Positions 1 to 64,000 of a stretch of DNA of 64,000 bases are shown here, in pieces. Numbering within the stretch: position 1 is the stretch's first letter; every line of letters begins with the position of its first letter. The notes under the pieces were generated by a model. The model did no database searches, had not been told where the DNA came from, and saw only the letters and a program-made list of their open reading frames with translations. Source of the DNA: an uncultured Planctomycetota bacterium. Its GTDB lineage: Bacteria > Planctomycetota > Planctomycetia > Isosphaerales > Isosphaeraceae. The position numbers and the translations under genes are program-made. The DNA lies in contig CAVTTN010000002.1 of the NCBI GenBank assembly GCA_963737655.1, positions 224,001 through 288,000 on the forward strand. Reading direction: 5' to 3'.

Positions 1-543
1 CGTCTCGCCGTGGGCGGGCAGGGGGAACATCGTGGACGCGGCCGAGTTCAGGTTGACCTGGAGGATCGAGCCGCCGGGCGTGCCGTCGGGGAACGAGAAG
101 GCGTCCGGGACCGTGCCCCAGAGGTTGCCGTCGGGGCCGACGGTGAGGCTCGTCGGCGCGTGGGCGACGGCGATCGACCGGATCTCCGCGCCCGAGGCGT
201 CGAACAGGCTGACCTGCCCGGAGCCGTCGCTCGCGGCGGTCGAGATCCACATCTGACCGTTCGAGCCCCAGGTCAGCGCCTCGAACGTCTCGCCGGCCGG
301 GATGGCGGGGATCGAGCTGGAATGGCCCTGCGAATCGATCCGCATGACCCCTCCGGAACCGCCGATCCAAGCCGAGCCGTCGGTGGCCGTGGCCACGACC
401 GCGTTGGCCGCCCCCGGCGGGGGCAGAGTGGCCAGGATGTCAAACCCAACGGCCATCAGCCGACGAGGCTCCAGCGCCTCGGGTCGAGCCAGGGCAAAGG
501 CCCTGGGTCGAGTCGCGGAACGATCGCGCAAGCGAATTCGCAT
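1..543 (-). CDS. Secreted LEPR-XLL-motif protein with Vgb-lyase-like beta-propeller repeats (runs off the window edge)
   Basis: Manual translation from ATG 543: MRIRLRDRSATRPRAFALARPEALEPRRLMAVGF...ATDGSAWIG...TWGSNGQMWIS...TVGPDGNLWGT. Contains the planctomycete LEPRRLM motif and GPDGNLW-type repeats; open to position 1. Not in the ORF track. Confidence 0.75.
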   Translation of the reverse strand, partial: MRIRLRDRSATRPRAFALARPEALEPRRLMAVGFDILATLPPPGAANAVVATATDGSAWIGGSGGVMRIDSQGHSSSIPAIPAGETFEALTWGSNGQMWISTAASDGSGQVSLFDASGAEIRSIAVAHAPTSLTVGPDGNLWGTVPDAFSFPDGTPGGSILQVNLNSAASTMFPLPAHGET

Positions 544-983
544 GGGGACGCCCTCCCTGGCGGTGAATCAAGATCCCGGCATCCATGCCCATCCCCGGCC
601 GATTCATGGCCGACGGACGAAGCGACCGGATCATACAACAAACCGAAGGCGCCCTGTCAAGTCCCTGGTGGAAAACGCCGGGGCACTTCCCCCTCGGCGG
701 AAGATTCTTCGGAATGGCTTGGGGATACAGGGGTTCCGTCCTCGGAACCAGTGCGTCGTCCCTCACGGGTTCCGAGGCCGGAACCCGTGCCACCCGAAAG
801 GCATCCGGCCGAAACCCCTCGTCGGGTGGCCCGGGTTCAAGAACCGGTTTCACCCCGATCGTAGCGCGCCCGAACCCCTATTGCTCGAGCCCCGAGAAAC
901 TCCGGAGCGAAGCGCGAGAAGGCCGGGCCCCGCCGCGTCTGGCGCCAGGGCCCGGCCTTCGGGTTTCGCGAGCGAGGCCGCGA

Positions 984-3170
<2,187 letters not shown>

Positions 3171-3503
3171 GATGAGGACGGCTCCCTGAGATGTGCGAAG
3201 GGCATGGAGAGGCGCGATCGGAACCTCATTCCACGGTCGGACGGGTCTCGGACGGGCGCGCCGAAGCCGGCGAGAGGCCGGGCTGTCGGGCGGGAGCGGG
3301 GCGGGCCGACGGCGGAACGAAACTTGCGGATCGTCTCCTCGACTCCGATCGGCGAATCGCACGCCCGATCGCCGGGGGAGAGGAACCGGCGGGACGGTCG
3401 TCGCGTCGAGGGGGGCCGAACCCGGACCAATCCGCCGCCGAAAGATCGGCGGAGGCGGGCCGTCCCCCGTCCAGACTCGCTCGGGCAAAAGTATAGCGGG
3501 GCG

Positions 3504-3518
3504 GCACGCAACATGCCA
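3504..3518 (-). promoter_or_regulatory. Putative sigma-54 (-24/-12) promoter upstream of glutamine synthetase
   Basis: Minus strand reads TGGCATGTTGCGTGC (GG-N10-GC) versus consensus TGGCACGNNNNTTGC. Confidence 0.45.
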
Positions 3519-3613
3519 GAGCCCGAGCGACGCGTTGTCGGGCGCGGGCAGGGGGTCCATAATGGAACATCCCCCACCGTCCGCCCCTCCGATGCCCCGC
3601 CTTCGGGACCTCC

Positions 3614-4933
3614 ATGCCAGACGCCTCGACGCTTCAGACCCCTCCCTCGGCCCCCGTCCGCTCCCGGACCTTCGCCGTTCTGGTCGATAATGCCGATTAT
3701 CGCAAGTTCTATCTGGGCCAGGGGATCAGCCTGATCGGCACCTGGCTCCAGGATGCCGCCGTGAGCTGGATCGTCTACGACATGACCCGGTCGGAGACGA
3801 TGCTCGGCCTGGTGAGCGCCGCCGGGACGCTCCCGGGCCTGGCCGTGGGGCTGGTGGCCGGGGCGTTGGCCGATCGCGTGGCGCCGAAGGTCATGATCCT
3901 GGGGATGCAGGTCGGCCAGATGATCTGCGCCCTCGTCCTGGCCTGGCTGATCTGGCTGGACGTGATCCGGATCTGGCAGATGGCGCTGATCCTCGCGCTG
4001 ACGAGGGTCTGCGTGACGTTCGAGATGCCGAGCCGGCAGGTGTTTTTGTATGACCTCGTGGGCAAGGGGTCGCTCATGAACGCCATCGCCCTGAATTCCG
4101 GGCTGTTCAACGCCTCGAAGGTGGTCGGGCCGGCGCTGGCGGGGCAGTGCCTGGCCCTCCTTGGGCGGACCGCCTGCTTCGTCTTGAACGGGCTGAGCTA
4201 CCTCGCGGCGATCGCGGCCCTCCTGCTGATCCGGCGGCCCCATCGGCCGATCCCGAAGGAACGGGCCGAGGCCGGCGGCCTGCTCGGCGGCCTGGCCTAC
4301 CTGGGGAGAGATCGCCACGTCCGGGCCCTGTTCGTCTCCCTGACGTTTTTCGGGGTGATCGGGATGGGCTACTCGGCCCTGATCCCGGCCTATGCCCGCA
4401 ATGTGGTGGAGACGGGGACGTATGGCTACAGCGTCCTCCTGGCCAGCGGAGGGCTGGGGGCGACTCTCGGGGCGTTGGCGCTGGCATCCCTGGGAGGGTT
4501 CCGCCGTCGCGATCGGCTGGTCTCGGGCGGGATGGCCCTGTTCGGCGTGGCCCTGGCGGTCAGTGGGTTCTTGCCGTCGTGGCTGATCCGCGAAGGCCAC
4601 GGCTGGGCCGCGTTGCCCGCCGGGTCGATCGGCCTGTTCCTGGCCGGGTTCGGTGCGCTGGTGTTCTACGCGGCCACTCAGACCATGATCCAGATCAGCG
4701 TGCCGGACGGCCTCCGGGGGCGGGTGATGGGGGTCTGGATGATCGCGTTCTCGGGTTCGGTGCCGGTCGGGTCGCTCTGGGCCGGATCGCTCGCCGATCA
4801 CGTCGGGGTGGCGGCCGTGATGCTGGTGTCCTCGGTCCTCTGCCTGGTCGCCGCCGGGTTCTTGATCGCGACCGGGGCCCTGCGGCACTCGCCGGCCGCC
4901 CCGGAATCGCCCGCGATCAGAGCAGGTTCGTGA
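3614..4933 (+). CDS. MFS transporter (MFS_3 / H+ antiporter-like)
   Basis: About 12 hydrophobic segments; motifs [26 protein letters not shown] and LRGRVMG. Confidence 0.9.
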
Positions 4934-6281
4934 GCAGGGACACGTAGACCATGATGAAGGCCAGGGCGATGAACATCACGACCCCGCCGATCACCAGGAA
5001 GATCAGCGGCTGGATCAGGCTGCCGAGGTTCTTGACCATGTATTCGACCTGCTCCTCGTACTCGTCGGCGAGCTTGTCGAGGGTCTCGGGCAGCTTGCCG
5101 GTCTCCTCGCCCGATTCGACGATGGCGATCACGTCCCGCGAGAACAGCCGGGCGCCGTGGAGCGAGTCGCTGAGCTCCAGGCCGTCCATCACCGCGTCCT
5201 TGGACCGGCGGACCGCCTTGCGGAACGGCTCCAGGCGGACGACCTGGGCGGTCAGGTCGAGCGACGAATGGAGATCGACGCCGGCTTCCAGCAGGGCCGA
5301 GAGCGTCCGGGCGAACCGGGCGGTGTCCATCTTGCGGAGCAGGCTGCCGACGACCGGGACGTGAATCCCGATCCCGTCGATCGCCGCCTTGCCCACCGGC
5401 CGCCGATACAGCCAGCCGAGGCCGACGATCGTCCCCACCAGGGCCGTCGGCAGGAGCCACCAGCCCATCCTCGCGATGAAGTGGTTGAACTCGATCAGGA
5501 TCTTGGTCGGCAAGGGCATCTCGAACGAGCGCCCTCGGGCCATGTCTTCCAGGATCGAGACCAGGACCGGCAGGATCTTGACCGTCAGCAGCATCCCGAC
5601 GCCGAAGGCGATGCCGATCACGGCGATCGGGTAAATCATCGCCGATCGGGCCTGGCGGATCAGGCGCTGGCGGGCCTCGTAGTGCCCGGCCATCATCTTC
5701 ATGGTCTCGGGGATGCCGCCCCGGGCCTCGGCCACTTCGAGCATGGCGACGAACAGCGAGTCGAACGCCTGGGGCTCGCGACGGGCGGCCTCGGCCAGCC
5801 CCTCGCCCCGGCGGACGGCCTGGCCCACCCTCTGGAGGACCGGCCCCAGCGCGGTCTTCTCGAACTGGACGCGCAGGCTCTCGATCGACCGGAGGAGGTC
5901 CACCCCGGCATCGAGATACGCGCCGAATTGGCGGCAGAACGTGGCCAGGTGGCCCGTGCTGACCCGGCCGAAGAGGATGCGCTCGAACAGGTTCGGCCCG
6001 CCGACGACGACCCGGGCCTTGGAGTCCAGCGGGGCGGTCCGCGACGTTTCGGCCCGGGGCTTCTTCTTCCTCGGCGCCGGGTTGGGCCGGAAGGTGCTGC
6101 CCTCGGGCTCGGTCAACTCGGGCTCGGTCGGCGGCGGCTCGGAGGCCGGCAGTCTCGGGCGAGACCGAGGCTGGGGCAGGGGGGCCCGGGGCGGGAGACT
6201 GGGCTCGGTCGCCTCGGGATCGACGGCCCGGGGCTTGGCCCGCCTCGGAGGGCGAGGTTCCGATTCCTCGGCTCGGCTCAT
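4917..6281 (-). CDS. pilC: Type II secretion system F family / type IV pilus assembly protein PilC with Pro-rich N-terminal extension
   Basis: Two T2SSF repeats (FCRQFGAYLDAGVDL...EARGGIPE...SAMIYP; RFARTLSALLEAGV...GEETGKL...LIQP). Start at MSRAEES is inferred. Confidence 0.88.
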   Translation of the reverse strand: MSRAEESEPRPPRRAKPRAVDPEATEPSLPPRAPLPQPRSRPRLPASEPPPTEPELTEPEGSTFRPNPAPRKKKPRAETSRTAPLDSKARVVVGGPNLFERILFGRVSTGHLATFCRQFGAYLDAGVDLLRSIESLRVQFEKTALGPVLQRVGQAVRRGEGLAEAARREPQAFDSLFVAMLEVAEARGGIPETMKMMAGHYEARQRLIRQARSAMIYPIAVIGIAFGVGMLLTVKILPVLVSILEDMARGRSFEMPLPTKILIEFNHFIARMGWWLLPTALVGTIVGLGWLYRRPVGKAAIDGIGIHVPVVGSLLRKMDTARFARTLSALLEAGVDLHSSLDLTAQVVRLEPFRKAVRRSKDAVMDGLELSDSLHGARLFSRDVIAIVESGEETGKLPETLDKLADEYEEQVEYMVKNLGSLIQPLIFLVIGGVVMFIALAFIMVYVSLLTNLL

Positions 6282-6699
6282 CGCGGGCCTTTCCGGAGGC
6301 GGAGGGTTGACCCGTCGCGAAGGGTCGGGGCGCCGGATCTCCTGTCCATTATCGCGATGGCGGCCCGTTCCGACAAGTTGGGGGATTCCGGGACCAGGGT
6401 CGATCGGTTGTTCAAGCGGGAACCTCCGACGCCCGCTCCCCCGAGGCGGGCGCGAGGGTGAGCTCCGCCTCAGCATGAAGAAACGATCGACCCTGGGAGG
6501 GTATCGCTCTGGAATCTGGAACTTCTGGGGTACCCCCGGTCCGAGAACCGGCGGCACCCGAAATAACCCCAGATTCGGGAGCGACACCCACCCTGGGACC
6601 GTTCCTGGCCTCTCTGGCAATCGGCCGTCGATCCTGCTGAAATGGCCGGCTCGCTCGACCTGGAGACCGCCCCGCTCTTCCGAAGAGGCCCCGTCGCCG

Positions 6700-7437
6700 A
6701 TGTCGCCGCTCGCCCTGATCGTGGCCTCGCTCGCCTTGCTGGCCCTCCCCGCCCTGGCGGGAGTGTCCCGGAAGACGCCTCCCGAGATCCGGGGCGAGAT
6801 CCGCCTGCTCTGGTGGCTCAATCAGCTCTACACCCGGGGCGTCCACCGTTTGGTGGTCGAGAACGAGGCCCCGTTGCCGGTCTCGGGCCCGGCCATTCTC
6901 GTTTCGAACCACACTTGCGGGATCGATCATCTGATCCTCCAGGCCGGCACCCGGCGATTGCTCGGGTTCATGATCGCCCAGGAATATTACGACCACCGGA
7001 TCTATCACCCGTTCTGCGTGAGGATCGGCTGCATCCCGGTCAAGAGGGACGGCCGCGATCAATCGGCCCTGCGGACGGGCCTCCGCGCCTTGAAATCCGG
7101 CCGGGTCCTGCCGATCTTCCCCGAAGGGCGGATCAACCCGCACTCGGGCCGGGATTTCCTCGAGCCCAAGCCCGGCGCCGCGTTCCTGGCGCTCCGGGCC
7201 GGAGTGCCCGTGATCCCCGCGTACATCCGGGGGACGCCCGCCACGAACAACATCATGAAGGCCCTGACCACCCCCTCCGACGCCCGGCTCGTCTTCGGGG
7301 AGCCGATCGACCTCTCCGACCTCGCCGCCTCCAAGGGCCACGACGACGAACGCGACCACCTGGAACGGGCCACCAATCGCCTGATGGACGCGATTCGAAG
7401 CCTGAGAGACCGGAGCCTCGCCCCCTCGACGGATTGA
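6700..7437 (+). CDS. plsC: Lysophospholipid (1-acyl-sn-glycerol-3-phosphate) acyltransferase
   Basis: NHTCGID (NHx4D) and IFPEGR motifs, GVPVIP; N-terminal membrane anchor. Confidence 0.88.
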   Translation: MSPLALIVASLALLALPALAGVSRKTPPEIRGEIRLLWWLNQLYTRGVHRLVVENEAPLPVSGPAILVSNHTCGIDHLILQAGTRRLLGFMIAQEYYDHRIYHPFCVRIGCIPVKRDGRDQSALRTGLRALKSGRVLPIFPEGRINPHSGRDFLEPKPGAAFLALRAGVPVIPAYIRGTPATNNIMKALTTPSDARLVFGEPIDLSDLAASKGHDDERDHLERATNRLMDAIRSLRDRSLAPSTD

Positions 7438-7440
7438 CCC

Positions 7441-8440
7441 ATGAGCGACCCCCTCCGCCCGATCCTCGACCGCTACCCGGCCCCGCTCCGGCCGATCGGC
7501 CCGGTCGAATCGCTGGGAAGCGCCGGAGGGTTCAGCGGCTCGACGCTCTGGAGAATCCCGACAAACCTCGGCCCGCTCGCCCTGAAGCGATGGCCCGGCG
7601 ACGGCCCTTGTTCCGGGGATTTGTTAACGATCCACCGATGGCTCGCCCAGGCCCGGACCCTGGATTTCGTGCCCATTCCGCTGGCGGGATTGGACGGACA
7701 AACCGTCCAGGAAGCGGGCGGATCGCTCTGGGACCTCTCGCCGTGGATGCCGGGCTCGGCCGTCGTGGATTCGCCGACTTCGGAGGTCATCCGGGCCTCG
7801 TTTTCCGGGTTGGCGAGGTTCCACGAATGTCTTCGAGGACACTCGGAGACGGGCCCGAGCCGGGATTGCTCGCCCGTCTGAAGGAGCTTCGAGGCTGGCT
7901 CTCGGACGATTTCGCCACCATCGAACAGGCCATCTCCCGGGCCGATCCCGGGACGGTTCGCGATCTCGCCGAGGCCTGGTGGATCGAGGCCCGCCGCCGG
8001 GCTCCCGGCTCCTGCCCGAGCTGGTCGAATCGGCCCGATCCAGTCTTCCCCTCCAACCCTGCCTCCGAGACGCCCGGCCCGACCATTTCCTTTTCGTCGG
8101 CGATCACCTCTCGGGGCTCGTCGATTTCGGCGCGATGGGGATCGAAACCGTCTCGGCCGACCTCGCCCGGCTCCTCACCGAGTGGATCGGCGACGATCCC
8201 GACCTCCGCGCCGAGGCGCTGGGCGCCTATCGCGAAATCCGCCCTCTGTCCGACGAGGAATCGAGGACGATCGAGGCGTTCGAACGCTCGACGGCCCTCC
8301 TCGGAGGAGGCCACTGGATTCCATGGCTCCTGATCGAGCGCCGGACGTTCCGCGACCCCTCGGCGGCCGTTTCGAGGATGAGGAGGGCCGTCGAACGATT
8401 GACGACGACTCGCTTGCCAGGTATCAAGATCCTTCGGTAG
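7441..8440 (+). CDS. Phosphotransferase (APH / homoserine kinase type II-like), split by two frameshifts
   Basis: GGFSGS N-lobe loop and QPCLRDARPDHFLF...LVDFG motifs lie in three frames; shifts at about 7858 and 8005 in C-runs. Confidence 0.75.
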
Positions 8441-8477
8441 GAGTGCGAGGGCGATTCGGCCCGGCGAGGAGGTCTCC

Positions 8478-10247
8478 ATGCGACGGCCCCGGACGGCGAT
8501 GACGATCCGGATGATGTTATTGCTGGTCTTATGCAGCGCAGTTTACCTCTGGGTCTTCCAGACTTACCTGGATCATGGCGGGACGGTCGCGAAGGCGAGG
8601 GCCCTGAGGTTCGGCCGGACCTCCGCCCGGAGGGCCGCCGCCCGGGATCTCGCGGACCAGGGATTCCAGTCGGGCCCCGAGGCCTTTCGGGCCCTGATCG
8701 CCGCCCTCGACGATCCGGATGGTGAGGTCCGCCTCCTCGCGGCGGTCGCCCTGAAATCGTTCGGCGAGGCGGACCCCGACGCGGCCCTCGGGCTCGTACG
8801 GCTGCTCCGAGATCGCGATCCGAAGCTCCGGGCCGCCGCGGCCGAGGCCCTGGGGACGCAGCCGCTTCCCGGGGTCACGCGTGCCCTGGTCGCGGCCCTG
8901 GACGACCCCGATTGTCGGGTGGTCGTCGAGGTCGTCGGCTCCCTGGCGAAGCTGAGGACGACCGACGGACTCGCGATCGACCGACTCCTGACGAGGACGG
9001 AGGCGCCGGACCCGGCGATTCGGGCCGCCTCGCTCGCATCGCTGAGCTCGCTCGGCCAGGTCGCCGGCGGCGCAGGCGCGGGACCGGACTTCTCGCCGTC
9101 GCGTGCGTACCAGACGGCGTTGCAGAGGTCCTTGAAAGACCCGTTGCCCTCGGTCCGCCTGGCCGCCCTGCGCTCCCTCCAGCTCCGGCCGCTCTCCGGG
9201 TTCCACGACCCGGCCGCCGTGATCGCGGCCCTGGCCGAAGCCATCCGGTCGGCCGACCCGATCGAGCAGGTCGAGGCCGCCCACGGCCTCGTGGGCCTGA
9301 TGTCCCAGTCGGTGCAACTCGGCGACAAGCAAGAGATCCGCGCATCGCTCCATGCGCTCCCGCCCCTGTTGGAGGAGTTGCGGCGACCCGAGGACCGCCG
9401 CCGAGACGCCGCCCTCTCCGCCCTGACCCGGGTCGGGATCACGGCCCGAGTGCTGTCGATGGCCCCCCCGCCGAGACTCCGCGACCAGATCGCTTCGCGG
9501 ATCGAGGAGGCGTTGACCGATCCGCGAGCCGAGACGCGAGCGGCGGCCCAGACCGCCCTGATCGAATTTGGTCCGCGAGTGTCCCTGGCCGGCCCATCCA
9601 CCCTTCGCGCCCTGGAAGCCGGGCTCGCCGACCGCGATCCCCGGGTCCGCCGATCGGTCATCGCCGGCCTTGCGGGCCTCCGACATCAAGAGGAGCTGGA
9701 TTGGCGAGTGGCCCGGGACCTCCTGCGATCGCTCGGGCTCCTCGCGACCCGGACTTTCTTCAAAGAGGCTCGGGAAGCCAACGCCGCCCGGGACTGGGCA
9801 GCCGGCAACGCCCGGGCCCTGGGTCGTCGCCTCGATCCCGAGAATCTTCAACTCCTCAAATTCTCGGATGTCCTCCTCATCCGCGCCCTGAACGATCCCG
9901 AATCGGACGTTCGCCTCCGGGCCTTCACGACCCTTCGAAGGACCGAACGGCCCTCGAAGGAGGTGGAGGACGCCCTGGCCCGGGAGGTGCGAAATCGGCT
10001 GAAACGCCTCGATTCGCCCGATCCGAGGGTCCGCGAGGAAGCCGCCCGGGGGTTCGCCTGGGTCCGTCGCGAGGAGATGGAAGAGGTCTGGGCCGCCCTC
10101 CGGAAGCACCTGGACGATCCCGACCCGAAGACGGCGCAAAAGGTCGCCCAGTCGGTTCAGAAGCTCAATCACCTGGCCTCTCGGGCCAAGAATGCCCCGG
10201 AGTGGCCACGCCCGGAATGGCCCGCCGATACCGATCCGCCCCTTTAA
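8478..10247 (+). CDS. Membrane-anchored HEAT/PBS-lyase repeat protein
   Basis: N-terminal TM helix followed by many L.D.DP.VR..AA..L repeats. Confidence 0.85.
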   Translation: MRRPRTAMTIRMMLLLVLCSAVYLWVFQTYLDHGGTVAKARALRFGRTSARRAAARDLADQGFQSGPEAFRALIAALDDPDGEVRLLAAVALKSFGEADPDAALGLVRLLRDRDPKLRAAAAEALGTQPLPGVTRALVAALDDPDCRVVVEVVGSLAKLRTTDGLAIDRLLTRTEAPDPAIRAASLASLSSLGQVAGGAGAGPDFSPSRAYQTALQRSLKDPLPSVRLAALRSLQLRPLSGFHDPAAVIAALAEAIRSADPIEQVEAAHGLVGLMSQSVQLGDKQEIRASLHALPPLLEELRRPEDRRRDAALSALTRVGITARVLSMAPPPRLRDQIASRIEEALTDPRAETRAAAQTALIEFGPRVSLAGPSTLRALEAGLADRDPRVRRSVIAGLAGLRHQEELDWRVARDLLRSLGLLATRTFFKEAREANAARDWAAGNARALGRRLDPENLQLLKFSDVLLIRALNDPESDVRLRAFTTLRRTERPSKEVEDALAREVRNRLKRLDSPDPRVREEAARGFAWVRREEMEEVWAALRKHLDDPDPKTAQKVAQSVQKLNHLASRAKNAPEWPRPEWPADTDPPL

Positions 10248-10301
10248 GGGAAGGAAAGGGCGGGTCCGGCTAGTGTGGGATCGAGAGCCCACCTCCTCTC
10301 A

Positions 10302-10453
10302 GAGGCTATCCGGAAAGGGGCTTCCAACATCGAAGGATGAGTAGGTCCGACTTCAGTCGGGCCTACATCCCGGAGTTCTTTGGGTAGGCCCGACTGAAGT
10401 CGGACCTACTTTACCCCTCGTCGCGGTCGGAAATCTCCTTCCCGGATAGCCTC
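10302..10453. mobile_element. 152-bp MITE with GAGGCTATCCGG terminal inverted repeats, TCA target duplication and an internal REP doublet
   Basis: tca|GAGGCTATCCGG...CCGGATAGCCTC|tca. Internal perfect 27-bp inverted repeat at 10340-10366 / 10384-10410. Confidence 0.75.
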
Positions 10454-11281
10454 TCACCTCGCCGGGGCGCCGTCGGTCATCAGCCGCCGGGCCTCTTCGG
10501 CGTCGATTCGGACTCGTTCGATCTTCAGGGCCCGGCCGGTTGTGGGATCGACCTCGATCAGGGCCCCGCAGAGCCGGGGGTCTCCGGTGGCCACGTCGAA
10601 ATGGTGGGGGACGTGCGACAGGGTGGCCGCGAGGACCCGGTCGTAGCGGCGGCCGAGGATCGAATCGTACGGGCCGGTCATCCCGACGTCGGTCTGGTAG
10701 GCCGTGCCCTTGGGCAGGATTTGCTCGTCGGCCGTGGGGACGTGGGTATGCGTCCCGAGGATCGCCGAGATTCGTCCATCGAGATATCGGCCGAGCAATT
10801 GCTTGTCGCTGGTGGCCTCGGCGTGATGGTCCACGACGATCACCCGGGCCGTCCTCGCCAGGCGATCGACGAGGCGGTCGGAGGCGCGGAAGGGGTCGTC
10901 CACCGGCTTCATGAACGTCCGGCCGAGCACGGTGAACACCCCGACGACCGTCCCATCGCGGGCCTCGACCAAGGCCGAATCGGCTCCGGGGGAGTCCTCG
11001 GGGAAGTTGGCGGGTCGGAGGAGGCGGTCGGACCGATCGAAAAGCGTGAAGATCTCATCCTTGCGATACACGTGATCGCCCAGGGTGAAGACGTCCACCC
11101 CGGCCTCGACGAGTTCCTCGTGGCAACTGATCGTCAGGCCCGAGCCGCCGGCCGCATTCTCCGCGTTGCAGACGACCAGGCCGATCCCCCACCGCGGGAT
11201 GATCCTCGGCAACACCTGGCCGACGATCTTCCGGCCGGGAGAGCCGACGACGTCGCCGATGAAGAGGATTTTCAGGGACAT
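10454..11281 (-). CDS. ymdB: YmdB-family (TIGR00282) metallophosphoesterase
   Basis: LFIGDVVG, NAENAAGG, TLGDH, HAEATSDK, GTHTHVPTAD and TDVGMTG motifs. Confidence 0.95.
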   Translation of the reverse strand: MSLKILFIGDVVGSPGRKIVGQVLPRIIPRWGIGLVVCNAENAAGGSGLTISCHEELVEAGVDVFTLGDHVYRKDEIFTLFDRSDRLLRPANFPEDSPGADSALVEARDGTVVGVFTVLGRTFMKPVDDPFRASDRLVDRLARTARVIVVDHHAEATSDKQLLGRYLDGRISAILGTHTHVPTADEQILPKGTAYQTDVGMTGPYDSILGRRYDRVLAATLSHVPHHFDVATGDPRLCGALIEVDPTTGRALKIERVRIDAEEARRLMTDGAPAR

Positions 11282-11285
11282 AAAC

Positions 11286-11684
11286 TCACCAGATCGTCGA
11301 GACGGAGGAGGCGCGGATCATGCGGTCGCAACTGAGCAGGGGGACGCCGAGATCGACGGCCGTGGCCGCGATGATGCGGTCGGGCATGTCCGGGACCTCG
11401 TGGCGCGGCACGGTTTCCATCGCGGCCACGATCCGCGGGCCGACCCGGATTTCGATGAAGGGACGGCCCGGATCGATCAGCCCTCGGACGAGGTCGAGCA
11501 TGTCCGGGGCGACACCTCGCTTCTCGACCAGATAGACGATCTCGACGAGGCTGATGGTGGAGATCGCGATCTGATCGCCGCCGGCCTCGGCCCTCAGGAT
11601 CAAGGACTTCGCGAGCTCAGAGAGTTTCGGATGGCTATGGACGAACCGGATGGGCGCGTGAGTATCGGCCACGGCGGCGATCAT
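11286..11684 (-). CDS. vapC: PIN-domain (VapC-like) toxin
   Basis: ADTHA...ISTISLVEI...PDMPDRIIAATA...LLSCD; start overlaps the stop of the upstream small ORF. Confidence 0.85.
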   Translation of the reverse strand: MIAAVADTHAPIRFVHSHPKLSELAKSLILRAEAGGDQIAISTISLVEIVYLVEKRGVAPDMLDLVRGLIDPGRPFIEIRVGPRIVAAMETVPRHEVPDMPDRIIAATAVDLGVPLLSCDRMIRASSVSTIW

Positions 11685-11932
11685 CGGGAGGATTCCTCGG
11701 GGGCGAGTCCCTCCCACATCGCCCAACGCGCCTCCGCGAAGTCCTCCTCCGACGGTCCAGGACCGTGATCCTTCAACACGCCGAACACCGACGGGAACGG
11801 CTTCCTCGGAGGCTCCGACACAAGGCCCTCGACGACCAGGCGCGTCGCCAGGGCGGAGATCAGCTTGAGCTGATCCTCGACGGGGAGGCCCTTCGCCAGA
11901 TCGAAAGCGTCTTCATACAAGGGGGATGCCAT
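11681..11932 (-). CDS. Putative antitoxin
   Basis: 83 aa, acidic C-terminus, translationally coupled to the PIN gene, GAGGAG RBS. Confidence 0.7.
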   Translation of the reverse strand: MASPLYEDAFDLAKGLPVEDQLKLISALATRLVVEGLVSEPPRKPFPSVFGVLKDHGPGPSEEDFAEARWAMWEGLAPEESSR

Positions 11933-12044
11933 GGCTCTCGACTCCTCGAACCCTCGGGCCCTTGATCGTGTTACGCATCCCTCGTCGGCTCCACCAGCGT
12001 AATATCGGTTCCCGTTGGTCCGATAGCTCTCGCTCGCGGGTGTG

Positions 12045-13613
12045 TTATCGGGCGAACTCGACGGCCCGGGTCTCTCTTAACACGGTGACCTTGACCTCTC
12101 CGGGGAACGTCAACTGCTCCTGGATGGCCTGGGCGATGTCCCGGCAGAGCTTGGCGGCGGCCGGGTCGTCGAGCTGGTGGCTGTTGGCGATCACGCGGAC
12201 CTCCCGGCCCGCCTGGATCGCGTAGGCTTGCTCGACCCCCGGGAATCCGTAGACCAGGCCCTCAAGTTCTTCGAGCCGCCGGACGTACTTTTCCAACGTC
12301 TCGCGACGCGCCCCGGGCCGGCTCGCGCTGATGGCGTCGGCGGCGGCGACGAGGACGGTATACGGGGTGTCGGTCCTCAGGTCGTCGTGGTGGCCGAGCG
12401 CGGCGTGGACGACCTCCTTGCGCTCGCCGAACCTCTTGCAGAGCTCGGCGCCGACGGCCGGGTGGCCGCCTTCCATCTCGTGGTCGGCGGCCTTGCCGAT
12501 GTCGTGGAGGAGCCCGCAGCGGCGGCCCAGGGCGCCGTCGTGGCCGATCTCCTCGGCGAGGAGGCCCGTCAGGTAGGCCACCTCGATCGAGTGTTGCAGG
12601 ACGTTCTGGGAGTAGCTCGTGCGGAACTTCAATCGGCCGAGGTAGTCCAGGAGCTTGTCGTGGAGGCCCGGGACGTTCGCTTCCTGGGCGGCTTTCCGGC
12701 CGAGGTCGCGGATGTGGGCCTCCATCTCCTCCTGGCACTCGGCGACGACCTCTTCGATCCTCGTCGGGTGGATCCGGCCGTCGAGGATCAGCTTCTCCAG
12801 GGCGATCTTGGCGATTTCTCGGCGGATGTTGTCGAAGCCCGAGACGATCACGACGCCCGGCGTGTCGTCCACGATCACGTCCACGCCGGTGGCCTTTTCG
12901 AAGGCGCGGATGTTCCGGCCTTCCCGGCCGATGATCCGGCCCTTCATGTCGTCGGTGGGGATGTCGACGGTGCTCACCGTGGTCTCGGCGGTGTGGCCGG
13001 CGGCGTACCTCTGGATCGTGGTGGCGAGGATCTCCCGGGCCTTCTGGGTGGCGGTCTCTTTCATGACCTGCTCGTGCTTGAGGATCAGGCCGCCGATCTC
13101 GTGCTTCATCTCGTCGTCGAGGCGGGCGAAGAGGGCGGCGCGGGCCTCGTCGGGCGAGAGGCCGGAGATCCGGTGGAGCGCGTCTCGGCCCTCGGCGAGG
13201 AGGCCCTTCAACTCGGTGTTGCGGCGGTTGACCTCGTCCTGCTGCTCGGCCAGGTAGCGCTGGACGGTCTCGAACTCGCGCTCCTTCTTGTTGATCATGT
13301 CGAGCTTCTGGTCGAGCAGGTCGCCGCGCTTCTCCAGCCGCTTCTCCTGCTCGCGGAGGCTCCGGCGGGCGTCCTCGACCTCGCGGTCGAGGACGTCGCG
13401 ACGTCGGAGGGCCTCCTCCTTGGACTCGATCTCGGCCTGCTTGCGGGTCGTCTCGGCCTGGAGGGCGGCCGCGGCCAGGATCTCGTCGGATCGGGACCGC
13501 GCGGCCTTCACGCCGAGCGAGGCGAGGACCTGCCAGGCCGCCAGGCCCGCGCAGAGGCCCAGGGCCAGGCCGATGGCCAGGCCGATCAGCAACTTTATGG
13601 TCTGAGGGTCCAC
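12045..13613 (-). CDS. rny: Ribonuclease Y
   Basis: N-terminal TM and coiled coil, KH domain ([14 protein letters not shown]), HD domain (LLHDIGKA), [14 protein letters not shown] start inferred. Confidence 0.96.
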
Positions 13614-13900
13614 GTCCGCGCCCCACGAGGTTCGGGTTGGAGGCCCTCGCCCGGGGTCGATCGTCCGGGGGCGAGGGAGGGAACGGCGCGGATTGCGATC
13701 TCCGCCGTCCTCCCCCGTCGCCGGGAGACTCGGGCGATCGGCGGCCCCCAAGGTGTCCGAGGGCCGGCGAAGATTGGGCGCGCCGGTGACCCGGCCGGCG
13801 ATCGGGACCGGGCTCCGCCGATCGCTCGCGATCGACCCGGCCCCGCCCCTGGCGCCGAGCCGAGGCATACCTTCCGATCCTACCAGAACGCCCCCGACAA

Positions 13901-15043
13901 TCAATCGGCCGGCGGCCACGCCGCCATGGGTTCCGGGGCCTCGCCCGGGTCGATCCCCAGGAACGAAAGCACCTCGCGGACGATCCTCTCGGCCGCCCGG
14001 CCGTCGCCGAAGGGCAGGCGGGAAAGGCCCCTGGCTCCGGGAGCGTTCAGCACTTTCGACGCCTCCGCCACGATCGTCGTCCGATCCGGGCGCACCAGTC
14101 TCGCCGATCCCAGGGCGACCGCCTCCGGCCTCTCCGTCTCGTGGCGGAGCACCAGGACCGGCGTCCCCAGGGCCGGACCCTCCTCCTGGACGCCCCCGGA
14201 ATCGCTCAGGATCACCGCCGCGCCGGCCATCAGCGCCACGAACTGGGGGTAGCCGACCGGGTCGATCAGGAGGACGCGGTCCCGGCCTTCCAGGGCCTCG
14301 GCCATCGGCCGGCGGACTTCCGGGTTCGGGTGCGCCGGGACCACCGCGCCGAGGTCCTCGAACCGATCCACCAGGTCGGCCACCGCCCGGGCGATCTCAC
14401 GGATCGGCTCGCCCCAGTTCTCGCGACGGTGGGCCGTGACCAGCAGATAGCGCCTCGCCGGAGGCTGGACCGGCGAATCACAGCCCCGGGCCAGGGTCCA
14501 GCGGAGGGCGTCGATCACCGGATTGCCCGTGAGCTTGATCGCCCCCGGGTCGATCCCCTCGCGGAGCAGGTTGCCCCGGGCGATCGCGGTCGGGGCGAAG
14601 TGGATCGCGGCGAGCCGGGCGGTGAGCTCGCGGTTCTTCTCCTCGGGGAACGGCTCGTACCGCCGCCCGGTCCGCAATCCGGCCTCGACGTGCCCGAAGG
14701 GGATTCGATGATAATGACAGGCCAGCGCGGAGGCGAAGACCGTGGTGGTGTCTCCCACGGCCAGGACCAGGTCGGGCCGTTCGTCCGCCAGGTCGGCCGA
14801 GATCGCCTCCAGGGCCCGGGCGGTCAGCTCGGCCAGGCCCTGGCCGGGCCTCATCAGGCCGAGGTCGCGGTCGGCCGACAGCTCGAAGTCCGAGAGGGCC
14901 AGGTCCAGCAAGCCCCGATGCTGGCCCGTCGAGACGATCCGGCACGAGACGCCCGAATCCTCCCTCCTCAGGCGATGGATGATCGGCGCGAGCTTCACGG
15001 CTTCGGGACGAGTCCCGACCAGACAGGCGACGGTCCGGGGCAT
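13901..15043 (-). CDS. wecB: UDP-N-acetylglucosamine 2-epimerase (non-hydrolysing)
   Basis: [31 protein letters not shown] and DSGGVQEE motifs. Confidence 0.95.
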
Positions 15044-15184
15044 CTCGGGCCTCCCTCCCGAGGCAGGTTACGCGGCCCGGCCGTCTCCCGACAAGGCCGA
15101 CGCCGCTCGCCCCCCCGGGACTCGCGAGTCCCTCCCGGAAAACGCCTCCGATCCCTCGCCGTCCCAAAAACTCTCAATCCCACC

Positions 15185-15235
15185 TTGACGAGAATCCGAT
15201 CTCTGATACAGTTGATTGAAACGTCCGTTTGAATC
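15185..15235 (+). promoter_or_regulatory. Sigma-70-like promoter and palindromic TetR operator
   Basis: TTGACG(15185)-N16-TACAGT(15207) with a TGn extension, followed by the imperfect palindrome GATTGAAACG-TC-CGTTTGAATC (15214-15235) just before the TetR gene. Confidence 0.6.
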
Positions 15236-15256
15236 GCTCGTTTCGAGGCGCTGGGA

Positions 15257-15907
15257 ATGGCCGCCGACCCCACGAAAGCCCGGCTTCTGGACGCGGCCGG
15301 CGAGGAGTTCGCCGAGAAGGGATTCGAAGGGGCGACGGTCCGCGCCATCTGCGAGAGGGCGAGGGCGAACGTCGCCGCCGTGAATTACCACTTCGGCGAC
15401 AAGGAGCAACTGTACATCCAGGCGGTGATCGAGGCCCATCGGTGCGGGATGGAGGGGGACGGCCCGGAGGACGTTCCGGGCTCGCCCGAGGAGCGGCTCC
15501 GCCATTTCGTCGGGAATTTCCTGGAACGGGTCCTGGCGGTCACGGACCGCGAGAGCTGGCACCACAAGCTGATGCTCCGCGAGATGATCCGGCCGACCCG
15601 GGCCTCCGAGGCCTTGGTCCGCGAGGTGATCCGGCCCAAGTTCAACCATCTCCAGGCCCTCCTCCGCGATCTCGACCCCGAGGGCGACGACCGCCGGTTG
15701 CTCGCCCTGGCCTTCAGCGTGATCGGCCAGTGCCTGCATTACAAGATGTCGCGGCCGATCTCCGAACGGCTGGCGGGGACCGCGGCGTTCGCCAGCCTCC
15801 TGGACCTCAATTACCTGACCGATCACATCACCGGAGTGACCCTGGCCGCCCTCGGGATCGGCCCCGGCATCGCTCGTCACGCCCCGGCGGGGGGAGGCCC
15901 GGCATGA
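15257..15907 (+). CDS. TetR-family regulator (CecR-like C-terminus)
   Basis: HTH: LLDAAGEEFAEKGFEGATVRAICERARANVAAVNYHFGDKEQLY. Confidence 0.92.
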   Translation: MAADPTKARLLDAAGEEFAEKGFEGATVRAICERARANVAAVNYHFGDKEQLYIQAVIEAHRCGMEGDGPEDVPGSPEERLRHFVGNFLERVLAVTDRESWHHKLMLREMIRPTRASEALVREVIRPKFNHLQALLRDLDPEGDDRRLLALAFSVIGQCLHYKMSRPISERLAGTAAFASLLDLNYLTDHITGVTLAALGIGPGIARHAPAGGGPA

Positions 15908-17429
15908 ATCGGTGGAAGCTCTCGGGTGTCACGGCCCGGAACGCCCTGATCGCGTTCCTCACGGTTTTGGCGGCCCTCCTGATCGCCCAGATCCGGGGCA
16001 AGATCCATCTCTGGGTCTTGTCGGGCGATCGCGGGGTGCTCGCCGGCGCGTTCCTCGGGCTGGCGGTCGTGACGCTCCTGTACACCCAGCAGATGAGCTG
16101 GATCGCGCTGAAGATGCTCACCGGCGACAAGGCCAAATTCCTGGGGATCGTCCTGGGCCTCACGTTCGCGGCCCTCTTGATCACCCAGCAAGGCTCGATC
16201 TTCTGCGGCCTGATGAGGCGGACGGCCGGGCAGGTCGAGGACATCCGGGGGGCGGACCTCTGGGTGATGGACGCCAACGTCCGCTACATCGACGACGTCA
16301 AGCCGATGATCGAGACCAGCCTGTATCGCGTCCGAGGGGTCGATGGCGTGAAGTGGGCCGTCCCCCTCTACAAGGGGAACGCCCGTTTGAAGCTCAAGAC
16401 CGTGAACGCCGAGGGCCAGCCGCTGAACGTGATCGAGCAGGTCATCCTCCTCGGAGTGGATGACGCCTCGCTCGTCGGGCGCCTCCCCCGGAACGGGTCC
16501 TCTGCGGGACCCTGGACGACCTCCGCCAGACCGACGCGATCATGATCGACTACAACCGCCTGCCCAAGCTGTTCCCGGGCGAGGCCTGGAACGAGGCCCC
16601 CGAGCCGACGAAGAAGGACGCGATCAAGGACGCCTTCATCCAGGGGGCGATCGACGTCGCCAACGCCGTCCGCGCCAAGGTCAATCCCGAGAGCCGGCCG
16701 TGGAAGGGCCCGCCCACCGTGGAGGAACGCCTGAGGGTCAAGCAGGGTCAGTTCTATCGGAGGTTCCTCGGCCGGGAGGTCGAGATGAACGACCATCGCG
16801 GGATCATCGTCGGCGTCTGCGAGGCGACCCGGACGTTCCAGTCCAACCCGGTCGTCTACACCCTGTATTCGCGGGCCAAGCGGTTCATCCCGGCCGAGAG
16901 GAAGCTGCTCTCCTACGTCCTGGCGAAGACCGAGGACGGCCTCAAGCCCGACGACGTGGCCAAGAGGATCTCCGAGCAGACCGGCCTGAAGGCCCGGACC
17001 AGCGACGAATTCTTCTGGGACACGGTCTGGTACTACTTCAAGTACACGGGCATCCCGATCAATTTCGGGATCACGACGCTGCTCGGCTTCTTCATCGGCA
17101 CGGCCATCGCGGGCCAGACGTTCTACAACTTCACGATCGAGAACCTCAAGCAATTCGGGTCGCTCAAGGCGATGGGCGCGACGAACGCCAAGATCGTGGG
17201 GATGATCCTGCTCCAGGCGACCGTGGTGGGCCTCCTGGGCTACGGGATCGGCGTCGGCATGGCGACGCTCTTCGGCGTGATGAGCAAGGGCGGAGAGCTG
17301 GCGTTCTACACGCCCTGGCAGGTCCTGCCGATCGCCGGCGCGGCGATCGTGATCATCTGCATCCTTTCGAGCGTCCTGTGCATCCGCAAGGTCATCGTGC
17401 TCGAGCCGGCCGTGGTGTTCCGGGGCTAA
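15904..17429 (+). CDS. ABC exporter permease (DevC/FtsX-like), frameshifted near 16490
   Basis: IALKMLTGDKAKF...ADLWVMD in one frame; GQTFYNFTIENLKQFGSLKAMGA...LEPAVVFRG in another. Confidence 0.85.
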
Positions 17430-17446
17430 TTTCGAGGGGAGAAGAC

Positions 17447-18247
17447 GTGGAGACGACCTTGAATGACCATGCCGTCGCCGCGAACCCCTCGGCGTCGATC
17501 GCCCCTCCGGAGCTTTCCGGCAGCGTGGCGGTGAAGATCCGGGGGGTCGCCAAGCACTTCGGCAAGGGCGAACAGCGCGTCACGGCCCTGAAGGGCATCG
17601 ATTGGGACGTGTACATGGGCCAGATGTCCATGATCATCGGCCCGTCGGGGTGCGGCAAGACGACGTTGCTCTCGGTGATCGCCGGGATCCTCGACTGCGA
17701 CGAGGGCTCGGTCTCGATCTTCGGCGAGGAGGTCACCCGGTTCAGCGACGGCCGCCGGACCCGGTTCCGATCGCTGAACATCGGCTTCATCTTCCAGCAA
17801 TACAACCTCCTGCCCGCGCTCACGGCGGCGGAGAACGCGGCCATCCCGCTGGTGATCGGCGGATGGAAGAAGCCGAAGGCCGTGGCCCGGGCCCGGGACG
17901 TCCTGAACGACCTGGGGATGGGCAAGAAGACCGAGAGCTTCCCCAATCAGCTCTCGGGAGGCCAGCAGCAGCGAGTGGCCATCGCCCGGTCGCTCGTCCA
18001 CTCGCCGCGATTGCTCGTCTGCGACGAGCCGACGGCCGCCCTGGACCACGAGACCGGCCTGTCGGTGATGGAGATGCTCCGCAAGGCCGCCGTCCGGGCC
18101 GATCGCGCCGTGATCGTCGTGACCCACGACAACCGCGTCTTCCACTTCGGCGACCGGATCGCCCGGATGGACGACGGCCGGATGGTCGAGGTCACCGAGA
18201 AAGCCCCGTGGGCCCCGATGAAGATCGAGGCCGAGGTCGCCGCCTGA
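17447..18247 (+). CDS. ABC transporter ATP-binding protein (DevA/LolD-like)
   Basis: Walker A GPSGCGKTT, LSGGQQQRVAIAR, DEPT and VTHD. Confidence 0.93.
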   Translation: METTLNDHAVAANPSASIAPPELSGSVAVKIRGVAKHFGKGEQRVTALKGIDWDVYMGQMSMIIGPSGCGKTTLLSVIAGILDCDEGSVSIFGEEVTRFSDGRRTRFRSLNIGFIFQQYNLLPALTAAENAAIPLVIGGWKKPKAVARARDVLNDLGMGKKTESFPNQLSGGQQQRVAIARSLVHSPRLLVCDEPTAALDHETGLSVMEMLRKAAVRADRAVIVVTHDNRVFHFGDRIARMDDGRMVEVTEKAPWAPMKIEAEVAA

Positions 18248-18296
18248 TCCGCCCCGAACCGTAGCCCCCTAACCAACCGAACCGGTGGTGCGAGCC

Positions 18297-19442
18297 ATGA
18301 TGTCCAAGTACGTCCTGCCCGGCCTGGCGGTCCTCGGCCTGGGCTTCGCGATCTTCAACGTGGTCAACGGCGCCAAGCCGCCGAAGGACGCGACGATCTA
18401 CCTCGAGCCGCCCAGCCGGCCGGAGAAGGTCAAGTCGATCGCCGGGGCCGGCCTGATCGAGGCGAGGCAGGAGAACATCCCGATCGGCGCCAACATCCCG
18501 GGCGTCGTCACGAAGATGTACGTCAAGATCGGCGACCCGGTGAAGGTCGGCACCCCGCTGTTCCGCACCGACGACCGCAACCTGAAGGCCGAGCTCAAGG
18601 TCCGCGAGGCGAACCTGCTCTACGCCCGGGCCCAGCTCGAACGGCTGAAGGCGTCCCCGCAGACCCAGGACATCCCCACGGCCCAGGCGGCCGTGGACGA
18701 GGCCCGCGCCCGGCTGTTCGACTCGGAGATCATCTACAAGAGGACCAGCCAGCTCTTCAACCAGCAGGTCAGCCCCTCCAGCGAGTTCGACCGCGACCGC
18801 TACGCCTTCCAGGCCGCCAAGGCCGCCCTGGCCCGGTCCGAGGCCGAGCTCGCGAGGATCCGCACGACCTGGCAGAAAGACATCGAGGTCGCCCAGACCC
18901 AGGTGGAGCAGGCCCAGAGCCAGGTGGCCATGGTCAACTCGGACCTCGATCGCTGCACGGTCCAGTCGTTCGTCGACGGCGAGGTGCTCCAGGTCAACGT
19001 CCGGCTCGGCCAGTTCGCCGCGGCCGTGTGGAAGGAGCCCCTGCTCGTCCTGGGCGACGTCAAGACGCTCAACGTCCGGGTGGACATCGACGAGCAGGAC
19101 GTCCCGTTCTTCGACAAGGACGCCGAGGCCGTCGCCACCCTCAAGGGCCGCCCCGGCTACAAGTTCGCGCTGAAGGAGATCGTCAAGATCGAGCCCTACG
19201 TGATCCCCAAGAAGAGCCTGACCGGCGACAACTCCGAGAGGGTCGATACCCGCGTCCTCCAGGTCGTCTACGCGCTGCCGAGGGAGACGGACATCCCCTT
19301 GTATGTCGGCGAGCAAATGGACGTCTATCTGAAGGCCGCCACGCTGACCGAGGAGCAGGAAGGCCGCCTGAAGGCCGGTCCCGGGGTCCAGAAGCCGTTC
19401 GACGACTCGCCGAAGGACGCCTCGCCGACCCGGGCGAAGTGA
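18297..19442 (+). CDS. HlyD/DevB-family periplasmic adaptor
   Basis: N-terminal TM, lipoyl-like halves, coiled coil, ERVDTRVLQV. Confidence 0.88.
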   Translation: MMSKYVLPGLAVLGLGFAIFNVVNGAKPPKDATIYLEPPSRPEKVKSIAGAGLIEARQENIPIGANIPGVVTKMYVKIGDPVKVGTPLFRTDDRNLKAELKVREANLLYARAQLERLKASPQTQDIPTAQAAVDEARARLFDSEIIYKRTSQLFNQQVSPSSEFDRDRYAFQAAKAALARSEAELARIRTTWQKDIEVAQTQVEQAQSQVAMVNSDLDRCTVQSFVDGEVLQVNVRLGQFAAAVWKEPLLVLGDVKTLNVRVDIDEQDVPFFDKDAEAVATLKGRPGYKFALKEIVKIEPYVIPKKSLTGDNSERVDTRVLQVVYALPRETDIPLYVGEQMDVYLKAATLTEEQEGRLKAGPGVQKPFDDSPKDASPTRAK

Positions 19443-19460
19443 CCGGGCCTCCGAACTCGC

Positions 19461-19895
19461 TCAGACCCGGATCAGGGCCAGCCCCGATTCCGGGTCGTGC
19501 TGCTTCCTCAGGTGAGCCGGCGACTCGACGAGGATCACTTCCAGGGTCGGCCGAACATGGCCCTTCATGAGGTGGCCGCCCCGGGTCGAGCCGTCCCGGC
19601 GGCCCAGGACGACGTGGGCGTGGACCTGGGGCCGGCCGTCCGCCTCGGCGATGTCGCCGAGGAGCGAGAGCACCTCCACCTGCTCGTCGATCGGGATTTC
19701 CTGATACGTCTTCGACTCCCAGTCGAAATAGCCGACGGTCGCCCTGGAAAACGCGCCGATCGCCGAGAACCTCGCCGCGGCGATCCGGTGGGATTTCGCG
19801 AACGAGACGATCCCTTCCATCGCCTCGTCGCCGGAGTCGAAGATCAGGGCAAAAGTCTTCTGGCCGTCGGCCTCGTGGAGCAGCTTCGAGCGCAT
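19461..19895 (-). CDS. PPC/DUF296-domain protein
   Basis: FSAIGAF, EVLSLLGDI, HAHVVLG, GGHL and PTLEV motifs. Confidence 0.88.
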   Translation of the reverse strand: MRSKLLHEADGQKTFALIFDSGDEAMEGIVSFAKSHRIAAARFSAIGAFSRATVGYFDWESKTYQEIPIDEQVEVLSLLGDIAEADGRPQVHAHVVLGRRDGSTRGGHLMKGHVRPTLEVILVESPAHLRKQHDPESGLALIRV

Positions 19896-19915
19896 GGTCG
19901 GTCCTCCTGGGGTGC

Positions 19916-20188
19916 TCAGCCCCCGGCGATCGGGTCTTGCGGGGCGTCTCCCGGGCCGACCCAGATGGCGTTGAGCCGGTAGAAGACCCGTCCGGCCCTG
20001 GGGTTCCTCTCTCGGAGGACGCCATAGCCTCGTTTTTGGAGGAAATCGCCGAGCTGGCGGATCTTCTCCGGGTCCTCGTCGATGGCGTCGATCTTGGTGC
20101 TCCGGCCCTGGTCGTCCTTGCGGCCGAAGACCTGGAGGCCCTGGAATTTGGCCAGTTTCGGCTCCGGCGGCTTCGTGGCTTCGTCCAT
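19916..20188 (-). CDS. Hypothetical protein (90 aa)
   Basis: Co-oriented within the operon with plausible composition; no recognisable motif. Confidence 0.55.
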   Translation of the reverse strand: MDEATKPPEPKLAKFQGLQVFGRKDDQGRSTKIDAIDEDPEKIRQLGDFLQKRGYGVLRERNPRAGRVFYRLNAIWVGPGDAPQDPIAGG

Positions 20189-20218
20189 CCGAGGTGCTCC
20201 GAGAGGGTTCGATTCGGA

Positions 20219-23200
20219 TCAACTCCGGGCGATCCGCCGATTCAGCTTGACCAGCCCCCACGCGATCCCGACCCCGGCCAGGACGCCCAGGGCCCCGACC
20301 GTCGCCATCGCCGCGAGCGAGGGCGCCGGCTCCCACTTGCCCAGGGCCTGTTTCTCGCGATCGGCCAGGCTTTCCGGGCCTTCGCGGAGGGCCATCTGGA
20401 GGACCTGCGCGACGTGCAGGGCCCCGCGATCGGTCAGGTCGGCGATCTGCTCGCGGCAACTGAACCCATCGGCCAGGATGATGGTGTCCGGATCGGCCCG
20501 GCGGACGGCCGGGAGCAGGACGCGCTCGCCGACGGCCCGGGACACGTCGTAATGCTCCGCCTCGAACCCGAACGAGCCCGCCATCCCGCAGCAGCCCGAG
20601 TCCAGGACCTCGAAATCCAGGCCCATCCGTTGCAGCAAGGTGGCCTCGTCCTTGTAGGACATCACGTGATCGTGGTGACAGTGCTTCTGGACGATCATCT
20701 TCCTCGACAGCCTCGGCACGCGGAACTCCGGCGCCTTCTTCACCAGGAACTCGCTGAGGATGAACGTGTTGTCCGACAGCCTCCGGGCGTTCTCGTCCAT
20801 CGGGAACAGGTTGATCAGCTCGTCCCGGAACGCCGCCACGCAGCTCGGCTCCAGCCCCACCAGAGGGATTCCCGCCTCGATCTCGTCCTTCAGCGCGACG
20901 AGGATTTCCTTCCAGAGTCCCTCGGCCGCGTCGAGCATCCCGAAGTCATAGAGTGGCCGTCCGCAGCAGAGCGAGGGCCTCGGCACCGTGACCTGGAACC
21001 CGGCCGCTTCCAGGACCTCGACCGCCGCCTTCGCCGTCTGCGGGTGGAAGTGGTTGTTGAACGTGTCGGGCCAGAGCATCACCCTCGGTTTGTCCAGGTT
21101 CCTCGGGGCCCGGCGGAACCACCACGATTTGAACGTCTCGGGCGCGAACGAGGGCATCGCCCGCCTCGTCGAGATCCCTCCCAACGCCTGGAAGACCTTG
21201 CCGACGACGGGCAGATGCGTGATCACGTTCACCACGCCCGGCGCGATCGACGCCAGGCGGCTCCACCAGTAGATCCAGCCCATCGCGTAGGCGTGGCGGG
21301 GCCGCAATCGGCCTTCGTAGTAGTGCGAGAGGAACTCGGCCTTGTACGTGGCCATGTCCACGTTCATCGGGCACTCGGTCCGGCACGCCTTGCACGCCAG
21401 GCAGAGGTCGAGCGCCTCCTTCACCGTCTCGCTCTTCCAGCCCCCCTTCATCGGGTCGCCCTGGAGCATCTCGAAGAGGAGGTGCGTGCGCCCTCGGGTC
21501 GAATCCATCTCTTCGCGGGTGACCATGTAGCTCGGGCACATGGTCCCCGTCTCGTCCTTCCGGCACTGGCCCACGCCCACGCATCGCTCGGTGGCATAGG
21601 CGAAGCTGCCGTGGTCGTCCGGGAACTTGAAGTGCGTCTCGACCTGCGGGGGGTTGTAATGAGGCCCGAGCCGGAGGTTCTCTCCGGGCAGGTACGGATC
21701 GACGACCTTGTGGGGATTGAGCTTGTTCGTCGGGTCCCAGATCGCCTTGAACTCGCCGAACGCCCGGACGATCTCCGGGCCGAACATCTTGGGCAAAAGC
21801 GCCGCCTTGGACTGGCCGTCGCCGTGCTCGCCCGAGATCGAGCCGCCGTAGGAGACGACCAGGTCGCCCGCCTCGTCCAGGAAGTCGCGGAAGTGCTGGA
21901 CCCCCCCGGCGGTCTTGAGGTCGAAATCGATCCTCGTATGGATGCACCCCTGGCCGAAATGGCCGTAGAGCGCACAGTTATATCCATATTTCTCGAAAAG
22001 CTTGCGGAGGTCGCGGAGGTAGTCGCCCACCTTCGTCGGGGGGACGGCCGAATCCTCCCAGCCTTCCCACGCGTCGGGTTCGCCCGGGATGCGGGCGGTG
22101 GCGCCGAGGCCCGATTCGCGGACCTTCCAGAGATGCTCCTCCTCCGCCTCGTTGTCGAACAGCTTCATCGTCGGCGGGTTCTGGACCGATTTCAGCGTCT
22201 CCATCAGTCGATGGGCCTTGCCGTCGGATTCGTCCTTGTCCTGGCCGCCGAATTCGACCAGGAGCCAGCCGCCGCCGTCGGGCAACAGTTTGACATCCTT
22301 CGGATGGATGCCCTTCTTCTTCATGTCCTTGACGAGGATGTCGTCGAGCCCTTCCAGGCCCGACGGCTTCGCCTCGAGGATCTCCGGGACGTGGTCCCCG
22401 GCGTCGTACACGCTCGGGTAGCCGAGGACCAGCAAGGATTTCGACCGGGGGCTGGGGACCAGGTGCAGCCGGGCTTCGAGGACCGTCACGCACGTCCCCT
22501 CGGTGCCGCTCAGGGCCCGGGCGACGTGGAACCCGCGTTCGGGGAGGAGGTCGTCGAGGTTGTAGCCGCTGACTCGTCGAGGGACGTCTTTCAGGTTGGG
22601 ATAGCGGCGGCGGATCTCGTCGGCGTGGCGGTCGCGAAGGTCGCGGAGCTGCCGGTAGACCTCGCCCTTGCGGCCTCCGGCGGCGATGATCCGCTCCAGT
22701 TCCTCCTCGGAAGTCGGGCCGACGGTCATCCTCGTGCCGTCATACAGGAGGATGTCCAGCTCGTGGACCTGATCCGACGTCCGGCCGCTCCCCAGGCCCA
22801 GGAGCGAGTGGACGCCGCACGAGTTGTTGCCGATCATCCCGCCGAGGGTGCAATACTCGTGGGTCGAGGGGTCGGGCGCGAACGTGAGGCCGAACTTCTC
22901 GGCCTGGGAGCGGAGGTGATCGAGCGGAGTGCCGGGCTGGACCGTCGCGATCCGGGCCTCGGGGTCGATCTCCAGGACGTGATGCAGCTTCTTGGAGAAA
23001 TCCATGACGACCGCGACGTTGCAGCAGCCCCCGGTCAGGCTCGTCCCGCCCCCTCGCGAGAGGATCGGGGCGCCGTGGGCGTGGCAGGTGGCCACGGTGG
23101 CGATCACGTCGTCGATGGTCTCGGGGATCACCACGCCGATCGGCACCTGACGATAATTCGAGCCATCGGTGGCGTAGAGGGCGCGGCTGCCGGAGTCGAA

Positions 23201-23326
23201 GCGGACCTCGCCCTGGATGACTCGACGAAGGTCGGCCGCGATCCGGTCGGCATCGACGAACAGGGGGCCCTTGGCGGTCGAGGGGCCGGAGTGGCGGGAG
23301 CTTCGGGCGTCGATCGCGGTCGTCAT
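20219..23326 (-). CDS. FAD-binding and Fe-S-binding oxidoreductase (GlcD/GlcF fusion, YdiJ-like)
   Basis: YATDGSNY, RGGGTS, GGMIGNNSCG, SGEHGDG, CVGVGQC, CLACKACRTEC and CCG domains. Start at MTTAID after GGAGG. Confidence 0.92.
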   Translation of the reverse strand: MTTAIDARSSRHSGPSTAKGPLFVDADRIAADLRRVIQGEVRFDSGSRALYATDGSNYRQVPIGVVIPETIDDVIATVATCHAHGAPILSRGGGTSLTGGCCNVAVVMDFSKKLHHVLEIDPEARIATVQPGTPLDHLRSQAEKFGLTFAPDPSTHEYCTLGGMIGNNSCGVHSLLGLGSGRTSDQVHELDILLYDGTRMTVGPTSEEELERIIAAGGRKGEVYRQLRDLRDRHADEIRRRYPNLKDVPRRVSGYNLDDLLPERGFHVARALSGTEGTCVTVLEARLHLVPSPRSKSLLVLGYPSVYDAGDHVPEILEAKPSGLEGLDDILVKDMKKKGIHPKDVKLLPDGGGWLLVEFGGQDKDESDGKAHRLMETLKSVQNPPTMKLFDNEAEEEHLWKVRESGLGATARIPGEPDAWEGWEDSAVPPTKVGDYLRDLRKLFEKYGYNCALYGHFGQGCIHTRIDFDLKTAGGVQHFRDFLDEAGDLVVSYGGSISGEHGDGQSKAALLPKMFGPEIVRAFGEFKAIWDPTNKLNPHKVVDPYLPGENLRLGPHYNPPQVETHFKFPDDHGSFAYATERCVGVGQCRKDETGTMCPSYMVTREEMDSTRGRTHLLFEMLQGDPMKGGWKSETVKEALDLCLACKACRTECPMNVDMATYKAEFLSHYYEGRLRPRHAYAMGWIYWWSRLASIAPGVVNVITHLPVVGKVFQALGGISTRRAMPSFAPETFKSWWFRRAPRNLDKPRVMLWPDTFNNHFHPQTAKAAVEVLEAAGFQVTVPRPSLCCGRPLYDFGMLDAAEGLWKEILVALKDEIEAGIPLVGLEPSCVAAFRDELINLFPMDENARRLSDNTFILSEFLVKKAPEFRVPRLSRKMIVQKHCHHDHVMSYKDEATLLQRMGLDFEVLDSGCCGMAGSFGFEAEHYDVSRAVGERVLLPAVRRADPDTIILADGFSCREQIADLTDRGALHVAQVLQMALREGPESLADREKQALGKWEPAPSLAAMATVGALGVLAGVGIAWGLVKLNRRIARS

Positions 23327-23370
23327 CTCGCCTCCAAACGTGCCTCTCGGGAACGCCGGGATCGCCCCGC

Positions 23371-24481
23371 CTACACGGCGAAGCGCTCGGCGTCCCGTTT
23401 CTTGAATTCGAGCCCGAACCCCGGTCGGGAGAGGTCCGGGCGCAACTGGCCGCCGATGGGCCGGGGGGCGCCGTCGAAGAGCATGTGCTCGATCCGGTCG
23501 TGGTCGTGGAAGTATTCCAGGTGGCGGAACACCGGGACGGCGCAGCCCAGCGCGACATGGAGCGACGGGGCGCAGTGGGCCGAGATCTGGAGGCTCCCCG
23601 CCTCGCACAGCGAGGCTACGCCGAGGAACCCGGAGATCCCCCCGCAGCGAGTGGCGTCGGCCTGGAGGACGTCCACCGCCCCGGCGTCGAGCATCCGGCG
23701 GAAGTAGCACGGCACGTAGCCATATTCGCCCGCGGCGACGTCCATGCCCGCCGGGGAGCGGTCGCGGAGGAGACGCAAGCCGTCCAGGTCGTCCGACGAC
23801 ACCGGCTCCTCGAACCACGAGACGCCGACCTCGGCGAACTCCTCCGCGAATGCCAACGCCTGCTTGCGCGAATAGGCCCCGTTGGCATCGACGAAGAGCT
23901 CGGCGGCGGGGCCGATCGCCTCGCGGGCCTTGCGGACCCGTCATGAGGTCCTCGTCCGGATGCGTCCCGATCTTCATCTTCACGCGAGGGATGCCCGAGG
24001 CCGTCCACCCGCCGAGCTGCTGTTGCAGACGCTCGATCGAGTACGTCGTGAACCCGCCGCTGCCGTAGACCGGGGCGGACTCGCGGACCTGCCCGAGCAG
24101 CTCGGTCAGCGAGACGCCCAGGATCTTCGCCTTGAGGTCCCAGAGGGCAAGATCGACGGCCGAGATCGCCATGGCGGCGATCCCCTCCCGGCCGACGTTG
24201 CGGACGTGGACGCCCATCTTGACCCGGGCCGACGCGGGGGACAGCGCGTCCCCGCCGACGACGACCTCGACGAGCGACCGGCGGATCAGGGTCGCCGTGG
24301 ACTCGTCGGCGTAGGAGTAGCCGATGCCGGTTTTGCCCCCGCCGGAGACCTCCACGAGGACGAGCGTGGTGTGGTCCCAGGCGATCGTGCCGTCGGCCTC
24401 GGGGGCGTCGGTCGGCACCCGGTAGGCCGAGACCTCCAGCCCATCGACCGAGACGCGACTCTCTCCGGTTCGAATCGACAT
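23371..24481 (-). CDS. Mandelate racemase/muconate lactonizing (enolase superfamily) enzyme, frameshifted near 23941
   Basis: AISAVDLALWDLKAK, YGSGGFT and KMKIG, then in another frame VDANG, WFEEP, AAGEY and HLEYFHDH. Confidence 0.85.
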
Positions 24482-24539
24482 CGGGGCCTCGAAGCAGGGC
24501 CCGCGATCGGGGAGACCGCGGGCCCGGCGAAGGAGAACG

Positions 24540-26297
24540 TCAGAGCAATTCCTTGACCTTGTCGCGATAGAGGGTGACGGCGATCTTGCCGGCGTGGGGC
24601 TGGCCCCTCATCAGGGACTCGGCGAGGTGCAAGCCCTGCTTGACCGTGGCCGAGGGCGGCATGGGCGGCTCGAACGGGTCGACCACGGCCTCGATCAAAG
24701 CCGGCTTGTCGGTCTGGGCGAACGCCGCGGCCATCGCCGGGCCGACTTCCGCCGGGCGTCTCGCACCGGAACCCGACGCCGCCGCACGCCTCGGCGAACT
24801 TCACGAAGTCGATCGGCTGGAGCTCGACGCCGTACTCGGGGTTGCCCAGGAAGATCATCTGCTCCCACTTGATCTGCCCGAGGACGTTGTTCTTGATCAC
24901 GATCACCTTGATCGGCAGCTTGTGCTTCACGGCCGTGATGAACTCGCACATGAGCATGCGTGAACCCGCCGTCGCCCACGAACGCCACGACCTGGCGGTC
25001 GGGGTAGGCGATCTGAGCGGCGTTGGCGTAGGGGAGGCCCGGGGCCATCGTCGCGAGGTTGCCCGAGCACGAGAACTTCATCCCCCGCTTCATGAGGATG
25101 TGCCGGGCGGCCCAGGTGGTGATGGTGCCCGAGTCGGTCGTGACGATCGCGTTGCGGCTTCAGGTGGTCGTTCACGGCCCTGGCCACGACCTGCGGCTTC
25201 ATGGGGGTCTCGGTCGCGTTCCTCGCGAGTCCTCATCAGCTCCCACCAGTCCTTCATCCGGCCCTGGGCCTTCTCCAGGAACGAGCGGTCGGGCCGGCGC
25301 TGGAGCATCGGCAGCAGGGCCGGAGAGCGTGGCCTGGGCGTCGCCGGTCAGGCCGATGTCGATCGGGTAGCGGATGCCCAATCGCGTCGGGTCGCGGTCG
25401 ATCTGGACGGCCTTCGCCTGGCCGGGCTTGGGCAGGTAATCCATGTAGGGGAAGCTGGTGCCGATCAGGAAGAGGCTGTCGCACTCCTCCATCGCCTTCT
25501 CCGAGGGATAGGTGCCGAGCAGGCCGAGGCCGCCGGTCGAGAACGGCGAGTCGTCGGGGATCACGTCCTTGCCGAGCAGGGCCTTGACGACCGGCGCGGC
25601 CAGGGTGTCGGCGAGCTTCTCGACTTCCTCGGTCGCGTTCTTGGCCCCCTGGCCGACCATGATGACGGTCTTCTTCCCAGAGTTGAGCAGGGCGGCGGCG
25701 CTCTTCAGGGACTCGGCCTGCGGGACGACGATCGGCGGCCTCCAGGCGACGGAGGTATGCCCCTTCACGTTCATCGGCGAGGAATCTTCGCTCGTGAGGT
25801 CCTGCCAGTCGTTCGGGCAATTGATGTGGGCCACCCCGCGAACCCCGAGGGCCGTCCGGCAGGCGGCATCGACGAGCGAGTGGGCGTGCATCGGCCCCAT
25901 GATCTGCTGGTTGAAGCACGGTCACGTCCTCGAACAGGCCCAGCAGGTTGACCTCCTGCTGGTACTTCATCCCCATGAGGTCGTGGTAGGTCTGCCCGGT
26001 GATCGCCAGGACGGGCGTGTTGTCCATCTTGGCGTCGTACAGGCCGTTGAGGAGGTGGATCGCGCCGGGGCCGCTGGTGGCGATGCAGACGCCCAACCGG
26101 CCGGTGAACTTGGCGTAGCCGCAGGCCATGAAGGCGGCGCCTTCCTCGTGGCGGACCTGGATGAAGCGGATCTTCTCGCGGAGCTTCCGCAGCCCCTCCA
26201 TGAAGCCGTTGATGCCATCGCCGGGGAGGCCGAAGATCGTATCGACGCCCCAATCGATCAGCCTTTCGAAGAGGATGTCGGCCGTCGTCTTCGCCAT
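24540..26297 (-). pseudogene. ThDP-dependent pyruvate oxidase/dehydrogenase (PoxB-like), broken by about 6 frameshifts (pseudogene or assembly error)
   Basis: FGLPGDG, VRHEE, TSGPGAIHLLNGLYDAK, SGNLATMA, GDGGF and KNNVLGQIKWEQ distributed over seven frame segments. Confidence 0.8.
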
Positions 26298-26518
26298 CGG
26301 ATGCTCCTCCGGGCTAGCCCTCGGCGACGGCCTCCCCGGCCGCCTTCCGTCGGGCCCGTCCCGGCAGAATTGGTGCCGTCGCCGGGCGAATCCGTCCTGG
26401 GGCCGTCGTCGACAATCCCGAAGTAGAGGCTTGTGAGCGGCGAATCGTCGCGTTATCGTGTCCCCGGGCCGTCACGGAACCGGTCCGACGACGGCCCGGG
26501 AACTCCCGGGTCGATCGG

Positions 26519-26713
26519 TCACTTCTCGGCCTCGGGCCCGACGTTCGTCTTCAAGGGAACGCTCGCGCCTCCCCCTCCCGTGCCGCGTTCCGGGTTCGCC
26601 GCGTTGGATCGGGCCGTCCCGTTCAGGTCGTCTCGCGGAGAGTCGCCGCATCCGGCCCCGGCCAGGCCGAGAGTCAGGATCGCCAGGGCCGCCGTCGTTC
26701 TCGTGATCTTCAT
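26519..26713 (-). CDS. Small lipoprotein (possibly truncated)
   Basis: MKITRTTAALAILTLGLAGAG-C lipobox-type signal; AGGAGG RBS. Confidence 0.55.
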   Translation of the reverse strand: MKITRTTAALAILTLGLAGAGCGDSPRDDLNGTARSNAANPERGTGGGGASVPLKTNVGPEAEK

Positions 26714-26904
26714 CCGATGCCTCCTGGCCCGATTCCTCGGGCAGCCGGTGACTCCGAGCAACCGAGATGCCGAGGCGAGGAATCCCCGCCCTGGGAACGC
26801 CGTTCCCGGCGGCGAGAACCGGCCGAAGCCCGGGGCCGGGCCTCGATCCTCGCAAGTCCTTGAAAAGCCCCATTCTCGGGCGGTCTTCGTCCGCCCCGGC
26901 CCGA

Positions 26905-26920
26905 CGGCACGAGAGTTGAA
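26905..26920 (+). promoter_or_regulatory. Putative sigma-54 promoter of the ACIII operon
   Basis: CGGCACGAGAGTTGAA versus consensus TGGCACGNNNNTTGCW, about 95 nt before actA. Confidence 0.4.
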
Positions 26921-27012
26921 TCACCAAGCGTCGCGTTCGCCCCAGGAGGAGATCCACGGCTCGTCCGCGACGAGCCGACGAGGGACCACGCGGGGCCGCT
27001 TCGGAGTCGCCG

Positions 27013-27726
27013 ATGGCGCAGATCTTCCATCCCAGCTTCAACACGATCTCGCGGGTGAGCATCTTCGGCTCATTCTTCGCGGTCGCCGGCCTCGCGTACC
27101 TCGGCTACGAGTTCGCGCGCTCCCCGTACCAGACGATGGTCCGCGTGATCCGCGAGCAGCCCGTGCAGTTCAGCCACGATCACCACGTCTCGGGCCTGGG
27201 GATCGACTGCCGGTACTGCCACACGTCGGTCGAGGTCTCCTCGAACCCCGGGATGCCGAACACCGAGACCTGCATGAGCTGCCACTCCCAGGTCTGGACC
27301 GACAGCCCCATGCTCAAGCCGGTCCGCGACAGCTGGGAGACCGGCGTGCCGATCGCCTGGACCAAGGTCCATGACCTGCCGGACTTCGTCTACTTCCATC
27401 ATTCCGTCCACGTGAACAAGGGCGTGAGCTGTCAGACCTGCCACGGGGAGGTCAACAAGATGCCTTTGATGTGGAAGGAGCAGCCGATGACGATGGAGTG
27501 GTGCCTGGATTGCCACCGCAACCCCGGCCCTCGCCTCGGCCCGGTCGATCGGGTCTTCGCGTTCGGCGACAAGTCCGAGACGGCCGCCGGCAAGGCCCTG
27601 GCCGAGCAAATCCTCAAGCCCCGGGCCGACCCGGTCCGCGACCGCTTCGCCCAGGGTTCGCCCCTCGCCCGCAATCAGGACTCGCACTTCGCGGGCCTCA
27701 CCAACTGCTCGGTGTGCCACCGATGA
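27013..27726 (+). CDS. actA: Alternative complex III pentaheme cytochrome c ActA
   Basis: Five CxxCH motifs (CRYCH, CMSCH, CQTCH, CLDCH, CSVCH); QPVQFSH and LPDFVYF. Confidence 0.93.
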   Translation: MAQIFHPSFNTISRVSIFGSFFAVAGLAYLGYEFARSPYQTMVRVIREQPVQFSHDHHVSGLGIDCRYCHTSVEVSSNPGMPNTETCMSCHSQVWTDSPMLKPVRDSWETGVPIAWTKVHDLPDFVYFHHSVHVNKGVSCQTCHGEVNKMPLMWKEQPMTMEWCLDCHRNPGPRLGPVDRVFAFGDKSETAAGKALAEQILKPRADPVRDRFAQGSPLARNQDSHFAGLTNCSVCHR

Positions 27727-30700
27727 AACCACGGAACGAGACCAACGGGCGGCTCGACCTGGCCGCGCTCCGCGCCGTCCTCGACGGCAAGAACGGGCGC
27801 GACTACTGGCGAGGGCTCGAAGAGATCGCCGAGACCCCCGAGTTCGTCGACCTCCTCCGCCACGAGTTCCCCCGGGACGTGGACACCTGGGAGGACGGCC
27901 CGAGCCGGAGGAATTTCCTCCGCCTGATGGGCGCCTCCCTCCTGCTCGCCGGCGCCAGCGGCTGCGGATTCGGCCTGAACAAGCCCGAGACGCTCAACGC
28001 CTACGTGAAGCCCCCCGAGACCATCGTCCCCGGCAAGCCCCAGTTCTACGCCACCAGCCTGACCCTCGGAGGGTTCGCCACGGGAGTGCTCGTCGAGAGC
28101 CACATGGGCCGGCCGACCCGGATCGAAGGCAACGCGATGCATCCCGCCTCGCTCGGGGCCCTCGACATCTTCTCCCAGGCCGAAATCCTCTCGCTGTATG
28201 ACCCCGACCGCTCGCAGACGGTCTATCACGAAGGGAACATCAGCACCCTCGAAAACTTCCACGAAGACCTCGCCGCCGCCCTCGCCGAGCAGAAGCCGAA
28301 GAAGGGCGCCGGCATCCGCATCCTGACCGGCCACGTCACCTCGCCCACCTTGATCGATCAGATCAAGTCGATCAGGGACGTCCATCCCGAGGCGAAGTGG
28401 ACCGTCTTCGAGCCCGTGGGGCCGGACAATGCCCGGCTCGGGGCGAAACTGGCGTTCGGCGAGGCCGTCGATCCGGTCTATGACTTCTCGAAGGCGAAGG
28501 TCGTCCTCTCGCTCGATTCGGACTTTTTGTCGCGAGGGCCCGGCAACGTCGCCTATGCCGACGCGTTCTCGGCCCTCCGGAGGATGCCGTCGGACGCGAT
28601 GAACCGGCTCTACGCGGTCGAAAGCTCGCCGACGACCGTCGGGGCGAGCGCCGACCATCGGCTCTCGTTCAAGCCCAGCCAGATCGAGCCGTTCGCCCGG
28701 GCCGTGGCGGCGGCGGTCGGGGTGGAAGGCGCGTCGGGGTTGATGCCGGCCCACCAGGCGTGGATCTCGGCCGTCGCCGACGACCTCAAGGAGCACAAGG
28801 GTGCGAGCCTCGTGATCGCCGGGGACGACCAGCCTCCCGCCGTCCACGCCGTCGCCTTCGCCCTGAACGAGGCGCTCGGCAACGTCGGCAAGACGATCCG
28901 GTACATCGAGCCGGTCGGCGGCAATGGCGATCACGGGATCGAGCCGCTCAGGGCGCTGGTCCGCGAGATGGAGGGCGGCTCGGTCGATCTCCTGGTGATC
29001 CTCGGCGGCAATCCCGCCTATACCAGCCCGGCGGACGTGCCGTTCGGCCCGGCGTTGAAGACGGTGAAGCGGGCCATCCACCTGGCGATGGAACGCGACG
29101 AGACGTCCTGGCTCTGCCGATGGCATCTGGCCGCCGCCCATGAGCTGGAGATGTGGGGCGACGCGAGGGCGTTCGACGGCACGCTCGGCTTCCAGCAACC
29201 GCTGATCTCGCCCTTGTATGAAGGCGTGTCGCCCCACGAACTGCTCTCGAGCGTCCTGGGCAAGCCGAACGTCCCGGGCATGGAGATCGTGAGGTCGTTC
29301 TGGCAGGGGCAGAAGCTCGGGGGCGACGACTTCGAATCGGCCTGGGAGAAGGCGATCCACGACGGCCTCGTCGCCGACTCGGCGGCGAAGCCGAAGGACG
29401 TGACGTTCAAGACGCTCCCCCCGGCGACGCCGATCGTCGGTGCGGCGGGCCTCGAAGTGGCGTTCCGGCCCGATCCGTCGATCTGGGACGGCCGGTTCGC
29501 CAACAACGGCTGGCTCCAGGAGCTCCCGAAGCCCCTGACCAAGCTGACCTGGGACAACGTCGCCCTCGTCGAGCGCCCGGACGGCCGAGAAGCTCGGCGT
29601 CTCGGGCGAGGAGGAGGTCGAGCTTTCCTATCGAGGCAAGACGATCCGAGGGGCCGCCTGGATCTTGCCCGGTCAGCCCGACGACGTGGTGACGTTGCAC
29701 CTCGGCTACGGCCGGACCAAGGTCGGCCGCGTGGGCGAGGGGGCGGGCTTCAACGCCTTCGCGCTGAGGAGGGCCGACGCTCCGGGCTTCGGCCCCGGGC
29801 TGGAAGTCCGCAAGACCGGCGGCAAACGCCAGCTCGCCTGCACCCAGGTCCACCGCCAGATGGAAGGGCGGGACGTGTATCGGTCGGCCAGCCTCGGCGA
29901 GTACCAGGCCGACAAGAAGTTCGCCCGGAGGCCGGCCGACGAGGCGCCTCGGGACGACTCGCTCTATCCCCCCGTGAAGTACGAAGGGCACGCCTGGGGG
30001 ATGGTGATCAACCTCAACGCCTGCATCGGCTGCAATGCGTGCGTGGTCGCCTGCCAGTCGGAGAACAACATCCCGATCGTCGGCCGGGAGGAGGTCCGCC
30101 GAGGCCGCGAGATGCACTGGATCGACGTCGATCGGTACTTCCGGGTCAGCCTGGACGACCCCGAGGAGATCGCCTTCCAGCCCCGGACGTGCATGCACTG
30201 CGAGAACGCCCCGTGCGAGCTGGTCTGCCCCGTCGGCGCCACGACCCACAGCGTCGAGGGGCTGAACGAGATGACCTACAACCGCTGCGTGGGCACCCGC
30301 TATTGCAGCAACAACTGCCCGTACAAGGTCCGGCACTTCAACTTCTTCGACTACACCAAGAACACGGCGCCGACGCTCACGATCCTGAACAACCCGGACG
30401 TGACGGTGAGGTCCCGGGGCGTCATGGAGAAGTGCTCGTACTGCGTCCAGAGGATCAACCACGCGAGGATCGAGGAGCGCCAGACCGGCAAGCCGATCCG
30501 GGACGGCGACGTCCGGACCGCCTGCCAGGCCGCCTGCCCGACCCGCGCGATCGTCTTCGGCGACATCAACGACCCGTCGAGCGAGGTCGCGAAGCACCGT
30601 AGCCACGACCTCAACTTCGGGATGCTCGCCGAGCTGAACACCCAGCCCCGGACCACGTATCTCGCCCGGGTCCGCAACCCGAACCCCGCCCTGAAACCGC

Positions 30701-30735
30701 AAGCGGAGGCCCCTCATGGCCACGGAAACTCGTGA
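27723..30735 (+). CDS. actB: ACIII ActB (TAT-exported molybdopterin-oxidoreductase-like domain fused to Fe-S domain), frameshifted near 29575
   Basis: YWRGLEE, SRRNFLRLMGAS TAT motif, GRPTRIEGN and FANNGWLQE, then CIGCNACVVAC, CMHCENAPC, CVGTRYCSNNC and RGVMEKC. Confidence 0.92.
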
Positions 30736-32131
30736 GGGCGCGGCCGGGGCGGATGAGCACGTCCTCCTCCCCGGCCACACGATCGGCTCGGTCTCCGAGA
30801 AGATCAGCACCCTCGTCCTGGACCGGCCCTACAACTGGCGGTGGATCACCGGCTTCTCGATCGGCTTCGCGCTGACGATGCTGCTGATGGTGGCCGTCTC
30901 CTACCTCCTCCTGATGGGGGTGGGGATCTGGGGCCTGGACCGGCCGGTCATGTGGGGCTTCGCGATCACCAATTTCGTCTGGTGGATCGGGATCGGCCAC
31001 GCCGGGACGCTGATCTCGGCCATCCTCCTGCTGCTCAAGCAGGAGTGGCGGACGTCGATCAACCGATTCGCCGAGGCGATGACGCTGTTCGCCGTCGCCT
31101 GCGCCGGGCTGTTCCCGCTGATCCACATGGGCCGCCCCTGGCTGTTCTACTGGCTGGCACCCTACCCGAACACGATGGGGACGTGGCCCCAGTGGCGCAG
31201 CCCCCTGGTGTGGGACGTCTTCGCCGTCTCCACGTATGCGACGGTCTCCCTCCTGTTCTGGTACGTCGGCCTGATCCCCGACCTCGCCACCCTTCGCGAC
31301 CGGGCGAGGAAGCCGATCACCAAGATCATCTACGGGTTCCTCGCGATGGGCTGGCGAGGGTCGGCGAAGCACTGGCACCGCTACCGGACGGCGTACATGA
31401 TCCTCGCCGCCCTGGCCACACCCCTGGTGGTGTCGGTCCATACCGTGGTGAGCTGGGACTTCGCCGTGGGCGTCGTCCCGGGCTGGCACGCGACGATCTT
31501 CCCGCCCTACTTCGTCGCCGGGGCCATCTTCTCCGGGTTCGCGATGGTCTTGACGCTCTCGATCCCCCTGCGAAAAGCGTACGGGCTCCAGGACTTCATC
31601 ACCATCAAGCACCTGGACAACATGGGCAAGGTCATGCTGGCCACCGGGCTGGTGGTCGCCTACGGCTACTTCATGGAACACTTCATGGCGTGGTACTCGG
31701 GGAACTTCTACGAGGCGTCGCAGATCCTCCAGCAACGGCCCTTCGGCGACTACTCGCCGCTGTGGTGGCTGCAGATGACCTGCAACGTGGGCGTCCCCCA
31801 GTTCCTCTGGTTCCCGGCGATCCGCAAGAACCCGATCGTCCTGTTCGTCATCTCGCTCCTGGTGAACGTGGGGATGTGGCTGGAACGGTTCATGATCGTC
31901 GTCTCCAGCCTCCACAAGGACTTCGTCCCGGCCGCCGGGCGGATGTACTACCCCACGTTCTGGGACTGGGCGACGTTCCTCGGGACCATCGGCCTGTTCG
32001 TCATGCTGATCTTCATCTTCATCCGGGTCCTGCCGGTGATCTCGATCGCCGAGATGCGCGAGCTCGTCGTCGAGACGGCCGAGGAGCACGGCACGGCCCA
32101 CGGCGAACCCACCGTCGCGGTCACGTCCTGA
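30716..32131 (+). CDS. actC: ACIII ActC (NrfD/PsrC-family quinol-binding subunit)
   Basis: WGFAITNFVWWIGIGHAGTLISA, RFAEAMT, SPLVWD and GMWLERF. Confidence 0.95.
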   Translation: MATETREGAAGADEHVLLPGHTIGSVSEKISTLVLDRPYNWRWITGFSIGFALTMLLMVAVSYLLLMGVGIWGLDRPVMWGFAITNFVWWIGIGHAGTLISAILLLLKQEWRTSINRFAEAMTLFAVACAGLFPLIHMGRPWLFYWLAPYPNTMGTWPQWRSPLVWDVFAVSTYATVSLLFWYVGLIPDLATLRDRARKPITKIIYGFLAMGWRGSAKHWHRYRTAYMILAALATPLVVSVHTVVSWDFAVGVVPGWHATIFPPYFVAGAIFSGFAMVLTLSIPLRKAYGLQDFITIKHLDNMGKVMLATGLVVAYGYFMEHFMAWYSGNFYEASQILQQRPFGDYSPLWWLQMTCNVGVPQFLWFPAIRKNPIVLFVISLLVNVGMWLERFMIVVSSLHKDFVPAAGRMYYPTFWDWATFLGTIGLFVMLIFIFIRVLPVISIAEMRELVVETAEEHGTAHGEPTVAVTS

Positions 32132-32145
32132 GAGGAGCCCCGACG

Positions 32146-32694
32146 ATGAAGCCCCGACCCCCGGCGCCTCTCTACGGCCTGATGGCCGAGTTCGAGGACA
32201 CCGACCTCCTGATCCGGGCCGCCTACAAGGCCCGAGAGGACGGCTACCACCGGATGGACGCCTACACCCCCATGCCCGTGGACGGCCTGGCCGAGGCGAT
32301 CGGCTTCACGAAGAACCGATTGCCCGCCCTGATCTTCTTCGGAGGGGCCACCGGCGCCATCCTCGGGTTCGCCATGCAATGGTACTCGGCCGTGATCGAT
32401 TATCCCCTGCTCGTCGCCGGCAAGCCCCTGAATAGCTGGCCGCACTTCATCCCGATCACCTTCGAGCTGACGATCCTGATGGCCGCGTTCTTCGCCGTGT
32501 TCGGGATGCTCGGCCTGAACGGATTGCCGAAACCCTATCACCCGGTCTTCAACGTCCCCCGGTTCGAGATGGCGTCCCGGAGCCACTTCTTCCTCGTCCT
32601 CCACTCGGACGACCCGAAGTTCGACCGCTCGGCGACGAAGGTCTACCTCGAAGGGCTGGAAGGGGTCACGGGCGTCTATGAAGCCGAAATGTGA
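32146..32694 (+). CDS. actD: ACIII ActD (DUF3341)
   Basis: YGLMAEF, DAYTPMPV, GKPLNSWPHFIPITFELTIL. Confidence 0.92.
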   Translation: MKPRPPAPLYGLMAEFEDTDLLIRAAYKAREDGYHRMDAYTPMPVDGLAEAIGFTKNRLPALIFFGGATGAILGFAMQWYSAVIDYPLLVAGKPLNSWPHFIPITFELTILMAAFFAVFGMLGLNGLPKPYHPVFNVPRFEMASRSHFFLVLHSDDPKFDRSATKVYLEGLEGVTGVYEAEM

Positions 32695-32704
32695 GGACCG
32701 CTCG

Positions 32705-33298
32705 ATGATCGCCTCTCGAGCCCGCCGACCGGCCCGCTTCGCCCTCGCCCTCTCGGCGATGGCGATCGTCGGCTGCCATGCCGACATGTACGACCAACCG
32801 AAGTTCGAGACCTACGCGCCCAGCACCCTGTGGAAGGACGGCTCCTCCTCCCGCCCGCTCGTCCCGGGGACGATCGCCCGGGGCGAGCTCCGGGCCGACC
32901 GCCTCAAGTTCACCGGCAAGGGCAGGGACGGCAAGCCCGTCGACGAGTTCCCCTACCCGATGACCGAGGCGAAGATCAAGCGAGGCCAGGAAAGGTACAA
33001 CATCTACTGCACCCCCTGCCACGGGGCCACCGGGGACGGCCGGGGGATGGTCGTCCTCCGGGGGATGGCGCCTCCTCCCGCGTTCCATGACCAGCGGCTC
33101 CGGGATGCCCCGGTGGGACATTTCTACGACGTGATCACCAACGGCTACGGCAAGATGTACCCTTACGCCGCGAGGATCCCGGTGGACGACCGCTGGGCCA
33201 TCATCGCCTACGTCCGGGCGTTGCAGCTCCGCAAGAACGCCCGGGTCGAGGACCTCTCCGCCGACACCAGGACGCGCCTTGAGGGGGCCCCGCGATGA
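32705..33298 (+). CDS. actE: ACIII ActE monoheme lipoprotein cytochrome c
   Basis: Lipobox IVG-C, DMYDQP, CTPCH, ITNGYGKM. Confidence 0.9.
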   Translation: MIASRARRPARFALALSAMAIVGCHADMYDQPKFETYAPSTLWKDGSSSRPLVPGTIARGELRADRLKFTGKGRDGKPVDEFPYPMTEAKIKRGQERYNIYCTPCHGATGDGRGMVVLRGMAPPPAFHDQRLRDAPVGHFYDVITNGYGKMYPYAARIPVDDRWAIIAYVRALQLRKNARVEDLSADTRTRLEGAPR

Positions 33299-34473
33299 CC
33301 GCCGCACCCGGGCTTCCCCCGATCCTCCAGAGGCTCCGCCTCTTCGCCCTGGTCGCCGCCGTCGCGGGGCTGGGGCTGTGCGCCCTGGGGTTCCTCCTCG
33401 ACCCGTTGCAGTTCTACCGATCGTACCTGATGGCCTATTCGGCCTGGGTCGGCATCGCCGTCGGCTGCATCCCTTTGATGCTCCTGCACAACCTCGTGGG
33501 AGGCGATTGGGGCTACCCGATCCGTCGGCCCCTGGAGGCCGGGGCGCTGACCTTGCCGCTGATGGCCGTCCTGTTCCTGCCGATCGCCCTGGGGGCCCGG
33601 TCGATCTATCCGTGGACCAACCCCTCGTTGTTCCTCCATCACGAGTCGATGAAGTCGAAGCAGGGCTATCTGAAGCTGGGCTTCTTCGAGATCCGGGCGG
33701 CCGTCTACTTCATTTACTGGATCGGCCTGGCGCTGCTGCTCCGGTGGTCGTCGATGGGCCGCGAGAAGACCGGCCAGCCGTTGCCCGGCCCGTTGATGAC
33801 GGCGATCAGCGGCCCGTGCCTCTTCCTCTGGGTCCTGTCGATCTCGTTCGCCGCGACCGACTGGATCATGAGCCTCGAACCGGAATGGTCCTCGACGATC
33901 TTCGGCGCGATGTGGATGATCGGCCAGGGCCTGGCCAGCTTCGCGATGATGGTGGCGATCCTCAGCCTCACGATCACCCGGGGGAACCGGCCCGACGCCG
34001 CCTCCCCGGGCCAGCTCGGCGACCTCGGCAACCTGATGCTGGCCTTCGTGATGCTCTGGACCTACATGCATCTGTCGCAATTCCTGATCATCTACGCCGG
34101 CAACCTGAAGGAAGAGATCCCCTGGTACAACGCCCGGTCGCGAGGCGGCTGGCAGTGGGTGGCCACCCTGTTGTTCCTCTTCGAGTTCGGCCTGCCGTTC
34201 CTGGTCCTCCTGTTCCGCGAGGTGAAGCGGAAGGCCCAATCGCTGGGGCCGGTGGCGCTTCTGATCGTGATCATGCAGCAGGTGGCGGCATACTGGCTGG
34301 TCCGCCCGGCGTTCTCGCCCGAGAAGTTCTCGCTCCACTGGCTGGACCTGGCGGCTCCGGTGGGCCTCGGCGGGCTGTGGATGACCGCGTTCCTCTGGAT
34401 CCTGGGCAGGGCGCCGCTGGTCCCCGGCTATGCGCCCTCGCCCGCCGACGTCGAGCACGGGGAGGGGCACTGA
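33295..34473 (+). CDS. actF: ACIII ActF membrane subunit
   Basis: Multi-TM protein; DWIMSLEPEWSSTIFG, WTYMHLSQFLIIYAGNLKEE. Confidence 0.9.
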   Translation: MTAAPGLPPILQRLRLFALVAAVAGLGLCALGFLLDPLQFYRSYLMAYSAWVGIAVGCIPLMLLHNLVGGDWGYPIRRPLEAGALTLPLMAVLFLPIALGARSIYPWTNPSLFLHHESMKSKQGYLKLGFFEIRAAVYFIYWIGLALLLRWSSMGREKTGQPLPGPLMTAISGPCLFLWVLSISFAATDWIMSLEPEWSSTIFGAMWMIGQGLASFAMMVAILSLTITRGNRPDAASPGQLGDLGNLMLAFVMLWTYMHLSQFLIIYAGNLKEEIPWYNARSRGGWQWVATLLFLFEFGLPFLVLLFREVKRKAQSLGPVALLIVIMQQVAAYWLVRPAFSPEKFSLHWLDLAAPVGLGGLWMTAFLWILGRAPLVPGYAPSPADVEHGEGH

Positions 34474-34474
34474 C

Positions 34475-34900
34475 ATGAGCCACGAACCGCCGGCCGGAGG
34501 CCCGCCCGACCCCGGGCAGGCCCACGAGCCGAACACCGTCCCGATGAAGCCGCTGATGATCTTCGTGGCCTTCCTCGTCGGGGCCACGGCGATCGTCTAT
34601 GGGGTGATCCGGCTCCAGTTCGTCTACTACCGATCCGAACGGCCCGTGCCGACCGAGAGATCCGAACGGCTGCCCGCCCTGAAGGACGCCGGCCCCGCCC
34701 GCCCCAAACTCCAGGACGCGCCCGATTCCGACATGGATGCCTACCGCGAAACGCAGCTCGCCGAACTCCGCGCCGAACGATGGATCGACCGCAAGGCGGG
34801 CGTCGCCGAGATCTCGATCGACGAGGCGATGTCCATCCTCGCGAAGAAGGGCCTCCCCGCCCGGGGCTCCTTCTCCTCCGCGAAGCCCGGCGAGAAGTAA
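34475..34900 (+). CDS. ACIII accessory subunit (ActG-like)
   Basis: Single TM; P.LQ..P..D and WID...G...ISIDEAM pattern; position between actF and SCO. Confidence 0.7.
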   Translation: MSHEPPAGGPPDPGQAHEPNTVPMKPLMIFVAFLVGATAIVYGVIRLQFVYYRSERPVPTERSERLPALKDAGPARPKLQDAPDSDMDAYRETQLAELRAERWIDRKAGVAEISIDEAMSILAKKGLPARGSFSSAKPGEK

Positions 34901-34912
34901 GGAGTCCGCCCC

Positions 34913-35749
34913 GTGATCGCGCGAACCCTTCCGATCGGCCTGGCCCTGCTCGTCCTGTCCGCACCCCTGGCGCGGTCGGTCGAGACGCCGTCGGATGCCT
35001 CGGACGACCTGACCGCCCGGGTCGGCTTCGATCAGAAGATCGGGGCGCAGGCCCCGCTCGACGTCCGGCTCAAGGAAGACTCGGGCCGGGCCGTCCGGTT
35101 CGGCGAGGTCCTCTCCGGCCGCCCGATCGTCCTGGCCTTCGGCTACTTCGAGTGCCCGATGGTCTGCAACGAGGTCATCAACGCCATCACCCGGACCGCC
35201 CGGGCCCTGAACGGCACGGTCGGCAAGGATTATGACGTCGTCTTCGTGAGCATCAGCCCGCTCGAAGGCCCGGAACGGGCCCGACTGGCCAAGGCGAGGG
35301 TCGTCCGCCGGTACGACCGCCCCGGTACCGACGCCGGCTGGCACTTCCTCACCGGCGAAGATCCCGAGATCCACCGCCTGGCCTCGGCCCTGGGCCTCCG
35401 CTACACCTACGACGAAAAGACCCGGCAATACACCCACCCGGCCGGCGTGATCGTCCTGACGCCCGATGGCCGGGCGTCTCGCTACATCTTCGGGATCGAC
35501 TTCCCGCCCAGGAACGTCCGCCTGGCGCTCACCGAGTCGTCGGGCGGGAAGCTCGGCACGGTCGTCGATCAGCTCGTGCTGTACTGCTACCGCTACGACT
35601 CGGCCACCGGCCGGTACACGCTGGCGGTGATGAACCTCGTCCGCATCCTCGGGACCCTCACGGCCGTGACCCTCGCCGGGTCGATCGTCGTGATGATCCT
35701 TCGCGACCGCCGCCGGCAGTCCGCCCCGGCCGGCGTGGGCAACCCCTGA
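34913..35749 (+). CDS. SCO/SenC-family copper chaperone
   Basis: CPMVC, WHFLTG, YTHPAG and LYCYRYD. Confidence 0.9.
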   Translation: MIARTLPIGLALLVLSAPLARSVETPSDASDDLTARVGFDQKIGAQAPLDVRLKEDSGRAVRFGEVLSGRPIVLAFGYFECPMVCNEVINAITRTARALNGTVGKDYDVVFVSISPLEGPERARLAKARVVRRYDRPGTDAGWHFLTGEDPEIHRLASALGLRYTYDEKTRQYTHPAGVIVLTPDGRASRYIFGIDFPPRNVRLALTESSGGKLGTVVDQLVLYCYRYDSATGRYTLAVMNLVRILGTLTAVTLAGSIVVMILRDRRRQSAPAGVGNP

Positions 35750-35775
35750 CCGTCCCGGAGCGAGCAAGCCCACCC

Positions 35776-36749
35776 ATGTGGAACGTCCCTCTCTTCCCCG
35801 ATCAGGCCTCGACGCTCGCCGGCCGGGTGGACGTCGTCACGTTCGTCCTGCTGGGCGTCTCGGCCTTCTTCACCCTCCTGATCTTCTGGCAATTGCTCTA
35901 TTTCGGGATCAAGTTCCGCGCCGGCTCCGCGGCCAGCCGGGCCGGGCGGGTCAACGCCAATCACAAGATGGAATACGCGTGGATCGGCGGGACGTTCGCC
36001 CTCTGCGTGTTCCTCTTCCTGGTCTCCGCCCAGGTCTTCTACGACCAGTACGTCCCCCCGCCCGACGCGATGGACGTCTCGGTCGTCGGCAAGCAGTGGA
36101 TGTGGTACGTCCAGCATCCCGAGGGCCGGAGGGAGACCAACGAGCTGCACGTCCCGCTCGGCCGGGCCGTGAAGCTCAACATGATCTCGCAGGACGTGAT
36201 CCACAGCTTCTACGTGCCGGCGTTCCGGATGAAGCAGGACGTCTTGCCCGGCCGCTACACGTCCACCTGGTTCCAGCCCACGAAGACCGGCGAGTTCTAC
36301 CTGTTCTGCGCCGAGTATTGCGGGACCAATCACTCGTTGATGGGCGGGAAGGTCGTGGTGATGGAGCCGGCCGACTACGAGGCGTGGCTCTCCCGCCAGA
36401 CCGACGGCGGCTCCGGCGGCCCGGTCGCGGGCGGCTCGATGGCCTCGGTCGGGGCCCGGCTCGCCCAGCGGTATCACTGCAACGACTGCCACGGCCAGAA
36501 CACGACGGCCAAGGCGCCGTCGTGGGTCGGCATTTTCGGCAAGAACGTCCCGGTCAAGGACGGATCGGGCGTGAGGCTCGTGAAGGTCGACGAGCGGTAC
36601 ATCCGCGACTCGATCCTCACCCCCCAGGCCGAGGTCGTCGCCGGCTACGAGCCGAGCATGCCGAGCTTCAAGGGACAGATCAGCGAGGATGACCTCATGC
36701 AGATCATCGCCTACATCAAGACGCTCGGCCGGAAGACCGGGGGGATGCA

Positions 36750-36753
<4 letters not shown>
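35776..36753 (+). CDS. coxB: Cytochrome c oxidase subunit II with C-terminal cytochrome c (caa3 type)
   Basis: GKQWMW, DVIHSF, CuA motif [12 protein letters not shown]; heme c motif CNDCH...MP. Confidence 0.95.
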
Positions 36754-39088
<2,335 letters not shown>

Positions 39089-39092
<4 letters not shown>

Positions 39093-39439
39093 CCACGACC
39101 CCCACCGAATCGGCCCATTCCGCGACGATCGAGACTCATCTCGACGTCCACATCATGCCGGTGCGCACGTACCTGATCGTCTTCGGCGTCCTGATCGCCC
39201 TGCTGGCCACGACGATCGGCGCGGCGTTCCTGCCGATCGGCGATTTCAGCCTGCCGCTGGCCCTGGGGATCGCCGCGACCAAGGCGATCCTGATCATGAT
39301 GTACTTCATGCACCTGAAATTCAGCAGCCGCCTGACCTGGATCTTCGCCGGGGGCGCCTTCTTCTGGCTCGGCCTCCTGATCGTGATCACCCTGGGCGAC
39401 TACCTCTCCCGAGGATGGCTGGCCGTGGACGGGAAGTAA
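39089..39439 (+). CDS. coxD: Cytochrome c oxidase subunit IV (caa3-type)
   Basis: Three TMs; IAATKAILIMMYFMHL. Confidence 0.88.
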
Positions 39440-39479
39440 TCATTCGGACGGACCAACCGCCAGGACATTCAGACGGACC

Positions 39480-39637
39480 AACCGCCAAGACGCCAAGATC
39501 GCCAAGGGACGGAGAAGAGGAGAAAAGCCGAGAAGAGGAGAGAAGGCGAGAGAAGACGACAAGAGAATTCACGAATTCTTACTTTTTCTCTCTTCTCCTC
39601 TCCTCCGTCCCTTGGCGATCTTGGCGTCTCGGCGGTT
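39480..39637. repeat. Long hairpin repeat element between convergent genes
   Basis: AACCGCCAAGACGCCAAGATCGCCAAGGGACGGAG (39480-39514) and its inverse (39603-39637, 1 mismatch) enclose purine-rich and pyrimidine-rich halves. Confidence 0.8.
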
Positions 39638-39649
39638 CGTTTTTTCCGA

Positions 39650-40885
39650 TTAAGCGGTCCAATCCGCCGAGCCGTCCCCCCGATACGCAAGGTTCCCGAG
39701 CTGCGCCGCCGAGGCCGCCGCCACTCCGGCCTCGACCGGCGCGTTGGGCACCTGTCGCGAGCGGACGCAGTCGATCCAGTTCGTCAGGTGGAGCAATTCG
39801 CCGTCGGGCTTGTCGTAGAAGTCGCGACCCCTCGCCGGATCGCTGCCCAGGATCATCGACTCGACCTTCCCCTTGCCTCGCTCGGGCGTGATGACGAACC
39901 CGCCGCGATCGGCCGTGAGCGTGCCCTCGGTGCCCATGAACTCGGCCATCGCCCCGTTGCGGGCGTTCGAGAACGTCCCCTCGAAGTAGACCTGCACGTC
40001 CTTCGGGTACCGCAAGAGGCACTGGATCGTATCGGGCGTCTCCCAGATCCCGGCCGAGGCGAAATGGTTGCCGATCGTGACCGCCCGCTCGGGGCGATCG
40101 ACGCCCATGAACCAGTGGGCGACGTCGATCCAGTGGACCATCAGATCGGTGAGCAACCCGCCGCCGAAATCCCAGAACCACCGCCAGTTGCGATAGCGGT
40201 ACTCGTCGAACGGCTGGTCTTTCGCATTGCCGAGGAATGCCTTCCAGTCCAGGGCTTTCGGGTCGAGCGACCCCGCGCCCGGCTTGGCGAACCGATCGCC
40301 CGTGTTGCGGTTCCACGTGAGATGGGCCTTGAAGACCCGGCCGATCCGCCCGGAATCGATCAGCCGCTTCGCCTCCTGGAGATGCGGCATGCTCCTCTGC
40401 TGCATGCCGACCTGGACGACCCTCCGGCCCCTGTCCTTCGCGGCGATGACCTTCGCCCCTTCGGTCAAATCGTGTGTCAAGGGCTTCTCGACGTAAACAT
40501 CCTTGCCGGCGTCGCACGCGTCGATGGTCATCGGCACGTGCCAGTGGTCGGGCGAGCCGATCAGGACGGCGTCCACGTCCTTGCGGTCGAGCAGCTCGCG
40601 GTACTCCTTCACCGCCAGCGAGTCGGCCCCGGCGATCTTCCGGGCCGACTCGCGATGGGCCTCGTTGATGTCGCAGACGGCCACCAGCTTCACGCCCGAG
40701 ACCGTCGCCAGGCTCCTCATGAGGGTCTGGCATCGGCCTCCGGTGCCGAGGCAGGCGACCCGAATCGTGTCGTTGGCGAGGTAGCCTCGGGCACTCTCGA
40801 CGGACGAGGCGCCGATCAGGGCCGTCGTCCCGGCCACGCCCATGCCTTCGAGAAATCGGCGGCGAGTCTCCGCAATCGGTCGCAT
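39650..40885 (-). CDS. Gfo/Idh/MocA oxidoreductase, TAT-exported
   Basis: TRRRFL signal, GTGGR, PDHWH, YVEKP, QVGMQQRS and WRWFWDFGGG. Confidence 0.92.
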   Translation of the reverse strand: MRPIAETRRRFLEGMGVAGTTALIGASSVESARGYLANDTIRVACLGTGGRCQTLMRSLATVSGVKLVAVCDINEAHRESARKIAGADSLAVKEYRELLDRKDVDAVLIGSPDHWHVPMTIDACDAGKDVYVEKPLTHDLTEGAKVIAAKDRGRRVVQVGMQQRSMPHLQEAKRLIDSGRIGRVFKAHLTWNRNTGDRFAKPGAGSLDPKALDWKAFLGNAKDQPFDEYRYRNWRWFWDFGGGLLTDLMVHWIDVAHWFMGVDRPERAVTIGNHFASAGIWETPDTIQCLLRYPKDVQVYFEGTFSNARNGAMAEFMGTEGTLTADRGGFVITPERGKGKVESMILGSDPARGRDFYDKPDGELLHLTNWIDCVRSRQVPNAPVEAGVAAASAAQLGNLAYRGDGSADWTA

Positions 40886-41001
40886 CGGAAAGGCCCCGGG
40901 GAGAGGTCGTCGGCCGCCGCCGACCCCCGGCCGGCCCCTAGGCCCGACGAAGATCGTACCGTATCAGACCCCGAAGCCCCTGTCGATCGGCCGACGCCTC
41001 G

Positions 41002-41739
41002 TCAGGCGAGCGCCGGGCCTGTATGCTTCCGTCGTCGCCGGTTCCACCACGCCCCGATCGGCAGGCCCAGCCCGAGCAACGCCATCGACCCCGGCTCGGG
41101 CACGGCGTTCGGCTCCACGGTCACCAGGCCGGCGTTGAACGAGAAGCCGACGGTTCCGTTCGCGTCGTAGAACGTGGTCGGATAGGACGAGGCCAGGCCG
41201 ATCGTAAACGTATCCCCTACGCTGGCATTATGGATCTGAAGATTCAAGGTCAGGAGGAGTGAGGACGAGGTCGAGGAGATCGGCACGTCCGAGAAGTCGT
41301 TCGTCGAGTCCGTGGCGTTGAACTGGTCATTCAGGCTGCTGTCGGTCCCGTTGAAACTTCCGCTGGTCGAATTGACGACCTGCCCGATCGCGGATTGACC
41401 GGGGGCCGGGGGCATCGGAGGGAAATCCTGGCCGGCGCTGTTCATGTAGAAGACATAGCCGGGATTGCCCAGCTCATCGTCGGTCTGGGTCGGGAAATTG
41501 AGGAATCCGCCCTGGTTCGAGATGCTGGGCTGGATCAGCAGGCCAAGGCTGAACGTATTCAGGTATTCCGTCCCCGAAGAAGCGTGGATGATCACGTTCA
41601 CCGAGGCGGTGCCGTCGCCGGTCGTCGGATCGACGTGGATGATCGCGTCGGTCGGGACGTCGATCACCAGGTCGGCTCGGGCAGAAGCCGAAAGACCGAT
41701 CGCGAGGGACACCGCAGCCCAGAGGGATCGTCGAATCAT
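41002..41739 (-). CDS. PEP-CTERM sorting-domain protein
   Basis: Signal peptide (ASARA-D); C-terminal VPEPGSMALLGLG...RRRRK. Confidence 0.9.
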   Translation of the reverse strand: MIRRSLWAAVSLAIGLSASARADLVIDVPTDAIIHVDPTTGDGTASVNVIIHASSGTEYLNTFSLGLLIQPSISNQGGFLNFPTQTDDELGNPGYVFYMNSAGQDFPPMPPAPGQSAIGQVVNSTSGSFNGTDSSLNDQFNATDSTNDFSDVPISSTSSSLLLTLNLQIHNASVGDTFTIGLASSYPTTFYDANGTVGFSFNAGLVTVEPNAVPEPGSMALLGLGLPIGAWWNRRRRKHTGPALA

Positions 41740-41893
41740 GGCGATAAATTCCCGCCGGGGAGGCTTGGGGAGGCTCGGGCGTCGTCGGCCGTCGCGTCGG
41801 GGTAGGGACCAGGCATGGCATCATCCTACCTCGCGCGGCGCGTTTCTCCAAGGCGTTCGGACGTGTATGATGCCAGCCGTCATCAATCCCCGG

Positions 41894-43318
41894 TCACGCC
41901 AGGATGTCCCGGACGATCTCGCCGTGAACGTCCGTCAGCCTCATGTCCCGGCCGCCGAACCGCATCGTGAGCCGCTTGTGGTCCATCCCGAGCAGGTGGA
42001 GCATGGTGGCGTGGAGGTCGTGGACCTCGACCTTGTCCTCGACGGCGTGATAGCCGTAGTCGTCGGTCGCGCCGTGGATCGTCCCGCCCTTGATCCCTCC
42101 GCCGGCCAGCCACATGGTGAAGCCGAACGGGTTGTGGTCGCGGCCGTCGGAACCCTGGGCCATCGGCGTCCGGCCGAACTCGCCTCCCCAGACGACCAGG
42201 GTCGAATCGAGCAGTCCGCGGCCCTTCAGGTCGATCAGGAGGCCGGCGATCGCGCGATCCACGGCCCGGGCGTTGTTCTCGTGGCCTTCCTTGAGGTTCG
42301 AATGCTGGTCCCAGCGGTCGCCGCCGACGGTGGGGCAGAGCACCTCGACGAACCGCACGCCTCGCTCGACCAACCGCCGGGCCGTCAGGCAATTCCGGGC
42401 GAACAGGCGGGCCGGCGGGTAGGGATCTTCGAGCCCGTAAAGCTCCTTCGTGGCCTTGGTCTCGCCGGAGATCGCGGTCAATTCGGGGACGGCCGTCTGC
42501 ATCCTCGCGGCCAGCTCGTCGTTGGCGATCGCGGCCTCGATCGCGTCGTGAGGGCCGATCCGCTCGACGACCCCGCGATCGAGCAGCTTCAAGAGCGCCC
42601 GCTTGCGAGACTGACCGGGTCCGGGCGTCACGTTGGCGATCGGGTGCTCGCCCGTCTTGAAAACGGACCCCTGATAGGTCGCCGGCAGGAAGCCGTTGCC
42701 GAAGCAATCGGCCCCGCCCGGGGGGATCAGGCCGCAGCTCAGCACGACGAACCCCGGCAGGTTCTCGCTCTCGCTGCCCAGGCCATACGTGACCCACGAC
42801 CCGTGGCTCGGCCGACCCTGGAGGCCCGAGCCGGTGTGCATGAAGTAGTTGGCGGCGGTGTGCTCGGAGAAATTCGCCGTCATCGACCGGACGATCGCCA
42901 TGTCATCGACGCACTTCCCCACGTTCGGGAAGAGGTCGCTCACGGGGATGCCGCTCCGGCCGTACTGGCGGAACTTCCAGGGGGACTTCAGCACCGTGCC
43001 GACGTTGTTGAACTGGGTGGGCTGGACCTTGGCCTGGATCGGCTGGCCGTGCTCGCGGTCGAGCCGGGGTTTCGGGTCGAAGGTGTCCATCTGCGACGGC
43101 CCGCCGTCCATGAACAGGAAGATCACGCTCCGGGCCTTCGCCGGGAAATGGGTGGGGCGCGGGGCGAGCGGGTCGGTTCGCGACGAGGGCTCGGCGGCCC
43201 GGCCCGATTTCGGGTCGCCCCACAAGGCCGCCAGCGCGAGCATGCCGAACCCGTTGGCCGACCGGGCCAGCATCTCGCGTCGATTCATCGGAACGGGCTG
43301 ATATCGTCCACAATGCAT
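41894..43318 (-). CDS. DUF1501 protein (TAT signal)
   Basis: NRREML, VIFLFMDGGPSQMDTFD, ARRLVERGVRFV, GEFGRTP and GRDHNP. Confidence 0.92.
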   Translation of the reverse strand: MHCGRYQPVPMNRREMLARSANGFGMLALAALWGDPKSGRAAEPSSRTDPLAPRPTHFPAKARSVIFLFMDGGPSQMDTFDPKPRLDREHGQPIQAKVQPTQFNNVGTVLKSPWKFRQYGRSGIPVSDLFPNVGKCVDDMAIVRSMTANFSEHTAANYFMHTGSGLQGRPSHGSWVTYGLGSESENLPGFVVLSCGLIPPGGADCFGNGFLPATYQGSVFKTGEHPIANVTPGPGQSRKRALLKLLDRGVVERIGPHDAIEAAIANDELAARMQTAVPELTAISGETKATKELYGLEDPYPPARLFARNCLTARRLVERGVRFVEVLCPTVGGDRWDQHSNLKEGHENNARAVDRAIAGLLIDLKGRGLLDSTLVVWGGEFGRTPMAQGSDGRDHNPFGFTMWLAGGGIKGGTIHGATDDYGYHAVEDKVEVHDLHATMLHLLGMDHKRLTMRFGGRDMRLTDVHGEIVRDILA

Positions 43319-43329
43319 GGCGGACCTCC

Positions 43330-43421
43330 GTAGGGTGCATGAGATGCACCAACAAGCCGCGGCCGTCGGCCGGGAACCGACTGCAAACTCGGGGGGAATT
43401 GGTGCATTTCATGCACACTAC
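43330..43421. repeat. GTAG-type REP doublet (REPIN)
   Basis: GTAGGGTGCATGAGATGCACCAA (43330-43352) and the inverted copy TTGGTGCATTTCATGCACACTAC (43399-43421). Confidence 0.75.
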
Positions 43422-46400
43422 GGGATGAAAACGAATTCCTTGACGTTGAAGAGCACGTGGCACAGGTCGGCCCAGGCGGAGGGGTCATCGGCCCGGTCGC
43501 CGAGGAATTCCAGGGCCTCGGCGCGTTCCTCGGCGGTCGGTTTCCTCGCGAACGCCGTCTCGTAGACGTCGTCGAGCCGTTCGGAGGGCGAGCGAGTCCG
43601 ACCGCCCATCGTCTTCTTCGCCCAGAGCTTCGCCTGGGCGGCGACGAACGGGTCGTTCAGCAGGGTCAGGGCCTGCGCCGGGACGTTCGAGACGTTCCGC
43701 CGGCCCATCGTCGAGGCCGGCGCCGGGAAGTCGAACGCCAGGAGCATCGGCGAGAGGAAATTCCGGCGGACGTTGAGGTAGAGGCTCCGGCGACCGTCGC
43801 CGTCGAGCGGCCCCGAGTGCCCGGGTCGGCCGCGGCCGTCCATGAACGGGGTCAGGTGGGGCGCCACGCTCGGCCCGCCGAGCTTCGGGTCGAGCCGGCC
43901 GGAGGCCGAGAGCATCGCGTCGCGGACCGCCTCCGCCTCCAGCCTGCGGACGTTCATCCGATGCCACGATCGATTGCCCGGGTCGAGGCGTTCGCCCTCG
44001 GGATCGAGACGTGAGGACATCTGATAGGCCCGCGAGAGCATGATTTCCCGATGCATGGCCTTCAACGACCAGCCCCGGCGGACGACCTCCGAGGCCAGCC
44101 AGTCCAGGAGCGCCGGGTGGCTCGGCGGCTGGCCCATCAGGCCGAAGTCGTCGGGCGTCTTCACCAGCCCCTCGCCGAAATGCCCCTTCCAGAGCCGGTT
44201 GACGATCACCCGGGGGGTCAGCGGATTCGAGGGGGCCAGCATCCGCCTGGCCAGTTCCAGCCGTCCGCTGCCCGACGCCGGCGCGGGCTGATCGGTCCCG
44301 GCGAGGACTTCGAGGAACCTCCGGGGGGCGACGTCTCCGGGCGTCTTCGAGTTGCCCCGGATCAAAATGCGTTCATCCTGGCCCGTGCCGTCGCAGACCG
44401 CCAGGCCGATCGTCGGCGACGGGATCGCCGCCTCGATCGCCCGGTAACGAGAGAGCAGGGGGGCGACCGTGGCGGGGCTTTCGAGCAGGCCGTTCGCCAT
44501 CATCGAGGCCACCAGGGTCGTCCGCGCCGGCCCGGAAGGCCCGGAGCCGAGCCGGCCGTGATTCCAGTCGGCCAGGGCCGAGGCCATCTCGTCGGCCAGC
44601 GATTCGTCGGTCGTCGAGGGAGCGGGCGGGGGGGGCGGCAGCGGCCCGAAATCGGCGAAGACGATCCGATCCACGGCGAGATATCCATCCCCCGGCAGCA
44701 TCCGCGTCCCCCCGCCGGAGAAGTCGGCCGCCGCGCCGTCGGCGAGTTCGAGGAAGGCGTCGTGGCCGATCCACATCGACACGTCCAGGACGTGCCACGC
44801 CGGCCCCGTCGTGTTCACGGCCCGGGTCAGGCCGCCGTAGATCGGGTCGCGGATCTTCTCGAACCCGTCCACCACGACGTTGATCCGGCCCGACTCGCCC
44901 CAGGCCAGCAAGGCGATGGCCTTCTTCGTGATGCGGAACGTCCGGGATCTCAGGACGCCCTGGAGGCGGTTCGAGACCAGGCCGCTATGCGCCACCCCGG
45001 GCGTCTCGGGGACCACGCCCGAGGCCGAGACCCGCGACGCGCCGACCGGGGAGGGCCCCGGGCCGAACGCCTGGCCGGACACGAACCAGTTGGCATACGT
45101 GGGCCCGTCGAATTCCTCAAAAGCCTCGCCGTTCGGCGTCGCGCCGGGGTCGGTCGACTGGGGCCAGGACCTCGCCCATCGGGTCCATCGCCCGAGCGCC
45201 GGCTCCTCCAGCCCCATCCGCCTCGCCACGGCGGAGACGCGCCTTTCGAGGGAGTCGGGAGGCTCGGCCCGGTCGCTGAAGACCACGTGATCGAGGCTGA
45301 TATTGCCCCAGGGGCCGGGGTCGCGATCCACGACCTCGATCCGCGCCGACCGCCCGCGCCACGGCCTCGCGTCGAAGGCGTGCGGGCTCATCCGGTTGTC
45401 GTCGTGGCCCGTCGCGGAGAGGACGGGCTTGCCGTCGACCACCAGGTTCACGCACGTCTTGCCCGCGTGCGACCCTCCGCCGATCAGGAAGTGAATATAG
45501 TCCTGCTTGATCGGGAATTCGGGGGAGACGAGCGTGCCGGTCAGGTAGTCGCGATCGGTCACGCTGCCGACCACCCGGCCGTTGTGCGAGCCGACCAGCC
45601 CCCGGCCCTTCGAGGCCACGTCCCCCTGATAATCGGGCACGGGCAGGCGGATCGGCCCGGCCCCGAAGGCGGGCCCGTCGGCCTTCCAGCCCTTCTCGGC
45701 GTAGCTCTCCGACTCGAAGTCCTCGAACAGGACGTCGGCCGGGTCGTCGAGCGGGGAGGTCGGCGAGAGGGCCTCTCGCGACGCCTTCAGATAGGCCAGC
45801 GCCCCGGCCTTCGGCAATTTCGGCCTCGTCGCGGAGACGATCTCTCGCTTGAGCGCCTCCAGCTCCGACGCCTTCCCCTCGATCCTCCCGGGAGGGTCGA
45901 GGAACGCATGCTGATATCGGGTGCTGCGGACGAACCCGGCCAGCGAGTAATAGTCCCGCTGGCGGATCGGGTCGAACTTGTGGTCGTGGCAGCGGGCGCA
46001 GGAGACCGTCAGCCCGAGGAACGTCTTGCTCAGGACGTCGATCTCGTTGTCCAGCCTCAAGACCTCGTCGTCGCGGACGTCCACCGGCGAGTGCGTCCCC
46101 TCGCCCAGGAGGTAGAACCCGGTGGCGAGCAGGGATTCGTTCGTGCCGTCCTCGGGATTACGCCGCGGGTTCGGCAGGAGGTCGCCCGCGACCTGTTCGG
46201 TCAGGAATTGATCGTAGGGGAGGTCGGCATTCAGGGCACGGACGACGTAATCCCGATATTTCCAGGCGTCGGGGATCTCGTAGTCGAATTCGTGGCCATA
46301 GGTCTCGGCGAAGCGGACCAGGTCGAGCCAGTGGCGGCCCCAGCGCTCCCCGTAATGGGGCGAGGCGAGGAGGCGATCGACGACCGTCGCGAAGGCGTCG

Positions 46401-47038
46401 GGCGAGTCGTCGGCGAGGAACTGGCGGACCTCCTCGGGCGAGGGCGGCAGGCCGATCAGGTCGAACGTGGCGCGGCGGATCAGGGTGGCCTTGTCGGCCG
46501 GGGGGGCCGGCTTCAGGCCCTTCGCCTCCAGGTCGGCGAGGAGGAATCGGTCGATCGGCCCGAGCGGCCAGGCCCCGTCCTTCACCGTGGGCGGATCGAC
46601 CCGGCGGATCGGCTGGAAGCTCCAGTGCTTGGCCCGTTCCTCCAGGTTGAACGGCTTGACCTTCGGGCCGGAAGCCTCGGCGGGGGGCTTCGCCGCCTCC
46701 TCGGGCCAGGGGGCGCCCCGCTTCACCCAGTCGGTCAGCACGGCGATCTCGGCTTCGGGGAGCTTCGACTTCGGCGGCATCTGGAGGAGGTCGCCATAGT
46801 TGATCGCATCGACGAGAGGGCTTTCGTCGATCTTTCCCGGGACGACGGCCGGGCCGCCCTTTCCCCCCGCGAGCGCCCCGGCTCGGGAATCGAGCCGGAG
46901 GTCCCCCTTCTGCTTCTCGGGGCCGTGGCATTTCTGGCACCGCTCGACCAGGATCGGCCGGACGTTCTTCTCGAAGAATTCGAGGTCTGCCGGGTCGATC
47001 GATCCGATCGAGGCGAGGATCGCGAGCGTGGCCAGCAT
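43418..47038 (-). CDS. Planctomycete cytochrome c + DUF1549/DUF1553 (PSD1) protein
   Basis: FFEKNVRPIL..CQKCH, HWSFQP, YGERWGRHWLD, CARCHDHKFDP, RVIVNRLW and VPAQAL. Confidence 0.93.
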   Translation of the reverse strand: MLATLAILASIGSIDPADLEFFEKNVRPILVERCQKCHGPEKQKGDLRLDSRAGALAGGKGGPAVVPGKIDESPLVDAINYGDLLQMPPKSKLPEAEIAVLTDWVKRGAPWPEEAAKPPAEASGPKVKPFNLEERAKHWSFQPIRRVDPPTVKDGAWPLGPIDRFLLADLEAKGLKPAPPADKATLIRRATFDLIGLPPSPEEVRQFLADDSPDAFATVVDRLLASPHYGERWGRHWLDLVRFAETYGHEFDYEIPDAWKYRDYVVRALNADLPYDQFLTEQVAGDLLPNPRRNPEDGTNESLLATGFYLLGEGTHSPVDVRDDEVLRLDNEIDVLSKTFLGLTVSCARCHDHKFDPIRQRDYYSLAGFVRSTRYQHAFLDPPGRIEGKASELEALKREIVSATRPKLPKAGALAYLKASREALSPTSPLDDPADVLFEDFESESYAEKGWKADGPAFGAGPIRLPVPDYQGDVASKGRGLVGSHNGRVVGSVTDRDYLTGTLVSPEFPIKQDYIHFLIGGGSHAGKTCVNLVVDGKPVLSATGHDDNRMSPHAFDARPWRGRSARIEVVDRDPGPWGNISLDHVVFSDRAEPPDSLERRVSAVARRMGLEEPALGRWTRWARSWPQSTDPGATPNGEAFEEFDGPTYANWFVSGQAFGPGPSPVGASRVSASGVVPETPGVAHSGLVSNRLQGVLRSRTFRITKKAIALLAWGESGRINVVVDGFEKIRDPIYGGLTRAVNTTGPAWHVLDVSMWIGHDAFLELADGAAADFSGGGTRMLPGDGYLAVDRIVFADFGPLPPPPPAPSTTDESLADEMASALADWNHGRLGSGPSGPARTTLVASMMANGLLESPATVAPLLSRYRAIEAAIPSPTIGLAVCDGTGQDERILIRGNSKTPGDVAPRRFLEVLAGTDQPAPASGSGRLELARRMLAPSNPLTPRVIVNRLWKGHFGEGLVKTPDDFGLMGQPPSHPALLDWLASEVVRRGWSLKAMHREIMLSRAYQMSSRLDPEGERLDPGNRSWHRMNVRRLEAEAVRDAMLSASGRLDPKLGGPSVAPHLTPFMDGRGRPGHSGPLDGDGRRSLYLNVRRNFLSPMLLAFDFPAPASTMGRRNVSNVPAQALTLLNDPFVAAQAKLWAKKTMGGRTRSPSERLDDVYETAFARKPTAEERAEALEFLGDRADDPSAWADLCHVLFNVKEFVFIP

Positions 47039-47078
47039 GCCGGGGTCTCCGAGGGTCCGCGTCTCTCTCGATTCGAGT

Positions 47079-47933
47079 TTATCCGAAGACGGCTTCCAAC
47101 GCCCGCCTCATGACGGCCGGGTCCGGCTCGCGGCCGGTCCAGAGGCGAATCCCGATCACGCCCTGATTGACGAGCATGCCGAGCCCGTCGATCGCGACGG
47201 CCCCGCGACGCTCCGCCTCGGCGATCAGGCGGGTCCGCGGAGGGTTCGGGATCACGTCGCAGACGAGCATCCCCGGCCGGATCGAGTCCGCAACGATCGG
47301 CACCTCGGCATCCACGTCCGGGAACAGGCCGATGGAGGTGGCGTTGATCACCAGATCCACATTCTCGGGGATTCGATACATTCCGACCCACGGAACGAAC
47401 TGCGACGCCACGCCGGTCCGCTCGCGGATCGCCGAGGCGAGCGATTCGCCGCGGTCGGCCGAGCGGTTCACGACCGTGATCGAGGCCACGCCGGCCATCG
47501 CCAGCTCGACGCCGATCGCCCTCGCGGCGCCTCCGGCCCCGAGGATCGCCGCGTTCGCGCCTTCCACCTTGCGGACGGCCTGGACCGACTGGAGGAAGCC
47601 CTTGCCGTCGGTGTTGTCGCCGATGGCCCTGCCGTCGCGGAGGATCACGCAGTTGACCGCGCCGATCTTCTCGGCGGCCGGCGAGAGTTCATCCAGGGAT
47701 TCGATCACGGCGACCTTGTGGGGGATCGTGCAATTGAACCCTCGCCAGCCCATCGCCCGGGCGCCCTGGACGGCCGCCTTGAGCCCTTCGGGCCGGACCT
47801 CGACGGTCAGGTATCGCCAGTCGAGGCCCATCGCGGCGAACGCGGGCTCGATCATCGCCTGGGTCGGGTTCTCGGCCACGGGGAAGCCGAACACGCCCAC
47901 GAGCTCTTGCTTGAACGACCGCGAATCGGACAT
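47079..47933 (-). CDS. aroE: Shikimate dehydrogenase family protein
   Basis: GFNCTIPHK, IGAVN, NTDGKGF, LGAGGAARA, INATSIG and GLGMLVNQG. Confidence 0.88.
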   Translation of the reverse strand: MSDSRSFKQELVGVFGFPVAENPTQAMIEPAFAAMGLDWRYLTVEVRPEGLKAAVQGARAMGWRGFNCTIPHKVAVIESLDELSPAAEKIGAVNCVILRDGRAIGDNTDGKGFLQSVQAVRKVEGANAAILGAGGAARAIGVELAMAGVASITVVNRSADRGESLASAIRERTGVASQFVPWVGMYRIPENVDLVINATSIGLFPDVDAEVPIVADSIRPGMLVCDVIPNPPRTRLIAEAERRGAVAIDGLGMLVNQGVIGIRLWTGREPDPAVMRRALEAVFG

Positions 47934-47948
47934 CGGCGGCGCCTCGGG

Positions 47949-49400
47949 TCAGGCCAGGATCGGCTGGACGACCTGTCCGGCCACGTCGGTCAGCCGATAA
48001 TCGCGGCCGTTGAATCGATACGTCAGCCGGGTGTGGTCGAGGCCCAGGAGGTGAAGCATGGTGGCGTGAAGATCGTTCACGCTGACCCGGCCCTCGATGG
48101 CCTTGTGGCCGAATTCGTCGGTGGCGCCGTGATGGACGCCCCCCTTCACCCCGGCCCCGGCGAGCCAGGTGGTGAAGGCGTGGGGGTTGTGGTCGCGGCC
48201 GGTCCCGCCCTTCTGGACGATCGGCAGCCGGCCGAACTCGCCGTTCCAGACGATCAGGGTCGAGTCGAGCAGGCCGCGCGACTTGAGGTCGGTCAGCAGG
48301 GCGGCGATCGGCCGGTCGGTCTCGGCGGCGAACCCGCCGTGGTTCTTGACGATGTCCTGGTGGCCGTCCCAGGAGCGTTCGTTCTCCATCCCTCCGCTGT
48401 AGATCTGGACGAACCGGACGCCCCGCTCGACCAGCCGCCGGGCCATCAAACACTGCTTGGCATAATGGCCGCATTTCGGGTCGTCGATTCCGTAGAGGGC
48501 CCTGGTCGCGGCGGTCTCCCCGGCGAAGTCGAGCGCCTCGGGCGCGGCCATCTGCATCCGATACGCGAGTTCATACGACTCGATCCGGGCGGCCATCGCG
48601 GCCTCGCCGGGGGATGAGTCTTCGAGGTGGTGCCGGTTCAGCTTGCCGAGCAGGTCGAGCTGCGAGCGTTGTTCGGAATCCGAGAGGCCGCGGGGGCGTT
48701 CGAGGTTGTCGATCGGCGGCCCCTGGCCGTTCAGCGCGGTCCCCTGGAACACGCCCGGCAGGAACCCGGCGCCCCAGTTCTGGGCGTGGCCCTTCGGCAC
48801 GCCTCGGCCCAGGGTGTCGTACATCACGACGAAGGCGGGCAGGTTCTGGTTGTCCGTGCCCAGGCCGTAGGTGACCCACGAGCCGACGCACGGGAAGCCC
48901 ATCCGGCTCATCCCGGTGTTGATCTCGAACAGGGCCGGGGCGTGGTTGTTCGTCTCGGTGAAGCAGCCGTGGAGGAACGCCATTTCGTCCACATGTTTGG
49001 ACATCTCGGGGAAGATCTCCGAGGCCCACGCGCCCGATTGGCCATGCCTCGCGAACTTGAAGGGCGACTTCATCAACGGCCCGACCTGCTCGGTGAAGAA
49101 CCCCGTGTTCTTGTCGAACCCCGGGAGCTCCTGGTCGTGCCGTCGTTCGAGCTCGGGCTTGTAGTCCCACGTATCGACCTGGCTCGGCCCGCCGTTCATG
49201 AACAGCCAGATCACCGACTTCGCCTTCGCCGGGAAGTGCGCGGGGCGGGGCGAGAGCGGGTCCAGGGGCTCGCCCGCGAGCAGCCCGGCGCCGTCGAGCA
49301 GCCCGGCCAGGGCGAGCATGCCCATCCCCGAGCCGGTCCGCCTCAGGAAGTCGCGGCGAGAGGCGAACCGGCGGTGGGCGGAGGCGAAACGATGATCCAT
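47949..49400 (-). CDS. DUF1501 protein (TAT signal)
   Basis: SRRDFL, FMNGGPSQVDTWD, ARRLVERGVRFVQ, GEFGR and GRDHNP. Confidence 0.92.
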   Translation of the reverse strand: MDHRFASAHRRFASRRDFLRRTGSGMGMLALAGLLDGAGLLAGEPLDPLSPRPAHFPAKAKSVIWLFMNGGPSQVDTWDYKPELERRHDQELPGFDKNTGFFTEQVGPLMKSPFKFARHGQSGAWASEIFPEMSKHVDEMAFLHGCFTETNNHAPALFEINTGMSRMGFPCVGSWVTYGLGTDNQNLPAFVVMYDTLGRGVPKGHAQNWGAGFLPGVFQGTALNGQGPPIDNLERPRGLSDSEQRSQLDLLGKLNRHHLEDSSPGEAAMAARIESYELAYRMQMAAPEALDFAGETAATRALYGIDDPKCGHYAKQCLMARRLVERGVRFVQIYSGGMENERSWDGHQDIVKNHGGFAAETDRPIAALLTDLKSRGLLDSTLIVWNGEFGRLPIVQKGGTGRDHNPHAFTTWLAGAGVKGGVHHGATDEFGHKAIEGRVSVNDLHATMLHLLGLDHTRLTYRFNGRDYRLTDVAGQVVQPILA

Positions 49401-49431
49401 CGGCGGGGCCTCGCGACCGGGGATTCACGTC

Positions 49432-52400
49432 TTATTCGACGTACAGGAATTCATTCGACGCCATGAGCACCTGGCAGAGGTCGGCCAGCGATCGGATCTC
49501 CGCGTCCTCCTCGCCCGAGGCGGCCCGGGCCGAGGATTGCGCGCCGAGGAAGCCGATCGCGTCGGCCTTCTCGACCGCGTCGGGCTTCCGGCCGAACGCC
49601 AGGAGGTAGGCGCGGTCTACCTGCCCTCCGCGATCGTCGCCGGCCGTCTTCACCCGGTTGGCGAACGCCTCGGCCCAGTCGCGGACGGCCGGGTTGTTCA
49701 TCAGGTAGAGCGATTGCGGGGCCACGGTGGTGGTCCCTCGCGCCGGGAGTCCGGTCAGGCCGTCGGGGGCGTCGAACAGGATCATCATCGGGATCAGCTT
49801 CGACCGCTTGACCGTGAAATAGACGCTCCGGCGGGTCATCCGCTCGTCCAGGGTGCCGGGGCCGAACATCCGGCCGTCGAGCTTGCCCGAGACGAACAGC
49901 ATCGAGTCGCGGATCGCCTCGGCCTCCAGCCTGGTTTTCGGGTGCCTCCAGACGAGGAGGTCGTCGGGGTCGATCGCGGTCTTCGCCGGGTCGTCGGCCG
50001 ACGACTCCGCGTAGGCCGCGCTCATCACGATGAGTTTATGGATCGGCTTGAGCCGCCAGCCCTCGCGGATCAGCTCGGAGGCGAGCCAGTCGAGCAGCTC
50101 GGGATGGGTCGGCGGGGCGCCCTGGCGGCCGAAATCGCTCGGCGTGGCGACGAGGCCGCGGCCCATGTGGTGCTGCCAGAGCCGATTGACGATCACCCGG
50201 GCGAGCAAGGGGCCGGCGCCCGCCTGGTCGTCGGTGATCCAGCTCGCCAGGGCCGTCCGGCGGTAGGACGTCCGCCAGCCCTTCGGCGGGTCGCTCTTCC
50301 AGTGCGATTCGGCGTCGGGCGTGTTCATCAAGACTTGCAGGTATCCCGGCGCGACTTCCTCGGCCTTCTGGTTCGGGTCCCCCCGGCGGAGCAGGTGGGT
50401 CTTCTCGAGGAAGTCGCCGCCCTGGGTGTGGAGCCGGACGGCGGGCAGGCCCTCGGTCGAGATCAGGGCCTTGACCCCGTTCGGCTTCGGCCGGGCCTTC
50501 TCGTGCTCGTCCAGGGCCTCCTTCAAGCCTCGCCATTCCGGGTCGATCGTCCGGTACCAGGCGAGCAACGCGGAGGCCTGATCGGCGGTCCTCTCGGCCG
50601 GGGGTTTCGCGAGGATCGCCGACAGGTTCGCGGGGATGCCGTCGCGGGTCAGGCCGACGGGCCGGGGGGAATCGGTGGCGCTCAGGCGGAACCGGCCGAA
50701 GTTGTGGCCGGCGTTGTTGCGGAAGTCGAGGGTGAAGGTGAGGGTGCAGCCGCCGTCGGGCCGGACGTCCCCGGCGAGCTCGAAGACCGAAGCATGGTCC
50801 TTGCCGAACTGGGGATCGACGGCCCACCCGCTCGTGGGATTCGCGTCGATCGCCGCCGAGATCGGCAATCCGGGCTGCTCGAAATCGGCCTTCGGGTTGA
50901 TCAGCGGGGCCGGTTCGGTCTTGCCGATCCCGTATCGAGGGCCGATCGTCAGGCGAAGGTCGGTCAGCGCGAAATTGCCGTTCGGGGCGCGGCCGGGGCC
51001 GCCGTGGGGCAGGTCGTGATCGCTCAGGGGCTCGACCCGGATGGCCGTGATCGTGGGCAGATCGCTCGCGGCGGTGAGGGTGTAGGTGTCGAACTGGGCG
51101 TTCGGGCCGCCGACCTTGATCGAGCCGTCGGGCTGCTTCGCGAACGTCGCGCCGCCCGTGGATTCGAGCTTCGAGGGGTCGAGGATCACCCAGCGGGGGC
51201 CGTCGGCCGATTTCGGCCGGTTGGCCTCCCACCGGGCCAGCCGCGAGGGCAATTCGTCCTTCTCGAATCTCTCCAACGCCGCCACATAGGGGGCGTGCTC
51301 GGCCTCGTGCTTCGCGACCGCCTTTCGGAACCCGTCGGGGTCGAGGTTCAGGTCGATCTCGCTGCGGACGGTGGTGGTGAACGTGGACACGAATCGATAA
51401 TAATCCCGGGTCGGGATCGGGTCATATTTGTGATCGTGGCAGCGGGCGCAGCCGATCGTCAGGCCGAGGAAGGCGGTCCCGGTGGTGTTGGCGATGTCGT
51501 CGAGCTCGTCGTACCGCTCCTTCTCCACCTGATTGGCCGTGATCTGCGTGCTGTGGACCCCGGCGGCGAGGAACCCGGTGGCCTTCAGCGCCAGGGGGTC
51601 CTCGGGCGCGATCTCGTCCCCGGCGATCTGGAGGCGGGTGAACCGGTCGAACGGCATGTCCTGGTTGAACGCCTCGATCACGAAATCGCGATACGTGTAG
51701 GCGGATGCGCGGTCATAGTCGTGCTCGAACCCGTGACTCTCGGCGAACCGGGCGAGGTCCAGCCAGTGGCGGGCCCAGCGTTCGCCGAATCGAGGGGACG
51801 CGAGCAGGCGATCGACGACCTTTTCCCGGGCCCCGGGCGACGCATCGGCCTCGAACGCCTCGACTTCCTCGGGGGTCGGCGGCACGCCGGTCAGGTCCAG
51901 TGTCAATCGACGGATCAGGATGCGTTTCTCGGCCGGGGGGTTCGGCTTCAGCCCCTTCGCGACGAGTTTTTCGAGCAAGAAACGGTCGATCGGGTTCCGG
52001 GCCCGGGACCCATCGCCGACGATGGGCGGCTCGACCCGCTTCAACGGCTGGAACGCCCAGTGTTTCTTGCCGGCCTCGATGTCGATCGGCTTGGCAACCT
52101 TCGCCGCCGGTCCGGTGCGGGGGTCGGGCGCCCTCGTTTGACCCAGTCGGTCAGGACGGCGATGGTCTGGTCGGGAAGCTTGCCCCTGGGGGGCATCTGG
52201 ACGGCCGGATCGGCGTAGCGGACGGCCTCGATGAGAAGGCTCGCCTCCGGGTCGCCCGGGACGAGGGCCGGTCCGGTGTCCCCGCCCTTCTTCCAGCCCT
52301 CCCGGGTGTCGAGAAAAAGGTTCCCCCGCAGCTTCTTCGCCCCGGCCGAGTGGCACGAGTAGCAATGCTCGACCAGGATCGGCCGGACCTTCGACTCGAA

Positions 52401-52490
52401 GAACGCGAGGTCTTCCGGCGACGGCTCGGAGGCCCAGGCGCTCGAGGAGAGGGCGAGTGCGAGCACGGCGACGACTCGGAATGCCTTCAT
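49432..52490 (-). CDS. Planctomycete cytochrome c + DUF1549/DUF1553 (PSD1) protein, frameshifted near 52125
   Basis: Signal peptide and FFESKVRPIL..CYSCH in ORF 52041-52490; HWAFQP, GERWARHWLD, CARCHDHKYDP and RVIVNRLW in ORF 49432-52365. Confidence 0.9.
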
Positions 52491-52629
52491 GAGAGCGGAT
52501 TCCAGGTCGGGGGGAGGGCAGGGGCGGGCACGATCCGAGGGCGGGGCATCCGGAAGTATAGCGGACGACCCGGGACGAGGGAAGCGGCTTTCGGATGTCG
52601 TCCGGGACGGGACCTCGCCCCGCTTCGCC

Positions 52630-53199
52630 TCACGAGCCTCCGGCCAGGGATTCCAGGAGCTTCACGGTCTCCGGCCCGTCCCACTCCATGGAGCCTTCTT
52701 CCCGCTTGACGATCCGGCCGTCCGGGGCGATCAGGAAGGTCACGGGGATGGCGTCGCTCTCGTAGACCTTGGGCGGGGGGCCGGCCGCGTGGAGGATGGT
52801 CAGGGGCAGGCCGTGCCTCTCCTGAAACCCCTTCGGCGCGGCGATCCCGCGATCGATCGAGACGCAGAGGAACGCCACGTTCTTCAGCCTGGGGTTCTCG
52901 GCGAGCCGGGCGATCGAGGGGATTTCCTCGAGGCAGGGCGGGCACCACGTCGCCCAGACGTTCAGGAAGATCGGCCGGCCCTTGAACGCGGAGAGATCGA
53001 CGGGCTTGCCGTCCAGGTCGGTGAGCTTCCACGAGTAATCGGCCGGGCGGAGCGAGGGGACTTGCTGCCGGACCTGGCGGAAGATCAGGAACGAGGCGAG
53101 GAAGGCCAGGGCGACGACGAGCAACATCGTCGCCCCGGAGCTCGCGGGGGCCTTCGGGGGAGTCGGAGGCGGAGGCCCTGGGGTCTCGGGCGAGTCCAT
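52630..53199 (-). CDS. TlpA-family thiol-disulfide oxidoreductase
   Basis: TM anchor; LNVWATWCPPC and IPVTFLI. Confidence 0.92.
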   Translation of the reverse strand: MDSPETPGPPPPTPPKAPASSGATMLLVVALAFLASFLIFRQVRQQVPSLRPADYSWKLTDLDGKPVDLSAFKGRPIFLNVWATWCPPCLEEIPSIARLAENPRLKNVAFLCVSIDRGIAAPKGFQERHGLPLTILHAAGPPPKVYESDAIPVTFLIAPDGRIVKREEGSMEWDGPETVKLLESLAGGS

Positions 53200-53200
53200 G

Positions 53201-56200
53201 TCAGTCGCGCTCCCGGGTCCGGGCCACCGGGGCGAGCAGGTTCTCGACCGGCGCGTAATCGTCGCTGAGGATGATCCCCCGGGATCGGATCGCCAGGGAC
53301 TTCATGTCCACCTCGGGGTAGACCTCGGGCGTGACCTGATCGCCGGGTTCGCCGCCCCGACTCCTCCGGAAGAAGTGCGGGTCGTCGATCCTCCGGCCCA
53401 GGTCGTTGAGGTCCAGCGGCTTCTTGGAGGCGACGACCACGAAGGTCTCGCGCTCGCCCTCGCCCGGTTCGCTGGCGGTGCCGAAGACGTAGGTGTGGGC
53501 GAAGCTCTTCTTCGCGGTCTCGACCCACGAGCCGAGGAACGCGCCCACGGCGCGGGCGTCGGCCACGCCGTCGGCGGCGACCTGGGCGAGCCGATCGTAG
53601 TCGCTGGCGAAGGCCAGGTCGGCCTCGGCGGCGACGCGGGCCCAGGCGGCCAGGCGGTCCGGCGGGAGCTTCTTGAGCGAGTCGATCTTGGAGAGCGCCT
53701 GGAGGGAGGTCTCGGCCATCTCCTCGACGGTCCCCCGCTCGGGGATCTTCGCCTCGGCCAGGGCCTTGACCACGGCGGCGCGGATCAGGGCGGGCTGGTT
53801 GGGCGTGCCCTTGGCCGCCGCCTCGCCGGGCTTCTCGGCCTTCTTCGCGGCCTCGCCCGCCTTGCCCTTGGGCGGCTCCTTGGGCCACGGCAGGGCCGCG
53901 TCGGCCGCCTTCCTCGCGACCTTCGAGGTGTCGATCCCCCGCTTCTTGTCGTCCATCGCCAGGACGACCTTCTCGGCCAGCTTGTCCGAGTCCGCCGCCC
54001 CGGCCGCCTTGAGCGCCTTCTCCACCGCCGCGACCTCGGCGTGATAGAGGAACGAGAAGATCGACCGATAGTCCGACTTGTAGATGTCGATGATGTTGAT
54101 CATGTACACCCCGTCCTCGGACAGCATGGCGGCGATCCGGTCGTTGAACTCCTTGGTCGTGAGGTGCCAGGGGACGGAGAAATCATTGAAGGCGTCGCCG
54201 AAGATCAGGTCGTACTTCTCGCCCTTGTAGTGGGTGACGTACTGGCGGGCGTCGCCCCAGGTGGTCTTGATCGTGGTGTTGGCGGGCAGGAAGAGGGCCG
54301 CGTGGTTGGCCTTGGTGACGGCCGGGTCGATCTCGGCGACGTCGGCCGCGGTCTTCGGGTAGACCTCCTGGAGGTAGCGGGGATAGGTGTACGATCCCCC
54401 GCCGAGGAACATCGTCCGCAGCGGGACGTCCTCCGACTTCGCCAGCTTCAGCGTCTTCATCCTCGCCTCGACGACCCGGCGGGTCACCAGGGCGTAGATG
54501 TGCTCGTAGTCGTAATCGAGTTCCTCGGGGTGGTTCTCGATGTAGTAGCCGTGGATCAGGTTGTCCAGGACGAGCGTCCTCTTGCGGTTGCCGTCGTCGC
54601 GGAGCTGGTTCTCGATCTTGATGTAATAATAATTACTTTCGTCGATGTAAGCCTTCTCGGCGCGGGGGTCGTTCGGCTCGCCGGCCTCCTCGCGGAGGCC
54701 CCAGCTCTGCCCCTGGCTCAGGAGGAACTTGCGGGCGTTCTGCGCCGGCTTGAAGGTCCAGGAGGCGGGCAGGAGGGCCGGGGCGAAGGCGATCACGCAG
54801 AGGCCCAGCGGGATGCCGGCCCACGCCGCGTGCCAGATCGACCCCAGGACGGTGGCCGAGATGGCGAGGGTCGTCGCGAGGATCAGGATCAGGCCCTTGG
54901 TCCCGAAGACGTCGATCAGGAAGAAGCCGGCGAGGAACGTGCCGAGGATGCTGCCGACCATCCCCCAGGCGTAGACCTGGCCGATCGCCTGGCCGGTCCC
55001 CTTGGTCCGGGCCCTCACGCGGTCCACCGCGAGCTTGGCGACCACGGGGCCGACCGTCCCCATCGCCAGGCTGGGCAGGAGGAACACCGTCGCCACCCAG
55101 AACAGCACGCGGAACCCCCAGGGGAACCCCGCCATCGTCGAGGCTTCCATCAGGAACGAGTCCCGGTCGTCCTCCCGGAACTTCACCTCCCGGCCGATCA
55201 TCAGCGACTCGATCGGGTTGCGAATCCCCTTGACGACCCAGTGCGGCGGGTATTCGGCCAGGAGGATCATCGCCGTGAGGACCGAGGCGACCAGGAACAG
55301 CCAGCTCGCGTGCTTCTCCTCGCGGACGTGGTTGGCGATCCGCCCGCCCAGCCAGTTCCCCACGCTCAGGCCGCCGAGCAGCACGCAGATCACGCTCGTC
55401 CAGCCATAGATGCTCGAGCCGAGGTGGCGCGTGACGAGCCGGCCGGCGACCATCTCCAGGGACATGAACGTCAAGCTCGCCACGAACGACAGGGCGGCGA
55501 GGTCGCCCAGGCGGACCCGGGCGAACGGGCCGCTCTGCATCTCGGCCTCGGACGGCGGGAGCTCGGCCGCCGGGACCGATTTGAGCCGTCCCACCAGGCT
55601 CGCGGCGATCCCGAAGGTCAGGAGCTGCCCGGCGAGCGTCGCGAAGTTCACCTTGATCTCGGCCACGACGATCCCGGGCCAGTTCTGGAGGCCCAAAATC
55701 GACTCGAGCGACCCGATCGCGAGCAACAGGGCGGCCGCGAACGCCGCCAGGCCCAGGCCGCCTCGCTTGAGGGCGACCATCACGACCGAGACCAGCAAGG
55801 CCACGCCCCACGACCCCAGGGCCATCGCGAAGAGCCAGGTCATCGCGGTCGCCAGCGTCGGGTTGCGGCTCGCCTCGGTCGTCCCCCGGTTCAGGATCAG
55901 GTCGAGCAAGCCGCTGCCCAGCGCCAGGACGGCCAGGCCCAGCCCGACCGAGAGCAGGACCAGGGCGACTCCCCGGCCGGTCAGCCCTTCCTCATCGACG
56001 AGCACCAGGCCCACGATCAGGAGGCCGGCGGCGACGAGGTTGACGATCGTGGAGGTCGGCGCCGCGTAGATCAGCCAGTAGCCGGCCAGGAACGTCCCGG
56101 CGATCGAGCCGACGGCGCCGAGGAAATAGATGTCGCCGATCGCCCCTCCCGCCCGCTTCGCCTGCTCCACCGCCATCTTGGCCATGACCGGCGAGATCAT

Positions 56201-56578
56201 CCCCAGGACCGTCCCGGGGATCAGGAAGTCGAGCGAGACGACCAGGATCGTCCCCACGCCCAGGGGCAGCGAATTCAGCCCGGGGAGGAACCCGACCACC
56301 GTATTCATCCACAGGCAGCCCAGAGTCAGCGCCGATCCCGGCGCATAAAGCGGGGCGATGGCCCGGCTTGGCTCGATCCGGTCGGCCAATCGCCCGCCCA
56401 GGACGTTGCCCAGGCAGATCCCGCCGAGCATGATCCCGATCACGGTCGTCCAGACCGGCAGCGACGCGCCGACATGACGGGCCACGAGCCGGCTCGCCAC
56501 CAGCTCCAGGACCATGATGCAAAGGCTGCTGAAGAACGCCAGAAGATAGGGCACAACGCGGACGGCTCGGCCGTTCAT
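53201..56578 (-). CDS. Fused multi-TM (MFS-like) / spermidine-synthase-like SAM-dependent transferase
   Basis: Two membrane modules (MVLELVASRL...; MSLEMVAGRL...), then LGGGSYT, AEIDPAV, DAR, DLIFGDAF, PWHLTT.EF and LSDDYAPVE. Confidence 0.88.
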   Translation of the reverse strand: MNGRAVRVVPYLLAFFSSLCIMVLELVASRLVARHVGASLPVWTTVIGIMLGGICLGNVLGGRLADRIEPSRAIAPLYAPGSALTLGCLWMNTVVGFLPGLNSLPLGVGTILVVSLDFLIPGTVLGMISPVMAKMAVEQAKRAGGAIGDIYFLGAVGSIAGTFLAGYWLIYAAPTSTIVNLVAAGLLIVGLVLVDEEGLTGRGVALVLLSVGLGLAVLALGSGLLDLILNRGTTEASRNPTLATAMTWLFAMALGSWGVALLVSVVMVALKRGGLGLAAFAAALLLAIGSLESILGLQNWPGIVVAEIKVNFATLAGQLLTFGIAASLVGRLKSVPAAELPPSEAEMQSGPFARVRLGDLAALSFVASLTFMSLEMVAGRLVTRHLGSSIYGWTSVICVLLGGLSVGNWLGGRIANHVREEKHASWLFLVASVLTAMILLAEYPPHWVVKGIRNPIESLMIGREVKFREDDRDSFLMEASTMAGFPWGFRVLFWVATVFLLPSLAMGTVGPVVAKLAVDRVRARTKGTGQAIGQVYAWGMVGSILGTFLAGFFLIDVFGTKGLILILATTLAISATVLGSIWHAAWAGIPLGLCVIAFAPALLPASWTFKPAQNARKFLLSQGQSWGLREEAGEPNDPRAEKAYIDESNYYYIKIENQLRDDGNRKRTLVLDNLIHGYYIENHPEELDYDYEHIYALVTRRVVEARMKTLKLAKSEDVPLRTMFLGGGSYTYPRYLQEVYPKTAADVAEIDPAVTKANHAALFLPANTTIKTTWGDARQYVTHYKGEKYDLIFGDAFNDFSVPWHLTTKEFNDRIAAMLSEDGVYMINIIDIYKSDYRSIFSFLYHAEVAAVEKALKAAGAADSDKLAEKVVLAMDDKKRGIDTSKVARKAADAALPWPKEPPKGKAGEAAKKAEKPGEAAAKGTPNQPALIRAAVVKALAEAKIPERGTVEEMAETSLQALSKIDSLKKLPPDRLAAWARVAAEADLAFASDYDRLAQVAADGVADARAVGAFLGSWVETAKKSFAHTYVFGTASEPGEGERETFVVVASKKPLDLNDLGRRIDDPHFFRRSRGGEPGDQVTPEVYPEVDMKSLAIRSRGIILSDDYAPVENLLAPVARTRERD

Positions 56579-56852
56579 TCGGCAAGCGCTCCCGGATAAA
56601 CTGGGGCTTCGGGGCTGGGAGAAGCGTCTACCCTAGCGTACCCGGATTCCCAGGGCAATCGACCAGCGTCCGGCGAGACGGCCGTTTCCTCCTCGTCCCG
56701 ACCGCGAAACGGGGCACGGCCTCCGCACGAACGACCTTGAGGCCTTCCGCAACGGGCGATAGGATCTCGGCCCGCACACGATCGCACCGACCAGGCTGGC
56801 CTACGCGCGGTTCGGAGGATCGACTCGTCCCGACCCTCGGACACTGGTGAGC

Positions 56853-58786
56853 ATGGACGCTTCCCTTCAACGACGCCCCGCCGCGATCCCTCACCGCGTC
56901 CTCGTTCCGGCGAACGCCGGGCCGGACCCCGGCTCGCGGACCTCGCTCCGGACCTCGCTGGCCCAGGGGATCTGGCTCGGACTCCTCGGGGCGTGGCTGG
57001 AGCTTGGCGTGGTCCTCGGCCATCGGCGGCTGGTGGGCCAGGTCACCGACGTCTCCCGACGGCTCCACTGGTTCCACGTCCCCCTCGGCGTGATCGCCCA
57101 TCTTGCCCTGTTTATCGGATGGTTCGCCCTGGCGGTTTTGATCCGTCGCCGCCAACCGCTCTCGAGCCGGCGGGACCTCGTTTCCACGATCCTTGCGTGG
57201 TATCTCGCGGTCCTTTCGCCGTTGCTGGCGATCGAGGAATTCTACTGGCCCTGCGCCACGTGATGGCCGCGCTGTTCGCCCTGAAGATCGCCCCGGTGTG
57301 GAGGGACCGACGCCCGGCCATCCTCCGACGGACCCTGCCGATCCTGGGAACGGCGTCCGCCTTGCTGGTGATCGGCGGATTCGCCTGGCCCTCGTGGCAG
57401 GAGGCGCGGTCACGGGCCGTTCTGCCTCCGATCCGGGCCGGCGCCCCGAATGTCCTCCTGATCGTCCTGGACACCGTCCGCGCCGACCATTTGAGCCTCT
57501 ACGGCTACCACCGAGACACCTCGCCCCGGCTCCGAACCCTGGCCGATCGGGCGATCACGTTCGATTTCGCCCGCGCCTCGGCCCCCTGGACCCTGCCGTC
57601 ACATGCCACGATGTTCACCGGCCGCTGGCCTCACGAGCTTTCCGTCGACACCGATCGCCCGCTCGACGCCACCCATCCCACCCTCGCCGAACACCTCGCC
57701 CGCCACGGCTACCTGACCGGCGGCTTCTCCGCCAATACCTATTACACCAACGCCTGGCACGCCATCGACCGAGGTTTCGCCCACTACGAGGATTCCGTCG
57801 AGAACCGGACGTTCTCGGTCCAGGAAACCCTGAGGACCGCGGCGGTTTTCCGCCGCCTGATGCCCTTCGCCGTCCGCCTCCATCTCTGGAAGACCCGGGG
57901 CGACACCTCAAGGCGGATTCCCGCGTCCGAAATCCGCCAGAACACGCTCGCCTGGCTCGATGCCCAGCCGGCCGACCGGCCGTTCTTCCTGTTCCTGAAC
58001 TTCTTCGACGCCCACGACCTCTATGAAATCCCCCAGGGGTTCCAACCCCGGTTTTCGACGGCCGATCGGGCAACCGTCGAGCAAGCCAACCGCGTCTATT
58101 TCAAGAACATGAAGCCCGGGGGCGACAAAACGCTCGCGGCCGAGGCCGGCAAGCTGCTGATCGACGTCTATGACGATTGCATCGCGTCCATGGATGAGCA
58201 AGTCGGCCGGCTTCTGGACGACCTCGACCGTCGCGGCCGGCTCCGCGACACCTGGGTGATCGTCACGGCCGATCACGGCGAGTTCTTCGGCGAAAAAGGG
58301 CGATTCGGCCACGGATCGGGCCTCGATCGCGGAGTGATCGACGTCCCCCTCCTGATCGTCCCGCCCCGAGGAGGCTCAGGATCGCATCGAATCGCCGCCC
58401 CAGTCAGCCTCCGAGACCTCCCGGCCACGATCGCCGACGTGACCGGACTCGCCAACGACTCACCCTTTCCGGGCCGATCGCTCCGCCGAGCCTGGCACCC
58501 CTCCCCGGGAACCAGCCTCGACGACGTTCCGCTCTCGGAATTCAAGGCATTCGAGGGGCCCATCCCCAGGAGCGAGAAGAACCCGGCCGATCGGTTCGAC
58601 GCGGTGATCGTCTCGGGCGATCGCATCTACCACAAAAACCGGACCCGGCCCGACGAACTGTTCGACATCCACGACCGAGACGAGGCCCTCAATCTCGCCC
58701 CCCGGCCCGACTCCAGGGCGACCCTGGATCGGCTCGGCAAGTTGCTCCAAAACCTGTCGCGAAACGCCTCGATCGAGCCTCGATGA
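56853..58786 (+). CDS. Membrane-anchored sulfatase-like hydrolase/transferase, frameshifted near 57260
   Basis: N-terminal TMs; PNVLLIVLDTVRADH, WTLPSHATMFTG, FFLFLNFFDAH, TADHGE and VPLLI. Confidence 0.85.
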
Positions 58787-59564
58787 CCGAACCCCCAACC
58801 GATCCCCCGCCCCAGGGTGACACTCGGGCCATCGACAAGTGCCGGCGCCATCCAGACAAATTTACATGATCGCCCGGAATCGAAACGTCCGCACGCCTCG
58901 CCATCCCTCGCCCGACAACGCAACGACCCACTCCCGGACCCCAGGTCCATGCCCCGACCCAACCCAATAGCCCCCCTCACGGCCCACCTCCGAATCTCGG
59001 AAATCGAAGCCCCAACGACGCCACCCGCACGTACCAAACCATCGAAAGCCACCCCCACCCCCGATCACCCAATCCCCGAGGACGCCCCTCCCCAACGGCC
59101 CCTCGAACGCTCCCCGGACAATCCGCCACTCCCGACGAAAACACGGCGGCGAAGCTCCAAAACCCGATCGGCGCAAGCCGTTCCAGGCTCAACCTTTGCT
59201 CGTCAAATCTCAACTAATTCAAAAATCAACAAACATGGCCTGGCACAAGTGACTGCGCGCTAGAAATCCCTGCAAAAACCGCCCTCCGGCGCGTTTTTCG
59301 GGAAAAAGTGTAGTCAACTTCCGCGAAATTCTCGATCGCACATCTCCATGAGGAATAAAATTTGAGCAATCAAACGAATCAATCAGATTCCGACCCAAAA
59401 ATCCAAAACACCGGCAATCCCCAGCGCGCCAACCGCCCGCAAACCCCACCCCACCCGACTCTCTCCAGCCAATCCCCCGAAAACCCCAGACCACCCAGTC
59501 TCGCAGCACCAGTGACCATTCAGAGAGTCATCGTCGGGGATTGAGGCTCATGTGGCATGCTTGC

Positions 59565-59628
59565 GGTGCATGGCACTGGTGAGCATTTCTGGGTGCCACT
59601 GGTCGTACTCGACCAGTGCCATGCGCCG
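59565..59628. repeat. REP-like palindrome
   Basis: GCATGGCACTGGT (59568-59580) / ACCAGTGCCATGC (59612-59624), with nested hairpin CACTGGTCG-TACT-CGACCAGTG. Confidence 0.6.
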
Positions 59629-59674
59629 TCGTTGCAATCGGCGAAGCAACGAGGAGAGAATCCCGAAAAAATCC

Positions 59675-59769
59675 TTGCAAGGCGAACTCCCCGCCGGCAA
59701 AATCAATCACCGGTCCGAGATTATCCATCCGAAACGACGTGATAAACCGCATCATTTCGGACGTATAAT
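59675..59769 (+). promoter_or_regulatory. Candidate cassette promoters (Pc-like)
   Basis: TTGCAA(59675)-N17-CAAAAT(59698) and a perfect TATAAT at 59764, upstream of the first cassette. Confidence 0.45.
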
Positions 59770-59802
59770 CCCGCAGATTCGGAGATTCTGCGTCACTTTC
59801 GA

Positions 59803-59821
59803 TGTCTACTTCATGTTAGGC
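59803..59821 (+). other. attI-like primary recombination site
   Basis: TGTCTAC-N5-GTTAGGC, the 7-5-7 simple-site geometry. This first GTTAGGC core is not preceded by an attC stem. Confidence 0.6.
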
Positions 59822-59840
59822 GTCCTGCAAATCGTGGTGC

Positions 59841-59993
59841 CTATAGCGATATCTTTCCGGTCAGGAGCATCCAACTCCGAATCAGGGTCAGGACGAGACA
59901 CGTCAACATCCCCGCCCAGGCCCACCGGAACGTCGGCCGCCACTCCGGCCGTAGTTCTTCCATCGCCCACTGCCGTCTCAGCCAAGCGACCAT
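59841..59993 (-). CDS. Cassette A: 50-aa putative membrane peptide in reverse orientation
   Basis: MVAWLRRQWAMEELRPEWRPTFRWAWAGMLTCLVLTLIRSWMLLTGKISL fills the non-attC part of the cassette (59816-60090). Confidence 0.45.
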   Translation of the reverse strand: MVAWLRRQWAMEELRPEWRPTFRWAWAGMLTCLVLTLIRSWMLLTGKISL

Positions 59994-59996
59994 GAC

Positions 59997-60096
59997 GCCT
60001 AACCTCGCGCTGCAGCGGACCCGCAACCGCCGCCACGATTGTTGTAGTCTCAACACAACTCAGGCGGGTGCGGGCCGCTGAGCTTGGTCGTTAGGC
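59997..60096 (+). repeat. attC site 1 (100 bp)
   Basis: GCCTAAC-CTCGC-GCTGCAGCGGACCCGCA...TGCGGGCCGCTGAGC-TTGGTC-GTTAGGC. Confidence 0.93.
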
Positions 60097-60754
60097 GGCT
60101 CAGGAGTCGAAGCCTTCGGTCGTGCTCGTCGTCGGCCTCGCCGGTCGCGCCTCGGCTCGACGACGCCATCGGTCGGGCCCCTGGAGTCGGCCTCGGCGGT
60201 GGTGCGCGTCGTCGCCCTCGCCGGCCGCGCCCCCGAGGTCGGGCCCGTCGGCCGGCGCCCCCCTTGCCAACGCCGTCGGTCCGTGCCAGGATCGTCGGTG
60301 TCGGCGCGTGGGGCGTCGCCGGGGCGCCGCCTAACCCGGCGCTGCAGCGGACCCGGCCCGCGGTCGACGATCACTCTCCTCTCAATCTCGCCGGGCGCGG
60401 GCCGGTCCGCTGAGCTTTGTCGTTAGGCGGCTCAGGAGTCGAAGCCTTCGGTCGTGCTCGTCGTCGGCCTCGCCGGTCGCGCCTCGGCTCGACGACGCCA
60501 TCGGTCGGGCCCCTGGAGTCGGCCTCGGCGGTGGTGCGCGTCGTCGCCCTCGCCGGCCGCGCCCCCGAGGTCGGGCCCGTCGGCCGGCGCCCCCCTTGCC
60601 AACGCCGTCGGTCCGTGCCAGGATCGTCGGTGTCGGCGCGTGGGGCGTCGCCGGGGCGCCGCCTAACCCGGCGCTGCAGCGGACCCGGCCCGCGGTCGAC
60701 GATCACTCTCCTCTCAATCTCGCCGGGCGCGGGCCGGTCCGCTGAGCTTTGTCG
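60091..60754 (+). mobile_element. Cassette B, two tandem 332-bp copies (60091-60422, 60423-60754), apparently gene-less
   Basis: Direct repeat with period 332, bounded by GTTAGGC cores; only low-complexity GC-rich ORFs. Confidence 0.85.
60329..60428 (+). repeat. attC site 2 (100 bp)
   Basis: GCCTAAC-CCGGC-GCTGCAGCGGACCCGGCCCGCG...CGCGGGCCGGTCCGCTGAGC-TTTGTC-GTTAGGC. Confidence 0.93.
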
Positions 60755-60760
60755 TTAGGC
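60661..60760 (+). repeat. attC site 3 (copy of attC 2)
   Basis: Same sequence as 60329-60428. Confidence 0.93.
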
Positions 60761-60770
60761 GGCAGAGGCC

Positions 60771-61052
60771 ATGCACTACGTCGTCGCCCTTCTACCTGCC
60801 GTTGTTCTCATGGCCGCACTCATCGTCGCGGTTGTCTCGGCTCGCCGGCTCAAGCCGTGTCCATCATGCTGTCGGCGTGAATTGCGTTGCGTCAACTTCG
60901 TCAAGGCCACTGTCATCACCGACGACCGGCGTGCCCCGGACTCGTGGTCGTTCCATGCGTGTCGGGCATGCGGCGCAGCGTTCAAGCTCCATCGCGGCCG
61001 GTGGTCAAGCGTCGAAGATCGCGAACGCCACTACTTCGGCGGAGCCGCCTAA
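60771..61052 (+). CDS. Cassette C: 93-aa membrane-anchored zinc-ribbon protein
   Basis: AGAGG RBS right after the core; N-terminal TM; CPSC...CRAC; TAA stop lies inside the GCCTAAC inverse core. Confidence 0.8.
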   Translation: MHYVVALLPAVVLMAALIVAVVSARRLKPCPSCCRRELRCVNFVKATVITDDRRAPDSWSFHACRACGAAFKLHRGRWSSVEDRERHYFGGAA

Positions 61053-61148
61053 CCTCGCGCTGCAGCGGACCCCGCACCGCCGCAACGGTTTATGCTATGA
61101 TTCAACGTCGCTCGGGCGGTGCGGGTCCGCTGAGCTTCGGCGTTAGGC
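61047..61148 (+). repeat. attC site 4 (102 bp)
   Basis: GCCTAAC-CTCGC-GCTGCAGCGGACCCCGCACCGCC...GGCGGTGCGGGTCCGCTGAGC-TTCGGC-GTTAGGC. Confidence 0.93.
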
Positions 61149-61417
61149 GTCCTGCAAATCGTGGTGCCTATAGCGATATCTTTCCGGTCAGGAGCATCCA
61201 ACTCCGAATCAGGGTCAGGACGAGACACGTCAACATCCCCGCCCAGGCCCACCGGAACGTCGGCCGCCACTCCGGCCGTAGTTCTTCCATCGCCCACTGC
61301 CGTCTCAGCCAAGCGACCATGACGCCTAACCTCGCGCTGCAGCGGACCCGCAACCGCCGCCACGATTGTTGTAGTCTCAACACAACTCAGGCGGGTGCGG
61401 GCCGCTGAGCTTGGTCG
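61143..61417 (+). mobile_element. Cassette A', second copy of cassette A (275 bp; reverse ORF 61168-61320)
   Basis: Matches 59816-60090 at an offset of 1327. Confidence 0.9.
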
Positions 61418-61423
61418 TTAGGC
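61324..61423 (+). repeat. attC site 5 (copy of attC 1)
   Basis: Same sequence as 59997-60096. Confidence 0.93.
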
Positions 61424-61440
61424 GGCGGAGGCTTTGTCCC

Positions 61441-62211
61441 ATGACGATGTTTCGGGCATTCTCAGGCTTCGCTTGCCACGGCGAGACTGTGGCGTCTAAC
61501 AACCGAGAAGCCTGCACGAACGGCCATAGCCGGCTGGGAATCCCGATCTTGTACTTCGGTCAGGCTCGCGGTGCAGAGTACCAGTGGATTCACTTCAACG
61601 AGAATGACCTGCCCGGGACGGAGATGGAACTCGAACGGGCGGTCCAGATGAATCCCGAAAGCACCCTCATTTTGGGAGACGAGGTAAACGCGCGGATGGG
61701 CGCCAAAGATTACGCTGCGGCCTACGTCCATTGGTTCAACTGGCTCAAGGAGCGTAGTCCGGTCACAAGGCTTTCAACCTGCGGGTTCGAGGCCAACCAC
61801 AATCCGTTTGTCTTCGCGGAAGAATTCATCATCGAAGCGCGGAAGACCGTTTATGTCGATGAGTTTCGCTTCAACGCGGCGTTCGCTGTTTCTGGCGACC
61901 TGGGCGCTTTTGATTCGTATCTTGGACAGGCTCAGACGTTCGCGAACAGCCACGGCTACCGGAACAAGTACTGCATCGGCTCATTCTTCTCCGATCCGGG
62001 GCTGAGTGCGGACCAACTGCGGAAGGCAATGCAGTTAATTCATCGACAGGGGACGATCAAGGAAGCCGTGTACTGGAGCTTTGAGAGTCATACGACCGCC
62101 GTGCATAACCCGCTCGCGGAGTACGACGGCAACCAAGTTCCGCGATTGAACCTCCTCGGCAGAACTTTTGCCCAAACCGTCCGAGACATCGCTGAGGGGA
62201 CTTCGATCTGA
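61441..62211 (+). CDS. Cassette D: hypothetical protein, possibly a glycoside-hydrolase-like TIM barrel
   Basis: GGAGG at 61427; lower GC than the host genes; LILGDEVN...DYAAAY...W and C-terminal RLNLLGRTF resemble clan GH-A/GH128-like proteins. The gene is well supported; the function is weak. Confidence 0.7.
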   Translation: MTMFRAFSGFACHGETVASNNREACTNGHSRLGIPILYFGQARGAEYQWIHFNENDLPGTEMELERAVQMNPESTLILGDEVNARMGAKDYAAAYVHWFNWLKERSPVTRLSTCGFEANHNPFVFAEEFIIEARKTVYVDEFRFNAAFAVSGDLGAFDSYLGQAQTFANSHGYRNKYCIGSFFSDPGLSADQLRKAMQLIHRQGTIKEAVYWSFESHTTAVHNPLAEYDGNQVPRLNLLGRTFAQTVRDIAEGTSI

Positions 62212-62645
62212 AAAATCTAGGAATGCCATTCAGCGTCAGTTCAATTTAGCGGCTCCGGCCGATCCGCCTCTTCGTGAACTCTTTGGCTGGGAACGGCCAT
62301 CGACGCGCAACACTACCCCAACCCCAGGCTTTGTGGCCGGGCAGCGGCGAGGTCCGGGTAGCAAACCGACGGATTCAAGAGCGGCGGACGAGGCGCGGGC
62401 CGAGAGGGGAGTCGGTTACGTTTGCAGTCTCTTCGACGGGAACATCCCCGCGAGTCGGCTCGCGGGGCGTCGCCAATGACCGGATCACGACCTCTCGGGC
62501 CAGGCTAACCTACGGGCAGGGAGCACCAAGGTGGAGACGGCCGGGAGGCCCGCGCCACACTCAGGCTACGCCGCGCCGGGTCGGCGGGCAAGTCGTCCCC
62601 GACCCCCGTTCACGCCCCGTCGGGAGCGGACGAAGGCCGCAGGAT

Positions 62646-62707
62646 GGTTAACCTTGCGCTGCAGCGGACCCCGGCCACGGGCCGCGCTTTCTCATTCTCA
62701 CAAGCTC
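62646..62707 (+). repeat. Truncated attC site 6 (left arm only)
   Basis: GGTTAAC-CTTGC-GCTGCAGCGGACCCCGGCC... has the same left arm as the other attCs; the right arm is missing. Confidence 0.8.
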
Positions 62708-62888
62708 GGAGGGTCAAAAAGGGGACGGGAGGGTCAAAAAGGGGACGGAGCGAATAAATTCAGCTTTTTGCATTTTGCCGCGTCTCATCCAGGCCGAACT
62801 TATTCACTCCGTCCCCTTTTCGGCCCCACGTCCCCTTTTCGGCCCCACCGTCCCCTTTTCGGCCCCACTCCGTCCCCTTTTCGGCCCC
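62708..62888. mobile_element. Hairpin (REP/MITE-like) element with tandemly iterated ends
   Basis: Inverted repeat 62737-62764 / 62793-62820 (25/28). Left end GGAGGGTCAAAAAGGGGACGG occurs twice; right end CGTCCCCTTTTCGGCCCC occurs four times. Confidence 0.75.
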
Positions 62889-63601
62889 GGCCAAGACGAC
62901 CCGGAGGCGCTGGCGGAATTGGCCAAGGGGCGGCTGCGGGCCAAGATCCCGGCGCTGCGGCTGGCGCTTCGCGGGAAGGTGACCGAGCACCACCGCTTCC
63001 TGCTGCGGCTCCTGCTGGACCACTACGAGGCGCCGGAGGCCCTGATCGGCCGACTGGGGAGCGGATCGACCGGGTGCTGGCGCCGTACGCCGAGGCGGTG
63101 GAGCGGCTGGAGACGATCCCCGGGGTCGGCCGCCGGGTCGCCGAGATCGTCGTCGCGGAGCTGGGCGTGGAGATGGGGCAGTTCCCGACGGCTCGCCACC
63201 TGGCGAGCCGGGCCGGGATGTGCCCCGGGAACAACGAGAGCGCCGGCAAGCGCCGCAGCGGCAAGACGACCAAGGGGAGCCGCTGGCTACGGACGGCCCT
63301 GATCCAGGCGGCGCACGCGGCGGGCCGGAGCAAGGCGACGTATCTGGGGTCGGGGTACCGTCGGCTGGCATCGCGGCGCGGGGCGAAGCGAGCGGCGGTG
63401 GCGGTGGGCCATACGCTGCTGGGGATCATCTACGAAGTCCTGGGCCGGGGGACGACCTACGAGGATCTAGGCCCCTGCTACCTGGAGCGGTTGGAGCCCG
63501 AGCGATTGACCCGGCAACTGGTCAGGCGCTTGGAACGGCTCGGCCACAAGGTTACATTGGAACCCAACGAGGCGGCCGCGTAGGGCGCATTTTCAGAACA
63601 G
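62889..63601 (+). mobile_element. IS110-family element remnant: 5'-truncated, frameshifted transposase (stop at 63583) plus a short end
   Basis: DPEALAELAKGRLRAK...HHRFLL, then after a shift near 63058 LETIPGVG...AELG...FPTARHLAS.AGMCPGNNESAGK...AVAVGH...YEDLG. The N-terminal DEDD domain is absent; the end reads ATTTTCAGAACAG. Confidence 0.9.
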
Positions 63602-63618
63602 GCGGCGGAGGACGGCGT

Positions 63619-64000
63619 ATGGCGAAGGCTCGTGTATCGGACGTCTTCTCCGCGTATCGCCTCTCCGGCGAGCCTATTCCCGGCGATGTCGCGATCCTCC
63701 TGAAACAAGCGGAGGAACTGGCCGAGCGCTCGGGGATCGAGCTGAACTGGAAGAAGGTCTGGTCCCCATGGTCCGATACGAGCTATCTCACCAAGTCGGA
63801 CCGCCAGAACCCAGATACCATGGCCAACGTCCGGGCGATTGCGGATGTGTGCAAACTGGTCGCATTCGTCGCCGCGACCGACGAGGATGAGTGCATCGGC
63901 TACTGGCGAGGTCCGCGCATGCGTCCGGTCAAGAACTCCCCACTCGTCCTCTTCGACAACGAGGGGCAATTCACGCTATGCGGCTCCAGTTTCACCGAGG
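63619..64000 (+). CDS. Cassette E: hypothetical protein, SMI1/KNR4 (SUKH) immunity-like; runs off the window edge
   Basis: Manual translation: MAKARVSDVFSAYRLSGEPIPGDVAILL...FVAATDEDECIGYWRGP...SPLVLFDNEGQFTLCGSSFTE, preceded by AGGCGGCGGAGG. Not in the ORF track. Confidence 0.7.
   Translation, partial: MAKARVSDVFSAYRLSGEPIPGDVAILLKQAEELAERSGIELNWKKVWSPWSDTSYLTKSDRQNPDTMANVRAIADVCKLVAFVAATDEDECIGYWRGPRMRPVKNSPLVLFDNEGQFTLCGSSFTE

Follow-up and report, generated by a model that had tools for sequence, protein, structure and literature searches.

Is a cassette array that has lost, or never had, a neighbouring integrase an inert remnant, or can it still receive cassettes? The array at the end of the planctomycete DNA analysed here (one stretch of 64,000 nucleotides, the window) bears on the origin and activity of such arrays (CALINs). 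In the consulted text of a 2016 survey (PMC4889954), 279 CALINs stand against 164 complete integrons, 95% of CALINs are without a recognisable intI pseudogene, and attI was sought only by exact match to classes 1-3.

The cassette array and its attI platform

The locus contains the following features, with strand in brackets (a dot where none applies):

57260-58786 (+): sulfatase-family gene, flank outside the element (Pfam PF00884, E 8.5e-45)
58935-59560 (+): X-long, a dispersed non-coding repeat (blastn), core motif at 59234-59337
59564-59628 (.): REP-like hairpin where intI would begin (inverted repeat; fold z -4.8)
59628-59821 (+): integron platform, a copy of the stretch between intI and attI at G000:C2:6778089-6778282 (blastn)
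59675-59703 (+): likely cassette promoter Pc (candidate), TTGCAA-N17-CAAAAT, from conservation across platforms
59716-59773 (.): 58-bp imperfect palindrome, from platform alignment; this copy folds weakly (z -1.4)
59764-59769 (+): TATAAT of the initial annotation, inside one arm of the palindrome
59803-59821 (+): attI core, L box TGTCTAC (59803-59809), 5 nt, R box GTTAGGC (59815-59821), as beside intI
59816-60090 (+): cassette 1, 275 bp, with only short doubtful ORFs; 100% copy of cassette 5
59997-60097 (+): attC1, complete by covariance model
60091-60422 (+): cassette 2, 332 bp, 77% GC, no convincing ORF; carries attC2
60329-60429 (+): attC2, complete by covariance model
60423-60754 (+): cassette 3, 100% copy of cassette 2; carries attC3
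60661-60761 (+): attC3, complete by covariance model, identical to attC2
60755-61142 (+): cassette 4, with a 93-aa Cys-rich ORF (60771-61052); carries attC4
61047-61149 (+): attC4, complete by covariance model
61143-61417 (+): cassette 5, twin of cassette 1; carries attC5
61324-61424 (+): attC5, complete by covariance model
61418-62707 (+): cassette 6, with a 256-aa ORF assigned to no family (61441-62211); ends in the left-half attC6
62265-62646 (+): 382-bp non-autonomous element in the left (R'') box of attC6, from comparison of genome copies
62646-62707 (+): attC6, left half only (covariance-model match at 62646-62701, 10.7 bits, E 1.6)
62707-62890 (.): REP-like direct and inverted repeats in place of the right half of attC6 (repeats, motif count)
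62890-63605 (+): 3' part of a second IS110-family element (PF02371, E 4e-21), ending at a cassette junction
63619-64000 (+): beginning of another cassette ORF (190 aa, without Pfam match); the array continues

We scored the attC sites with a covariance model trained on 16 sites, all from relatives; the model is only partly independent, because the relatives' sites were first located with a profile derived from the genome under study. The five complete sites of about 100 bp and the sixth half site described in the initial annotation were borne out: bottom-strand scores of all five were 78.8-92.5 bits (E 3e-20 to 4e-24), above those of their top strands (32-44 bits, 59997-61424), and the sixth is a left half; the best match across the 64-kb window other than attC1-5 reached 14.3 bits. 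Among the 16 relatives' sites, 6 of 26 pairs changed on both sides. Folded bottom strands gave hairpins with z -4.7 to -6.1, equalled by none of 200 shuffles (four of the five sites were folded, attC2 being the same as attC3). The sites have the R''/L''/L'/R' pairing, extrahelical bases and bottom-strand hairpin expected of attC. Two further strong model matches lie past the window end, giving five complete sites inside and two beyond against the at least two that define a CALIN.

The first core, annotated at 59815 with the attI geometry TGTCTAC-N5-GTTAGGC, lies at 59803-59821 as described, with its G|TT crossover at 59815/59816. It is identical to the core beside the intact intI of this genome, and a platform model built from relatives only recovered it (E 2.8e-4 among array heads, 0.057 genome-wide). 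We rejected the idea that the core is the stump of a deleted attC, because no covariance-model match ends there and because it equals the intI-adjacent core. Upstream, the absence of a tyrosine-recombinase ORF from 1 kb of sequence also held, and we found no intI remnant: protein and DNA searches of 58700-59700 gave noise only (best tblastn E 0.88, best DNA match E 0.12). The same kind of search detected a remnant at C2:6863k (E 5e-4), indicating that it can see short ones. No intI lies within the 4-10 kb that define a CALIN, the nearest PF00589 match being about 230 kb off. The upstream gene had been read as the end of a sulfatase-like gene; the family assignment stood, but the ORF is whole. 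The locus thus has the attI and crossover core of a complete integron but no intI beside it: it probably works like an integron platform, yet is not a complete integron.

The initial annotation placed the promoter at a TATAAT about 50 nt before the core. This hexamer is present, but a role as Pc is unlikely, because it sits within the palindrome and is unconserved among platform copies (altered in three of the five other full copies); it may be a second promoter. The likelier promoter is TTGCAA-N17-CAAAAT, which precedes the crossover by about 140 bp: 18/18 aligned platforms from 7 genomes keep its TTG, as well as A and T in the second hexamer, unchanged, and the Pc-like pattern upstream of predicted genes peaks at spacer 17 (92, versus 27 on the reverse strand). 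The pair scores 8/12, below the threshold of a sigma-70 scan that found no promoter in 58700-60000. On the minus strand of the palindrome lies a degraded PintI-like -10, GATAAT here versus TATAAT at the intI copy; this -10 is altered in five of the seven integrase-less type-A copies scored, and the Pc-like pair is kept in all seven. The platform's CGTG-N6-CACG palindrome is doubtful as an SOS box: a LexA box at PintI would be shared with the lexA and recA promoters, and the palindrome was not seen upstream of either gene, both of which the genome has. PMC3108266 states only that the E. coli motif is not the one used by the planctomycete LexA.

As for cargo, the 93-aa ORF of cassette 4 has no Pfam or PADLOC match, none of seven cassette proteins matched in PADLOC, and DUF4329 was the sole Pfam match over cut-off among the cassette ORFs tested. 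The 382-bp element has 28 near-full copies, each followed by an attC left end at the same insertion point (28/28), and is related to a 1.9-kb IS110-family element encoding a 450-aa protein with Pfam IS110 domains. The IS110 part at 62890-63605 is 98.6% identical over 724 bp to a copy at the attI of C2:4847044. An Rfam scan of 58600-64000 gave no credible family (18 matches, all far under gathering scores).

A distant integrase and platforms across the genome

The initial annotation had inferred an integrase encoded elsewhere, and our search returned a single protein over the cut-off: an intact IntI at G000:C2:6777135-6778073 (TIGR02249, 474.6 bits versus a cut-off of 265, no stops), on the same contig and 6.5 Mb from the window locus; genome completeness is 87.7%, which leaves room for a second intI outside the assembly. 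Its alignment with VchIntIA (2A3V; E 1e-93) spans the length of the 318-aa ORF and keeps the catalytic positions and the IntI-specific insertion. Family match, catalytic residues, insertion and intact frame together identify an integron integrase.

The window platform matches the spacer between this intI and its attI at 89.7% over 194 bp (blastn, E 2e-69); compared with the intI-adjacent platform, identity is 91.7% over 180 bp and 96% across the last 45 bp. Because the array head so nearly copies the attI/promoter region of the sole, distant intI, one IntI appears to feed several attI sites around the chromosome, and we regard the window locus as probably a satellite platform of attI and Pc, served in trans. 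The genome holds 13 attI-like platforms. Six of nine integrase-less arrays, among them the three longest, carry one, and three are without a recognisable one. The platform copies differ mutually by 6-27%, have different flanks and share one 7.6-Mb contig. It is scarcely credible that the array is an ordinary CALIN begun by insertion at an attG (secondary) site, or that misassembly of repeats produced it. Secondary-site insertion has been demonstrated (consulted text of 10.1101/2022.09.11.507474), length variants of 330-332 bp suggest sequencing indels, and the tandem cassette pair is possibly mis-assembled. Against this, the head is a copy of the intI-adjacent region and is not attG-derived, the diverged copies with distinct flanks share one contig, and the same pattern occurs in independently assembled relatives.

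Relative to the copies at C2:1672k and 1969k, the window platform is 71-83% identical in the flank and 96-98% in the last 45 bp, the three having diverged by 6-18%, and it is a mosaic of variants, each common to different copies. Its flank resembles these two loci rather than the intI locus (32-67% upstream of -270), so the window copy did not arise from the intact integron by one simple, recent duplication; gene conversion may have played a part, as may copying of the platform alone. In local alignment, resemblance to the intI locus dies away about the intI start codon (CATG at 59620). The REP-like hairpin of 59564-59628 has 10 matches per strand in the genome. By blastn, the window platform sequence matched in 0 of 24 family relatives, with one 25-bp match in 40 genomes. 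GC skew is too flat to place the replication origin, and hence the orientation of the array to replication.

We then queried six relatives with their own platforms and found extra copies in five, G001 (820 contigs) having none; platform multiplicity thus recurs, and the platform is not a one-off in this genome or its relatives. Eight of the 25 extra copies in the six relatives retain an intI trace (three near-whole degenerate genes and five stubs) and 17 have none, one of the 17 with only 32 bp upstream. This gradient from decayed gene via 5' stubs to nothing suggests that integrons were duplicated and the integrase then lost. In G013 (94.6% over 1129 bp) and G012 (89.3% over 2867 bp), intI is part of the duplicated unit. 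In G023, three stub platforms have 1.3-2.2 kb in common, including a different upstream element; tblastn of this element against G000 gave nothing at E 0.01, and it lacks a Pfam match. By eye, no GTT-type junction occurs at the far unit ends in G012, G013 or G023, arguing against an integron that mobilises itself as a giant cassette.

Upstream of the window platform, X-long shares about 70-74% identity with its copies at six other loci, of which four are array heads. The genome has 68 copies of its core; of 65 examined, 46 were measured, and 32 of these keep a fixed spacing of 61 nt. Third-base variation is suggestive of coding, but we rejected this given the fixed spacing, the stops in the frame tested and frames that close at random. 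X-long has no convincing match in Rfam, and the core gave no consensus fold on either strand in a weak test whose shuffled control likewise gave zero. The platform could have spread alone, without intI, carried by or targeted to X, so that satellites were actively seeded and are not left over from duplication; we consider this unlikely, and it overlaps with the reading we prefer, since service in trans is the same in both. Seven of 13 platforms lie at most 1.5 kb downstream of an X core, versus 1.3% of random intergenic positions, a figure inflated by the shared ancestry of X-linked loci; most extra copies have no intI trace, and the G023 stub platforms share a different upstream element. The exact X pattern, however, occurs in 0 of 40 relatives despite the same platform multiplicity, no transposase is evident by eye among predicted X neighbours, no defined ends were found, and the G012 and G013 duplicates show whole integrons being copied.

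Cassette duplicates and the case for service in trans

Cassettes 1 and 5 are identical over 275/275 bp, with identity stopping one base before the G of GTT, and the exact cassette duplicates start and stop at the G|TT crossover of the window attI. From these boundaries we infer attI x attC recombination by IntI at the window locus. Among 81 delimited cassettes, the only twin of cassette 1 sits behind an attC, and thus no attI-plus-cassette donor for homologous copying was found. The 1672k platform shows the same: its cassette 1 and the ninth of the intI array are twins (99.85% identical over 666 bp), and no homologous donor was found there either. The 331/332-bp cassette (cassettes 2 and 3) has 10 copies, 99.1-100% identical, in four arrays including that of intI. 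Cassettes with a twin sit closer to attI: by Mann-Whitney test, p is 0.007 for the 18 twinned among 76 ranked cassettes and 0.010 for 14 among 57 when integrase-less arrays alone are counted. The test lacks independence, since a single cassette accounts for 10 of the 18 and array length limits the ranks.

Host homologous recombination or gene conversion, acting via platforms, attC sites and the 382-bp element, could have moved cassettes without IntI at the window attI. The arrays are full of repeats 95-100% identical, recA is present, unequal crossing-over could have made the tandem cassettes 2 and 3, and the platform looks mosaic. This route is very improbable given the arrangement A-B-B-C-A, whose first A meets the attI precisely at G|TT and has no homologous donor among delimited cassettes, as at 1672k.

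The array could instead be a fresh relic, complete until recently, whose cassettes were shuffled by an integrase of its own that has since been deleted, leaving it inert. A single deletion can remove intI without trace, and similarity stops near the start codon by the REP-like hairpin; in-place intI decay is seen in relatives and at the C2:6863k platform; and loss of intI from one of several integrons is a published CALIN route (consulted text of PMC4889954). This account would need three independent and very recent losses (window, 1672k and 1969k), because their cassettes are 99-100% identical to those of other arrays though the platforms themselves have diverged, and the PintI-like -10 is already altered at all three; we judge it decidedly unlikely.

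Under service in trans, which we favour, a whole integron would have been duplicated, and the redundant intI would have decayed or been deleted, at the window locus by deletion at the REP-like hairpin, with attI and Pc retained at the satellite. The single distant IntI would excise cassettes from any array (attC x attC) and, by attC x attI recombination, place them behind the promoter both at its own attI and at the satellites. Nothing obvious bars the intact integrase from acting at the window, because the attI core is identical to its own. The initial annotation proposed that the platform kept attI and a promoter and that an integrase acts, or recently acted, from elsewhere, and the IntI, the platform copy and the crossover-bounded duplicates support it. 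We infer from the sequence that recombination takes place in trans, that the promoter is active, that selection acts on the platform and that the window copy arose by duplication.

More tentatively, and perhaps, this planctomycete family has a distributed integron: one integrase with a chromosome-wide network of attI and Pc kept by selection, offering extra promoter-proximal slots, in which many 'dead' CALINs would be live receivers whose attI is invisible to present tools. If general, the unit of adaptation would be one integrase with many expression sites, not one integron. Searching the genome with its own intI-upstream region revealed platforms at 6/9 integrase-less arrays, which cassettes seem to enter; the same search is applicable to any genome with both intI and CALINs.

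Comparison with known systems

The surprise is limited, because all parts are of known kinds and one published attI-headed CALIN was found. In that precedent (PMC9892861, 2023, consulted text), an integrase-less array is headed by the same attI as a complete integron, as one extra site in a 40-kb prophage, whereas here about a dozen platforms are spread over a contig of 7.6 Mb, there are signs that cassettes move between arrays, and the pattern is family-wide. The consulted text of PMC4889954 discusses CALINs as cassette donors cut off from Pc; the window array, by contrast, comes with an attI and a Pc-like pair of its own, and cassettes appear to enter it.

Sedentary chromosomal integrons are close relatives in kind. 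The IntI found here is of the same family as VchIntIA (PDB 2A3V), and the systems share homogeneous attC of about 100 bp, cassettes of unknown function, ORF-less cassettes and intI decay. A Planctomycetes attC class is described in PMC8352920, and CALINs of Xanthomonas can reportedly be mobilised in trans (10.1101/2025.06.18.660453). The consulted texts have a single platform next to intI as the rule and describe no extra attI at CALINs, unlike the extra attI here.

SALINs and CALINs derived from attG (Loot et al., 10.1101/2022.09.11.507474, consulted text) likewise have IntI acting off its own locus, but on a short secondary site, whereas the window has a full attI platform. Like the IS1111-attC group (PMC11187229, consulted text), the 382-bp element and its 1.9-kb relative target a single fixed position within attC; the 382-bp form differs in being non-autonomous, and the non-coding stretch shared by the two is found upstream of the transposase, the layout given there for IS110 and not for IS1111.

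An attC array with a distant integrase

Five complete attC sites and one left half lie where the initial annotation had placed them. The five complete sites score 78.8–92.5 bits on the bottom strand under an attC covariance model trained on 16 sites from related genomes, which is only partly independent since the training sites were originally found with a profile derived from the studied genome (G000); the half site scores 10.7 bits, and the strongest unrelated match within the 64-kb window 14.3 bits. Two-sided changes occur at 6 of 26 pairs among the relatives' 16 sites. When folded, the attC bottom strands form hairpins that have extrahelical bases (z −4.7 to −6.1). With the same model no attC ends at the first core (59815), ruling out that this core is the stump of a deleted attC, and no upstream intI remnant was found in 58700–59700. 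The array goes on beyond the window, where a further two strong attC sites follow and a second-type platform lies at C2:293183–293312 (C2 being the contig, and a platform being attI plus a putative cassette promoter region).

The assembly comprises 7.63 Mb in 3 contigs (completeness 87.7%), of which the window is C2:224001–288000. PSCyt1, PSCyt2 and PSD1 domains are encoded within it and suggest a planctomycete by gene content. The expectation of an integrase elsewhere was borne out by a single IntI: the sole TIGR02249 match over cut-off is stop-free, lies on the minus strand at C2:6777135–6778073, aligns along its full length with VchIntIA (2A3V; E 1e-93) and heads an array with 19 attC hits. 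Because the window's platform (59628–59821) is 89.7% identical over 194 bp (E 2e-69) to the interval separating intI from the first cassette of its array, and the two attI cores are identical, the head of the window array is evidently a copy of the integron's own platform. The similarity fades near the intI start codon, where the window carries a REP-like hairpin.

A separate open reading frame at 53201–56578 (minus strand) encodes a 1125-aa, membrane-protein-like product in which hydrophobic blocks recur and a methyltransferase-like motif is present; Pfam gave no hit at E 1e-5.

Platform copies and signs of cassette traffic

The full type-A platform, found in the intI locus and the window, occurs in six places with pairwise identities of 73–94%, and the genome holds 13 platforms in total, the last few of them weak.

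Platforms in the studied genome (contig C2)
Window, 1121k, 1672k, 1969k, 5884k, intI locus: type A, full form
5876k: type A, palindrome deleted
4847k, 6361k: type A, shorter or diverged
5881k: type A, 47-bp piece
293k, 6863k: second type (type B)
4536k: third candidate (E 0.0016 among array heads)

The second type resembles intI-adjacent regions in two same-genus genomes (E 5e-9 and 3e-7), and its 6863k copy retains a 5' remnant of intI. The 89 attC-like hits of the genome fall into 15 clusters, 10 of which have at least two sites; one of these is the complete integron, and six of the other nine, including the three longest, have a platform, with none recognisable at 819k, 4297k and 4673k. Platforms also sit at the tail or in the interior of arrays, as with type B at C2:293183–293312 (L021:11184–11313), which follows the attI of the window by 9.5 kb, and type A at C2:5884730, mid-array in 5877–5893k.

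The cassettes of the window run A-B-B-C-A, and cassettes 1 and 5 are identical over 275/275 bp, from the crossover G to just past the next crossover. Four arrays hold 10 copies of cassette B (331/332 bp), which has no convincing ORF, at 99.1–100% identity: two in the window, three at 1673k, three at 1969k and two in the intI array, directly at attI once at 1969k and once in the intI array. At 1672k, the first cassette matches cassette 9 of the intI array with 99.85% identity. Among 81 delimited cassettes, the sole twin of each first cassette in the window and at 1672k follows an attC, which makes insertion at attI by the integrase a likelier source of both than homologous copying. Twinned cassettes lie nearer attI (18 of 76 ranked, five without a platform being excluded, p 0.007; 14 of 57 in integrase-less arrays only, p 0.010), a test inflated because one cassette makes up 10 of the 18. 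Between the window and the 1672k and 1969k loci, identity is 71–83% in the flanking repeat and 96–98% over the final 45 bp before the crossover, as would be expected if selection or conversion keeps attI.

Cassette B (60091–60754), the most copied and 77% GC, has a TTGCCA-N17-CAGGAT pair near its 3' end, read by eye, and may be a promoter cassette.

Two IS110-family elements touch these arrays. A 382-bp non-autonomous element at 62265–62646 recurs in 27 other places on C2, mostly at >97% identity, and all 28 of 28 near-full copies share the same exact insertion point in the attC left box. One cassette with this insertion is present at the 1672k attI as well as in the intI array, so the interrupted attC may still recombine. 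This element and a 1.9-kb transposase-bearing element (7 copies; L021:6190–7985) have in common a 160-bp non-coding stretch, possibly a guide-RNA region. The second element lies directly at the GTTAG core of attI/attC sites in this genome and in same-genus G003, either complete or reduced to a ~90-bp miniature.

Locations of the second IS110-family element
Window: 62890–63605
C2: 4847045, 1121477, 4298512
Extracted loci: L043, L062, L064

Putative promoters and palindromes of the platform

Across 18 aligned platforms from seven genomes, TTG is invariant, as are an A and a T 24 and 28 bases on. We infer that these mark a −35/−10 pair with a 17-nt spacer (TTGCAA/CAAAAT at 59675–59703 in the window); across 3119 predicted upstream regions, 17 nt is likewise the commonest spacer for this pattern, with 92 occurrences vs 27 on the reverse strand and 6–49 at other spacers. 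A consensus promoter scan of the window's platform region found no promoter. The TATAAT first proposed is the less likely cassette promoter. It falls within a 58-bp palindrome, in the right arm, that only type-A copies of this genome carry, and three of those copies have it altered. The left arm contains a mirror image of this TATAAT, likely the −10 of the integrase promoter; this putative −10 is preserved at the intI locus and changed in five of the seven integrase-less copies scored, the window included.

The palindrome (59716–59773), absent from one type-A copy, varies between copies, yet its arms mismatch each other at only 0–2 positions in four copies, 3 at intI and 6 in the window; that the arms stay matched suggests arm-to-arm correction. 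A CGTG-N6-CACG palindrome (59739–59760) overlapping the likely integrase promoter is kept in 16 of 18 aligned platforms with ≤2 mismatches and could serve as an operator or as an accessory site for IntI; none was seen at lexA or recA.

Origin of the copies and comparison with known CALINs

Immediately ahead of its platform the window carries 600 bp of a dispersed non-coding repeat with 68 core copies in the genome, some without any integron part; the exact core has no match in 40 relatives. Of the 13 platforms, seven are found no more than 1.5 kb downstream of a repeat core, vs 1.3% of random intergenic sites. Because flank and platform resemble different loci, the flank 1672k and 1969k and the platform the intI copy, the window's copy is evidently mosaic; copying of the platform alone, or gene conversion, may have contributed to it.

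The repeat itself (58935–59560, core 59234–59337) is specific to this genome, with none of its 68 copies inside predicted genes; it has two motifs at a fixed 61-nt spacing, no gene-orientation bias, and no coding or Rfam signal.

Relatives point to whole-integron duplication followed by intI loss. IntI is over cut-off in 15 of 41 genomes, the studied one counted. The window's platform sequence was not found in relatives, so six were queried each with its own intI-adjacent region, giving extra copies in G003 (4), G023 (4), G013 (7, including one 22-bp match later dropped), G012 (9) and G022 (1), and none in G001 (820 contigs); the G013 query found one more in G015. Upstream of the 25 extra copies examined, several being partial matches and only some having attC hits behind them, intI is near-whole but degenerate in 3, a stub in 5 and without trace in 17. 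The duplicated stretch in G013 and G012 takes in intI, and the G023 stub platforms carry short attC arrays with cassette DNA common to them and the G023 intI array. This series, from degenerate intI via stubs to none, supports the apparent duplication and loss, in assemblies that are incomplete (68–99%) and from kin that are not independent.

Three intI-stub platforms of G023 (L103:5216–7163) have in common an upstream gene whose family looks repeated and which has no Pfam hit and no tblastn match in G000; G013 (L107:8098–8919) has a second tyrosine-recombinase gene, 39% to IntI, directly behind the intact integron's attI; and G016 (L044) differs from the other loci viewed in having attC sites 3' of intI, on the strand of that gene.

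The paper of Cury et al. (PMC4889954) defines CALINs, lists intI loss as one origin, reports pseudogenes near 15/279 of them, searches attI for classes 1–3 only, and allows that CALINs may remain connected with a distant integrase, serving as sources of cassettes. An integrase-less array inside a 40-kb prophage, headed by the same attI as the complete integron (PMC9892861), is a direct precedent. Other reports describe Xanthomonas CALINs mobilisable in trans (10.1101/2025.06.18.660453), insertion at secondary sites, demonstrated by Loot et al. (10.1101/2022.09.11.507474), a Planctomycetes attC class (PMC8352920) and, reportedly, promoter activity of gene-less cassettes (10.1101/2023.11.21.568050, PMC6557892). 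Many platforms per genome are not reported in the available parts of 10.1101/2022.02.06.479319, PMC3108266, PMC11023631, PMC8618304 and PMC11187229, and we found no account of attI-headed CALINs forming a set across a genome in the literature searched, which took in few subscription journals. By definition the window locus is a CALIN, not a complete integron. We think that it probably functions as an integron platform does and that the distant integrase most likely serves it; the sequence comparisons support the original proposal that the platform kept attI and a promoter and is, or was until recently, served from elsewhere. The multiplicity of platforms, the traces of cassette traffic and the decay series across the family are of interest here, and together make the origin and activity of CALINs directly testable.

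Follow-up and report, generated by a model that had tools for sequence, protein, structure and literature searches.

How did an IS110-group transposase gene come to end exactly on the AG of an integron core, and does the element to which it belonged seek such cores? The question is raised by the far end of the window (the whole 64,000-nt stretch of DNA analysed here, G000:C2:224001-288000), which lies in an integron cassette array. The array head is a copy of an intI leader with attI, and no intI is adjacent to it. Judged by the named transposases that match most closely, the host is probably a planctomycete. The positions of the relevant features are collected in Table 1. A sequence-only reading had placed the IS end on the AG and had noted that cassette E keeps its core from AGGC onward while the GTT is replaced by the IS end. 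The letters read as described, and the same type of junction was found in a full copy of the element. The right end that follows the TAG stop (63581-63583) is as short as had been claimed.

Table 1. Coordinates of the features surrounding the IS110-group junction (positions within the window)
Feature	Position	Strand	Remarks
Array head: copy of intI leader with attI	59628..59821	+	core (59815-59821) unoccupied; 195 nt align with the intI leader at 89.7%
Unoccupied target used for comparison: R' of an attC, then the cassette D start	61417..61431	+	cassette D opens with GTTAGGCGGCGGAGG at 61417
~380-nt miniature of a second IS110 type in R'', separate from the first element	62269..62647	-	28 genome copies
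Left arm and loop of the attC preceding the IS; right arm (~38 nt) gone	62648..62707	+	by comparison with 7 sister attC sites that are complete
181-nt imperfect hairpin of tandem 20-mers	62708..62888	.	replaces ~820 nt: right arm of the attC, left end of the IS and codons 1-181
3' part of IS110-group transposase gene, codons 182-412	62889..63583	+	98.6% identical to full copy G000:C2:4847050-4848544; 1-nt deletion in G run at 63055
Right end, 16 nt	63584..63599	+	sub-terminal CATTTTCA at 63588-63595; same end in the three minis and in the full copy
Core dinucleotide AG (CT on opposite strand, as in IS621)	63600..63601	+	AG at both full-copy junctions and in 2/3 minis
Start of cassette E, GCGGCGGAGG	63602..63611	+	with the core pairs 9/9 to first target guide, two G-U wobbles allowed
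Cassette E ORF, ~190 aa, runs off the window	63619..64000	+	ATG at 63619

The ORF remnant in the window encodes an IS110 transposase (Pfam Transposase_20, E 4e-21) without the N-terminal DEDD domain. The window copy is dead and unable to move by itself: the first 781 nt of the element are missing together with ~38 nt of the right arm of the upstream attC, and its left flank is lost. The upstream attC was destroyed by this deletion, not by the insertion of the element. The 1-nt deletion in the remaining gene causes a frameshift and may be a consensus error. The 20-mer hairpin is REP/REPIN-like; all three of its copies (in the window and at G000:C2:1680716-1680926 and C2:6792332-6792452) lie at deletions of ~0.8-1.2 kb in IS110 DNA, and 93 instances of its 10-mer unit were counted on C2. 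An Rfam scan of the window gave no match, and no Pfam match was found in the 126 aa of the cassette E ORF that were scanned. The attC of cassette E is cut at R'' by a full second-type IS110 element at C2:288183. Duplicated cassettes are also present in the window: a 332-nt cassette in tandem at 60071-60702, with more copies in other arrays, and a short cassette found twice (59815-60104 and 61142-61431). Since AGGCGGCGG is so frequent on this GC-rich contig (794 occurrences, and 52 of the 12-mer, both strands counted), the window junction alone is weak evidence. What raises it above chance is the second copy, a full one, which likewise ends at this AG, followed by the same 10 letters but by another cassette.

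The full copy is 1,495 nt long, and its locus shows, in order, the flank CCACGTT-AG, a 238-nt left end, a 412-aa gene, the 16-nt right end and AG; the family medians for the two ends are 237 and 28 nt. It begins after GTT-AG and has AG at both junctions without further duplication; the downstream cassette differs from cassette E yet opens with GCGGCGGAGG. Its gene encodes a DEDD/Ser recombinase in which D12, E63, D99, D102 and S299 align with the catalytic residues of IS621. Three 89-nt miniature copies (minis) were found in the same genome, at 1121472, 4298507 and 689554. In each, a spacer joins the opening 44 nt of the left end to the right end; both ends are thus kept, and the minis are probably mobilised in trans. 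One of them has GG, not AG, at its left junction; AG stands at both junctions in most minis, and most homologues have an AG core. All three minis end in CAGAACAG and each has another continuation, so the element ends at 63601 and the GC-rich letters beyond do not belong to it, contrary to a possibility that the sequence-only reading had left standing. The same reading had seen no sub-terminal inverted repeat. An 8-bp one does exist, CATTTTCA in the right end against TGAAAATG at left end +32 in the full copy; it is asymmetric, its arms being set back by 4 nt at one end and by 31 nt at the other. A mini variant that opens with GC instead of TC recreates the full core (L131, G003:C59:686-735; L123, G003:C138:1048-1186), and one GC-opening mini carries a second mini inserted in front of it.

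The left end of the full copy is predicted to encode a bridge RNA. It contains CGTCGTCGCCT at +90, the complement of the core and the right flank (first target guide), GTGTTAG at +117, identical to the left flank and the core (second target guide), and CAGAACAG at +179, a donor guide that equals the right end. The two letters after the target guides copy the first two of the left end, which is the handshake position. Read on the strand opposite to the gene, the left end has the IS621 layout with CT core and handshake letters. A reading on the gene strand as in IS621, with the first target guide placed 3' of the second, was rejected since that segment is invariant across targets; the opposite-strand layout fits. 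Together the two target guides spell GTGTT-AG-GCGGCGG, the integron core plus cassette start, which agrees with the claim that the element is programmed against GTTAG-GC. The first guide pairs 9/9 with AGGCGGCGG when two G-U wobbles are allowed, and the second pairs 7/7 with 3/4 of the known left flanks in G000. Pairing is poor at the right flanks of three minis, where the first guide reaches 3-5 of 9, and at one left flank (5/7). A promoter-like pair of hexamers was also noticed by eye inside the left end.

The sequence-only reading had proposed folding the upstream end to look for a target-binding loop. The guides match the target; the single-sequence fold was no better than that of shuffles (z -0.21). 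The consensus fold of 54 left ends gave two stem-loops with internal loops, partly pairing the two target guides. Guides and flanks were then compared across homologues from GTDB (78 loci), relatives and metagenomes: 109 loci had a readable loop, 65 of these had a distinct left flank, and 57 remained after near-identical proteins were collapsed. Over these 57 elements, whose kin are not independent, the second guide agreed with its own flank in 4.32 of 5 letters (shuffled 2.11, best shuffle 2.63), and with GTT guides removed in 4.35 against 1.50 (23 elements). The corresponding values were 2.21/4 against 1.15 for the first guide (29 elements) and 1.88/2 against 0.93 for the handshake letters, and none of 2000 shuffles reached the observed means. 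By eye, the donor guide matches the right end in homologues as well. No left-end RNA, circle joint or empty-site read was seen in the contigs of relatives and four sequencing runs. The contig of a 92-96% identical relative (run X1; 24 differing letters in 556) extends 7 letters past the right core, over a GCGGCGG flank.

The 5' half of the donor loop showed no IS621-type pairing with the first letters of the left end (+1..+7; 1.16 versus 1.23 shuffled). This part of the loop copies the left end at +20..+28 in the same sense, behind a small hairpin (L001:570-580 and L001:690-706, both in the left end of the full copy), with 6.4 of 9 letters in agreement against 4.98 in shuffles and 5.4 in the best shuffle (43 elements, kin not independent). 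The minis retain +20..+28, and the copy in the donor loop suggests a discontinuous donor site.

The genome of the window contains one intI (C2:6777135-6778073, above the TIGR02249 cut-off) and 54 canonical attC right ends; attI sites were assigned by position and homology. A copy of its leader with attI, without intI, heads several arrays in addition to that of the window (G000:C2:1121473, 1672900, 1969655, 5876319 and 5884895), and four attI copies were seen in G003, a genome of the same genus (90% aa identity). Of the G000 copies, the full one occupies a degenerate attI head, and the minis are located in an attI copy, in an attC R' and at a cassette start whose left side is not att. In G003 the full copy lies in an attI-like site, and minis were found in three attI sites (the one next to intI and two further copies, one of which has a tandem pair), as well as at a cassette start and, by eye, inside an ORF and beside a tRNA-like sequence. 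Single minis were located in a perfect attC of the complete integron of G136 and, in G008, at a site without visible att features. The full copy of G138 (82% aa identity) was left out of the site count because its contig keeps only the GTTAG of the flank.

Altogether 11 of the 14 sites in this nearest clade are associated with integrons (6 attI-type, 2 attC R' and 3 cassette starts, the tandem counted once) and 3 lie outside them. The left flank ends in GTTAG at 12 of 13 sites where it is known and the right flank opens with GC at 11 of 14; of the 62 cassette starts scored in G000, 60 open with GC. All att-associated copies are on the sense strand and follow the GTTAG of R' or attI. The arrangement GTTAG/IS/GC that had been foreseen for homologues is present, but only 2/14 sites are attC, and with 6/14 being attI-type, core- or attI-targeting is a better name than attC-targeting. 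Occupancy points in the same direction: attI-type sites were filled in 2/8 cases against 1/55 attC in G000 (p 0.04), in 3/4 against 0/8 in G003 (p 0.018) and, pooled with G136, in 5/13 against 2/87 (Fisher p 3e-4), where the attC pattern misses variants, head copies may share a mini by descent and copies may share insertions by descent. The preference would be explained by a better fit of the guide to attI than to R' or R'': in G000 full pairing was obtained for 7/7 attI copies, 17/55 attC R' and 0/22 R'' on the other strand. The integron-core preference is real, programmed by the predicted RNA and, in the nearest clade, strongest for attI.

GTTAG guides are common to the three nearest proteins (82-100%), which group on one branch (SH-aLRT 99; trees were built by FastTree and quick IQ-TREE, with eight tyrosine-recombinase loci excluded). 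Relatives at 50-72% identity mostly have other guides. That homologues insert in unrelated sequences, which the sequence-only reading would have taken as contrary evidence, is true for most of these, yet they do so with matching guides. By eye, their targets are the ends of other IS110 copies, REP-like repeats and intron-like ends; within the subfamily, intron-like ends (L024, L025), right ends of other IS110 copies (L012, L018, L042) and a GGTGTCAG repeat (L093, L096, L142) appear as programmed targets. The guide pattern was absent from 400 other genomes of the phylum, a strict left-end pattern matched in 4/121 genomes of the family, and a plasmid collection yielded no relative above ~54% over the full length.

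Metagenome elements were picked by guide pattern only, which gave at least 121 loci; among the matches listed, 44 have a downstream transposase and 42 of 46 readable left flanks end in GTTAG. Among the same listed matches, 37 distinct flanks of at least 100 nt could be classified: a rule test called 10 of them attC (shuffles predict 0.03; sensitivity 52/55, and 14/584 on other GTTAG) and a folding test 12 (1.1 expected), and 27 were not called attC. None of 22 elements with other guides passed the rule test. As in the other counts, related elements are not independent here. Further attC sites in the flanks, which are short, were no commoner than for other guides (2/34 versus 1/23 loci). A score of the metagenome flanks in R'' orientation was dropped because mostly the same hairpins were scored again. 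One locus of the metagenome set (L160) lies beside a divergent intI fragment.

The called metagenome attC elements with full proteins fall in a second, separate soil clade with GTTAG guides, found in attC R' in at least 10/37 cases. A tree holding both GTTAG-guide clades together was rejected (AU p 0.0012; the group was named after an earlier tree), hence the GTTAG guide setting has more than one origin or was passed from one element to another. Such guides occur in several parts of the tree, with at least 8 changes forced in one tree and 4 in another; the placement of the partial frames L105, L117, L214, L104 and L042 is unreliable. Core targeting reflects how the guides are set, a state at which a broad family has arrived repeatedly, and is not a property of one transposase lineage. 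The suggestion of a separate lineage stands insofar as the element falls outside the IS1111-attC group, and does not stand as regards the target.

The window copy is very probably, as judged from these sequence comparisons, a dead, 5'-deleted IS110-group element of the bridge-RNA kind whose intact kin are guided to the integron core. By analogy with the work on IS621, a complex of recombinase and RNA would excise a circle and recombine it into 5'-RYGTT-AG-GCGGCG-3', a word that in these genomes is mostly the integron core. The element lands 4 nt past G|TT, oriented along cassette transcription and adjoining the 5' end of the cassette that follows. Its left end opens with TC (CC in the second clade), so that the core reads GTTAGTC, 6 of 7 letters, and the site may stay usable; if it does, the element would travel with its cassette.

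The nearest known counterparts are the IS110-group bridge-RNA recombinases IS621 and ISCro4 (accessible parts of PMC11208160 and PMC13626964; PDB 8wt6, 9t56). Shared with them are a long left end with a two-loop RNA, a short right end, a 2-nt core that reads CT on one strand, target guides overlapping at the core, handshake letters, and the DEDD and Ser residues. Compared with IS621, the protein is distant (E 1.6e-9) and has a C-terminal extension, the CT core is on the strand opposite to the gene, the target is the integron core rather than REP, and the 5' half of the donor loop copies +20..+28 of the left end in the same sense; the hexamers seen by eye inside the left end and the 89-nt minis are further differences. 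On its sequence the element is a member of the IS110 group.

The IS1111-attC group (ISPa21, ISPst6, ISKpn4, ISPa25) is likewise of the IS110/IS1111 superfamily, RNA-guided and found in integron recombination sites. Its members insert antisense near the 5' end of attC (PMC3001079) and carry the RNA downstream of the gene (PMC11187229), as stated in the accessible parts of these papers; the group is further defined by near-symmetric sub-terminal inverted repeats of 7-17 bp. In an ISKpn4-family example the insertion lies ~8 nt after the AAC of R'' and ~250 nt of non-coding DNA follow the gene. The present element is found at the 3' core or attI, on the sense strand, with its RNA upstream, and it departs from the group in three defining features. 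Group IIC-attC introns are also mobile and home to cassette sites; being retroelements that insert antisense near the 5' end of attC (PMC3001079, accessible part), they have no mechanism in common with it. Twelve unlabelled 31-nt targets of IS621 orthologues in the accessible part of Durrant et al. (Supplementary Data 2, target_seq136-146 and 257) resemble attC R' ends by eye, at a length too short for a test. They are centred on the GT at the crossover, whereas the element is centred on AG, and the attC label is absent from the parts of that work covered; targeting of R' by the IS110 group may thus already lie within public data. In the literature covered, including 10.1101/2024.02.09.579496, PMC9229058 and PMC4889954 (subscription journals, ISfinder and the original IS1111-attC descriptions being mostly outside this coverage), no IS110-group element at attI or attC R' was found. 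The known RNA-guided mechanism, acting as predicted at this site and in this direction, was not found described in print.

A second IS110 type (450 aa, ~33% to the first; six full-length genes and one partial) occupies R'' boxes on the opposite strand together with its 380-nt miniature; a full element lies, e.g., at G000:C2:288183-289990 (-). The miniature has a bridge-RNA-like region with an AGGTTAG guide, and one of its junctions reads AA, the opposite one AG. Since this type sits in R'', the two types share the same heptamer, one per box.

The junction at 63601 might have been an accident, a hairpin-linked deletion or a misassembly having joined an IS fragment to a cassette start. The left part of the window copy is missing, the adjoining letters are as common on the contig as described above, no sequencing run with the G000 genome was found (best share 0.13), and the window and full copies differ at several places by CTGG/CCGG swaps or a G-run change, as long-read consensus errors would produce. 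The deletion, however, lies 700 nt to the left of the junction, and the full copy as well as minis in three other genomes have the same type of junction with different cassettes. These independent copies largely refute an accident, which is very improbable. Still less credible is a divergent member of the IS1111-attC group: the protein superfamily, the integron target and a sub-terminal inverted repeat are shared, but the long non-coding end lies upstream and not downstream, the insertions are in R' or attI on the sense strand rather than at the 5' end of attC, and the ISKpn4-family protein (L281, one reference), alignable at ~33% over 72 aa only, is placed on a far, long branch of the tree.

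The remaining alternatives concern the reason for the guide setting and its consequence. The element could be seeking a short word without any tie to the integron, integron sites simply holding most copies of that word, 96 of 139 GTTAGGC being inside arrays that cover ~1.2% of the genome. The sites outside integrons in the nearest clade, the scatter of GTTAG guides over the tree, the metagenome flanks not called attC and 16/32 best-matching G000 sites outside the attI and attC patterns would all agree with this. The mechanism would be the same, only the reason for the setting being different; against it, the 14 nt spelled jointly by both guides comprise core and cassette start, three genomes at 82-90% aa identity retain the setting while letters outside GTTAG drift, and a second clade has the same setting in attC sites of unrelated sequence. 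A word search of this kind is considered possible and not probable. As to the consequence, the sequence-only reading had expected insertion to block cassette excision, and a related proposal is that insertion inactivates the site, thereby locking the cassette downstream in place or shutting attI. A core altered at position 6 is indeed unusual, 53 of the ~60 canonical R' boxes in G000 being exactly GTTAGGC, the G136 site with the element folds less stably by 4 kcal/mol, with 5+2 R pairs in place of 9, and no element-bearing cassette was seen at two places. On the other hand, IntI crosses over at G|TT and tolerates imperfect R boxes; the insertion point 4 nt beyond leaves this crossover, the L boxes and six of the seven core letters untouched, R''/R' pairing persists in the folded bottom strands of G136, L210, L240 and L175, though not of L263, and the GC-opening mini in the attI beside the G003 intI restores GTTAGGC (one case). 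Blocking of excision is thus unsupported and inactivation is rather doubtful; hitch-hiking is, on sequence grounds, a fair alternative to blocking.

A wider proposal can be put forward tentatively, with the odds against it as a whole: several IS110-group lineages may independently have set their bridge RNA to the integron core, docking past an intact crossover, coming under the cassette promoter at attI, being pushed into the array by new cassettes and riding cassettes between genomes, and the subfamily may read its donor discontinuously across an extruded hairpin.

The integron-targeting elements of the IS110 family found in the accessible literature are of IS1111 type and split attC near its 5' end. 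The attI sites are unknown for most integrons (PMC4889954, accessible part), and the guides of the present element mark attI sites. For bridge-recombinase engineering, the subfamily is a useful source of natural guide-target pairs, of which there are many, and of minimal donors 89 nt long. An IS110-group element at the crossover core, above all at attI, could gate the capture of cassettes or hitch-hike with them.
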